DNA from: Acidimicrobiia bacterium
Lineage (GTDB): Bacteria; Actinomycetota; Acidimicrobiia; Acidimicrobiales; JAHEJN01
Direction: 5' to 3'
DNA: 42,804 nucleotides
Assembly: GCA_029861625.1 (NCBI GenBank)
Contig: JAOTZB010000003.1
Location: forward strand, 1 to 42,804
Program-made: the position numbers and the translations under genes
The notes under the pieces: model-generated
What the model was told of the DNA's origin: nothing
The model's database searches: none
The model's input: only the letters and a program-made list of their open reading frames with translations
In this document: in pieces, positions 1 through 42,804 of the stretch
How positions within the stretch are numbered: position 1 is the stretch's first letter
Layout of the letters: every line of letters begins with the position of its first letter

Positions 1-650
1 GCCGCGGCCTCGTCGTATCGACCCTGGTCGTTGAGGAGCACTGCCCGGAAGACCCGGGCATCGGGAAAGCGCGGGTCGGCGACGACTGCGGCGTCGAGGA
101 GCGCTTCGACCTCGGATTCGACCTGGGGTGACGCGTCGGACAAGAAGATGTACCAGCCCTTGTAGGTGAGAGCCTCGACGTTCGATGGCTGCTGTTCGAG
201 GACCTCGTCGTAGCGCTCGATGGCGGCTTCGAGCTCGCCCTGAGCACCCAGGTCGGCCGCTTCGAGCAACGTCGTCCGCACCGACGTTCGGATGTCACCG
301 GTAGCCGACTCGGTCGCACCACGGAAGCCGACGGATCGGGCGAGCAGGAATCCGGCGATAGTCGCGACGGCGAGAGCTCCGACGAGCACGACCGCTGTCC
401 TGGCGCGACTCCGGGGCGGCGCCGCCGAACGGATCGCGGCCTTGCCGGCGTCGATGGCGCGGAGGACCTCGGCGGCGCGCCTCGTGTAGTCGTCTCGCAA
501 TGCGGCGTGGTCGGCCTCGTCGATGTCACCCGCGGCGAGCTCGGCCTCGAGATCGTCGAGCGACCGGAGGAGGAACGATCGTTGCTCCTCCAGCTCTGCC
601 AGCTCGTCGGGACCGAGCCGGCGGACGCGAGCGGTCGGCTCAGCCGCCAC
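1..650 (-). CDS. CcmI/CycH-like membrane-anchored TPR protein (3' end runs off the window)
   Basis: Not in the ORF track because it is open at the window edge. Read manually from GTG at 650: MAAEPTARVRRLGPDELAELEEQRSFLLRSLDDLEAELAAGDIDEADHAALRDDY, then a TM helix, then TPR-like AIERYDEVLEQQPSNVEALTYKGW. Overlaps the end of ccmH. Confidence 0.75.
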   Translation of the reverse strand, partial: MAAEPTARVRRLGPDELAELEEQRSFLLRSLDDLEAELAAGDIDEADHAALRDDYTRRAAEVLRAIDAGKAAIRSAAPPRSRARTAVVLVGALAVATIAGFLLARSVGFRGATESATGDIRTSVRTTLLEAADLGAQGELEAAIERYDEVLEQQPSNVEALTYKGWYIFLSDASPQVESEVEALLDAAVVADPRFPDARVFRAVLLNDQGRYDEAA

Positions 651-1113
651 GGCGTCGGGCCTGGTCGACCAGCACGACATCGGCATCGGTCGCCATCGCA
701 GGGGCAGCGCGGCGCCATCGCGAGAACGCAAACCCCAGGACGACGATGGCAGCTGCCACGCCGACGATCGGGATGATCCACACCAGCCCCTCGAGGCCCG
801 ATCCTGACGGCGTGAGCAGGATCGACGAGCCGTAGCGATCGACGTACACCTGCTGGATCGCCTCGTCGGACTCCCCAGCGTCGACCCGCACCGCGATGTC
901 GGCGCGGATCTCGCGTGCGATCGCCACGTCGGACTCGGCGACCGACTGGCCCGAACACTGTGGGCACCGGATCGAACGGGCGAGATCGAACACCCGGTCG
1001 GCGTTCGTCGTCGATCCGCCCTCGTCGAGCGTGCCGAATGCCAGCGCCGCGACGGCGACGATGGCGATGAGCGTCCACGACACCGTCGTCCGGAGGCGAG
1101 TGTCAGTGCTCAT
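640..1113 (-). CDS. ccmH: Cytochrome c-type biogenesis protein CcmH
   Basis: IRCPQC motif, QSVAESD, YVDRYG..ILLTP and a C-terminal TM helix. Start set at ATG 1113, overlapping the upstream stop (ATGA). Confidence 0.9.
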   Translation of the reverse strand: MSTDTRLRTTVSWTLIAIVAVAALAFGTLDEGGSTTNADRVFDLARSIRCPQCSGQSVAESDVAIAREIRADIAVRVDAGESDEAIQQVYVDRYGSSILLTPSGSGLEGLVWIIPIVGVAAAIVVLGFAFSRWRRAAPAMATDADVVLVDQARRRGG

Positions 1114-1718
1114 TCGCCGAGCTCGCCGGTCGGGCTGTAGCGGGCGATCGTGTCGTCGAGCTGGTCGGCGGTCACCTGGCCGATGTACTGCTCGACGACC
1201 ACGCCCGTGGGTGCGATGACGAATGTCGTCGGCGGTGCGCTGACCCCGAAGTCGATCACCGTTGAGGTGGTGTCGGTCGCGATGGCGGGCCAATCGCCGC
1301 CGAGCTCCTCGAAGAAGGCGCGGACGTCGTCTTCCTCGTCGGTCATCGCCACGCCGACGAGCACGGCGTCCCTGTCAGCGTGCCGTTCGACGAACGCTTC
1401 GAGCTCGGGATGCTCACCACGACAGGGCGGGCACCACGACGCGAAGAAGTTCACGACGACCCATCGACCCCGTTGCGCGTCGCTGTCGAACGTGTCGCCG
1501 TCGATGGTCTGACCCGATACCTGCGGCGCGATCTGTCCGAGCAGCTCTCCCCGACCGGGCTGATTCCGTTCGGTGTCGGCGACAGCGAGCACGATCAAGA
1601 GGCCGGCGAGCACGACCGCGACCGGCGCAACGGCCCAGGCCGCGAGCCGCGGTCGGTCCCGCAGCTCGACCTCGGCGACCTCTTCGTCGAGCGATCCGGG
1701 AGGAGTCGGGTCGGTCAC
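1110..1718 (-). CDS. ccmG: TlpA/CcmG-like thiol:disulfide oxidoreductase
   Basis: N-terminal TM anchor, VVNFFASWCPPC active site, cis-Pro loop APPTTFVI. GTG 1718 overlaps the ccmF stop. Confidence 0.85.
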   Translation of the reverse strand: MTDPTPPGSLDEEVAEVELRDRPRLAAWAVAPVAVVLAGLLIVLAVADTERNQPGRGELLGQIAPQVSGQTIDGDTFDSDAQRGRWVVVNFFASWCPPCRGEHPELEAFVERHADRDAVLVGVAMTDEEDDVRAFFEELGGDWPAIATDTTSTVIDFGVSAPPTTFVIAPTGVVVEQYIGQVTADQLDDTIARYSPTGELGE

Positions 1719-3730
1719 CGGACCGACACCGGTTCTTCGGCTCGGGGGGCGGGCGTCGACGGGCGCAGGGGCCGAGCCTGACCGACCGGCGCCGAGACGG
1801 CCTCGGTCCCACGGCGGCGACGCCCCGGGAAGATGGAGAGCACCGTCCCGATACCCATCACGATGCCGCCCAGCCACAGCCACATGATCATCGGCTGCAC
1901 CGTGGCGCGCACGATGACCGGTCCGTCGTCGGTGGGGAGAGAGATGATGGCGAGCTGCACGTCCTCGACGAGCGTGCTGCGGGTATCCGGGTCACCGATC
2001 ACCCGGCCGCTGACCTTGAATCGGTCGAGACTCGGCACGAGGGTCTGGCCATCGACGGACACGGTGACCTGGCTGCGGAGCTTCTCGACCGAGTCGATCT
2101 CGTCGAACCGCTCGTAGGTGAGCGTGTGCCCGGAGATGGTGGCCGACTCGCCCTGGAACAGCTCGAACTCGGCCTGACTCAGATAGGAGTTGCTGGCGGC
2201 GAGCGCGACTGCGACGAGGACGACGCCGAGGTGAACGATCATGCCGCCGTTGGTGCGGCCGACCAGCCCTCTCCAGCCCTGTCGCCTCGTCGCGAGCACG
2301 ACCGTGCGCAGCGCGGCGCCGGCCGCGAAGCCGCCGAGCCCGAAGGCCAGGAGCGGGGCGAGCCCGCGAGCGCCCGACAACAGCGCCACCACCAGGGAGG
2401 CGACACCGATCCATGCCGGCCATTCGAGCCGGTGCTGTAGCACCTCGCCGGTCGTCTTCCGCCACGGGAGCGCCGGCGCGATGGCCATCAGGAAGAGCAA
2501 CGTCAACCCGATCGGTGTGGCCATGCGGTTGAAGTAGGGCAGGCCGATCGATATCTGCTCGCCGTTCACCGCCTCGAGGATCAGCGGGAACACGGTGCCC
2601 AGCAGGACCACGAAGGCGAACGCACCGAACATCAGGTTGTTGGCGAGGAACGCCCCCTCCCGCGAGATGGGGGAGTCGACACGGCCCGGCGAACGGAGCA
2701 AATCGCCACGCCAGCCGATGAGGCCCACCGTGACGATCACGATGAGCGCGAAGAACCCGAGCAGCGTCGGACCGATACCCGACTCACTGAATGCGTGGAC
2801 GGAGTCGAGCACGCCCGACCGGGTGATGAACGTGCCGAGGATCGTCAGCGAGAAGGTGGCGCACACGAGCGAGAGGTTCCACACCCGGAGCATGCCGCGC
2901 CGCTCCTGCACCATCACCGAGTGCAGGTAGGCGGTACCGGTCAGCCACGGCAGGATCGACGCGTTCTCGACGGGGTCCCAGGCCCAGTAGCCGCCCCATC
3001 CGAGCACGTCGTAGCTCCACCAGGCGCCCAGGACGATGCCGAACGTGAGGAATCCCCACGCGAACAAGGTCCATCGCCGGGTCTCGATGAGCCACCCCTC
3101 GCCGAGGCGGCCCGTCGCCAGTGCCGCAATCGCGAACGCGAACGGCACCGTGAACCCGACATAGCCGAGATAGAGCAGCGGGGGGTGAAAGGCCACGAGC
3201 ACGTTGTTCTGGAGCAACGGGTTGGGGCCGGGGCCGTCGTAGCCGGGCGGCGGATCGAAGGATGCGAAGGGGTTGGCCGGCCCCTCGAATCCCAGGATCG
3301 GACGCAGCATCAGCCCGAAGAAGAAGATGGCGACGACGAACATCGTGAGCAGTGCCCAGGCGACCATGGGATCGGTGAGCCGGCGGCGGAACTTGGTCGC
3401 GACCACGACGAGGTATCCGGCGAGGACGAGGGTCCACAACAGGATCGAGCCCTCGAGCGACGACCACAGCGCGGTGAAGTTGAACAGGGGCGGGGTGCGG
3501 CTGCTGCCGACCTCGGCCACGTACGCGACGCTGAAGTCGCGGGTGATGAGCGCTCGTTCCATCGCGATGAACGCGAGCGCAGCACCCCCCAGTGCGATCC
3601 ATGCGTAGACCCGACCGAGCGGCAGCAGCTCGCGGCGACCCCGGAGCAGTCCGCCCGCCAGGGTGACGGCACCGAGCACCGAGGCCGCGAACGCCAGGGT
3701 GATGGCGCCGGAGCCGAGTGCGAGGTTCAT
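1715..3730 (-). CDS. ccmF: Heme lyase CcmF
   Basis: WWD motif LGWGGYWAWDPVENAS, HPPLLYLGY, SVHAF; polytopic, 671 aa. Confidence 0.97.
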   Translation of the reverse strand: MNLALGSGAITLAFAASVLGAVTLAGGLLRGRRELLPLGRVYAWIALGGAALAFIAMERALITRDFSVAYVAEVGSSRTPPLFNFTALWSSLEGSILLWTLVLAGYLVVVATKFRRRLTDPMVAWALLTMFVVAIFFFGLMLRPILGFEGPANPFASFDPPPGYDGPGPNPLLQNNVLVAFHPPLLYLGYVGFTVPFAFAIAALATGRLGEGWLIETRRWTLFAWGFLTFGIVLGAWWSYDVLGWGGYWAWDPVENASILPWLTGTAYLHSVMVQERRGMLRVWNLSLVCATFSLTILGTFITRSGVLDSVHAFSESGIGPTLLGFFALIVIVTVGLIGWRGDLLRSPGRVDSPISREGAFLANNLMFGAFAFVVLLGTVFPLILEAVNGEQISIGLPYFNRMATPIGLTLLFLMAIAPALPWRKTTGEVLQHRLEWPAWIGVASLVVALLSGARGLAPLLAFGLGGFAAGAALRTVVLATRRQGWRGLVGRTNGGMIVHLGVVLVAVALAASNSYLSQAEFELFQGESATISGHTLTYERFDEIDSVEKLRSQVTVSVDGQTLVPSLDRFKVSGRVIGDPDTRSTLVEDVQLAIISLPTDDGPVIVRATVQPMIMWLWLGGIVMGIGTVLSIFPGRRRRGTEAVSAPVGQARPLRPSTPAPRAEEPVSVR

Positions 3731-3755
3731 CGCCGGTGGCCGCGTCGGGGCCGCA

Positions 3756-4343
3756 TCAGCTCGACTCGCTACCCAGGCGCGCGTCGTCGAGGCGGTCCTC
3801 GTTCTGTTCCTCGTACTCGTTGTCGTGCTTCACGAGGATGCGGTCGCTCGAGAAGTAGTAGCCGTCGACGCTGGTGCCGTCGGTGTTGGCGAACGAGACG
3901 CCGACCGGGCTCGACGCATCGACGAAGTTCCCCTCGAGCACGACCGGGATGCCGGCCGCGAAGAGTTGCGGCGGCGAGCCCTCGTGCGCGACGTCGACCT
4001 GGATGTCGTTGAACTCGACGGCGAACAGGACCAGGTCGCCGTCTTGTTCGACGGAGCCGTCGACGACGAGTCCCTGGAGACGGAAACGACTCTCGCCGAG
4101 ATCGTCGCGGTCGGCGACGGCCTCGTCGGCGTTGCGGAAGAACAAGGCTGCGTCGGTGAGGCCCTTGAACAACACGAACCCGACCGCGGCGAAGGCGAGG
4201 ACCGCCAAGGCGGTGGTCAACCAGCGTCGGACCCCGCCGCGTGCTGCACCCGTGCGCTCCGACGGGACGATCGTGTCGCCGCCGGCATCGTCGGTTCGGA
4301 TCTGCTCGACCGAGGCGGCCGGCGGATCACTCAGCCCATCCAT
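3756..4343 (-). CDS. ccmE: Heme chaperone CcmE
   Basis: TM anchor, FRLQGLVVDGSV OB-fold segment, heme-binding ILVKHDNEY (HxxxY). Confidence 0.92.
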   Translation of the reverse strand: MDGLSDPPAASVEQIRTDDAGGDTIVPSERTGAARGGVRRWLTTALAVLAFAAVGFVLFKGLTDAALFFRNADEAVADRDDLGESRFRLQGLVVDGSVEQDGDLVLFAVEFNDIQVDVAHEGSPPQLFAAGIPVVLEGNFVDASSPVGVSFANTDGTSVDGYYFSSDRILVKHDNEYEEQNEDRLDDARLGSESS

Positions 4344-4468
4344 CGGCGCCGCTCCGGTGGAACCCGACGGGACAGGCTGCGCCCACGGGTCACGAGGCGC
4401 ACCGCGTAGGCGCCGAGAACACCCGCCGCGGCCGACCAGCCCACGATGATGTAGCCCCAGTTGCTCAC
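4331..4468 (-). CDS. ccmD: CcmD-like small membrane protein (45 aa)
   Basis: GTG 4468 overlaps the ccmC stop. MSNWGYIIVGWSAAAGVLGAYAVRLVTRGRSLSRRVPPERRRWMG is one TM helix plus a basic tail, in the canonical position between ccmC and ccmE. Confidence 0.7.
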   Translation of the reverse strand: MSNWGYIIVGWSAAAGVLGAYAVRLVTRGRSLSRRVPPERRRWMG

Positions 4469-5268
4469 GTTGTCGCTCCGGTCCCGACGGCCTCGGCCCT
4501 GCGAGCTTCGATGGCGTCGGCGAGGGAGTGGTCGAGGAGTTGCTCCTCGAGCCAGGCGACTCGGAACCGGTGCAACATGAACCACACGTAGACGAGCGTG
4601 AACACCACCAGGCCGACCATCAGGGTGAACAGCATGAGATCGTCGATCTTGGGATCGAAGTCGGAGCTGAGCACCGTTGCCTCCTGGTGCAACGTGCGCC
4701 ACCACTTCACGGAGAAGTGCACGAGCGGGATGTCGACGACCGCGATGAGCGCGACGATGGCCGACCGTCGCGACCGGACATGGGTGTCGGCGGGGATACG
4801 ACGGACGGCGAGGTAGCCGAGGAACATCAAGAACAGGACGAGGGTGGTCACCAGGCGGGCATCACCCCACTCCCAGTAGCTGCCCCAGGTGGGACGGCCC
4901 CAGATCATGCCGGTGACCAGTGCGAGGCCGGTGAACAACACGCCGATCTCGGCGGACGACGCCGCCACGAGGTCCCACCACTCGGAGCGCTTCCAGAGAT
5001 ACATGATGCTGCCCATGGCGGTCACACCGAAGGAGAGGTACGCCAGCCAGGCCGACGGCACGTGGACGTACATGAGACGCACCAGGTCGCCCTGGGTCTG
5101 GTCGTCGGGGCTGAGGCCGAGACCGAGCGCGACCAGCCAGCCGATCCCGATGAGCGACAGGATTCCGAACACCCGTGTGCCCTTCGACGCCGTATTGCGG
5201 GGGTCGTCGCCGGAACGCGTCGGGGCGCCCATGCCTGCCCCCGGCGGGTTGGTGGTCGTGTCGGTCAC
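4465..5268 (-). CDS. ccmC: Heme exporter/heme delivery protein CcmC
   Basis: MYVHVPSAW, WGRPTWGSYWEWGDARL (WWD domain), SVKWWRTLHQ. GTG 5268 has a GGAGGAG SD. Confidence 0.95.
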   Translation of the reverse strand: MTDTTTNPPGAGMGAPTRSGDDPRNTASKGTRVFGILSLIGIGWLVALGLGLSPDDQTQGDLVRLMYVHVPSAWLAYLSFGVTAMGSIMYLWKRSEWWDLVAASSAEIGVLFTGLALVTGMIWGRPTWGSYWEWGDARLVTTLVLFLMFLGYLAVRRIPADTHVRSRRSAIVALIAVVDIPLVHFSVKWWRTLHQEATVLSSDFDPKIDDLMLFTLMVGLVVFTLVYVWFMLHRFRVAWLEEQLLDHSLADAIEARRAEAVGTGATT

Positions 5269-5948
5269 GACTCCTCCAGGAGTGGACCGAACGCGAACAG
5301 TCCGAGTGCCACATATATGAGGGCGAAGATCGCGAGGAAATTGAACCACGACCACCCGTCGACTGCGACATCACCCAGGGCGGCACCCATGGCGCGGGTC
5401 GCGCCGATGAGCACCGGGGCGAGGACCGGCAACAACAGCATGGGGAGCAGGGATTCCTTGACCCGGAGCCCGGCGGTGAGCACGCCGTACAGCGTGCCAG
5501 CTGCCGAGATGCCAGCGGCCGCGACCACTGCCGATGCGATCAAGAGCCCCCAGCCCGTCAACGTCGTGCCGAAGAAGACGGCGACACCGACGCCCAGGAG
5601 AACCTCGAGCACGATGAGCTGGACGAAGATCGCGCCGGCCTTGCCGACGAAGACCGACGCCGGCCGCATGCCGGCCAGCCGGAGTGCATCGCGGACACCG
5701 TCGTCGGACTCGACTGCGAACGCGCGCTGCACGATGAGCACCGCTGCGAAGAGGACCGCGACCCAGTACAGACCGCTGGTGAGTCGTTGCAGGGTGGTCT
5801 GGTCGCCGTCGAGCGCGAAGCCGAAGATGACCAACAACAGCACCGCGAAGGGAACGACCTGGCTCACGGCGACTCGCGAGCGCAGCTCGAGGCGGAGGTC
5901 CTTGGCGGCGACGAGGGCCGCATCGTTGACGAACGTTCCGTCAGCCAC
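5265..5948 (-). CDS. ccmB: Heme exporter permease CcmB
   Basis: KDLRLELRSR, AFAVESDDG, LLPMLLLPVLAPVLIGA; six TM helices. GTG 5948 overlaps the end of ccmA. Confidence 0.92.
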   Translation of the reverse strand: MADGTFVNDAALVAAKDLRLELRSRVAVSQVVPFAVLLLVIFGFALDGDQTTLQRLTSGLYWVAVLFAAVLIVQRAFAVESDDGVRDALRLAGMRPASVFVGKAGAIFVQLIVLEVLLGVGVAVFFGTTLTGWGLLIASAVVAAAGISAAGTLYGVLTAGLRVKESLLPMLLLPVLAPVLIGATRAMGAALGDVAVDGWSWFNFLAIFALIYVALGLFAFGPLLEES

Positions 5949-6621
5949 CGAAGACCCCCGTGCCGCCCGGTTCGCGCACGCTGTGCACATGCCCGCCCGC
6001 GAGTGAGACCGATCGGTGCGCGAGCTGTTCGGCTCGACCATGGTCGTGTGACGCCACCAACACCGCTGCCCCACCGGCGGCGGCCTGCCGCAGGACCTCG
6101 TCGAGCACGTCGCGCCCGTTCTCGTCGAGGGCAGCGTGGGGCTCGTCGAGCAGCCAGACCTTCGGGCGCTGCGCCAGGAGGACCGCGAGACCGACCCGGC
6201 GCCGCTGCCCTGCCGACAGCCGGGCCACGATGATGTCGGCGAGCCGGGTGTCGAGATCGAGGCGGACCATGGCGGCGTCGGCGTCGGCGCCGGACGCACC
6301 CGTGGCCCGGGCCCAGAAGCGCACGTTGTCACGCACGGTGAGATCGGCGTACAACCCGGTGTCGTGGCCGAGGTAGCCGACCGAGCGGCGGATGACGCGG
6401 CGATCGGCTCGCAGGTCGTGGCCCAGCACACGAGCGTTGCCGGAGTCGACGGGCACGAGGCCGGCACACACCCGCAGCAATGTCGACTTGCCCGCGCCGT
6501 TGGGACCCCGGACCAGGACGATCTCGCCTGCGTCGACATCGAGGTCGAGCCGGGCGAGCGCGGGAAATCGCCCGAGCAGCGCCACGACGCCGCGGAGCGA
6601 GATCACGGTCTCCGATACCAC
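5941..6621 (-). CDS. ccmA: Heme ABC exporter ATP-binding protein CcmA
   Basis: Walker A GPNGAGKST, signature LSAGQRRR, Walker B WLLDEP; first gene of the ccm operon. Confidence 0.93.
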   Translation of the reverse strand: MVSETVISLRGVVALLGRFPALARLDLDVDAGEIVLVRGPNGAGKSTLLRVCAGLVPVDSGNARVLGHDLRADRRVIRRSVGYLGHDTGLYADLTVRDNVRFWARATGASGADADAAMVRLDLDTRLADIIVARLSAGQRRRVGLAVLLAQRPKVWLLDEPHAALDENGRDVLDEVLRQAAAGGAAVLVASHDHGRAEQLAHRSVSLAGGHVHSVREPGGTGVFGG

Positions 6622-6627
6622 GAATCG

Positions 6628-6633
6628 AGGCTA
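6628..6633 (-). promoter_or_regulatory. Putative -10 element (TAGCCT) of a leaderless ccmA transcript
   Basis: TANNNT hexamer 6 nt before the GTG; no SD. Confidence 0.55.
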
Positions 6634-6697
6634 CTGGCCCCAGGGTCGACCGGCCCATGGCGGCGACCGGTGACCGGGATAGCCCGGGAGCCACCGG

Positions 6698-6703
6698 TAA
6701 CCT
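6698..6703 (+). promoter_or_regulatory. Putative -10 element (TAACCT) of a leaderless sortase transcript
   Basis: TANNNT hexamer 7 nt before ATG 6711; no SD. Confidence 0.55.
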
Positions 6704-6710
6704 CGACGGC

Positions 6711-7841
6711 ATGCGAGTGGCACGCCTCCTCGGCGCCATCGGGCGGTTCCTCATCGGTACGGGTGTGGTGATGTTGTTGTTCGTCGCGTACCAGCTGTGG
6801 GGCACCGGCCTCCAACACGCGGCCGCCCAGGACGACCTCGAGGACGACTTCGCCGAGCTCCTGGAGGTCGTCGAACCCGAGGTCGCGCCCGACCAACAGA
6901 CGTCGGTCGCCGCGGTCGAGGGCGGGACCGTACCTGCTGTCGACGCCGAGCTGGTCGACGACTCCGAGACCGACGAGGCGCCGCGATCGGTGTCGAGCGT
7001 CGATGCGCTCGCCGACTTCGACCCGGTGTTCCTCGAGCTGTTGTACCCGTCGAATGGCGAGGTCCTCGGCCGCCTCGACATCCCGCGAATCGGCCTCGAA
7101 GAGTTCTTCGTCGAAGGTGTCGGGGTCGCCGACCTCCGCCGAGGACCGGGCCACTACCGGACGTCTCCCTTGCCGGGGCAGGCCGGAAACGCGGCGATTG
7201 CAGGGCACAGGACGACCTACGGCGCGCCGTTCCACCGGATCGACGAGCTCGAACCGGGCGACGAGATCAACATCACCACCCTCCAGGGTGACTTCACGTA
7301 CCGCGTGATGCCGCAGACGTCGGCCGACGGCGAGACCAAGGGTCATTTCATCGTCAGCCCGAGTGACACGCAGGTACTCGACGACTTCGGTGACGATCGC
7401 CTCACCCTCACGGCCTGTCACCCGAAGTACAGCGCCCGCCAGCGCATCATCGTGGTCGCCGAGCTGGTCGAGGAGCCCGAGCCGACCCCGCCACGGCCCG
7501 AGGTGGTTGCGGCCGCCCAGGCCGAGCTGCTCGCCTCGGAGTACGACGAAGGTGACGACGACGAGCCTCCCGTCGCTGCCGTTGCCGCCGGAGAGAGCGC
7601 CATCGACCAGACACCGTTCTCGTCCGGTGAGGATTCCTTCGGCGAGGGCCTGAACGGCGACCGCGACGCGATCCCGCCGGCGGTCGCGTGGATGACGGCC
7701 GCCGTCGCCCTGTGGATGACAGCCGGCTTCCTCGGCCGACGCTGGCGGCTGCTCCCGACGTACGTACTGGCGCTGGCGCCCGTGGCCGCGCTCTTGTTCA
7801 TGGCCTTCATCCACATCGATCAGGCCATTCCCTCGTACTGA
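6711..7841 (+). CDS. Class E sortase with C-terminal membrane extension
   Basis: N-terminal anchor (FVAYQLWGTG), GPGHY, AIAGHRTTYGAPF, catalytic TLTACHP followed by R; two extra C-terminal hydrophobic helices. Confidence 0.92.
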   Translation: MRVARLLGAIGRFLIGTGVVMLLFVAYQLWGTGLQHAAAQDDLEDDFAELLEVVEPEVAPDQQTSVAAVEGGTVPAVDAELVDDSETDEAPRSVSSVDALADFDPVFLELLYPSNGEVLGRLDIPRIGLEEFFVEGVGVADLRRGPGHYRTSPLPGQAGNAAIAGHRTTYGAPFHRIDELEPGDEINITTLQGDFTYRVMPQTSADGETKGHFIVSPSDTQVLDDFGDDRLTLTACHPKYSARQRIIVVAELVEEPEPTPPRPEVVAAAQAELLASEYDEGDDDEPPVAAVAAGESAIDQTPFSSGEDSFGEGLNGDRDAIPPAVAWMTAAVALWMTAGFLGRRWRLLPTYVLALAPVAALLFMAFIHIDQAIPSY

Positions 7842-8452
7842 TGTCCCGGGCACCGATGCGACGCTCGACCGTCGGACGGGCGGCGCTGCTGGTCGCGGCC
7901 GCGACCCTCGCGGCCTCGGCGTGTGCGAGCACGACCGGTGATTCCGGCGCTGACGGCGACGGGCTGGAGCCGGCGATCATCGCGGCCACCCCGACGCCCG
8001 CCTCCGGAGTCGGCGACGGTTCCGACGAACTGGTCGAGCTCCCCGAGGTGGAGGAAGGCGTGCTCGTCAACCGCTTCGATCTCGACCCGGGCGATTGCTT
8101 CAACACGTACGCCGTTGTCGACTTCGGCGAGGACGCCCAGCCGACAACACGCGTCGTCGAGTGCACGAGGCCCCACGAGAGCGAGGTCTACCTGCAACGC
8201 AGCTTCCCGGCCGGACCGGGCGAGGCGTACCCGGGCGAGGAGGATATCCGGGCGTGGGCCGACGAGCAGTGCTACGGAGATTTCGAGGAATTCGCGGCGG
8301 CCGAATACGAGCTCTCCGCCCTCGAGATCGGTGTGATCCACCCGACCGACACCACCTGGTCCGGGCCGGGCCTTCACCGGGAGATCACCTGCTATGTGTT
8401 CAGCGCGACCGGTGGCGGCCTCCAGGGCTCGATGGACGGAAGCGGGATCTGA
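7841..8452 (+). CDS. Septum-formation-family (Septum_form-like) lipoprotein
   Basis: ATG overlaps the sortase stop (TGATG). Lipobox LAASAC and the Cys pattern GDCFN..VVECTRPHESEV..QC..WSGPGLHREITCY. Confidence 0.75.
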   Translation: MSRAPMRRSTVGRAALLVAAATLAASACASTTGDSGADGDGLEPAIIAATPTPASGVGDGSDELVELPEVEEGVLVNRFDLDPGDCFNTYAVVDFGEDAQPTTRVVECTRPHESEVYLQRSFPAGPGEAYPGEEDIRAWADEQCYGDFEEFAAAEYELSALEIGVIHPTDTTWSGPGLHREITCYVFSATGGGLQGSMDGSGI

Positions 8453-8542
8453 GCGCACTGCTCCACCAGGGCAACGCGAACCTGCACATCCCCGAGCACG
8501 GATCGGAAGCCGCGCCGGGTCGGCTCGTGGCTCAGGAGCTGC

Positions 8543-9751
8543 TCACGACGTGATGATCCGGAGCGGCAGCGCGCGGGGCCCGCGGATCTGGCCCGCAGAC
8601 CAACGGACAGCGGCGGGGTCGGCCAGCTCGAAGTCCGGAATCCGTCTCATCCACTCGTCGATGGCAACGGTGAGCTCCATGCGAGCGAGATTGGATCCGA
8701 GACACCGATGGATACCCAGCCCGAAGGCTGCGTGGCGGTTCTGGGCCCGGTCGAGCCTCACCTCGTCCGCGTCGTCGAACTCCTCGGGATCGCGGTTGCC
8801 GGCGGGGAACGGCAGGAGCACCCAGTCGCCCGCCTCGAGCCGACGGCCGCCGAGCTCGGTGTCGGTGGCGACGAGCCGGGCCATCGTCACGGGCGCGTAG
8901 GCACGGAGCAGTTCCTCCACCGCGAACGGCAAGAGCTCGGGCTCCTCGACGAGCCGGCGTCGATCCTCGGGATGCTGGGCCAGGTGCCAGAGGCTCGCCC
9001 CGATCGCCGACCAGGTCGTGTCGATCCCGGCGATCAACAACAACGCGACCGTGCCCCGTACGTGCTCATCGGACAATGGCGCACCGTCGGCCTCGGCATC
9101 GACGAGGAACCCGATGAGGTCGTCTCGGGGATTCGCCCGATGGTCGGCGATCATCGCGTCGAGGTAGTGGTCGAGCGTCTGGTCGACCGGGACGTCGTCG
9201 TCGCGTCCCGGTGTCTCGAGGATGTTGTGGATGAAGACCCGGAACTTGTCGCCGTCGTCGGGCGGCACACCGAGCATGTGGGCGATCAGCCGGACAGGGA
9301 TGTGCTGGGCATAGCCGACAGCACCGTCGACCGTGGCCGCGCCGTCGCGGACGAGCTCGTCGAGCAGCTCTCGACAGAACTCGCGGGCCGACGGCTCGAG
9401 CGCGGCGATCGGCTTCGGGCCGAACGCCGGGAGCAGGAGGCGTCGGGCCTCGGCATGGAACGGCGGATCCGAGGTGATGGGTGGCGCGAACCCGACCGGC
9501 GGCGGGATGTCGGGTCTGAAGTCGCTCACCACGACGCCCACCGAGCTGAAATGTTCGGTGTCACGAGCGATGTCGGCGATGTCGGCGTGCCGGGTCGGCA
9601 ACCAGGTGCCCCCGAACCGGTCCGAGTGCGCGACCGGACACCGCTCGCGGAGATCGTCCCAGATCTCGTGGGCCCGGGCGGCCCAGTCGGGATGGGTGTG
9701 GTCGAAGTCCGTGGCCCAGTCGGTGACCGGTGGCGTCTCGTGTGCGGTCAT
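8543..9751 (-). CDS. Cytochrome P450
   Basis: I-helix AGIDTT, ExxR (EELLR), heme motif FGLGIHRCLG. TAGGGT -10 lies 6 nt before the ATG. Confidence 0.97.
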   Translation of the reverse strand: MTAHETPPVTDWATDFDHTHPDWAARAHEIWDDLRERCPVAHSDRFGGTWLPTRHADIADIARDTEHFSSVGVVVSDFRPDIPPPVGFAPPITSDPPFHAEARRLLLPAFGPKPIAALEPSAREFCRELLDELVRDGAATVDGAVGYAQHIPVRLIAHMLGVPPDDGDKFRVFIHNILETPGRDDDVPVDQTLDHYLDAMIADHRANPRDDLIGFLVDAEADGAPLSDEHVRGTVALLLIAGIDTTWSAIGASLWHLAQHPEDRRRLVEEPELLPFAVEELLRAYAPVTMARLVATDTELGGRRLEAGDWVLLPFPAGNRDPEEFDDADEVRLDRAQNRHAAFGLGIHRCLGSNLARMELTVAIDEWMRRIPDFELADPAAVRWSAGQIRGPRALPLRIITS

Positions 9752-9819
9752 CGGCCGACCCTACAACGCCGGTCCGAGAGCATCACCGGCGCCGGTCGAC
9801 TGCGGCGACGAGGACGTGC

Positions 9820-12354
9820 TCAGCCGCCCGTCGAGGCCATGCCACGTTCCACCGCCAGGGCCGCGAGTATGAGTCCGAGGTGGGAGTAAGCCTGCGGGTG
9901 GTTGCCGAGCATGGTCTCATTGCGTGGCTCGTACTGCTCGCTCAGCAATCCGGTCGGACCGATGCGGTCGACCATCCCCTTGAAGAGCTGGCGGGCATCG
10001 GCGAGCTGGCCCATCAAGACGTACGCCTCGATGAGCCACGCCGAACAGATCAGGAAGCCGCCCTCGTCTCCGGGGAGACCGTCGTCGAACCGGTACCGGT
10101 AGACGATCGGGCCATTTCGCAGCTTGCGTTCGATGCCCCGGACGGTCGCGACGAATCGGGAGTCGGTGGGCGGCAACAGCCCCGACAGGCCGATGTGCAA
10201 CACGCTGGCGTCGAGATAGTCGTCGCCGTAGGCGATCGTGTAGGCGCGCACGCGGTCGTTCCAGCCGTTCTCGATGACATCGGCGGCGATCAGATGGCGA
10301 AGTGGACGCCAGCTCGCCGGTACGGCACGACCGGAGGCGTGGCCGACCCTCACGGCGCGGTCGACGGCCTGCCAACACATCACCTTCGAGTGCACGTGAT
10401 GGCGCTGCGCGCGGCGCTCCTCCCAGATGCCGTTGTCGGGTTCGAACCAGCGAGCGCGGACGGCGGCAACCATGTCGATGACGAGCTGCCAGTGAGCATC
10501 CTCGAGCGGCTCGCCCCGCGCCACGAGCCGCCAGATCAGGTCGACGACCGGCCCGAAGACGTCGAGCTGCACCTGGCTGTCGGCCGCATTGCCGATCCGC
10601 ACCGGTCGTGACCCTCGGTAGCCGTTGAGGGTGGGAAGCACTGCCTCCGGCAGGAACTCGTCGCCCTCGACGGCGTAAAGCGGACGGAGCTGATCGGGCC
10701 CCGGCAGGTGGTCGACCCGATCGAGCAGCCATGCGAGCAACGCCTTGGCCTCGTCGACGGCACCGAGCTCGACGAGAGCGGCCGCGCTCAACGACGCATC
10801 GCGGGGCCAGCAGTATCGGTAGTCCCAGTTGCGGACGCCGCCCAGCTCCTCGGGCAACGACGTCGTCGCGGCTGCATAGATCGCGCCGGTGGGCTCATAA
10901 CACAGCGCCTTGAGGACGAGCGCGCTGCGCCTGACCTCGTTCGTGGCCACCGTCGGGAGCACGAGCCGCTCTGCCCACCGAGACCAGTGCTCGACCGTGC
11001 CCCGGCGGCGGTCGGCCTCGTCGAGCTCGGTCGGTCGGTCGACATGGGCATCGAAGATCAGCTCGAGCGCGAGCGACTGTCCGTCGAGCTCGACGTGGCC
11101 GACCGCCGATTCGTGGGGGCCCGCGTCGATGATCTCCCAGCTGACGCCTTGCGCACGCAGCTCGATCACGTGCTGGGCGCCCCGCACGATGACGCTGTCA
11201 CCGGACAGCGTGAGACGGGTGAAGGCTCGGCCGTAGTCGGGACGGGGCGCGTACTCGATGATCACCGGCCCCCGACCCTCGAGCACCCGGAGGAGGTCGG
11301 TCCTACCCGCCGGCTCCCGGGTCCGTGCCGCCGCGCAGTCGAGGTAGTCGGTCACGATGAGATCCGACCAGCGAGTCTCGAGCACCATGGTGTCGGGCAG
11401 ATACCGCTGGGAGATCGGCCGCGCGGCGCTGTCGGGCCGAACGGAGAAGTACCCGGCCCGGGGACCACCGAGGAGCTCTGCAAACACCGCGGGCGAATCG
11501 GCTCTCGGATGGCACAACCAGGTGATGCGCGCGTCCGGCGTCACCAATGCGAGCGTGCGTTGATCGGACAGCAGCGAGTGCCGCTCGATGGCCGGCGCCG
11601 TGTCGCCCTCGAGCCACGCCCGGCGTAGCTCACAGAGGCGTGCGAGCAGGTGCGAGAAGGCGTCGGGGTCCGAGACCCGTGCGATCGCGGCGGACTCACC
11701 CGGACCGATCTTGACCCCGAGGTCGGGCCCGGTGAGCCGCTCGAACGCGTCCTCGTCGGTGATGTCGTCGCCTGCGAAGAGGACTGCCTCGACGCCGATG
11801 AGGTGGCGCAGATCGGTGAGCGCCGTGCCCTTGTCGGTCTCGACGACCGCGAGCTCGATCACCATCTTGCCCGGCTTGACCACGACGCCCTCGAGTGAGC
11901 CGGCGCCGGCCACGGCATCGTCCACTGCTTGTTCGTGCAGGGCGACCGGCACCTGTCGGTAATGCAACGCCACGCTGGCCGGCTTGCGCTCGACGATGAA
12001 CCCGGGATGGCCTTGCGCGATCTCGCCGAGCGCCGTGGCGATCTCGTCGCGCCGCTCGAGCTGCGCGTGATTCAGCGCGTGCACGAAGCCGGCATCGAAC
12101 TCGGAGCCGTGGCTGCCGATGAGGTGGATCTCCTCCGGCAGCCGGCTGAGCGCCGCGAGATCGCGGAGGGACCGGCCCGAGATCACCGCGACGTGGGTGT
12201 CGGGCATGGCGGCCAGCGTGCGGAGCGCGGCGATCGACTCGCGGAGCGGTCGCGCCTCGTCGGGGTTGTCGACAATGGGCGCCAGTGTCCCGTCGTAGTC
12301 GCACGCCACCAGGATGACCGGCGTCCGGGCGAAGGCCCGGAGGCTGTCGATCAT
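9820..12354 (-). CDS. otsB: Trehalose-6-phosphate phosphatase (OtsB, HAD) fused to a GH15 glycoside hydrolase (trehalase-like)
   Basis: N-terminal DYDGTLAP, ISGR and GDDITDE HAD motifs; C-terminal AAATTSLPE, RNWDYRYCWPRDA, GIWE and GNHPQAYSH GH15 motifs. ATG 12354 overlaps the otsA stop. Confidence 0.93.
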   Translation of the reverse strand: MIDSLRAFARTPVILVACDYDGTLAPIVDNPDEARPLRESIAALRTLAAMPDTHVAVISGRSLRDLAALSRLPEEIHLIGSHGSEFDAGFVHALNHAQLERRDEIATALGEIAQGHPGFIVERKPASVALHYRQVPVALHEQAVDDAVAGAGSLEGVVVKPGKMVIELAVVETDKGTALTDLRHLIGVEAVLFAGDDITDEDAFERLTGPDLGVKIGPGESAAIARVSDPDAFSHLLARLCELRRAWLEGDTAPAIERHSLLSDQRTLALVTPDARITWLCHPRADSPAVFAELLGGPRAGYFSVRPDSAARPISQRYLPDTMVLETRWSDLIVTDYLDCAAARTREPAGRTDLLRVLEGRGPVIIEYAPRPDYGRAFTRLTLSGDSVIVRGAQHVIELRAQGVSWEIIDAGPHESAVGHVELDGQSLALELIFDAHVDRPTELDEADRRRGTVEHWSRWAERLVLPTVATNEVRRSALVLKALCYEPTGAIYAAATTSLPEELGGVRNWDYRYCWPRDASLSAAALVELGAVDEAKALLAWLLDRVDHLPGPDQLRPLYAVEGDEFLPEAVLPTLNGYRGSRPVRIGNAADSQVQLDVFGPVVDLIWRLVARGEPLEDAHWQLVIDMVAAVRARWFEPDNGIWEERRAQRHHVHSKVMCWQAVDRAVRVGHASGRAVPASWRPLRHLIAADVIENGWNDRVRAYTIAYGDDYLDASVLHIGLSGLLPPTDSRFVATVRGIERKLRNGPIVYRYRFDDGLPGDEGGFLICSAWLIEAYVLMGQLADARQLFKGMVDRIGPTGLLSEQYEPRNETMLGNHPQAYSHLGLILAALAVERGMASTGG

Positions 12355-13742
12355 GTGCGCTCGAGCTCCGCCAGGAAGCTCGTGGCCCATTGCTGGGCCG
12401 ACGTGCGACGAACGAGTCGTCGCATCGGACGCATCCGCGACGACTGCTCGGCCGGTGGCATGGTCGCAGCTGCTTCGATCGCACCCTTGACGCCGTCGAT
12501 GTCGTACGGGTTCACGAGCACCGCCTGCCGCAGTTGGTGAGCGGCGCCCGCGAACTCGCTGAGCACCAGGACCCCACGGTTGTCGACGCGTGCCGCGACG
12601 TACTCCTTGGCGACCAGGTTCATCCCGTCGCGAAATGGTGTCACGACCATGACATCGGCGAGCCGGTAGAGCGCGATGAGCTCGTCGAACGGCTGGCTCT
12701 GGTGGAGGTAGACCACCGCCGGTTTGTCCATGGTGCCGAAGTCCCCGTTTATCTCACCGACGAGCTGTTCGACCGTGACCCGGATCTCGTTGTAGCGGTT
12801 GACGTTCGACCGGCTCGGTTCGGCGATCTGCACCAAGGTCGTGGTCTCGGGGTCGAGCCGGCGTTCCTGCAGGAGCTCGTGATAGGCGCGTAGCCGACGA
12901 TCGATGCCCTTGGTGTAGTCGAGCCGATCGACGCCGAGCAGCACGGTCGTCGGCGACCCGAGGTTCTCCAACAGCGTCTCGGCCCGCTCGGCGGCGGCTG
13001 GGGCGCTGGCCCCATCGCTGAACCGGTCGAAGTCGATACCGATGGGATGGCGGACGGTCGCCACGTCCCGGGACCCGTAGGTGATGACGGACCCGTGCGT
13101 GGTCGCGTCGCACACCCGAGGGACGCTGTGGCGGAAGTTGTGGAGCGTCGTGCGGGTCTGGAAGCCGACGAGGTCGGCGCCGAGCAGCCCCTTGGCGACC
13201 TGCCGGCGCCAGGGGAGCCGCATGAAGATCTCCCGGGCCGGGAAGGGAATGTGCAAGAAGAAGCCGATGCGAAGATCGGGCCTCATCTCGCGCAACATGC
13301 CGGGGACCAGTTGGAGCTGATAGTCGTGCACCCAGACCGTGGCGTCGATCTCGGCCCGGTCGACCACGGCGTGGGCGAAGCGCTGGTTGACGACGACATA
13401 GCGATCCCACCAGTGCCGGTGATAGTCAGCCGGAGAGATCGCATCGTGATACAGCGGCCAGAGGGTGGAGTTCGAGAACCCTTCGTAGTAGTCCTCGACA
13501 TCGCTCGGGTCGAGCGCAACCGGCACGAGGTGCACGCCGTCCAGCTCGAACGGAGCCGGAGCGTCGCCAGGGGCGCCCGCCCAACCGACCCATGTCGATC
13601 CCGGTCGAGCGCTCATGACCGGCCCGAGGGCCGAGACCAGACCACCCGGGCTCGTCTCGTACCGGGTCTCCCCGTGCTCGGTGACGGCGCGGATCGGCAG
13701 ACGGTTGGCGACCACGAGGAGTTGTCGTTGGCGGTCGGGCAT
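12351..13742 (-). CDS. otsA: Trehalose-6-phosphate synthase (GT20)
   Basis: [55 protein letters not shown]. Confidence 0.97.
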
Positions 13743-13901
13743 GGTGAGAGGCGTTTCGAGGTGACGTCGAGACGGTGCGCCGGGGGCGGCCGGATCCGCC
13801 GTCGGATCGCGGGCTGCGACGCCCGGATCGTAGCGTTCGTCGAGCCGCGGACCGGGTACCCAGCGAAACGACCCGGCTCGCGTCGACCGGGCGCACCGTC
13901 G

Positions 13902-14114
13902 CTACTCGACGACGAGGAGGACGTCGCCGGGTTGGACCTGCTGGGACTCGACGACCTCGACCGACCGGATCGTGCCGGCGACTGCGGACTCCACCGGGAT
14001 CTCCATCTTCATCGACTCGAGGATCGCGACCTCGTCGCCCACGGCAATGGTCGCGCCGGCCTCGACCCGGATTCTCCAGATCGTCGCCGCCATGTCGGCG
14101 CGGATCTCGGCCAT
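13902..14114 (-). CDS. Stand-alone biotin/lipoyl carrier protein
   Basis: 70 aa, LESMKMEIPV biotinylation motif, GGGGGAG SD. Confidence 0.92.
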   Translation of the reverse strand: MAEIRADMAATIWRIRVEAGATIAVGDEVAILESMKMEIPVESAVAGTIRSVEVVESQQVQPGDVLLVVE

Positions 14115-14203
14115 CGCTCCCCCATCGTCGAATCGTCGGGCGAGTGTAGATCCCGCCGACCGTCTGACGGCAGCCGCGCCCGCCGTGCGCGAGGCTGGGG
14201 CCC

Positions 14204-14458
14204 GTGACCGACCCGATCCTCGCGAGGCGCGAACGTGTCGACCGCATCAGCGCGCTCGGGAAACGCATCGGCTACTCGCTGTTCGCCGTGGCGATCGTCT
14301 TGTTCGTCGTCGGCTTCGTCGTGGGGTTCCGCCCCGTGATCGTGACGCCCATCGTGGCCGCGATGGTCGTGGGGTCGATCATCCTTGCGCCGGCGATCGT
14401 GTTCGCCTACGGCGTGAAGGCCGCGAATCGCGAGGAGCGCGGCGGCAGCTTCCACTGA
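14204..14458 (+). CDS. Small two-TM membrane protein, hypothetical
   Basis: 84 aa with two hydrophobic helices, ending AYGVKAANREE; fills the gap with GC-rich third positions. Confidence 0.75.
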   Translation: MTDPILARRERVDRISALGKRIGYSLFAVAIVLFVVGFVVGFRPVIVTPIVAAMVVGSIILAPAIVFAYGVKAANREERGGSFH

Positions 14459-14533
14459 CCCGTCGGACCCCGGAACATCGCGCATCGGTGCCATCGCCGA
14501 ATACCATTGCTGGCTTCCAGACCAGAGGGCCCT

Positions 14534-15121
14534 GTGACTGTCCGACTTCCCGCCGCAACCCGACGCCGCCAACTGCTCGAGACCGCAACGATCACGTTCG
14601 GCAAGGAAGGTTTCCATGCCACGTCGATGAACGACGTGGCCGACGCCGCCGGCGTCACCAAGCCGGTTCTCTACCAGCACTTCGCGTCCAAGGAGGCGCT
14701 CTTCGAGGCCGTCCTCGCCCACGTCGGCGACGTGTTGCGGACATCGATCGAGGCATCCGTCGCTCCCGCCGAGGGGCCACGAGAGCGGGTCGAGAAGGGT
14801 TTCCAGGCGTACTTCGAGTTCCTGCGCGATCGCCGCGAGGCGGCTCGGGTGCTGTTCGGCGAGGCCCGACGCACCGACGAGTCGATCAGCGCCGAGGCCG
14901 ATCGGGCCGTGCAGTCGATCGCCGACATGGTCACCGACCTCATCGAGGTCGAGGGGCTCGACCGCCCCGCCCGTGAGGTGCTCGCCAACGCCATCGTCGG
15001 CCTGGCCGAAGGCGCCGGACGCCACTGGGCCCGCCATCACGACGAGATCAGCGCCGAGCGGCTGGCATCGCTGGTCGCCGAGCTCGCGTGGGCCGGGCTA
15101 CGGGGCGCCGGCCCCGTCTGA
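14534..15121 (+). CDS. TetR/AcrR family transcriptional regulator
   Basis: HTH GFHATSMNDVADAAGVTKPVLYQHFASKEAL. Start set at GTG 14534; TACCAT at 14502-14507. Confidence 0.95.
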   Translation: MTVRLPAATRRRQLLETATITFGKEGFHATSMNDVADAAGVTKPVLYQHFASKEALFEAVLAHVGDVLRTSIEASVAPAEGPRERVEKGFQAYFEFLRDRREAARVLFGEARRTDESISAEADRAVQSIADMVTDLIEVEGLDRPAREVLANAIVGLAEGAGRHWARHHDEISAERLASLVAELAWAGLRGAGPV

Positions 15122-15126
15122 GGCGG

Positions 15127-15624
15127 CTAGTTCCGGACCGACGGCGAGATGTCGATCGGTTCGTCCGGAATGTCGCCGGCGACGATCGCGGGCAGGAACT
15201 CACGGAGCCGGGTCGGCAACAGCGGCTCGTCGGTGGCGAGGACCTCGTCGATCGTCCACCAGTCGGCACCCTCGAATGCCGCGGCTTCGAGCGCCTCGAG
15301 ATGCATCGGGCGCCATTCGCCACCGTCGCACCACGCGACGTGGATGCGCTCGTCGGAATCGAAGTGATAGCCGGCGAAGTCGAACTCGACGTGTTGCACC
15401 CAGATGCAGGGTCCCATCTCGACCTCGGCGAACCCGGCCTCCTCGTACAGTTCGCGCCTCGCGGCGTCGGAGGAGCTCTCGCCCCAGTTCATCCCGCCGC
15501 CCGGAATCTCCCACCAGGGTGGCTTCGAGCCGTCGATCGGATCGGAGGCGCGCATCAAGAAGATGCGGCCGTCGCGATCGAAGAGCACGACCCGCGCGGC
15601 CGGGCGACGCAACGTGAAGACCAT
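15127..15624 (-). CDS. NUDIX hydrolase
   Basis: Nudix box PGGGMNWGESSSDAARRELYEEAG. ATG 15624 is preceded by TATCGT at 6 nt (leaderless). Confidence 0.93.
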   Translation of the reverse strand: MVFTLRRPAARVVLFDRDGRIFLMRASDPIDGSKPPWWEIPGGGMNWGESSSDAARRELYEEAGFAEVEMGPCIWVQHVEFDFAGYHFDSDERIHVAWCDGGEWRPMHLEALEAAAFEGADWWTIDEVLATDEPLLPTRLREFLPAIVAGDIPDEPIDISPSVRN

Positions 15625-15684
15625 CGGCGCACGATACTTCGCTGCGCATCCAGCGCAGATCTCGCGCCGACCCGCACCCGGACG

Positions 15685-15952
15685 CGCAGCGGGCACCCCG
15701 CTCGGGGTGCCCGCTCGCGGTGAGATGAGCATTGTCACGATCCTCGGGACGTTCCACCTGGTTCTTCCTCGAGTGGCCTCTCGGGCCCTGCGGGTGAGAG
15801 AAAGCTGCGGGAGAGTCTCGACGTCCGTGACGGCTCAGAAAGTCACCGTTTCGGAGGATCCCGTTCGCCATCGACAATCGGTGGGAACATCTCGATCCAA
15901 CCTCCTTGCCTCTCTGTCACCTGCTGTGTCCGGTGGACCAGTCAGCGTGACT
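15685..15952 (-). ncRNA. Candidate structured ncRNA (~265 nt), 6S/Ms1-like rod
   Basis: Bounded by a promoter and a terminator hairpin. Nested long-range pairings (plus-strand coordinates): 15946-15951/15734-15739, 15932-15937/15753-15758, 15908-15924/15790-15805, 15885-15891/15820-15826. Confidence 0.55.
15688..15715 (-). terminator. GC-rich terminator-like hairpin
   Basis: Perfect 12-bp inverted repeat AGCGGGCACCCC-gctc-GGGGTGCCCGCT with no U-tract. No annotated CDS ends at it. Confidence 0.7.
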
Positions 15953-15958
15953 ACCGCA

Positions 15959-15987
15959 ACTATCCGCCCGCACGTGGTCTGTGTCAA
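15959..15987 (-). promoter_or_regulatory. Sigma-A-type promoter TTGACA-N17-GATAGT
   Basis: Perfect -35 (15982-15987), 17-nt spacer, -10 at 15959-15964; predicted TSS near 15952. Confidence 0.6.
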
Positions 15988-15995
15988 GCGTCACA
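15980..15995. promoter_or_regulatory. CRP/GlxR-like site TGTGT-N6-TCACA
   Basis: One mismatch to TGTGA-N6-TCACA; overlaps the -35 above. Confidence 0.4.
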
Positions 15996-16141
15996 TGCAT
16001 TGCCGCCATGTTGCTGCCGCGTGACATCTCATCATGGTCTTCCGTTCCCCCCCGTCGTGGCGCTATGGTCTGTCGCCACTAGAGACGAACGCGTCGAGAA
16101 CCACCCGCCGTGTTCGCGATAGCCAACCCATGGAGGGGTAC

Positions 16142-17347
16142 ATGTTGACTCGTAGATGGCTGACCTTGTTCGCCGTCATCGCCACGTTCGGTCTGCTCGC
16201 TGCAGCCTGCGGTAGCGATGACGACGGCGATGAACCAGCAGCCAGTGACGACACCGCAGAAGCCGACGAAGCCGATGCAGCCGACGAAGCCGATGCAGCC
16301 GACGAAGCCGACGAAGCCGACGAAGCCGACGAAGCCGACGAAGCCGACGCAGGCGACGAAGCCGACGAAGGCGACGAGACCGTCGAGCTGACCCAGGACG
16401 GAGGCCGACTCCAGGCCGTCCGCGATCGCGGCAGCCTCATCTGTGGTGGCAACGACACGCTTCCGGGCTTCGGCTTCGTCGACGACGCCGGTGACTTCTC
16501 CGGCTTCGACATCGACTTCTGTCGAGTGGTGGCAGCAGGCGTCCTCGGCGATGCCGATGCTGTCGAGTTCGTGCCGCTCACCGCAGAGGCCCGCTTCACG
16601 GCCCTCCAGTCGGGCGAGATCGACGTGCTGATCCGCAACACCACCTGGACTGCGACCCGCGACGGCCAGGAAGGCGCGAACTTCTTGTTCACGACCTTCT
16701 TCGACGGCCAGGGCGTGATGGTCCCGGCGGCGACAGGCTTCACGACCCTCGAGGACCTCGCCGATGCGAACATCTGCGTGCTGTCGGGTACCACGACCGA
16801 GCTGAACCTCACCGCGGTGTTCAATGCGCGCGGCATCCCGTTCAACCCGGTCGTGTTCGAGGACAACACCCAGCTCCGCCCGGCCTATGAAGAGGGCCAG
16901 TGCGAAGGCTGGACCTCTGACGCCTCGCAGCTGGCGGCCTTCAAGGCCACCATCGAGGGAGAGGGCGGCGAAGACCAGTTCATCATGGCCGAGATCATCT
17001 CGAAGGAGCCGCTCGGTCCCGTCGTCGCCGATGGCGACACGGAGTGGGCACAGGCCGTCGAGTGGTCGGTCATGGCGCCGGTGCAGGCCTGGGAGTTCGG
17101 GCTCGACTCGGGAACCATCGGCAGCTACGACGGTGATGACCCGAACATCTTGAACTTCATCGGTACCGATGGATTCGATCCGGGTCTCGGCCTTCCGCCC
17201 GATTTCGCGGTGACCATCGTGTCGTCGGTCGGGAACTACGAGGAGATCTACAACGCCAACATCGTCCCGATCGGTCTGTCGCTCGCCGGCTCGCCGAACG
17301 ACCTGTGGACGAATGGCGGCCTCATGTACGTCCCGCCGTATCGCTAG
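16142..17347 (+). CDS. aapJ: General L-amino acid ABC transporter substrate-binding lipoprotein (AapJ/BztA-like)
   Basis: GGAGGGG SD, lipobox LLAAAC, GFDIDFCR, RFTALQSGEIDVLIRNTTWT, IISKEPLGP, NGGLMYVPPYR. Confidence 0.93.
   Translation: MLTRRWLTLFAVIATFGLLAAACGSDDDGDEPAASDDTAEADEADAADEADAADEADEADEADEADEADAGDEADEGDETVELTQDGGRLQAVRDRGSLICGGNDTLPGFGFVDDAGDFSGFDIDFCRVVAAGVLGDADAVEFVPLTAEARFTALQSGEIDVLIRNTTWTATRDGQEGANFLFTTFFDGQGVMVPAATGFTTLEDLADANICVLSGTTTELNLTAVFNARGIPFNPVVFEDNTQLRPAYEEGQCEGWTSDASQLAAFKATIEGEGGEDQFIMAEIISKEPLGPVVADGDTEWAQAVEWSVMAPVQAWEFGLDSGTIGSYDGDDPNILNFIGTDGFDPGLGLPPDFAVTIVSSVGNYEEIYNANIVPIGLSLAGSPNDLWTNGGLMYVPPYR
16262..16378 (+). repeat. 13 x 9-bp tandem repeat (consensus GCCGACGAA) encoding an acidic (ADE)n linker
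   Basis: Units counted directly; in frame, between the lipobox and the binding domain. Confidence 0.92.
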
Positions 17348-17372
17348 GAACCGCACGATCAGTTGAGCTGAT

Positions 17373-17403
17373 GGGGCGGTCTCGGATGCACCGAGACCGC
17401 CCC
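17373..17403 (+). terminator. Hairpin after the substrate-binding protein gene (terminator or mRNA stabiliser)
   Basis: 13-bp perfect stem GGGGCGGTCTCGG-atgca-CCGAGACCGCCCC. Confidence 0.75.
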
Positions 17404-17500
17404 GTCGCTCGTTCGGGGAACGTGCCGTTGGTCACATTCGGCCCGGTCGGCTAGCTTCTGGCCGCTCCCGTTCCCGCCTCACCCGTCACCAAAGGCTGCC

Positions 17501-19165
17501 GTGACAATCACCGAGTCGACCCAATCGCCAGAGGCTCCGCCGGCCGAGCCCACACCGCGGACGCTGTCGTATCGGCTCCTGGCCCGCATCACCGACGTCG
17601 CGCTCGACGTCGTTGCCGCGGCAGCCACGATCTTCACGATGGGCCTGGTACAGGTAGTCGGACTGTTGACCGGCGTCTCGGCCATCGAGACCTTCGGCGC
17701 CGACGCTCGGTTGCCCCTCACCATCGCCGCAGTGATCGCGTTCCACTTCTACAACAACGCCTATCTCGTCTCTCGCCGCGGCGCGTCGCTCGCCAAGGGC
17801 GAGCTCGGCCTCGCCATCGACAGGAACGAGGCGCTCCCGTCGTTGCCGACCGCGTTGATCCGCGAGGTCGTCTCGATCATTCCGATCAGCTGGTTCGTGG
17901 TCTTCACGAATCGGGAGCGACACTCGCTCGGCGACATGGCAGCTGCCACGGCCGTCGTCAGCCGCGATGCCATCCCCGCTCCCGGGGTTCTGCGCGACGT
18001 CAGGGCACTCAAGCAGATCGGGCAGATCGTCGCGGTCGCGGCGGTCAGCGCGATCGGCTACTGGCTCATCAACAACCTGCTCACGAATCTCGACGAGCAG
18101 GGCATCGGGGTCAGCTTCGATTTCTTGAGCCAGCCGACGAACTTCCAGGTTCCGTTCGATCCCGGCTTCGACCCTCGCAGCCCGGTCCGCAACATGGTCT
18201 GGGTCGGCGTCAAGAACACATTGATCGCCGCGTCGGTGGGCATCCTCATCGCCGTGGTCCTCGGCACGATCATCGGTATCGCCCGCCTGTCCACCAACTG
18301 GCTGGTGGCCAAGCTGGCCACCATCTACGTCGAGGTCTTCCGCAACATCCCGCCGCTCATCATCATCATCTTCTTCGGCGCCGCGGTGTTCACGAACGGG
18401 CCGTTCCCGATCCTGAGCGGCACGAGCTCGCCGAACATCGTCCAGGTGCCCGGGAGCGATTCGGCCCTGCTCATCGTGTCCAACACGGTGGTCGGCATCC
18501 CGTCGTTCTCCAGCGACGGCCCGATCCTGCTCTTCTGGCTCATCGCCCTCGCTGCACTCGCCCTTGCCGTCGGGGTGTGGAGGTGGCGGACCCGGATCAA
18601 CATCGCGACCGGTGACCCGCACCATCGAGTGCTGTGGTCGTTCGGCGTGTTCACGGGCATCACGGTCATCGCGTTCATCGCGCTCCAGGCGCCCTACGTC
18701 TGGTCGTTCCCGGCGGTGGCCGAGAGCGGTCGCAGGATCGACGGCGGCTTCGTGGCGAACTTCGGGTGGATATCGGTCACCCTCGCGCTCGGTCTCTACA
18801 CCGCGAGCCACATCGCCGAGATCATCCGCGGGTCGATCCTCGCCGTCCACTTGGGCCAGAACGAGGCCGCCAACGCGCTCGCTCTCTCGAACTTCCAGCG
18901 TTATCGCTTCGTGATCCTTCCCCAGGCCATGCGCACCGCCATCCCACCCACGATCAACCAGTTCCTCAACCTCACCAAGAACACCTCACTCGGCATCGCC
19001 GTTGCGTACGCCGAGATCACGGCGCTCACGAAGTCGTCGATCGGCAACGGCCGACCCGCGGTGCCCTCACTCGTTGTTCTGGTCGGTATCTACCTCGTGT
19101 TCTCGATCGTCATCTCGACGATCCTGAATCGCGTGAACAAGAAGTTCCAGCTGGTGGGGCGGTGA
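17501..19165 (+). CDS. aapQ: Amino acid ABC permease (AapQ/BztB-like) with N-terminal RDD-like domain
   Basis: C-terminal part has GVKNTL, ARLSTNWL, YVEVFRNIP, AEIIRGSI..GQNEAA and NLTKNTSL. The first ~155 aa follow the RDD pattern. Confidence 0.88.
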   Translation: MTITESTQSPEAPPAEPTPRTLSYRLLARITDVALDVVAAAATIFTMGLVQVVGLLTGVSAIETFGADARLPLTIAAVIAFHFYNNAYLVSRRGASLAKGELGLAIDRNEALPSLPTALIREVVSIIPISWFVVFTNRERHSLGDMAAATAVVSRDAIPAPGVLRDVRALKQIGQIVAVAAVSAIGYWLINNLLTNLDEQGIGVSFDFLSQPTNFQVPFDPGFDPRSPVRNMVWVGVKNTLIAASVGILIAVVLGTIIGIARLSTNWLVAKLATIYVEVFRNIPPLIIIIFFGAAVFTNGPFPILSGTSSPNIVQVPGSDSALLIVSNTVVGIPSFSSDGPILLFWLIALAALALAVGVWRWRTRINIATGDPHHRVLWSFGVFTGITVIAFIALQAPYVWSFPAVAESGRRIDGGFVANFGWISVTLALGLYTASHIAEIIRGSILAVHLGQNEAANALALSNFQRYRFVILPQAMRTAIPPTINQFLNLTKNTSLGIAVAYAEITALTKSSIGNGRPAVPSLVVLVGIYLVFSIVISTILNRVNKKFQLVGR

Positions 19166-19169
19166 TGTC

Positions 19170-20756
19170 ATGAGCGATCAGTGGAGCTTCCCGGCAGCCC
19201 CCACCGAGGGGCAGCGCGAGATCAAGGAAGCGCTCGCGAGGGCCCCTGAGGCCAAGAAGCTCCCGCCCCGACAGTGGCTGAAGAAGAACCTCTTCAACAA
19301 CTGGTTCAACGCGGTGCTCACCATCGTGTTGGGTGCGGTGAGCGCGTACCTCCTGTTCCGTACCGTGCGGTTCGTCTTCTTCACCGGCCGATGGGAACCC
19401 GTGCGCGAGAACCTCGAGCTGTTCATGATCGGACAGTTCCCTCGCGACGAACGCTGGCGCATCGTGGGCCAGGTGCTGTTGATCGCAGGCGCCATCGGCG
19501 CGGCGATCGGAGCCCTGCGGGGCGCCTCCATCGACCGCGCCCACGACACCGGCGAACCGAGGGTGGTCGAGAGCTGGCGCACCTACTTTGCGAGCTACTG
19601 GGCCGTCGGATTGTTCGTCGCCGTCATGCTCTCGGCTTTCGTGCGTTCGGCCGGCCCCTGGATCGTCGCCATCTGCTGTCTCGCCCTGGCAGTCATCGGC
19701 TACCTGATCACCGGGTTCCTGCCCACCCGGCTCAGCATCCTCCGTTGGACGATCGCGGCGGTTCCGGCGGTCATCTCCTTCCAGCTCCTGTCGGGCTTCA
19801 GCGGCTGGGCATGGTTCTTCATGACGGTCGCCCTCGCACCCTTGGTGCGCTCAGAGGTCGGGCGCCTGTTGACCGACACCAGTGCGTCGTTGAGCTGGGT
19901 GCTCGCAGCCGTCGGCGCCGCGGTCGGCCTGTACTCGTTCGCCGTCGGCGGCCTCGGGATCTTCAGCTTCGTCTTCACCCTGTTCGGCCTCTACGGCCTG
20001 TTCCAGATGATCTCGGGCGACCGCATCGACGCGGGTCGAACCGGCGCCACGATGGTGTTGGGCCTCGTGGTCTTCCTCGTCTACTCGGCGATCGGTCTCG
20101 ACGGCATCGACTGGACCGACTGGGGCGGGTTCCACATCAGCCTCGTGGCCACCGTCGCCGCCATCGTCCTGGCATTCCCACTGGGGATGTTGTTGGCCCT
20201 CGGTCGTCGATCGAGTCTTCCCGCCGTCCGGGTGATGTCGGTCGCGTACATCGAGTTCTTCCGGGGTGCGCCACTCATCACATTCTTGTTGTCGGCGCAG
20301 TTCTTCCTCGGGTTCTTCCTCGGCTCCGACACTCAGCTGTCGCTCATCACGCGTGCCATCGCGGCGATCACGCTCTTCAGCGCCGCCTATGTGGCCGAGA
20401 TCATCCGGGGTGGGCTCCAAGCGGTCCCGCCGGGGCAGATCGAAGCCGGACAAGCCATGGGGCTCTCGCAACCGAAGATCATGCGGCTCATCGTGATGCC
20501 CCAGGCACTGCGGGCCGTGATCCCGGCGATGGTCGGCCAGTTCATCTCGCTGTTCAAGGACACGACCCTGCTGAGCATCATCGCGATCAACGAACTGCTG
20601 GGCGTCCGCGAGCTCGTGCACGCCCAGGCCGATTTCCGTGGCTTCGGAATCGGCGAGACCCTCGTATTCGTGGCTTTCGGCTTCTGGGCCGTGGCCTTTA
20701 CCATGTCAAGAGAGAGCCAGCGGCTCGAGCGCAGATTGGGAGTTGGCGAACGATGA
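19170..20756 (+). CDS. aapM: Amino acid ABC permease (AapM/BztC-like), enlarged membrane region
   Basis: [63 protein letters not shown]. Confidence 0.9.
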
Positions 20757-21532
20757 GCGACACCACCATGGTCCAGAGCGATGCGACCGACATCGGCCGC
20801 CGCGAGGTGATGATCGAGTTGGCCGGGGTCGACAAGTTCTTCGGTGACTTCCAGGCCCTCAGCGGCATCGACATGCTCGTCGGCAAACAAGAGGTGGTCG
20901 TGGTCATCGGCCCCTCCGGGTCGGGCAAGTCGACCCTGATCCGGTGCATCAACCGCCTCGAGGAACACGACGCGGGCCGCATCGTCGTCGACGGCGTCGA
21001 GCTGTCCGACGACATCCGCAACATCCAGGAGATCCGCCGGGAGACCGGCATGGTCTTCCAGTCGTTCAACCTGTTCCCTCATCTCACGGTGCTCGACAAC
21101 GTCACGCTGGCCCCACGTCAGGTCCGCAGGCTGCCGAAGGGCGAAGCCGAGGAGATGGGGATGCAGCTCCTCGAACACGTGAAGATCCCCGACCAGGCCC
21201 GCAAGTTCCCCGGCCAGTTGTCGGGTGGCCAGCAACAACGTGTCGCCATCGCCCGATCCCTCGCCATGAGCCCGAAGGTCATGCTGTTCGACGAGCCGAC
21301 ATCGGCCCTCGACCCCGAGATGATCAAGGAGGTCCTCGACACCATGAAGGACCTCGCCCACGGGGGCATGACGATGATCGTCGTGACCCACGAGATGGGC
21401 TTCGCCCGAGAGGTCGCCGATCGGGTCGTGTTCATGGCCGATGGTGAGATCGTCGAGGTCGGCACCCCGCAACACTTCTTCGAGAGCCCGACCGAAGAGC
21501 GCACGAAGCTCTTCCTCTCCCAGATCCTGTAG
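20753..21532 (+). CDS. aapP: Amino acid ABC transporter ATP-binding protein
   Basis: [36 protein letters not shown] 20753 overlaps the upstream stop. Confidence 0.95.
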
Positions 21533-21546
21533 CCGCCGGTCGCGGG

Positions 21547-22335
21547 ATGACCATGGCTCGGCCCTCGACCGGTTCTCCTCGTTCGATCGCAGGAAGCACG
21601 GCACTCGTCACCGGCGCCGCCAGCGGCATGGGTCGGGCCACGGCCCTACTGTTCGCCGAGGAAGGAGCCAAGGTCGCGGTCACCGATGTCGACGGTGACA
21701 GTCTCGCGGAGGTCGTCGACGAGATCACGGCCGCCGGAGGCACCGCGATCGGCTGGATTCTCGACGTGCGTGACGGCGACGCTATCAAGCAGGTGGTCGA
21801 CGATGTCGCCGAACGCATGGACGGGCTGGACATCGTGGTCAACAACGCAGGCGTGTCGCTCGTGTCGTCGATCCAGGTCCCCGAGTTCGAGGACAACTGG
21901 GCCACCAGCATCGACGTGTTGCTCACGGCCCAGGCCCGGATCGTACGCGCCGCCCTGCACCACCTCCGCCGCAGCAAAGCGCCACGGATCGTCAACATCT
22001 CGTCGACCGAGGGGTTGGGCGCCACTCCTGGCATCTCGGGCTACACCGCGGCCAAACACGGCGTCATCGGACTGACGAAGTCGCTCGCAGTCGAGCTCGG
22101 ACGCGACGCGATCACCGTGAACGTCGTGTGCCCCGGCCCGATCAACACCGGCATGACCGCCGAGATCCCCGACGCCGACAAGCACGTGTTCGCCACGCGT
22201 CGAACGGCCCTGCGACGCTATGGCGAGCCCGAAGAGGTGGCCCACATGACGCTCAGTCTCTGTCTTCCGGCGGCATCGTTCATCACCGGGTCGGTCGTGG
22301 TCGTCGACGGCGGCTTGACGGCCCGCAACGCGTGA
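21547..22335 (+). CDS. SDR family oxidoreductase
   Basis: TGAASGMG, NNAG, catalytic YTAAK. Confidence 0.95.
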   Translation: MTMARPSTGSPRSIAGSTALVTGAASGMGRATALLFAEEGAKVAVTDVDGDSLAEVVDEITAAGGTAIGWILDVRDGDAIKQVVDDVAERMDGLDIVVNNAGVSLVSSIQVPEFEDNWATSIDVLLTAQARIVRAALHHLRRSKAPRIVNISSTEGLGATPGISGYTAAKHGVIGLTKSLAVELGRDAITVNVVCPGPINTGMTAEIPDADKHVFATRRTALRRYGEPEEVAHMTLSLCLPAASFITGSVVVVDGGLTARNA

Positions 22336-22802
22336 TGGCCGACAACTCCCCGGCCAGATCGTTCAAGACCCCGCCGCGGTGGATGATCCCGTGGATCTCG
22401 AGAGCGCACGTGCGGCTCTACCGACGCACCGACGGCAGAATCGGCGGCAAGCTCGCCGGGATGCGTGGCGTCCTCGTCACCACCACGGGCCGCCGATCCG
22501 GCCACGAGCACACCGTCTGTCTCCCGTACTTCTCCGACGACGGCGACCGCATCGTCGTGGCCAGCTTCGCCGGAGCGCCGACGCACCCGGCGTGGTACGT
22601 GAACATGCTCGCCGACCCCGCTGTCACAGTCCGAGAGCGCGCCCGATCCTTCCCGGCCCGGGCCGAGACCGTCATCGGAGACGACCGCGCCGGCGTGTGG
22701 GAGCGGCTGACCGACCGCTATCCCTGGTATCTCGACTACCAGTCCGGCACCGAGCGGGAGATCCCGCTCGTGCGGCTGGTCGAGGTCGGTGACGATCAAT
22801 AG
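22335..22802 (+). CDS. Deazaflavin (F420)-dependent nitroreductase family protein
   Basis: TTTGRRSG, VASFAGAPTHPAWYVN, YQSGTEREIP. ATG overlaps the SDR stop. Confidence 0.9.
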   Translation: MADNSPARSFKTPPRWMIPWISRAHVRLYRRTDGRIGGKLAGMRGVLVTTTGRRSGHEHTVCLPYFSDDGDRIVVASFAGAPTHPAWYVNMLADPAVTVRERARSFPARAETVIGDDRAGVWERLTDRYPWYLDYQSGTEREIPLVRLVEVGDDQ

Positions 22803-23734
22803 GCGCTGAGATCCCAGATCGAGGGGTCGACGATGTCGGTTCGAGCCGTCCACGGGGTCGCCTGGCTTCGTGCGATGACCGTGAGCTCGTCGAGGCGCGG
22901 GATCACCTCCCGTTCGACGACTGCCGCTCGCTCGTCGCTGTCGACGACGCCGCCCCAGATGGCCCGTCCGGCCATGAATCCGCTCGCGCCGGCACCGCAG
23001 GCCGCGGCGACCTGGTCTCGGAAGACCTCGTAGGACACACCCCACGACAGCACCGCCCACGGCACCGAGATCGCGGCGGTCACGTCTGCGCACGCCGCAT
23101 CCCAGCCGGCCCGGTCGTCGGTTGCAGCCGGGAACGGCATCTTGACGACGTCGGCGCCGAGTGCCGCCACTCGCTCGGCCGAGCCGAGACACACGCGCCG
23201 TCGGTCGGCGGCATCGGCGATGTCGTAGGGCACCGGCTCGACGAACAGCGCCAGATCGTGATCGTGACACTGGTCCACCACTCGTCGGATCAGTTCCTCC
23301 TGAGCAGCCGTCACCGCGCCGCCGTCGGGTCGGTACAGGACGAGCAGCTTCGCGGCGCTGGCGCCGCAACGTCCGGTCTTGGCCACCGACCAGCCGTCGA
23401 GCAGCTCGTTGCCGGTCACGCCGGGCCGACCCAGATACCCCTGGGCCTCCAACGCACACAGGAATCCGACGGACGGATCCAGCGAACCCGAGGCGATTGC
23501 GGGCACGACGCCGTATTCGGGGTCGAGCATGACGCCCGACGGACGATCGCCGACGGCTGCGAGCACATCGAGCTTGAACCGGGTGAGATCGGCTGCTGCC
23601 ACCCCGTCGGGATCGGCCGCGTCGAGCTCGACCCGGAGCGAGTCACGGTGATCGAGCGCGAGGATCGAGAATACGCCGTCGCGCGAGAGCTGCTGGAGGC
23701 CTCGGACCTTTCCCGGGCCGAGCGGGCCCGTCAC
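22796..23734 (-). CDS. LacD/YihT-like class I ketose-phosphate aldolase
   Basis: ALDHRDSL, MLDPEYG, AKLLVLYRPD, Schiff-base ADVVKMPFP, GASGFMAGRAIW. Confidence 0.88.
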   Translation of the reverse strand: MTGPLGPGKVRGLQQLSRDGVFSILALDHRDSLRVELDAADPDGVAAADLTRFKLDVLAAVGDRPSGVMLDPEYGVVPAIASGSLDPSVGFLCALEAQGYLGRPGVTGNELLDGWSVAKTGRCGASAAKLLVLYRPDGGAVTAAQEELIRRVVDQCHDHDLALFVEPVPYDIADAADRRRVCLGSAERVAALGADVVKMPFPAATDDRAGWDAACADVTAAISVPWAVLSWGVSYEVFRDQVAAACGAGASGFMAGRAIWGGVVDSDERAAVVEREVIPRLDELTVIARSQATPWTARTDIVDPSIWDLSAY

Positions 23735-24567
23735 GGCTCAACGACCGGCAGCTCCCAGGCCCCTGCGTCCCAGTCGGCCTCGATCCACGTGTAGGACTGG
23801 TGAAAACACGGCGGCGTGACCCGCTCACCGTCGACCAGCTCGCCCGCCAGGTAGTTCAGGAAGAACAGGTGGGAGCCGGGCGCGGCATTGCTCGAGTGGT
23901 ACCCCTTGGTGACCAACACGACGTCCCCGTCGGCAGCCGTGAAGGACTCATCGAAGGGCTCGTCGACGCGCCAGTTGCGATGCATCGCGAACCCGTCGGC
24001 GGGGTCGGTTCGGAAGTAGTACGTCTCCTCGAGGTACGGGGAGCCGTCGTAGCCGTCGTGGCAGTGTGGAGGCCATCCCGACCACGAGCCGCGCGGCACG
24101 TACACCTCGTACAGGATCAGTCGCTCGGCCGGTAACGGCGGAGCGAGGATGTGGTTCACCTGGCGGCGGGCCGCGCCGCCACCGCGAACCTCGGAACGCA
24201 TCTCGGCGGGTGTGAACAGACGCACGGGGTATCTACCGTCGGCCGGGGCGCTGCCGATCGCGAGCTCGGACGCTTCGTGCGCCACCAGCTCGACCCGTGG
24301 GCCCGGCGGAACGTACAACACGTCGGGCATCTGCTCGAAAACGCTGGTACGACCGAGTCGATGGTCGACGCCGTCGACGGTCGCGGTGACCGAGCCCGAC
24401 AGCGGCACGACCGCCGCCTCCTCACCTGGTCGGGCCAGTGCGTACGATTCGCCCGTCGCGAGACCGACGACCGAGAAGCTGAGGTACTCCCACCCCGCGC
24501 TCGCGGGCGTCACCGCCACCTGCTCGACCGAGCTGCGGTCGGGTGTCAGCTGGTGTGGGCCGCTCAT
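23731..24567 (-). CDS. iolB: 5-deoxy-glucuronate isomerase
   Basis: AGWEYLSF, EVRGGG, WSGWPPHCHD, YLEETYY, KGYH. ATG 24567 overlaps the upstream stop. Confidence 0.9.
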   Translation of the reverse strand: MSGPHQLTPDRSSVEQVAVTPASAGWEYLSFSVVGLATGESYALARPGEEAAVVPLSGSVTATVDGVDHRLGRTSVFEQMPDVLYVPPGPRVELVAHEASELAIGSAPADGRYPVRLFTPAEMRSEVRGGGAARRQVNHILAPPLPAERLILYEVYVPRGSWSGWPPHCHDGYDGSPYLEETYYFRTDPADGFAMHRNWRVDEPFDESFTAADGDVVLVTKGYHSSNAAPGSHLFFLNYLAGELVDGERVTPPCFHQSYTWIEADWDAGAWELPVVEP

Positions 24568-25601
24568 CGCTTGGCCGGGATCCCGTGATACGGCGCGCCC
24601 GCCGCCTCCCATTCGCCGTACAGCTCGAAGAACGCCTCTCCGAACGGATCATCCCCCTGGAGCGGCATCATGGCTCGGCGGATGGTGAAGTCGACCGGCG
24701 CCAGCTCGGCTGCCGCCGCGAAGTGCACGTCGGCCGCGTCGGGACGGCCGGAGCGACGCAACTCGACCGCGATGCGGAACTCGAGTCGCGCGTCGATCTC
24801 GTCGGCCGAGAGGTCGTCGACGGCTGTTCGAGCCGTCTCGGCATCGATGCCGACCACATCGTTGCGAACCCAGTCGCGGATCTCGTTCTTGTGGTCCTCG
24901 GGGTCGATGCCGTGGAACTCGGTGAACATGTCGACGCCGAACGCCACGGAGTTGGGCCGGACGATGTTGTCCTCGGCATCGATCCACATCACCGTCGGCA
25001 CGTTGCTGATCGCATACAGCTCGCTGAGCAAGTGCTGTCGGTCGATCAGGACCGGGTAGGTGATGCCGTCGGCGAACTCACGCACGGCCTCGGCATCGTC
25101 GTCGAACGCGACGGCGACGACCATGAAGTTCGCGTCGGCGAGCTCATCGTGTAGTTCCTGCCACCCGGGCAGGTCGTAGCGGCATCCTCACCAGGTCGAG
25201 AAGGCGACGAGGACCTTCCTCTTGCCGAGCCAGTCGTCGAAGCGGTGCGGGTTCCCGTCGAGGTCGGGCAACTCGAACGGTGCCGCCCTGAGATCGCGCA
25301 GTGCATGGTCGCGGTTCTCGGCCCGCTGACCGAGCGCGATGACTGCATCGTCGAGCGCGGCGAGAACGGGCCGGTCGAGTGCCGACATGGTGGCGAACAG
25401 GTCGACGCGCCCGTCGATCAATACGTCGGTCGGTGCGAGCATCGGCACACAGACCTCGCCCTGACAGAACCCTTCGGGCTTGACCTCCCACCCGGCGGCG
25501 ACGGCGAAGTCGGCCGGGTCGAGCAGGACCCGGTCGCCGTCGACGTGCGCGTCGATGACTCGGGCCTCGTCGTCGATGATGGTCAGTTGCATCGGTTCCA
25601 C
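24564..25601 (-). CDS. Thioredoxin-fold (TlpA/ResA/AhpC-like) selenoprotein, Sec at codon 138 (345 aa)
   Basis: The ORFs 25188-25601 and 24564-25124 are in frame and joined by TGG-TGA-GGA-TGC (W-U-G-C) plus RYDLPGWQELHDELADANF. A hairpin follows the UGA. TACGGT -10 lies 7 nt before GTG 25601. Confidence 0.88.
25157..25173 (-). promoter_or_regulatory. Putative bacterial SECIS element
   Basis: CCUGCC-CGGGU-GGCAGG 6-bp stem with a G-rich loop, starting 14 nt 3' of the UGA (25188-25190). Confidence 0.65.
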
Positions 25602-25636
25602 CGCGCTGACCGTACAAGACGGGTTAGCTTCCCGTC

Positions 25637-26041
25637 ATGGCGACGATCCTCGCCCACATCACCGTGAAGCCCGGCTGCGAGTCCGTGTTCGAGTCGATCG
25701 CGGCGCGCCTGTTCCGCCGAACCCACGACGACGAGACGGCCGTGCGTCGTTACGAGTACTGGCGCGGTGCCGAGCCCCGCACGTACTACACGCTGCTCGC
25801 CTTCGACGACTTCAACGGTTTCCTCGCCCACCAGACGAGCCCGCATCACGAGAACGAGGCTCAGGCCATCCGCGACGCCGTCGAGACGCTGACGTTGGAG
25901 TGGGTCGATCCGATCGTCGGCGCATCGCCGCTGGTGCCCACCGAAGACCGGCCAAGTCCCGACGGGGCCGACGAGCTCGTCCGGCGGTACGCGAATCTGT
26001 ATGCCCCCGACGTTCAGGAGTGGTGGCTCGCCCAGCGGTGA
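25637..26041 (+). CDS. Antibiotic biosynthesis monooxygenase (ABM)-family protein
   Basis: ILAHITVKPG..FE..RYEYWR..HQTSPHH dimeric alpha/beta-barrel pattern. TAGCTT lies 6 nt before the ATG. Confidence 0.8.
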   Translation: MATILAHITVKPGCESVFESIAARLFRRTHDDETAVRRYEYWRGAEPRTYYTLLAFDDFNGFLAHQTSPHHENEAQAIRDAVETLTLEWVDPIVGASPLVPTEDRPSPDGADELVRRYANLYAPDVQEWWLAQR

Positions 26042-26042
26042 G

Positions 26043-26276
26043 TCAGGCCACGCCCCGGTTGGCCGACCATCGGCCGGCACCGAATCCGGCGAGCCCGGCC
26101 CCGAGGATCAACCATCCCAGTCGCATCGCGGCCCGGCCTCCGAGGAGGCGAACCTCCACGACGACGAAGTTGTCCACGACGATCAGGGTCGCGAGCACGA
26201 CGAGTGCTGCCAGCACAACGTGACGTCTCGCCCGAGACCAGCCGTGGCGGACCCGGTCGTGGTGGTGCGTGATCAT
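26043..26276 (-). CDS. Small two-TM membrane protein (LapA/DUF1049-like)
   Basis: ATG 26276 overlaps the GDPD stop; TM-N-VEVRLL-TM pattern; 77 aa. Confidence 0.6.
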   Translation of the reverse strand: MITHHHDRVRHGWSRARRHVVLAALVVLATLIVVDNFVVVEVRLLGGRAAMRLGWLILGAGLAGFGAGRWSANRGVA

Positions 26277-27124
26277 GGGCCCTCCTCGACCGGCGGCAAT
26301 GCCACCAGGTCGGGCGTCTCGTGTTGTTGTTCGATGAAGGCGAGGTTGTCCGTGGCGGCCCCGTCGACGCCGAGCTCGTGCAGCTCCGCGAGTCGAGCCG
26401 CACCGTTCACGGTCCATGCGATGACGTCGAGGTCGTCGCGTTCGAACGCGGCGACGACATCGCGATCGAGCAGCGACTCGCGCACCGAGACACCGGTGAC
26501 GACTCCCACGAGGTCGGCGTCGAGCGCCCGATCGAGGCCCGATCGACTGCCGATGCTCAGGACCCGGCCGACCGTCGTCCCTCGATCGGCGACGCGGCCG
26601 AGCACCGCGACCGACGGGCTGACCACGATGGCCCGACCGGCCGAGTCGTGCTCGTCGAGAAAGGCGAGCAGGTCGTCGACGACGCCCAGGTTGTTCGTCT
26701 TGAGATCGAGGAACACGCTCGACGCCGACGCCGAGAACTCCCACGCGGCGTCGAGCGTGGGCCGGCGCAGGAACACCGAACCGACGAAATCGGGCGGACG
26801 ATCGTGCGCGGCATAGAGCGTCCCGTCGATCGAGATCACGTCTATCTCGATGGCGCGGGCCCCGAGCGCCAGCGCCGCGGTCGTCGCCCGCCTGCTGGAG
26901 CCGGCGTTGTGGGCGACCAGGAGGAGCTGATCGGGGACCGTCGCCGGATCGATTCCGTCGCGATCGAAGAACAGTCCCGGCTCGACGCCGCTCGTCGCCC
27001 GTTCGACGCGAGCAGGGGCGAGCGCCGCGACCGAGAGCACGGCGACAGCTCCGACGGTGACGGCGATTGCCGCGGCCGACACCGCAGCGGCGGCGACGCG
27101 GTGGAGGCGCGACGGTCGGATCAT
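26273..27124 (-). CDS. Glycerophosphodiester phosphodiesterase-like exported protein
   Basis: N-terminal hydrophobic segment, VAHNAG, IEIDV, AAHD, LDLK, AWTVN, LGVDGAATD. Start position uncertain. Confidence 0.8.
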   Translation of the reverse strand: MIRPSRLHRVAAAAVSAAAIAVTVGAVAVLSVAALAPARVERATSGVEPGLFFDRDGIDPATVPDQLLLVAHNAGSSRRATTAALALGARAIEIDVISIDGTLYAAHDRPPDFVGSVFLRRPTLDAAWEFSASASSVFLDLKTNNLGVVDDLLAFLDEHDSAGRAIVVSPSVAVLGRVADRGTTVGRVLSIGSRSGLDRALDADLVGVVTGVSVRESLLDRDVVAAFERDDLDVIAWTVNGAARLAELHELGVDGAATDNLAFIEQQHETPDLVALPPVEEGP

Positions 27125-27160
27125 CACGCCTACCAAACACCACCGGAAGCGGTTCTGGTC

Positions 27161-27204
27161 GCATCGTCACGGCATCGTCACGGCATCGACACAGCACCGA
27201 AACT
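27161..27204. promoter_or_regulatory. Four 11-bp direct repeats, OmpR/PhoB-family-type operator
   Basis: GCATCGTCACG GCATCGTCACG GCATCGACACA GCACCGAAACT, i.e. GTCAC-n6-GTCAC-n6-GACAC-n6-GAAAC. Confidence 0.65.
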
Positions 27205-27335
27205 CTCTCGTCAACCACCATGGGTGGTTCTACCCGGGTCACGGATGAGCGCGTCGTGAGGGACGCGACCGGGCGACATCGCCGATTTCGTCGTCCCGGT
27301 AGCCTGCTCGGAGTCGAGGACGCCGGAGGACGTGG

Positions 27336-27626
27336 ATGGACAGCACGCTGCAGCAGGCATGGGAACAGCCCACGGCGCCCGGGGCGGCGTTCGCATGGTC
27401 GACGACCGATATCCGTGGCGTCCCGACCCGCACCTACAACGCTGCTCCCCCGACGATGCGAGCGATCTGGGAGGCGTCCGTCACCCATGGCGATGCCGAC
27501 TACATCAAGGAACGGCTGGCGAAGTTCAAGGTGCCGGCCGAGATCTGGTTCCTCGACGACGCACTGCCCAGGAATGCCAACGGCAAGTTCCTCAAACGCG
27601 AGCTCCGCAACCGACTGCTGGGCTGA
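27336..27626 (+). pseudogene. Internally deleted acyl-CoA synthetase (AMP-binding enzyme) remnant
   Basis: GGAGGA SD. An N-terminus typical of long-chain CoA ligases (TAPGAAF..IRGVPTRTY..APPTMR) is joined directly to the C-terminal ERLAKFKVP..LPRNANGKFLKRELR; the central adenylation core is absent. Confidence 0.8.
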
Positions 27627-27630
27627 CGCC

Positions 27631-28665
27631 GTGACCGAGACCACCGGCATCGATCGACCGAGGGTCGTCGCGTGGCTCCGTCGACACGTCGACCACCTGG
27701 TCGACCCGATCGAGTTCGAGCTGATCGCGGGCGGTCGTTCGAACCTCACCTTCGAGGTCCGCGATGCAGCCGGTCATCGGTGGGCGCTGCGCCGGCCTCC
27801 GACGGGACACGTGCTCCAGAGCGCGCACGACATGGGACGCGAGCACCGCATCATCGACGCGCTCCAGCACACATCGGTCCCGGTTCCCACGCTCGTCGGC
27901 CTGTGTGACGACGAGGCCGTGAACGGGGCGCCTTTCTACGTGATGGACTTCGTGCCAGGCGTCATCGTGCGAGACCTTCCCGCCACCGATGCGATCCCGC
28001 TCGACGCCCGCCGGGCGATGGGCGAGTCCCTCGTCGACACCCTGGTCGCCCTCCACGAGATCGAACCGGCCGAAGTCGGACTGGGCGATCTCGGCAAACG
28101 CGGGGACTATGTCGCTCGACAGCTCCGACGCTGGCTCCGCCAGATAGACGAGGGCAGCGATCGACCCCTGGCCGGGCTCCGTGCGCTGCACGCCCGGCTC
28201 GAGGGCGACATGCCGGACCAGCAGGGCGCCGGAATCGTCCACGGCGACTACCGGCTCGACAACTGCATGATGGACCCGAGCGGGCCGGTCGCCGCGGTCC
28301 TCGACTGGGAGCTGTGCACCCTCGGCGATGTCCTCGCCGACCTCGGTGGGCTCGTCATGTGGTGGGGCGACCCCGACGCGGGCCACGTGATGAGCGATGT
28401 GCCGACCGTCGCCACCGGCTTTCCCACCACCGATGAGGTGATCGATCGTTATGCGGCCCGATCCGGCCGTGATCTCTCCGCGCTCCCCTACTACGTCGCG
28501 TTCTCGACGTGGCGGCTCGCCTGCATCACCGAGGGCGTGCGCATCCGTTACGAGAAGGGGGCGATGGGAGACCAGGAATCGAACGAGTTGGTCGACTACC
28601 TCGGAGAGCGGATCGACCGGCTGGCCGACAGCGCGTCCATCTGGCTGGCCCGCATCGGGGCTTGA
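27631..28665 (+). CDS. Phosphotransferase family protein (APH/ACAD10-11 N-terminal-like)
   Basis: GGRSNLT, LRRPP, AHDMGRE, VHGDYRLDN, LDWEL; GTG 27631. Confidence 0.93.
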   Translation: MTETTGIDRPRVVAWLRRHVDHLVDPIEFELIAGGRSNLTFEVRDAAGHRWALRRPPTGHVLQSAHDMGREHRIIDALQHTSVPVPTLVGLCDDEAVNGAPFYVMDFVPGVIVRDLPATDAIPLDARRAMGESLVDTLVALHEIEPAEVGLGDLGKRGDYVARQLRRWLRQIDEGSDRPLAGLRALHARLEGDMPDQQGAGIVHGDYRLDNCMMDPSGPVAAVLDWELCTLGDVLADLGGLVMWWGDPDAGHVMSDVPTVATGFPTTDEVIDRYAARSGRDLSALPYYVAFSTWRLACITEGVRIRYEKGAMGDQESNELVDYLGERIDRLADSASIWLARIGA

Positions 28666-28774
28666 CACGTGGTTCTGCCCCCACCATGAACCTCGCGAGG
28701 ACCGGGGAACCCGTCCTTTGTGGTCGGGCCGAACGTCGGATATTCTGCCGGCGCGGGCAAAGGACGGATGTCGA

Positions 28775-28945
28775 ATGGCGGTGCAGATCATCATGGGGTG
28801 CGGCACACCCGGGTGCGACGAGCGCGTCGCGCTGCGCAACCGATGGCTGACAGGACGACTCGAGGGTCGCTGCGGCCGCTGCGAGACGACCTGGCACCTC
28901 ACCGGAGGCCGGTTGCTGACCGCCGACGACGCCGGCAGCCGATGA
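28775..28945 (+). CDS. Putative 56-aa four-cysteine (zinc-ribbon-like) microprotein
   Basis: MAVQIIMGCGTPGCDERVALRNRWLTGRLEGRCGRCETTWHLTGGRLLTADDAGSR, with an AAGGA SD-like sequence and TATTCT at 28741-28746 upstream. Confidence 0.6.
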   Translation: MAVQIIMGCGTPGCDERVALRNRWLTGRLEGRCGRCETTWHLTGGRLLTADDAGSR

Positions 28946-28963
28946 CCGCGCTGCCTGCCGGGC

Positions 28964-29458
28964 TCAGCCGATCTCGTTGCCGTACATCTCCTCGAGCGGG
29001 TCGCTGATCAGCTCGAGGCGCTCGCCGTCGGGCCCGTTGAAGTACACCGACGAACCCGAGATCGTCGCGCTCGCGACCCCGGCGGCGTCGAGCTTGGACC
29101 TGAGGTGCTCCCACCGTTGGGGTTCGACGGAGATCGCGACGTGGTGGAGTCCGCCGAGCACCTCGGCGTAGGGCCCGAGATCGAGACCGGGGAAGTCGAA
29201 GAACGCCAGAGCGTTGCCGTGGCCGATGTCGAAGAAGAAATGGGTCGAGCCCTGGTAGTCCCGGTTCTCGAAGACCTCGGTCAGCGGAAACTCGAGCAGG
29301 TCCTGGTAGAAGCGGATCGTGGCCTCGACGTCGCTCGAGAGCAGCGCGACGTGGTGCACGCCTCGTGCGCTCGACGCCGGGCGATCGGCGCGAGGCCGGA
29401 GGTGTTCGGCGCGCAGTCTGTCCCATTCCGCGGTTCGGTCGACGGTGGTCTCGGTCAT
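28964..29458 (-). CDS. VOC/glyoxalase family protein
   Basis: GVHHVAL, FYQDLL, GLHHVAI, SVYFNGPDGERLEL; AAAGGA SD. Confidence 0.93.
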   Translation of the reverse strand: MTETTVDRTAEWDRLRAEHLRPRADRPASSARGVHHVALLSSDVEATIRFYQDLLEFPLTEVFENRDYQGSTHFFFDIGHGNALAFFDFPGLDLGPYAEVLGGLHHVAISVEPQRWEHLRSKLDAAGVASATISGSSVYFNGPDGERLELISDPLEEMYGNEIG

Positions 29459-29508
29459 GACGAGTCCTTTCGGGGAACACCGGGTGTGGCGGTGCCAACC
29501 CTATGACA

Positions 29509-30513
29509 TCAAAAGCGCGTGACCACGGCCTGGCGGGATCGGAAGGTCGATCGACCGATGTCGCGAACGAGACGCCTCGTGAATCGCCAGCCGCCGCGGG
29601 CCGAACGCACCGGATGGCGCACGACCCGGAAGGGGTTGCCGATCCCACGCAACGGATGAGCGAGCTGTGCGACGATCCCGTCGGGAATCGGCTCGTCGAC
29701 GCCGTAGCGCTGCGGACGTCGATCACTCGGCATGTGATAGCTCCCGAACAACAGATCCCAGAGGGGCAGGAACACCGAGTAGTTGGTGTTGATTGCCGAG
29801 GTCTCGTTGGCGTGGTGCCAGTGGTGGAACTCGGGAGTGATCACCACTCGGTGCAGTGGCCGCAGGCGCCACCTGACGTTCGCGTGGAGGAAGATCCCCG
29901 TCACGATCTGGATGACCGCGAGCAGCCCGGAGAACTCGGCCGTGAATCCGGCCGCGAGCAGGAAGACGAACGGTGGGGCCACGATCGCACCGTCGAAGGG
30001 ATGGCTGCGGAATCCGCTCACCCAGTCGAGGTGCTCGGTCGAGTGGTGGATCGAGTGGAAGCGCCACAGCACCGGCACCTCGTGGCTCCAGCGGTGCACC
30101 CAGTAGATGGCCAGGTCGAACAGCGCGATGCCGACGAAGGGCTTGATGCCGCCCGGGATCATCGCCACGAGAGGTCGGATCGCCAGGCCCGGGACCCACG
30201 CCAGACTGGCGATGCCCACCATCACCGCCACGGCAATGCCGGCGACCGCGAGCGCCGGCTGGCCGATCGCATATGCCATGTCGGTGCCGACGTCGGGACG
30301 TCGCACCCGCTGACCCGGATGTCTCGGGAACAGCTTCTCGAAGGGCACGACCAGGACGAACAACACGGCCACGATGGCGAGCGGAGATCGATCGAACACG
30401 AGGACGCCGATGAGTGCGGCCGCAACGAGCAGTCTCCCGAGTCGCCGTCGCCATCGACGGGTTGCGCGGGGCTCGGTCGAGCGCTTGTCTGTCATCGCCG
30501 GTGTCGTCGTCAT
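29509..30513 (-). CDS. Sterol desaturase/fatty acid hydroxylase family protein
   Basis: His boxes YWVHRWSH, FHSIHHS, HAN, FHHWHH; NY..WDLLFGS. Confidence 0.93.
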   Translation of the reverse strand: MTTTPAMTDKRSTEPRATRRWRRRLGRLLVAAALIGVLVFDRSPLAIVAVLFVLVVPFEKLFPRHPGQRVRRPDVGTDMAYAIGQPALAVAGIAVAVMVGIASLAWVPGLAIRPLVAMIPGGIKPFVGIALFDLAIYWVHRWSHEVPVLWRFHSIHHSTEHLDWVSGFRSHPFDGAIVAPPFVFLLAAGFTAEFSGLLAVIQIVTGIFLHANVRWRLRPLHRVVITPEFHHWHHANETSAINTNYSVFLPLWDLLFGSYHMPSDRRPQRYGVDEPIPDGIVAQLAHPLRGIGNPFRVVRHPVRSARGGWRFTRRLVRDIGRSTFRSRQAVVTRF

Positions 30514-30607
30514 ACCGAGCCTGTCGGAGCGACCGCCGCGAACGGTTCACGACCGTCGATGCCTCCGTACATCGGCGTACGGTGGACACGAGCCAACAGG
30601 AGGCGTC

Positions 30608-31030
30608 ATGGACCTTTCAGCTGCACTCGACTTCGCCGCCCGGTACCGCACCGGCGTGCTCATCACGATCCGCAGCGATGGTCGGCCGCAATCGTCCGAC
30701 GTCGCCTACGCGGTCATGGACGGCATCATCAAGATCTCGGTGACCGACGGTCGGGCCAAGACGACGAACATGCGTCGCGACCCGCGGGCGGTCCTGCACG
30801 TGACCCAGCCCGACAGCTGGAGCTACGTGTCAATCGACTGCGACGTCGAGCTGAGCGAGGTGAGCACCGAGCCCGGTGACGCCACCGGGCAGGAACTGGC
30901 AGCCCAGTTCGAGGCGGTCACGGGCTCGCCGCACGAGAACTGGGACGAGTTCTTCGTGGCGATGGTCACCGATGAACGCCTCGTGGTCAGGCTCACGCCG
31001 CGGTCGGTCGTCGGTCAGGTGAACAACTGA
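30608..31030 (+). CDS. PPOX-class F420-dependent oxidoreductase
   Basis: VLITIRSDGRPQ, RAKTTNMRRDPR; AGGAGG SD. Confidence 0.92.
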   Translation: MDLSAALDFAARYRTGVLITIRSDGRPQSSDVAYAVMDGIIKISVTDGRAKTTNMRRDPRAVLHVTQPDSWSYVSIDCDVELSEVSTEPGDATGQELAAQFEAVTGSPHENWDEFFVAMVTDERLVVRLTPRSVVGQVNN

Positions 31031-31031
31031 G

Positions 31032-31328
31032 TCAGCCGAAGCCGTTCACCAGGACGGCGGAGTGTTTCGACGTGGCCCGGAGTCGCTTGGGGAGAACCGC
31101 TTGGTAGGCGTCGGAGTGGTAGATCTCCTTGGCCTTCCCGATCGAGTCGAACTCGAGCACCACCGTCTGATGCCCGACATCGTCGCCCTCGAGGACATCG
31201 GAGGCCGGGTCGACCACGAGGACCTTGCACTCGGTGCCGACCTTCAGGGCCGGGCCGGCATCGGCCTGGTATTCGCCGTAGAGATCGGCGTCGTCGACGT
31301 CGTAGTTCACGATGATGTATGCAGCCAT
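31032..31328 (-). CDS. DUF1330 family protein
   Basis: MAAYII..Y..VLEG..VVLEFDS..YHSDAYQ..R pattern. Confidence 0.88.
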   Translation of the reverse strand: MAAYIIVNYDVDDADLYGEYQADAGPALKVGTECKVLVVDPASDVLEGDDVGHQTVVLEFDSIGKAKEIYHSDAYQAVLPKRLRATSKHSAVLVNGFG

Positions 31329-31384
31329 GGCGCCTGACTAGCATGCCAGGCCGAGCCGTACACGTTGACGCCGGGGTGACCCTC

Positions 31385-31714
31385 TCAGTCGTCGTCGGAC
31401 GCGAGGAGATCGCCGGCTGCGGCCAGGGCAATCGACAGCCCGACCGCCTTCTCGTACACCGCGGCGAAGTACGCGTCGGCGGCGGTGTCGTGCCCTGACA
31501 GCGGTGGGGTACCGAGCGAGCGAACCACGGCCGCCGGGTCGATCGAGGGCACGATGACCGGCGGTTCGGCCACTTCGCCCGAGTGGCCGCCCCAGTACGT
31601 GCGAGCGGTGATCTTCTGCTTGCCGCCGCTCTTTCCCTTCCGTCGTTGCCCGTTGCCCTGCTGGGCGTTGTCGGTCTTCGCGCCACTCGACTGGCGGCGC
31701 CGCGAGCGGCTCAT
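31385..31714 (-). CDS. Hypothetical protein coupled to the SNF2 helicase gene
   Basis: ATG overlaps the SNF2 stop and has a GAGGAGG SD. Basic N-terminus, then YWG..DPAAVVRSLGTPPL..YFAAVYEKA. Confidence 0.8.
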   Translation of the reverse strand: MSRSRRRQSSGAKTDNAQQGNGQRRKGKSGGKQKITARTYWGGHSGEVAEPPVIVPSIDPAAVVRSLGTPPLSGHDTAADAYFAAVYEKAVGLSIALAAAGDLLASDDD

Positions 31715-34700
31715 GACGCCTCCTCGAGGATCGCGGCGTCACCGTTGTCGTCGACCAGCAACGTGTCGGCTTCGAGCCCGAGCGCGGTGCGGAGCTGATC
31801 GTTGTCGAGGTCGCTCAGCGAGCTCGATTTCGGCAGGACCATGTCGGCGATGCGACGTTTGCCGGCAACGACCTCCTCGACCCGTTCGTCGACCGTGCCC
31901 GGACACACGAGACGATGGGCGATGACGGTCTTGGTCTGCCCGATGCGCCAGACGCGGTCGCGTGCTTGATCCTCGACCGCGGGATTCCACCATCGGTCGT
32001 ACAGCACGACGTGGCTGGCCGCGGTGAGGTTGAGGCCCGTGCCCCCGGCCTTGAGCGACAGCACCATCGCCCCCGGTCCGGTGCCGCTCTGGAACTCGTC
32101 GACGAGGCGATCGCGGGCACCGCGCGCGAGCCCACCGTGGTAACACGACGTCTCGATCCCGGTTCGCTCGGTGATATGGGCCGAGAGCTTCTCGCCCCAC
32201 TTCGCGAAGTGGGTGAACACGAGCACGCGCTCGTCGGCGGCGAACACCGCTTCGATGATCTCGTCGAGACGGGTCAGCTTCCCGGATCGACCGGCGAGCG
32301 GTTTGCCGTCGTCCTGGTAGGCCACCGGATGGTTGCAGATCTGCTTGAGCGCGGTGATCGCGGCCAGAATATGGCCCTTGCGCTCGACGCCTGGTTCGTT
32401 CTCGTCGATCACGAGGGAGTCGAGCACCGCCTGGTACAGCCCGATCTGTTCGGAGGTCATCGTGCAGTGGTCGAGCTCGTCGATCCGGTCCGGCAGCTCG
32501 GCGGCGATCACCGGTTCGGCCTTGGTCCGGCGGAACACGAGGATGCCGTTCAGCGCCTTCAGCGCCGATTCGGCGCCGGCCTTCTTGTCGCCGGTCACCG
32601 ACAACGCCGAGATGAACGGCGCCCTGGCGCCGACGAGGCCCGGATTCGCGAAGTCCATGATGGCCCACAGATCGCCGAGCCCGTTCTCGATGGGCGTCCC
32701 GGTGAGCGCCAGCCTGGTGCGAGCCGGAATTCGCCGGAGCTGTCGGGCCGTGTCGCTCGTGGGGTTCTTGATGATCTGGGCCTCGTCGAGCACTACGCAG
32801 TTCCAGTCGACCGTCTCGATGGTGTCGATGTCGCGGACTGCCGTGCCGTAGGTCGTCAACACCACGTCGGCGCCGGCCGCGAGCTTCTCGAACTCCCGGG
32901 CCGACGCCCGGTTCTGGCCGTGATGGGTCACGACGCGGAGATCGGGCGTGAACTTCTCGGCCTCGGCGGCCCAGTTGCCGACGACGGCCGGAGGGAGCAC
33001 GGCCAACGAGGGCCCCTCGTCTCTCGTGGAGTGGAGATGCGCCAACATGGTCGGGGTCTTGCCGAGACCCATGTCGAGCGCGAGACAGCCGCCGAGGCTG
33101 GCCGAGTCGAGGAACTGCAGCCAGCCGAGCGCCTCGGCCTGGTAGTGACGGAGCTCGCCCTCGAACCCGTCGGGCGATGTCGGTGGATCGGCGGGGATGT
33201 TCTGTGCGCTCTCCAGGAGATCGGCGGCCCAGCCGCCACCCGCGAGCGACAGCCCACCGCTGAGCGGTGAACCCTCGAGCCCCAGCGCATGGCGCAACAT
33301 CTCGGCGCCGGTGAGCTGTTTCTGGTCGGCGCGTTCGGCGAGCGCGGCCGCGGCCTCGGCGAGGTCGGCATGATCGAGCTCGACCCACTTGCCCCGGGAC
33401 TTGACCAACGGTTTCGCCTGGGCGGCGAGGCGCTGGATCTCGCCGACATCGAGCTCGACGTCGTCGAACACCGCCGACCAGCGGACATCCGCCAGCTGCT
33501 GGGCACCGACGACGGATTCCTGCGCATCGTCGGTGGTGAGACGCAGCGCGGCGGTCGGCTTGCGCCGTGAAAGGGCTGGAACGCGCACGTCGAAGCCGGC
33601 GGCAGCGAGCGTGGGTCCGGTGACCGTCATCAGCTCCCATGCCTCGTCCTGGCTCAGGACGACCTCACCGACGCGATGGCTTCCGGGCCGGAGGAGCACA
33701 GGGAGGAGCTGTTCGAGTCGCTTGAGGCTGTCGCGGACCTCCTTGCGACGATTCGTCGACGCGGTCACCCTGGCGACCTCGACCGGTTCGAGGTTGCCGT
33801 CCTGGCCCGGGGCCAGCACCGAGAGGTGCCAGGCGTTGCCGGAGTCGGGCGGCTGGAGCTGGACGACGAGACGGGACTTGCTCGGCGATGTGACCGGCTT
33901 GGCCCACTGGTCGAGCCGGCGCACGACCTCGCCCCCGGCCTTGGTCGGCGCCTCGAAGTGGGAGCCGTCGAGGCGTGTGAGGAACGACTCGGCGACGTCG
34001 GCGGTCGTCCGGGGCTCGGGAGGCGGCGCCGGCACGGTTACCTGGCGGGCCGCCGTCTTGCAGATCGCATCGACGAGATCAGCGAGCGCGCCCTGGGCAA
34101 CGGTGCGGCGATCGGCCTGCCGGTCGAACGCCGTGGCCGCGCCGGGTAGGGCGGTCGCCAGCCGTTCGAGCTCGCGCGGGTCCGAGAGCGCCGGTGTCCA
34201 CCGCACCATGTAGGCGTTGCGGCCACTCTGGCGCTTTCCGCGCGGCACCTTCGCGGGCGCCAGCTGGGGAACCATCGAACCTCGCGCGGTGTGATCGACC
34301 GCCAGGACCGCAACCTGACCGAGCCACCCCAGGCTGGCCGTGATGTTCTCCGTCTCGGCCTTGGCGCCGACGGCGACCAGCCAACCGAGGACATCGTTGG
34401 TGGTGGCGATGAGGGAATCGGCCCGACCGCCCCCCGGGAGCGGAACAGGATCGTGGGGCTCCCAGCCCGCGGCCGGCGCGCCGGCGGCGACGAGGCTCTC
34501 GCGGATCTCGTCGACCGTGCCGGGTGAGGTCCGCGGGCCACCGACCCATGCCACGACGTGACCGGGGATCCACGACAGCTGGAGCCCGCTGGTTGCCAGC
34601 TCGTCCTCGTTCTTGTCGTCGGCCTCGGGTTCGGCCTCCTCGCCGAAGACGCGGCGACGGACCCGCTTCACCGCGCTGTTGATCTCGGTCCGTTCGCTCT

Positions 34701-34938
34701 CGAAGTCGGCAACGATCTGGGCCCGGTCGGGTCCCTTCATCTCGCGGACTGCGTCGAGGTCGTCCTCGAGGTCGGCGAGAAGGTCCCAGAGCGCGTCGAG
34801 CCACGCCCGTTCGTTGGCCTCGAGCAGCGCCAGATCGTCGTCGGTCGCGGTGCCGTCGATCTCGGCCTGGACGACGGCCGCGAAGTCGGCCGACAGCACG
34901 GTCGGCTGCAACACGTCTCCGGACCGGGCCGAGGTCAC
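31711..34938 (-). CDS. SNF2/SWI2-family helicase-like ATPase
   Basis: LRHYQ, DMGLGKT, LDEAQ, LTGTPIEN, RSGK, GTGLNLT, WWNPAVEDQARDRVWRIGQ. Start uncertain; GTG 34938 chosen. Confidence 0.95.
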   Translation of the reverse strand: MTSARSGDVLQPTVLSADFAAVVQAEIDGTATDDDLALLEANERAWLDALWDLLADLEDDLDAVREMKGPDRAQIVADFESERTEINSAVKRVRRRVFGEEAEPEADDKNEDELATSGLQLSWIPGHVVAWVGGPRTSPGTVDEIRESLVAAGAPAAGWEPHDPVPLPGGGRADSLIATTNDVLGWLVAVGAKAETENITASLGWLGQVAVLAVDHTARGSMVPQLAPAKVPRGKRQSGRNAYMVRWTPALSDPRELERLATALPGAATAFDRQADRRTVAQGALADLVDAICKTAARQVTVPAPPPEPRTTADVAESFLTRLDGSHFEAPTKAGGEVVRRLDQWAKPVTSPSKSRLVVQLQPPDSGNAWHLSVLAPGQDGNLEPVEVARVTASTNRRKEVRDSLKRLEQLLPVLLRPGSHRVGEVVLSQDEAWELMTVTGPTLAAAGFDVRVPALSRRKPTAALRLTTDDAQESVVGAQQLADVRWSAVFDDVELDVGEIQRLAAQAKPLVKSRGKWVELDHADLAEAAAALAERADQKQLTGAEMLRHALGLEGSPLSGGLSLAGGGWAADLLESAQNIPADPPTSPDGFEGELRHYQAEALGWLQFLDSASLGGCLALDMGLGKTPTMLAHLHSTRDEGPSLAVLPPAVVGNWAAEAEKFTPDLRVVTHHGQNRASAREFEKLAAGADVVLTTYGTAVRDIDTIETVDWNCVVLDEAQIIKNPTSDTARQLRRIPARTRLALTGTPIENGLGDLWAIMDFANPGLVGARAPFISALSVTGDKKAGAESALKALNGILVFRRTKAEPVIAAELPDRIDELDHCTMTSEQIGLYQAVLDSLVIDENEPGVERKGHILAAITALKQICNHPVAYQDDGKPLAGRSGKLTRLDEIIEAVFAADERVLVFTHFAKWGEKLSAHITERTGIETSCYHGGLARGARDRLVDEFQSGTGPGAMVLSLKAGGTGLNLTAASHVVLYDRWWNPAVEDQARDRVWRIGQTKTVIAHRLVCPGTVDERVEEVVAGKRRIADMVLPKSSSLSDLDNDQLRTALGLEADTLLVDDNGDAAILEEAS

Positions 34939-35344
34939 TGGCCCGCCCGGCGTCGGTTGGGAACCGGCGCAAGATGTTGACAGCAGGTGGTGATGATCGT
35001 GGTCTCCGAGTCTGGCGACATGTGGTCGGCGTTGCTGCGATCTCGATGGGGGTGCTGCGGACTCCGGCTGCACCGGATGAGCAGATCGGCGGACGGTGAC
35101 AACCCCGAGTCCGCACCGCAGGCACGAAGCCGGCTCTGCTCAGGTGCTCGCGAGCCGGTTCGGCGTCGGACCGAGGCAGTCGCCCTGGCCGAGGCCTACC
35201 AACCCGCTGCGCTGCGCCGCGGCCGGACTGCCAGACCGGCGTGGTCCACGAAGGGATACCGCATCGCTTCGGAACATGGTAGCGGCAACTGCCCGCCAAC
35301 TCACCTCATCTCGTCATCTCGTCGTTCCCGAGCGCGACACGTGG

Positions 35345-36184
35345 TCATTCCAGACCGCGACGAACCCTCGGAAGATCGTCGAAGACGGGAGCCTCGCCGC
35401 TGGTCGTCGCCTCGAACGTGGCCATCATGTCGGCAGGCTGGAACATGCCCGACTGCCAGGTGGCGATGTGGTTCAACGAGTCGGCGACCGAGTGATCGCG
35501 AGCGAAGTTGACGCTCTCCTTGGTTCCCCACACCGCCAGAGGCGACTTGGCCGCGATCTCGGCGGCGACGCCCATCACACCATCGAGCATGTCGTCGTGG
35601 TCGTCGAAGACGTCGTTGACCAGCCCGACCTCGCGTGCGCGCGCCGCCGGCATCCGAGCGCCCGTGTACGCCAGCTCACGGGCGATGCCCTCGGGGATCA
35701 GCTTGGGAAGTCGCTGCAGGGTGCCGACATCGGCCGTCATGCCGATGTTGATCTCCTGGATGCAGAACCACGCGTCGGCGGTCGCGTACCGCATATCGCA
35801 CGCCGTCACCATGTCGACTGCCCCTCCGACGCAGCCACCCTGGATCGCCGCCAGCACCGGCATCCGGGCTCGCTCGAGACAGGTGAACGTCTCCTGGAGA
35901 TGCAGCGCCTGCATCCGCATGTTGGCGTTCTTGCGGCCGGGTTCGACTGCGTCGCCGGGTAATCCCCCCGCGCCGAAGACCGCCAGGTCCATGCCCGCGC
36001 AGAAATGCCTGCCGGTCGATGACAACACGATCGCCCGCGCCGCGCCGTCGTCGCTGATGCCGTTCACGATCTCGGGCAGCTCACGCCAGAACGCCGGGAT
36101 CATGGTGTTCAGCGCATCACCGCGCTTCAACACGATGTGGGCAATCCTGCTCTCGATGGAGACGTCGAAACAGTCGTAGGTCAT
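35345..36184 (-). CDS. Enoyl-CoA hydratase/isomerase (crotonase)
   Basis: HFCAGMDL, GGCVGGA, ACDMR, EINIGMTADVGTLQRLP; ATG 36184. Confidence 0.95.
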   Translation of the reverse strand: MTYDCFDVSIESRIAHIVLKRGDALNTMIPAFWRELPEIVNGISDDGAARAIVLSSTGRHFCAGMDLAVFGAGGLPGDAVEPGRKNANMRMQALHLQETFTCLERARMPVLAAIQGGCVGGAVDMVTACDMRYATADAWFCIQEINIGMTADVGTLQRLPKLIPEGIARELAYTGARMPAARAREVGLVNDVFDDHDDMLDGVMGVAAEIAAKSPLAVWGTKESVNFARDHSVADSLNHIATWQSGMFQPADMMATFEATTSGEAPVFDDLPRVRRGLE

Positions 36185-36318
36185 CGGACCAATCTGCCAG
36201 CACCACTCGTGCATTGTCACGACGACGGCCGGGCCCGAGCGGCCCGTCGCAGCAGGCGACAAGAGCGGGCACTGAAAACGACCGTCGACCCAACCGCCGA
36301 AGTCATTAGCGTGAGATC

Positions 36319-39300
36319 GTGACGGCACTCTCGTATCCGGCCGATCTGCCGATCACCGAACGGCGCGGCGACCTCCTCGATGCCATCGGTGCGAATCAGG
36401 TCGTCGTGGTCGCCGGCGAGACCGGCTCGGGCAAGAGCACGCAGCTGCCGAAGCTCTGTCTCGAGCTGGGGCGCGGCGTCGACGGTCTCATCGGTCACAC
36501 GCAGCCTCGCCGGCTCGCGGCACGGTCGATCGCCGAGCGCGTCGCCGAAGAGCTCGGTACCGAGATCGGCGGCGCCGTCGGTTATGCCGTGCGCTTCGAT
36601 GATCGCGTCGGCGACGCGACCCGAGTGAAGCTGATGACCGACGGTCTCCTCCTCGCCGAGGTCCAACATGATCGGACGCTGCGCCGCTACGACACGATCA
36701 TCATCGACGAGGCGCACGAACGAAGCCTCAACATCGACTTCCTTCTCGGGTACCTCACACAGCTCCTCCCTCGTCGCCCCGATCTGAAGGTCATCATCAC
36801 GTCCGCGACCATCGACACGGAGCGCTTCGCGGCGCACTTCGACGACGCGCCGATCATCGAGGTCTCGGGGCGCACGTACCCCGTCGAGTACCGCTACCGA
36901 CCCGTCGACGGCTCCGACGGCAGGCCCGGACGCGACCAACCCCAGGGCATCTGTGACGCCGTCGAGGAGCTCATCACCGAAGGCCCCGGTGACATCCTGG
37001 TCTTCTGCAGCGGTGAGCGCGACATCCGTGACGCCGCCGAGGCGCTCGACGGCCTCCGGCTCGCGGCCACCGAGATCTTCCCGCTCTTCGCCCGGCTCTC
37101 GTCCGCCGAACAACACCGGGTCTTCAAGAAGCATCGGGGCCGGCGCATCGTGTTGGCCACCAACGTGGCGGAGACGTCGCTCACCGTTCCCGGGATCCGC
37201 TACGTCGTCGACCCCGGCAACGCACGCATCTCCCGGTACAGCAATCGCACGAAGGTGCAGCGCCTCCCGATCGAGGCGGTCTCGCGGGCGTCGGCCGACC
37301 AACGCGCCGGTCGTTGCGGCCGGGTCGGCCCCGGTGTCTGCATCCGCCTCTACTCCGAAGAGGACTACCTCGGTCGACCGGAGTTCACCGAGCCCGAGAT
37401 CACCCGCACGAACCTCGCGTCGGTGATCCTCCGGATGGCGGCCCTCGGGCTCGGCGACGTCGAGGCGTTCCCATTCGTCGACCCGCCCGATCGCCGCAAC
37501 ATCCGCGACGGCATCGCCCTGCTCGAGGAGCTCAACGCGGTCGACCCCGACCGCCACGGCACCAAGCGATGGCTGACACCCATGGGCCGACAGCTCGCGG
37601 AGCTGCCGATCGACCCGAGGTTGGCCCGGATGGTCGTCGAGGCGGGTGAGAACGGATGCCTGCACGAGGTCACCGTGATCGCGGCGGCCTTGTCGATCCA
37701 GGATCCTCGCGAGCGGCCCGCCGACAAGCGCCAGGCTGCCGATGAGCTCCACGCGCGGTTCACCCATCCCGACTCCGACCTGCTCGGCCATCTCGCCCTG
37801 TGGGACTACTTCCATGCCGAGCGCACGGCCCGTGGTTCCAGCCAGTTCCGCAAGATGTGTCGACGCGAACACCTCAACTTCATGCGGCTCCGCGAATGGC
37901 AGGACATCCATGGCCAGCTCCGGCGGGTGGCGCGCTCCTTGCACCTCACACCGAGCGACGAGCCGGCGACCCCCGATCGGATCCATCGATCGTTGCTGGC
38001 CGGGCTGTTGTCGCACATCGGCATGCAGGACACCACGGACAACGCCGCATTCAAGGGTCGCCGGGGCAACGTCAGACCGAAGGGCCGCAAACGCGTCGAG
38101 TACCGAGGCGCACGTGGGGCCAAGTTCGCCATCGCCGCCGGTTCGACCCTCGCGAACAGCGCACCCGGCTGGGTCATGGCGGCCGAGCTCGTCGAGACCA
38201 ACCGGCTCTGGGCCCGCGGCGTCGCCCGGATCGACCCACAGTGGGCCGAGCAGGTCGGTCAGCACCTGGCGACATACACGTACGGCGAGCCCTGGTGGGA
38301 TGCCGATGGCGGCGTCGCCATGGTGCACGAGGGAGTGACGCTCTATGGGCTGCCCATCATTGCGAAGCGGCCGGTGCCGGTCGGCCGCGTCGACGCCGAG
38401 CTGGCCCGCGAACTGTTCATCCATCATGCACTGGTCGCTCGCGAGTGGGATGCGCCCCACGCGTTCCTCGAGCACAACGCCAACGTACTCACACGGGTCG
38501 AGGCCCTCGGCGCCCGATCGCGCCGTCACGATCTGGTCGTCGAGAATCAGGCGGTCTTCGACTTCTACGATGCCCGCGTCGGCAGCGACGTCGTGTCGAC
38601 TCGCCACTTCGACACGTGGTGGAAGGACACTGCCCGGACCGATCCCGAGCTGCTCGACTTGAGCGTCGAAGCACTCGTCGAGAACCCCGATGCGATCGTC
38701 GACGCCGAGGCCTTCCCCGAGACCTGGCACACGCGTGTCGATGGCACGGAGCTCGACCTGGCAATCGGCTACGAGCTCGATCCCGACAGCAGCACCGACG
38801 GTGTCACCGTGACCATCCCGGTCGGCGTCGTGCACCAACTCGACCCGGCAATGTTCGACTGGAGCGTGCCCGGGTTCCGCCGCGAGGTGGTCACCACGCT
38901 GATTCGATCCCTGCCGAAGGATCTGCGGAAACCGTTCGTCCCCATCCCCGAGACGGTCGACGCCGTGCTCCCGAAACTCGACCCAGCCGACGGCTCGCTC
39001 CTCGAGACGCTCAGCGTCCAGCTCAGCCGCATGGGCGCCATCGCCGTCGACCCGAACGATCTCGACCTCGCTCGCGTCGAGCCGCATCTGCGGCCGAACC
39101 TGAAGGTCGTCGACGACAGCGGCGATCAGCTGCTCGTGAGCAAGAATCTGGGGGCGATCGTCGCTGCCCTCCGGCGCCATGCCATGGCGAGCCTGGCGCG
39201 CGAGGGCCACGAGCTCGAACGGTCCGGCCTGCGATCGTGGTCGATCGGGACACTGCCCCGCGTGGTCGAGACCACCAGCGCCGGGTACCCGGTGCGGGCG

Positions 39301-40071
39301 CATCCGGCGCTCGTCGACGCGGGTGACGATGTAGCGGTGCGGCTGTTCGCGACCGAAGCCGAGCAGCTCGCCGCCCACCGCCTCGGGCTGCGTCGGCTCG
39401 TGCGACTCGGGGTCTCGACACCGGCGAAGCGCTTCGATCGACTATTGCCCGACGAGACCAAGCTGGCTCTGGCGAAAGGCTCGGTGCAGTCGACGGTCGA
39501 CTGGTACAACGACGCAATCGACTGTGCCCTCGACGCGCTCATCGACGCGAACGGTGGTGTGGCATGGACCGAGGCCGACTTCTCGATGCTCGTCGATGCC
39601 GTCACCCGTCAGCTCGACGACACGTTGCCGCTGGTCGCCGAGGCCGTGGGTCGTCTCGTCGCCCGTATCGAGCACATCGACCGCTTGGTCGACGATGCCG
39701 TCGCCCCGGCGCTGCAACCTGCGGTCCGGGACGTCCGGGCTCATCTCTCCCAGCTCGTCTACCCGGGATTTCTCGCCGGCGTCGGATTGGACCGCCTGGA
39801 CGACATCGGTCGCTATCTCGACGGCATCGAACGACGCTTGTCGAAGCTTCGGGAACGGGTGCCGCAGGACCGCCGGATCATGCAGCGCTGCACCGCGCTC
39901 GAGCTCGAATACGAACAACTCGGCGAGTCGCTCCCACCATCGGGCGCGCTCGAAGACGTCGGTTGGATGCTCCAGGAGCTCAGGGTCAGCCTGTTCGCGC
40001 CGTCCATCGGCGCGAAGGGACCCGTCAGCGAGCGTCGTATCCGCCAGGCGATGATCGAGCTCGGACCGTAA
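36319..40071 (+). CDS. hrpA: ATP-dependent RNA helicase HrpA
   Basis: GETGSGKST, DEAHERS, SAT, QRAGRCGR, C-terminal WMLQELRVSLFA; 1250 aa. TAGCGT lies 6 nt before the GTG. Confidence 0.97.
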   Translation: MTALSYPADLPITERRGDLLDAIGANQVVVVAGETGSGKSTQLPKLCLELGRGVDGLIGHTQPRRLAARSIAERVAEELGTEIGGAVGYAVRFDDRVGDATRVKLMTDGLLLAEVQHDRTLRRYDTIIIDEAHERSLNIDFLLGYLTQLLPRRPDLKVIITSATIDTERFAAHFDDAPIIEVSGRTYPVEYRYRPVDGSDGRPGRDQPQGICDAVEELITEGPGDILVFCSGERDIRDAAEALDGLRLAATEIFPLFARLSSAEQHRVFKKHRGRRIVLATNVAETSLTVPGIRYVVDPGNARISRYSNRTKVQRLPIEAVSRASADQRAGRCGRVGPGVCIRLYSEEDYLGRPEFTEPEITRTNLASVILRMAALGLGDVEAFPFVDPPDRRNIRDGIALLEELNAVDPDRHGTKRWLTPMGRQLAELPIDPRLARMVVEAGENGCLHEVTVIAAALSIQDPRERPADKRQAADELHARFTHPDSDLLGHLALWDYFHAERTARGSSQFRKMCRREHLNFMRLREWQDIHGQLRRVARSLHLTPSDEPATPDRIHRSLLAGLLSHIGMQDTTDNAAFKGRRGNVRPKGRKRVEYRGARGAKFAIAAGSTLANSAPGWVMAAELVETNRLWARGVARIDPQWAEQVGQHLATYTYGEPWWDADGGVAMVHEGVTLYGLPIIAKRPVPVGRVDAELARELFIHHALVAREWDAPHAFLEHNANVLTRVEALGARSRRHDLVVENQAVFDFYDARVGSDVVSTRHFDTWWKDTARTDPELLDLSVEALVENPDAIVDAEAFPETWHTRVDGTELDLAIGYELDPDSSTDGVTVTIPVGVVHQLDPAMFDWSVPGFRREVVTTLIRSLPKDLRKPFVPIPETVDAVLPKLDPADGSLLETLSVQLSRMGAIAVDPNDLDLARVEPHLRPNLKVVDDSGDQLLVSKNLGAIVAALRRHAMASLAREGHELERSGLRSWSIGTLPRVVETTSAGYPVRAHPALVDAGDDVAVRLFATEAEQLAAHRLGLRRLVRLGVSTPAKRFDRLLPDETKLALAKGSVQSTVDWYNDAIDCALDALIDANGGVAWTEADFSMLVDAVTRQLDDTLPLVAEAVGRLVARIEHIDRLVDDAVAPALQPAVRDVRAHLSQLVYPGFLAGVGLDRLDDIGRYLDGIERRLSKLRERVPQDRRIMQRCTALELEYEQLGESLPPSGALEDVGWMLQELRVSLFAPSIGAKGPVSERRIRQAMIELGP

Positions 40072-40135
40072 CCACCGACCCGTCCACGTCGGGCCGGCCC
40101 GTGTCGGGCCATCCCCGCTGCCGTACGATCCACTC

Positions 40136-40609
40136 GTGCTCGACGATGATGTCCACCTCGTCCGGACGTTCGTGCTCGCCGCAGAAGCCAGGTCCGCCGG
40201 TGACCACCCCTTCGGAGCCCTGTTGGTCGTCGAGAACGAACGCGTGGCCGAGGCAAGGAACCGGGTGATCACCGATCGCGACATCACCGCGCACGCAGAG
40301 ACCGTCCTCGTCCGCGATCTGGAGCGGCAGCGCCGCTCGGAGCTACTGGCCGACGGAACCGTCTACGCGTCGTGCGAGCCGTGCCCGATGTGTGTTGGCG
40401 CCATGTTCTGGGCCGGGGTCCGACGGGTCGTCTACGGGCTCTCGACCGCCCGACTCACCCAGCTCGCGACCGCGCCCGGTGCCACACCTGTCGGGTTCAC
40501 GATCACCGCACCGGAGATCGGCGCCGCGGCCACGCCGCCGATGACCTTCGACGGGCCCCACCGCGAAGACGATGCCGCTGCACCCCACCTCGGCTTCTGG
40601 GTGCGCTGA
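40136..40609 (+). CDS. Nucleoside/nucleobase deaminase (CDA superfamily)
   Basis: PFGA, HAE, CEPCPMC zinc motif. TACGAT lies 6 nt before the GTG. Confidence 0.93.
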   Translation: MLDDDVHLVRTFVLAAEARSAGDHPFGALLVVENERVAEARNRVITDRDITAHAETVLVRDLERQRRSELLADGTVYASCEPCPMCVGAMFWAGVRRVVYGLSTARLTQLATAPGATPVGFTITAPEIGAAATPPMTFDGPHREDDAAAPHLGFWVR

Positions 40610-40639
40610 CCCACGAACTGTCGGTTCGACCTGGGGGTG

Positions 40640-41058
40640 CGGAGCGGGGCGGGTCCGTCGGCTCGGCGATGCCGATGCCGCGCTCGCCGGCCACGGCATA
40701 CAGCAGGTGGGTGTGTCCGTCGTCCTCGAAGATCGCCGGATCGCGCAGCTGGTTCACCGGCTCGTGGACGGCACCGTGCCGCGTTGGTTCGACTGGACGA
40801 TCGGCACCTTCCCACGGCCGTTCCGGGCGAAGGATCTCGACGGGATCCGACGCCTGCCACGACTCCCGGTCGTCGGTGAGGTCGATGGTGCTGCGCCAGA
40901 TGCGCTCCGGAGCATCACCGACACGGGTCCAGTAGACCGCCGGCACGTCGCCGACCTCGTGGAGCCCTGCGTGTCGCATCGTGTCGTCGAACAGGACCGG
41001 CCCGGGCCCGCGAGGCCGGGCCGATGATCGGCTCGTCGACGAGCCTCGTGACTCTCAC
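40640..41058 (-). pseudogene. Remnant of a conserved hypothetical (beta-propeller/glycosidase-like) gene
   Basis: The protein-like block GPVLFDDTMRH..WTRVGDAPERI..NQLRDPAIFEDDG..LLYAVAGERGIGIAE has an in-frame stop just upstream. A short N-terminus-like piece (VRVTRLVDEPIIGP) lies in another frame. Confidence 0.6.
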
Positions 41059-41069
41059 CGGCTCGGCAT

Positions 41070-42182
41070 TCAGCGGCGCGGTTCGCGGGGCAGACCGAGC
41101 ACCCGCTCACCCAGGATGTTGCGCATGATGTTCGACGTGCCGCCCATGATCGTGTAGCCGGGGGCGTAGCTGATCGCACGTGTCCATTCCGAGTCGAGCG
41201 TGGCCTCGGCCCCGAGCATCCGGGCCGCGAAGTCGGCAACCCGTGCCTCGTGCTCGGTGCAGTACACCTTGGTCGCGGCACTGAAGCCGGCCGGGGCCTG
41301 GCGCAGGACCTCGCGGTAGACGAGCAGCCGACCGACTCGGTAGCCGGTCTCGAGCGCGGCGATCTCCTGGCGCACGATCGGGTCGGTCGTGTCGGCCGCG
41401 CCGACCGCATGATCGAAGAGGGCCCGGTTCGAGACGAGCCGGTCGATGCCGCCCCGTTCGTGTTCGAGCTGGCGCATGGTCTGCTTGAACGCGTCGCCCG
41501 GCACCCCGACGAGGTTCACCGCCGGAATCCGTACGTCGGTGAAGTACACCTCGCAGAAGTGCCGGTTCGTCGTCATGTCGGTGATCGGACGCACGTCGAT
41601 GCCCGGAGACGTCATGGGCACGATCAGCTCGCTGATGCCGCGGTGGGGCGGGCCCTCGGCGCCCGTCCTGCAGATGAGATAGCAGTAGTCGGCGACGTCG
41701 CCGAAGCTCGTCCAGATCTTCTGGCCGTTGACCACCCACTGGTCGCCGTCGAGAGTGGCCGATGTCGACAACGATGCCAGGTCGGACCCGGCGTCGGGTT
41801 CGCTCATGCCGATACACCACGTGGTCTCGCCTGCGAGCATCGGCGGCAGGTACTCGGCCTGCTGGTCGGGTGTGCCGTAGGCGATGAGCGTGGGACCCAT
41901 CTGGCGGTCGGCGAACCACATCGCGGCAATGGGCGCGCCGGCACTGATCATCTCGTCGGCGACGATGACGCGCTCGATCGGGGGTCGTTCGCGGCCGCCG
42001 TGTTCCCTCGGCCAGCCCATGCCGATCCAACCCTCGGCCGCCATGACGCCTGCGAACTCCTTGGAGAACCCGTTGATCCAGGAGTCGTTGTGGCGACCGA
42101 ATGCCTCGACACCCTCGGCGGCGACCCGTCTGGCCCTGGCCCGCAGCGCTTCGAGCTCGTCGTCGAGCCGGAAGTCGAGCAT
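41070..42182 (-). CDS. Acyl-CoA dehydrogenase family protein
   Basis: CIGMSEPDAGSDLASL, VNGQKIWTS, FCEVYFTDV, TIMGGTSNIMRNILGERVLGLPR; GGGGGAG SD before ATG 42182. Confidence 0.95.
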   Translation of the reverse strand: MLDFRLDDELEALRARARRVAAEGVEAFGRHNDSWINGFSKEFAGVMAAEGWIGMGWPREHGGRERPPIERVIVADEMISAGAPIAAMWFADRQMGPTLIAYGTPDQQAEYLPPMLAGETTWCIGMSEPDAGSDLASLSTSATLDGDQWVVNGQKIWTSFGDVADYCYLICRTGAEGPPHRGISELIVPMTSPGIDVRPITDMTTNRHFCEVYFTDVRIPAVNLVGVPGDAFKQTMRQLEHERGGIDRLVSNRALFDHAVGAADTTDPIVRQEIAALETGYRVGRLLVYREVLRQAPAGFSAATKVYCTEHEARVADFAARMLGAEATLDSEWTRAISYAPGYTIMGGTSNIMRNILGERVLGLPREPRR

Positions 42183-42392
42183 CGTGATCTCCCCCTGCAC
42201 CCGTGCAGCCGTCCGTCACCGTTCGGAGAGCAGTCTGGCAGCTCGTGCCCATCGCGACGTCGGAGACAGGACCGAACCGACCGCGGAGTGTGACTTTCGG
42301 CAGTGGTCGGCTCGGCCTTGTGCTGGGATCATGCTGGTCAGGTTCTCCGGATCGACGAGTTGGTCGGGTGGCACTCGCTCAAGGGGTTCGAC

Positions 42393-42804
42393 ATGGGGCT
42401 GCGCGGATGGATTGCTCGGGTCGTCGTGATCGTGTTGTCAGCGGCGGTCATGCCACTCGTCGCGCGGTCGGCGAGCGGCGCCGGAGACGAGGTGAGCGTC
42501 TGGTTCTTCTCGAACCAGCTCGTCGGCGGCAGCGCTGACTCCGTCCTCTACTTCGGCTCGGCGACCGATGCGGACTTCTCGGTCGGCGATTGGAATGGCA
42601 ACGGTGTGGACGACCTGGCCCGGCGGAGGGGCAACGTTTTCACGGTTCGCGACATCCAGACCGGAGTCGAGTCCGCGGTCGGCTACGGCCGGCCCGGCGA
42701 CGAGGTCTTCGTCGGCGACTGGGACGGCAACGGCACCGACACCTTCGCCGTCCGACGGGGCAACGTCTTCTTCGTCAAGAACACCATCTCCTCGGGCCCC
42801 GCCG
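42393..42804 (+). CDS. Secreted protein with FG-GAP/VCBS-like GDW(N/D)G repeats (partial)
   Basis: Not in the ORF track because it is open at the window edge. AAGGGG SD, signal peptide MGLRGWIARVVVIVLSAAVMPLVARSASG, repeats VGDWNGNGVDD and VGDWDGNGTDTFAVRRGN. Confidence 0.8.
   Translation, partial: MGLRGWIARVVVIVLSAAVMPLVARSASGAGDEVSVWFFSNQLVGGSADSVLYFGSATDADFSVGDWNGNGVDDLARRRGNVFTVRDIQTGVESAVGYGRPGDEVFVGDWDGNGTDTFAVRRGNVFFVKNTISSGPA

Follow-up and report, generated by a model that had tools for sequence, protein, structure and literature searches.

The gap between a NUDIX hydrolase gene and a divergent aapJ-like gene in an Acidimicrobiales genome probably holds a new, lineage-specific small RNA (sRNA), as judged by comparison of related genomes. 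The reading we hold to be somewhat probable is a separate, promoter-driven sRNA gene that is restricted to a small clade, with a rod-like hairpin that would be read partly by its sequence and a 3' hairpin that would insulate the promoter of a leaderless gene. A complete minus-strand unit and a new sRNA class had been put forward in the original prediction, and the relatives lend support to both, as they appear to share the promoter, the structured core, the 3' stem-loop and a NUDIX -10 element downstream. If expressed, the RNA would be a first candidate for an sRNA family in an uncultured branch of the Acidimicrobiales, and the abutment of an sRNA 3' hairpin on the promoter of a predicted leaderless gene is a compact arrangement. 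No sRNA for the Acidimicrobiales was found in Rfam or in the partly accessible literature that was searched, and the same literature yielded nothing on the gap RNA, including RNA motifs upstream of Nudix genes in Actinobacteria. The narrow distribution of the candidate limits its general interest.

The window, i.e., the whole 42.8-kb stretch of DNA analyzed, belongs to a MAG of 489 contigs which is 89.9% complete. The gap spans about 515 nt. On one side lies the NUDIX gene (15127..15624, minus strand, 165 aa; Pfam PF00293, 77.4 bits), whose start was set at ATG 15624 (MVFTLRRPAARV...) by orthologue alignment. On the other side, the aapJ-like gene (16142..17347, plus strand) is divergent from the RNA and starts at ATG 16142, preceded by a conserved Shine-Dalgarno (SD) sequence, GGAGGGG. 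Its product is an amino-acid ABC substrate-binding lipoprotein (Pfam SBP_bac_3), which scored 129.7 bits against TIGR01096, under the cut-off of that model. A TetR-family gene (14507-15121, plus strand) is convergent with the NUDIX gene, an arrangement found at 18 of 66 NUDIX loci.

Promoter and ends of the predicted RNA

The minus strand of the gap carries TTGACA (15982..15987) and GATAGT (15959..15964) separated by a 17-nt spacer, and in 15300-16400, for which 0.1 promoter-like sites are expected, this pair (15987-15959) is the only one. It would be a near-consensus promoter of the sigma-A type. We compared it across four lineages, comprising seven sequences: the window, the genome G081, and the genera g2 and g3. 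TTGAC of the -35 and ATAGT of the -10 are invariant in the four lineages, the spacers are 17-18 nt long and differ in sequence, and the surroundings of the hexamers are poorly conserved, with a mean column identity of 61% (alignment A6, four lineages). The promoter named in the original prediction is thus present, and its hexamers have been kept amid diverged DNA. A promoter of its own that is kept in relatives is a feature of an independent sRNA gene. From this promoter, a minus-strand transcript would start at the A at 15952, and the predicted transcripts of all four lineages start with (A/U)GUCAC, 6 nt past the -10.

The putative end of the RNA is a GC-rich stem-loop at 15688..15715 on the minus strand. 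The perfect 12-bp hairpin reported there earlier is real and has a 4-nt loop, GAGC. It is one of two perfect hairpins of at least 10 bp in the window, the other being at 17373-17403. The sequence UGCGCG follows the first hairpin, and neither is followed by a U tract. All four lineages have a strong hairpin 3' of the rod, with sequences that differ in g2 and g3, but the U tract of an intrinsic terminator is absent from each. We propose that the stem-loop, situated just upstream of the NUDIX -10, would end or insulate the RNA unit. With an end at this hairpin, the predicted RNA would be about 265 nt long in the window, about 268 nt in G081, 189 nt in g3 and 156 nt in g2. In the window genome it would consist of a 5' hairpin, an SD-led 15-codon open reading frame (ORF), the rod and the 3' stem-loop. 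One metatranscriptome run shares 0.07 of the sampled words, with reads not placed on the window.

The conserved rod

The conserved part of the RNA is an imperfect hairpin of ~100 nt (15734..15831, minus strand), here called the rod, whose architecture recurs when the four lineages are folded independently (MFE), at lengths of about 100-115 nt. In the window it is built of an outer GUCACGG/UCGUGAC stem, a UCGAGAC/GUCCCGA stem, CCGC/GUGG, a pyrimidine/purine helix and an apical GGCC hairpin. The order from the outside in, i.e., outer stems, CCGC/GUGG, pyrimidine/purine helix and apical hairpin, is common to all four lineages, with CUUUCUC pairing with GAGGAAG or equivalents in the pyrimidine/purine helix. 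Two blocks stand out in the alignment of all seven sequences (A7). The block CAGCUUUCU (15799..15807, minus strand) is invariant in 7/7 sequences and is mostly base-paired, and within the block GGUGGAACG (15750..15758, minus strand) UGGAA is invariant in 7/7. The outer and apical helices vary in sequence between lineages, and the outer stems stay complementary. Since the two blocks are invariant while other helices change, the rod may be a functional module that a protein or an RNA partner recognizes in part by its sequence. In that case we picture a stable sRNA with a regulatory role, and NUDIX could be affected locally as well, by read-through or by occlusion of its promoter.

Pairing within the rod was examined in several ways. 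The flanks beyond the invariant blocks out-pair shuffled flanks in three of the four lineages, as 3, 11, 1 and 49 of 300 shuffles were as good, the weak value of 49 being that of g2. In A7, 85.5% of the cells of the rod are paired, versus 43-60% with slid partners, and four pairs are changed on both sides. The covariation score was 0.274 versus 0.174 and none of 500 shuffles reached 0.274, in a comparison of low power that has four independent lineages (seven sequences) and a structure derived from these same sequences. As a single sequence, the window rod is no more stable than its shuffles (z = +0.8), and the values for the other lineages were -2.7, -2.6, -1.9, -0.7 and -1.8. A sequence-only MAFFT alignment of the full rods gave an SCI of 0.29, as sequence does not suffice to align the outer helices. 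The antisense strand of the rod folds about equally well. In a strand test based on G-U positions, however, 85.5% of the cells pair on the sense strand, i.e., that of NUDIX, versus 77.7% on the antisense strand. The promoter has the same orientation, in support of a minus-strand transcript. A coding role of the rod was rejected, as lineages differ, internally and from one another, by indels of 1-2 nt and the frames are inconsistent.

The region as a whole is predicted to fold well. RNAfold gave -122.6 kcal/mol for the minus strand of 15680-15955 (z = -2.95), and only 1 of 200 shuffles was as good. The MFE structure is a string of local domains rather than a single rod. The long rod originally drawn by pairing the 5' and 3' halves in nested order was not confirmed. 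The letters of its four pairings are complementary as claimed (6, 6, 13 of 16, and 7 pairs), but the fold is unsupported, as the enforced structure has -74.0 kcal/mol versus -84.7 kcal/mol for the MFE, i.e., 10.7 worse. The 5' part is complementary to the core only at chance level, with 26 of 300 dinucleotide shuffles as good in the window and 43 of 300 in G081. The pairing of the purine tract 5' of the SD with the CU strand was likewise rejected (24/300 shuffles as good in the window and 180/300 in G081). The 5' segment is missing altogether from two of the four lineages. The conserved rod has no large central bubble, and its internal loops are small, the largest being ~10 and 4 nt (g2).

At the 5' end, MFE folds of the window RNA contain a terminal hairpin (GUCACGCUG ... 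CAGCAGGUGAC; 15916..15951, minus strand). G081 and one of two g3 folds (L042) show an equivalent GUCAC/GUGAC hairpin. The 5' GUCAC of g2 closes the rod instead of forming a hairpin of its own.

Distribution among related genomes

A BLAST search of the gap against 61 related genomes gave a single real signal, an 80-nt stretch at 15742-15821. This core has 80-82% identity in three genomes of genus g3, which belong to the same family and carry it at the syntenic NUDIX/aapJ position, and nothing else matched. A covariance model of the core, R1, matched G081, a member of another GTDB family, at a syntenic position with 50.8 bits (E = 4e-6). R1 had matches in 3 of 151 genomes, and it matched 4 of the 66 loci which a peptide-pattern scan had found for NUDIX orthologues. 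On inspection of these loci, two more with the same layout and a lower GC content were recognized, L045 and L046, both of genus g2 in the window's own family. The RNA is single-copy in the window genome.

In an order-wide pattern scan, the element was found in 6/6 genomes of the window's family and in G081, whose family consists of one genome, i.e., in 7 of 401 genomes. The pattern itself matched 12 of the 401, of which five were put down to chance on the basis of their matched letters alone, and a reversed control pattern gave 10 matches in 9 genomes. A model built from all seven sequences, R2, found no new member in 60 NUDIX loci without the RNA and had no match in 150 other genomes of the class. 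A metagenome scan with a strict two-gap pattern, which excludes g3-type sequences by design, gave two loci. One of them (L081) is identical to g2 across the stretch read, and the other (L082) was rejected as a chance match in AT-rich coding DNA. These scans suggest that the RNA is limited to a small Acidimicrobiales clade of about two GTDB families.

The promoter of the NUDIX gene

The NUDIX gene has a -10 of its own, TATCGT (15631..15636, minus strand), 6 nt before the ATG. This hexamer fits TANNNT, which we take to be the actinobacterial -10 consensus. All seven RNA-bearing loci have exactly one TANNNT within 45 nt before the NUDIX start, at a distance of 6-8 nt. In orthologous loci, TANNNT is found 5-9 nt before an in-frame start at 50 of 64, versus 7 of 1280 control positions, and 44 of these 50 loci are without the RNA. 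The frequency of TANNNT is 0.00044 per position in the window and 0.0004-0.004 overall. Among the loci without a leaderless -10, L016 has its NUDIX gene directly behind a Fur-family gene (PF01475), and in L018 and L026 it similarly lies behind another gene, as judged by eye.

Leaderless mRNAs are common in the phylum Actinobacteria. The conserved TANNNT suggests that the NUDIX mRNA is probably leaderless as well, and the orthologue appears to be leaderless across the Acidimicrobiales. This apparent order-wide property, seen at 50/64 loci, is a by-product of the analysis and may be of broader use. As NUDIX would be transcribed from its own -10 as a leaderless mRNA, the RNA would be a separate unit and not an obligatory NUDIX 5' UTR.

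A short ORF in two lineages

Between the 5' hairpin and the rod, the window RNA carries the SD sequence AAGGAGG (15901..15907, minus strand) and a 15-codon ORF, MFPPIVDGERDPPKR, followed by UGA (15843..15890, minus strand). G081 has the same heptamer and an ORF of equal length with a UUG start, LSPPSSRRQRSPPGN (15 codons and UGA; L015 951-998). The SD is absent from g2 and g3, and the ORF is confined to the window and G081. The distance from AAGGAGG to the start is 10 nt in the window and 6 nt in G081. The two peptides follow the pattern MxPP...RxPPxx, with five identical residues (P3, P4, R10, P12 and P13) in addition to the initiator Met (AUG versus UUG), and the codons of the first proline pair show a synonymous difference, CCA/CCG. 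In the second pair, CCUCC is also able to base-pair with the SD, so the match between the ORFs is explicable either by coding or by conservation of an anti-SD.

Each ORF has two Pro-Pro pairs, FPPI and DPPK in the window and SPPS and SPPG in G081. Pro-Pro motifs slow ribosomes that lack EF-P.

Comparison with known RNAs

Both 6S, which binds the sigma-A/70 holoenzyme and serves as a template for pRNA, and Ms1, an actinobacterial RNA that binds the RNAP core and builds up in stationary phase, are housekeeping RNAs of broad conservation. The original prediction took the gap RNA for a candidate of this type. A scan of the whole window at Rfam gathering scores gave no matches. A permissive scan of the gap (E up to 10) gave eight weak rows, the best at 18.2 bits against a cut-off of 83, with no 6S or Ms1 among them, and a permissive scan of the g2, g3 and G081 loci (E up to 5) returned nothing shared and no 6S or Ms1. 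With 6S defined as RF00013 at 46.4 bits or more, there were no matches in the window genome or in any of 41 Acidimicrobiales genomes. The window RNA resembles 6S in having a rod-like hairpin and a strong promoter. It differs in that its ends do not close a single rod in the MFE fold, in having no bubble resembling an open promoter, and in its narrow distribution, which at 7/401 genomes of the order and 0/150 other genomes of the class is unlike the conservation of 6S across a class or phylum.

As described in the accessible part of the report on Ms1, this RNA is about 300 nt long and has a central bubble and short 5' and 3' hairpins, and its flanking genes encode a HAD-IB hydrolase/phosphoserine phosphatase and an oxidoreductase (PMC9130861, Table 1). 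The same part states that Rfam includes Ms1 but detects it only near mycobacteria (PMC9130861), and a missing Ms1 match is therefore a weak test. The term Acidimicrobi is absent from the main text of that report, as far as this was accessible. The window RNA is like Ms1 in being a candidate actinobacterial intergenic sRNA with its own promoter and an imperfect hairpin between 5' and 3' hairpins (PMC9130861, accessible part), and the sizes are of the same order (~265 nt versus about 300 nt). A 5' hairpin, a rod and a 3' hairpin were found in three of the four lineages; predicted lengths are 156-268 nt, and no large bubble occurs. Unlike Ms1 as described there, the window RNA is flanked by NUDIX (PF00293) and an SBP_bac_3 lipoprotein gene, with no HAD-IB or oxidoreductase gene. 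Its conserved part also lacks a large central bubble, and it occurs in about two GTDB families.

With attenuating leaders and riboswitches, the window RNA has in common that a structured RNA is followed by a strong hairpin upstream of a same-strand gene. It differs from them in that NUDIX keeps a -10 and in that no multi-helix junction, antiterminator or U tract was seen. SgrS/SgrT is a dual-function sRNA that also encodes a small peptide. The SD-led short ORF on a structured RNA recalls such sRNAs in two of the four lineages, but the ORF of the window lies outside the conserved core and is predicted only.

Alternative explanations

The main rival to a separate sRNA is a cis effect on NUDIX, which we consider possible if rather unlikely. 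The transcript from 15952 would then be the NUDIX 5' UTR, with a conditional terminator at 15688-15715, or its read-through would occlude the NUDIX promoter. The placement is suggestive, as the RNA lies directly upstream of NUDIX on the same strand in 7/7 genomes and a strong hairpin separates rod and gene in 4/4 lineages. Additionally, the distance from this hairpin to the NUDIX -10 is 7 nt in G081 and 15 nt in g3 (by eye), so short that in both a NUDIX -35 region would run into the hairpin's 3' arm. The short ORF recalls control by a leader peptide, but g2 and g3 do without it. Against a leader stands the -10 at a leaderless distance in 7/7 loci, where a gene controlled by its leader would have no promoter of its own, and the presence of such a -10 at orthologous loci that mostly lack the RNA. 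Nor does NUDIX have an SD in any lineage (by eye), as a leadered mRNA would. The MFE folds, which are the basis of this comparison, gave no exclusive terminator/antiterminator pairing: with the 3' arm of the hairpin removed, the rod stays intact in 4/4 lineages and no alternative pairing between rod and hairpin arm appears. The RNA is also not tied to NUDIX alone, as aapJ adjoins NUDIX only in 6 of the 66 loci, and these are the ones bearing the RNA. That the 15-residue peptide is the main product in the window and G081, with the remaining transcript serving as UTR, is improbable in our view. The SD ahead of the start, the equal length of the two ORFs, the shared residues and the synonymous change speak for translation, but the ORF is carried by two related sequences only, CCUCC may owe its conservation to an anti-SD role and not to its codons, the RNA of g2 and g3 lacks the ORF, and 15 residues are too short for a homology search.

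An RNAP-binding RNA of the 6S/Ms1 type, e.g., an Ms1-like scaffold diverged so far in a small Acidimicrobiales clade that it is no longer recognizable, is to our mind very improbable. The strong promoter fits such an RNA, the three-part layout in 3/4 lineages loosely resembles Ms1 as described in the accessible part of PMC9130861, and with no Rfam 6S in 41 Acidimicrobiales genomes the niche is seemingly unfilled. However, no 6S is recognizable in the order as sampled, yet the RNA is found in only a small fraction of that order, which is at odds with the broad conservation of 6S and Ms1. The 6S/Ms1 assignment of the original prediction was not sustained on other grounds either: neither the gap nor its relatives have an Rfam match, the neighboring genes differ from those that served to find Ms1, the conserved rod has small internal loops only, and the big-rod fold is 10.7 kcal/mol above the MFE and at shuffle level. 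We give equally little credence to the view that there is no functional RNA, and that the conservation reflects a DNA-level site in a divergent promoter region or chance among close relatives. It would account for the comparable folding of the antisense strand, for a window rod no stabler than shuffles and for the small number of lineages. A paired region of ~100 bp with arms ~30-90 bp apart is unlike an operator, however, and the outer arms vary yet stay complementary, the conserved promoter has the right place and orientation, and the G-U positions favor one strand.

Neighboring features

Some further features of the window were recorded. Past the 12-bp hairpin and before the NUDIX -10 there is a second strong hairpin (GCGCGUCCGG...CUGGAUGCGC; 15640-15687). 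Only the longer spacer of the window genome was seen to contain it, and it would overlap the NUDIX -35 region. The perfect hairpin at 17373-17403 has 13 bp, is located 26 nt past the aapJ stop and ahead of the first permease gene, and has no U tract; it may be an intra-operon stabilizer or a partial terminator. In the N-terminus of the aapJ-like product, a long acidic low-complexity linker (ADEADAADEADEADEADEA..., 16230-16420) follows the lipoprotein signal peptide and is coded by a GCTTCGTCGGC-type repeat, and the linkers of relatives are similar and shorter. On the minus strand at 9820-13742, a trehalose-6-phosphate synthase gene (Glyco_transf_20, 472 bits) overlaps a gene for an 856-aa fusion of a trehalose-phosphatase, a trehalase-like N domain and a GH15 domain.

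Follow-up and report, generated by a model that had tools for sequence, protein, structure and literature searches.

A predicted selenocysteine codon at the U-G-C site of a thioredoxin-fold protein in an Acidimicrobiia bacterium

On the minus strand of the window (the whole stretch of DNA analysed here, 42,804 nt in length, from an Acidimicrobiia bacterium) the calling of open reading frames with translation table 11 gives two neighbouring ORFs, 25601-25188 (137 aa) and 25124-24564 (186 aa). Are these two separate genes, the halves of one broken by a nonsense mutation, or a single gene in which an internal TGA codon is translated? A preliminary description of the locus had proposed the last of these, a selenoprotein hidden by its own codon. 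From the comparison of sequences it is almost certain that UGA 138 is read as selenocysteine, in a real and intact gene that encodes a protein of 342 aa.

The reading frame and its internal TGA codon

The halves share a frame, as had been claimed. With the TGA at 25188..25190 (minus strand) taken as selenocysteine (U) a single open frame is obtained, with the sequence ...KVLVAFSTW-U-GCRYDLPGWQEL... across the junction. The predicted selenoprotein gene extends over 24564..25592 on the minus strand, starting with ATG at 25592 and ending with the stop codon TGA at 24566-24564. Starting from the GTG at 25601 the protein would have 345 aa, and it is from this version that residues are numbered. The limits first given were 24564..25614; the end is unchanged, while the start is likely to be ATG 25592, because the homologues begin there. 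A Shine–Dalgarno-like GGTGGA, inferred from the sequence, is located directly upstream of the ATG (25597..25602, minus strand). A scan for promoters and terminators found nothing. Contigs from two sequencing runs cross the TGA codon. That from run X2, which may be the source sample, is 444 nt long and has no differences, while that from run X3 (151 nt) has two differences, both outside the codon. No assembly slip is apparent at the TGA as far as can be seen.

The codon was compared in three samples. A protein search gave 532 matches among 8,000 scored candidates. The best 120 of these share 50-56% identity along the full length, and each of the 120 has W-C-G-C at the site. In 61 related genomes there is a strong match in 24, with TGA at the same codon in each of the 24 loci. 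A sample of the class comprised 301 genomes, 300 of which have a completeness of 90% or more. With a threshold of E 1e-20, 101 of these genomes gave 135 matches in total, made up of 123 with an internal TGA and 12 without a stop. The exact codon was read in 52 fetched loci (the 24 from the related genomes and 28 new ones from the class sample), where it is TGA in 45 and Cys in seven (TGC or TGT), and nothing else. Two further regions checked beyond these both have TGA. The TGA persists at this codon in the 45 loci down to 29% identity, and neither TAA nor TAG was ever seen. A search for Cys-containing homologues aligned at the UGA had been suggested in the preliminary description, and the codon is found to be Cys or TGA, never Trp.

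The presence of TGA follows that of the machinery for selenocysteine. In the class sample selA is present in 87 of the 89 TGA genomes compared with one of the 12 Cys (no-stop) genomes, against a background of 207/301, and among the 61 relatives in 23 of the 24 TGA genomes; related genomes are not independent, so these counts, like those of Sec and Cys, show a pattern and do not amount to a test. Three genomes, G150 (95% complete), G307 (91%) and G007 (84%), carry the TGA gene and a Cys-type SelD only; selA, selB and tRNA-Sec were looked for in these draft assemblies and none was found. Assembly gaps are the likely explanation, though the machinery has possibly been lost recently.

The genome of the present locus is itself 89.9% complete. 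That it uses selenocysteine had been inferred, and selA, selB, selD and tRNA-Sec were all found in it above curated cut-offs: selA with 384 bits (cut-off 268), selB with 268 bits (cut-off 242), selD with 370 bits (cut-off 125) and tRNA-Sec with 66.5 bits (gathering score 47). The window contains no sel genes, in agreement with the preliminary description; they are located on contigs C197 (where selA and selB adjoin), C311 and C50, and the present gene on C275. selD has one in-frame TGA itself, and SelD at G000:C311:18131-19075 (plus strand, L018) is a selenoprotein with the motif HGAG-U-ACK. A candidate selenoprotein of the glutathione peroxidase type shares contig C50 with tRNA-Sec (G000:C50:5830-6306, plus strand; L082:331-807). 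It has an active-site TGA (VASK-U-GFTPQY), matches PF00255 with 140 bits and has a hairpin downstream. A generic hairpin scan of the genome for further selenoproteins gave 349 candidates and is noisy. The source names of three homologues (Acidimicrobiales) fit the earlier attribution to an actinobacterium, and Sec machinery in the Acidimicrobiia has already been published for Actinomarina (bioRxiv 10.64898/2026.04.03.716425).

The hairpin downstream of the codon

The predicted bacterial SECIS hairpin is located at 25157..25173 (minus strand). It is based upon a 6 bp stem, CCUGCC/GGCAGG, with the strands at 25173-25168 and 25162-25157, and a loop CGGGU in which an apical C-G pair closes a GG loop and the U is unpaired. 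A pair closing a two-base loop of G, next to a flipped U, is what we take to be the feature of the loop when bound by SelB. The spacing of 14 nt given in the preliminary description is that from the codon to the stem; from the codon to the loop it is 20 nt. The bacterial geometry claimed there also holds, in that the 5-nt loop, the 6 bp stem and the 20 nt fit the published bSECIS model, which has a loop of 3-9 nt, a stem of 4-16 bp, G in the first two loop positions and a distance of 16-37 nt from the UGA (PMC13188914). In a review G23 and U24 are named as sites in the apical loop (PMC8659212).

The geometry alone says little. The loop-G rule does not discriminate by itself, as six of the seven Cys loci also satisfy it, and a generic bSECIS-like hairpin follows 5,017 of the 86,848 TGA triplets of this GC-rich genome, which makes it a weak signal alone. 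The pair probability of the stem in the present gene is 0.36 (in a 67-nt context), an alternative pairing being the fold of minimum energy, and a scan of locus L022 with Rfam matched no SECIS family. The hairpin rises above chance because of its conservation and covariation. For the Leu of the stem, CTG is used in 44 of the 45 TGA loci and in 2/7 Cys loci, its share being 35% in the rest of these genes. The single TGA locus that lacks CTG carries a compensating change. All six stem pairs are intact in 40/45 TGA loci but in only 2/7 Cys loci.

The apical pair is formed by the third bases of a Pro codon and of the Gly or Val codon that follows, both of which are synonymous positions. These are complementary in 45/45 TGA loci, as C-G in 28, A-U in nine and G-C in eight, where background codon use would give ~36-41%. 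Shuffling within amino acids gave a mean of 27.4 complementary loci and none of 10,000 shuffles reached 45. With 43 distinct rows 98.3% of the cells are paired, which 0/500 shuffles reach, and the covariation score is 0.187 compared with 0.039 when shuffled, the slid controls not exceeding 0.071. All 45 TGA loci have the complete apical motif N-G-(G/U)-N'-U and none of the seven Cys loci does; kinship among the loci causes the shuffle counts to overstate, and the motif was derived from the same sequences. Genome-wide the apical motif follows 37 of the 86,848 TGA triplets, and on the contig of this gene it follows the Sec codon only, being absent after the terminal TGA of the gene. These patterns of codon choice indicate that the hairpin is under selection as RNA, and the covarying apical pair illustrates clearly how a SECIS element can constrain the choice of codons.

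Some single loci show individual changes. At L042:1720-1764 a G-C pair of the stem has become C-G by changes on both sides, retaining the pair despite the replacement of Gln by Glu. The SECIS is intact alongside the TGA in the three genomes where only a Cys-type SelD was found (G150:C9, L083; G307:C185, L084; G007:C135, L037). The Cys form at G251:C55 (L074) has a decayed hairpin, though that genome retains selA and selB.

In the proposed mechanism the complex of SelB, GTP and Sec-tRNA would bind the hairpin beginning 14 nt downstream, and UGA 138 would be decoded as selenocysteine. The terminal TGA, which has no such hairpin, would end translation. Where the Sec machinery is lacking the gene would persist with Cys, and the hairpin would decay.

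Two readings of the locus dispense with selenocysteine. If the TGA were a nonsense mutation or an error of assembly, the locus would be a pseudogene or would encode two proteins. Such a reading can draw on the gene callers, which split the gene, on the 77 of the best 150 matches to the N-terminal domain in the public protein set that stop exactly one residue before the Sec codon, and on the three TGA genomes in which no Sec machinery was found. It is nevertheless very improbable: 45 loci have TGA and none TAA or TAG, the contigs from other runs carry the TGA, and a pseudogene is disfavoured because the TGA tracks selA and both halves are conserved. Alternatively a reassigned code or a suppressor tRNA might insert Trp or Cys at the UGA, and the Cys of the homologues at this site would agree with the latter. 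TGA is however the ordinary stop of the selenoprotein gene and of its neighbours, and the sole tRNA with a UCA anticodon that was found (at default settings) is tRNA-Sec; the co-occurrence of selA and the covariation of the SECIS would moreover have no role. This too is given hardly any weight, and even together the readings without selenocysteine are most improbable.

Domain organization and proposed chemistry

With U138 read as selenocysteine the protein comprises three parts. The N-terminal domain of ~100 aa (25302..25592, minus strand) has no match in Pfam (one of 14 members reaches E 0.045) or in the PDB (best E 0.64), and NF041054 is the one NCBIfam model that gives a good match. A fold like the N-terminal part of copper amine oxidase, guessed by eye for this domain, found no support. 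The domain contains the CxxxxC that had been pointed out in EGFCQGEVCVP. This motif, C46-x4-C51 (25449..25466, minus strand), is invariant in 120/120 proteins, and is present in 51 of the 52 loci (the one miss being truncated by the end of a contig) and in 149 of the best 150 matches to a profile of the domain. No clear fusion to another domain was found among these 150 matches, and the 64 of them classed as 'other' resemble, by eye, fragments or frameshifted copies.

The thioredoxin-fold domain follows (residues ~103-215; 24957..25295, minus strand) and is of the AhpC-TSA/Redoxin (TlpA/ResA) type. It matches PF00578 with E 3.6e-14 and 53 bits (cut-off 26), and its nearest solved chains in the PDB are ResA and TlpA. 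The predicted selenocysteine U138 aligns with the first Cys of WCxxC in ResA/TlpA-type chains, where the preliminary description had placed it. C140, the predicted resolving Cys of U-G-C (25182..25184, minus strand), is invariant and aligns with the second Cys of the ResA-type CxxC; the alignment needs a deletion of one residue, so that the motif is indeed a compressed U-x-C. P202 of N-V-P-T (24996..24998, minus strand) is invariant in the 120/120 proteins and in alignment A1, and is presumably at the position of the cis-proline of the thioredoxin fold.

The helical C-terminal extension described earlier is present, and contains a TPR-like helical pair (residues ~262-306; 24684..24818, minus strand). 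TPR_2 is matched by 46/139 members of the alignment and not by the present protein alone, and the profile matches consensus-TPR chains in the PDB. The best 19-residue window of hydropathy is 1.14, so there is no hydrophobic anchor, and the protein is therefore predicted to be probably cytoplasmic. The likeness to TlpA and ResA noted in the preliminary description thus applies to the fold and does not extend to their membrane anchor.

The gene is followed by that of an iolB-like 5-deoxy-glucuronate isomerase (23731..24567, minus strand; TIGR04378 with 224 bits, cut-off 205), whose ATG overlaps the stop codon of the selenoprotein gene (ATGA). Isomerase and a tagatose-bisphosphate-aldolase-like gene follow in window 22796-24567 (minus strand) with overlapping stops and starts, and because of these overlaps the three genes probably form one operon. 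Genes for a short-chain dehydrogenase and an F420H2-dependent quinone reductase (21547-22802) are on the plus strand of the window, and a divergent gene for an ABM-family monooxygenase (25637-26041, plus strand) begins 45 nt from the ATG of the selenoprotein. Within ~1.5 kb no cluster of neighbours is common to more than six of the 52 loci, and this locus is absent from all of the 25 largest neighbour clusters. As the neighbours are unconserved, the operon with the iolB-like and aldolase-like genes offers no clue to function and no pointer to a substrate.

The fold and the motif, from which function is inferred, point to a soluble cytoplasmic thiol-disulfide oxidoreductase, acting as a reductase or isomerase, and this is the role that we consider probable. 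The selenolate of U138 would attack a disulfide of a client protein, and C140 would resolve the mixed bond. The U-G-C selenenyl-sulfide ring then formed would be small and strained and is expected to be relatively oxidizing, so that isomerase or repair chemistry would be favoured over strong reduction. For a Cys-Gly-Cys peptide E0' is -0.167 V, close to the value for protein disulfide isomerase, and the peptide acts as a catalyst in the rearrangement of disulfides (bioRxiv 10.64898/2026.01.27.701630), this potential being that of a free peptide and not of the present fold. The C46-x4-C51 dithiol might recharge the active site, either of its own chain or of the partner in a dimer; we put this forward tentatively. 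It would itself be reduced by the thioredoxin or mycothiol system of the cell. The TPR-like tail could, by analogy with the TPR part of CnoX, hold a client or a partner, a possibility of about the same standing. That all these features combine in a cytoplasmic Sec-dependent protein-repair enzyme with a built-in relay, in which the TPR holds the client, the U-G-C ring acts like protein disulfide isomerase and CxxxxC recharges it, is speculative and on balance unlikely. If true, this would provide the first demonstration of a natural thioredoxin fold operating with a U-x-C ring, in a protein that roughly one in three of the genomes sampled from the class possess.

Two other functions can be envisaged for the same selenoprotein. 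Selenols react fast with peroxides, and U138 might reduce H2O2 or organic hydroperoxides, with the selenenic acid resolved by C140 or by the N-terminal dithiol. The best Pfam match is to AhpC-TSA, a weak match to GSHPx is found in 101/139 members of the alignment, and the family was called Prx-like in the 2008 survey. Against a peroxidase, the site aligns with the WCxxC oxidoreductases and not with PxxxTxxC, the site motif of the peroxiredoxins; the PrxQ model gives only 14 bits, and the genome already encodes the candidate Sec glutathione peroxidase. We regard such an activity as unlikely. Binding or reduction of a soft metal or metalloid (Hg, As, Cu) by U-G-C and CxxxxC would make use of four invariant chalcogen ligands, and has a precedent in the closely spaced Sec/Cys motifs of the SAO and HgcA families, for which the binding of heavy metals has been proposed (bioRxiv 10.1101/2022.07.06.499078). 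Disulfide exchange is however better suited by the invariant cis-Pro position and the register of CxxC, and no metal-handling gene was recognised among the shared neighbours, whose annotation was unsystematic; a metal-related role seems quite improbable. The oxidoreductase remains the preferred reading. The natural Cys versions allow the UxC/CxC site and the N-terminal dithiol to be assayed without Sec expression.

Relation to known families

By its sequence the protein is a member of the UGC-containing Prx-like/TlpA family, predicted since 2008; it is thus a new member and not a new system. Table 2 of Zhang and Gladyshev 2008 (GOS) lists 'Prx-like (UGC-containing)' with pfam00578, the motif UGC and 46 selenoproteins, and the entry for the family in a listing of 2026 gives it as predicted and not experimentally verified. 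The PF00578 domain, the UGC motif with one Sec and the existence of Cys homologues are common to the published entries and the present protein. Read JCVI_READ_1110824 in Dataset S1 of 2008 has the stretches AFSSWUGC, AISNVP and GDPFGEEFF as in this clade, and an N-terminal CxxxxC domain is also found in MDE0950781.1, the representative of 2025; resemblance to published members was judged by eye on the thioredoxin and C-terminal motifs, without an alignment score. The three-domain anatomy and the SECIS do not appear in the passages that describe the family. No experimental study of it was found in the literature searched, which left most subscription journals uncovered, and the main text and one supplement of BSepDB do not mention the terms for the family.

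The preliminary description had suggested a 'ResA-like WAxxUGC' family that was known and functionally uncharacterized. Such a family exists and is uncharacterized, but the present protein scores 194 bits against the NCBIfam model NF041054 (WAxxUGC_long), below its cut-off of 300, and belongs instead to a sister clade. All 11 genomic proteins of this clade (the present one and ten clade-mates) score 192-249 and six of six Cys homologues 187-223, whereas 12/12 proteins of the distant clade score 399-577. The N-terminal and thioredoxin domains are homologous to those of the NF041054 family, and the position of the Sec codon and the SECIS are identical; the motif here is F-S-T-W-U-G-C and not W-A-x-x-U-G-C, and the C-terminal part is unlike. 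In a quick tree of the 52 loci the two clades are split with an SH-aLRT of 100. With a midpoint root, from which no direction is claimed, there are four changes between Sec and Cys, at least two of which are forced by well-supported branches. Because many genomes of the class hold one copy from each clade, distinct roles are suggested for the two. Members of both clades lie in tandem at G010:C142:1431-3588 (L032), each with TGA.

For this genome the result repairs a split gene and is mainly a correction of annotation. The clade is common (matches of more than 200 bits occur in 68/301 genomes of the class sample, with TGA in 57 of these) yet falls under the cut-off of NF041054, so that a pipeline using that model would leave the gene split. 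A second model, for this clade, would mend such annotations.

The protein shares its fold and the register of the attacking residue with ResA, TlpA and StoA, which are membrane-anchored extracytoplasmic dithiol reductases. It differs from them in having U-G-C in place of CxxC, no membrane anchor, and extra N- and C-terminal domains, and family models of the ResA/TlpA type score far below their cut-offs (58 against 170, 37 against 230 and 34 against 210 bits). The chaperedoxin CnoX/YbbN, in its published description, likewise has a thioredoxin-fold domain followed by TPR-like helices and is cytoplasmic. CnoX-specific models matched neither the present protein nor members of the alignment. The comparison with CnoX is thus an analogy only, the present protein being set apart by a TlpA-type domain, by its predicted selenocysteine and by the additional N-terminal dithiol domain.
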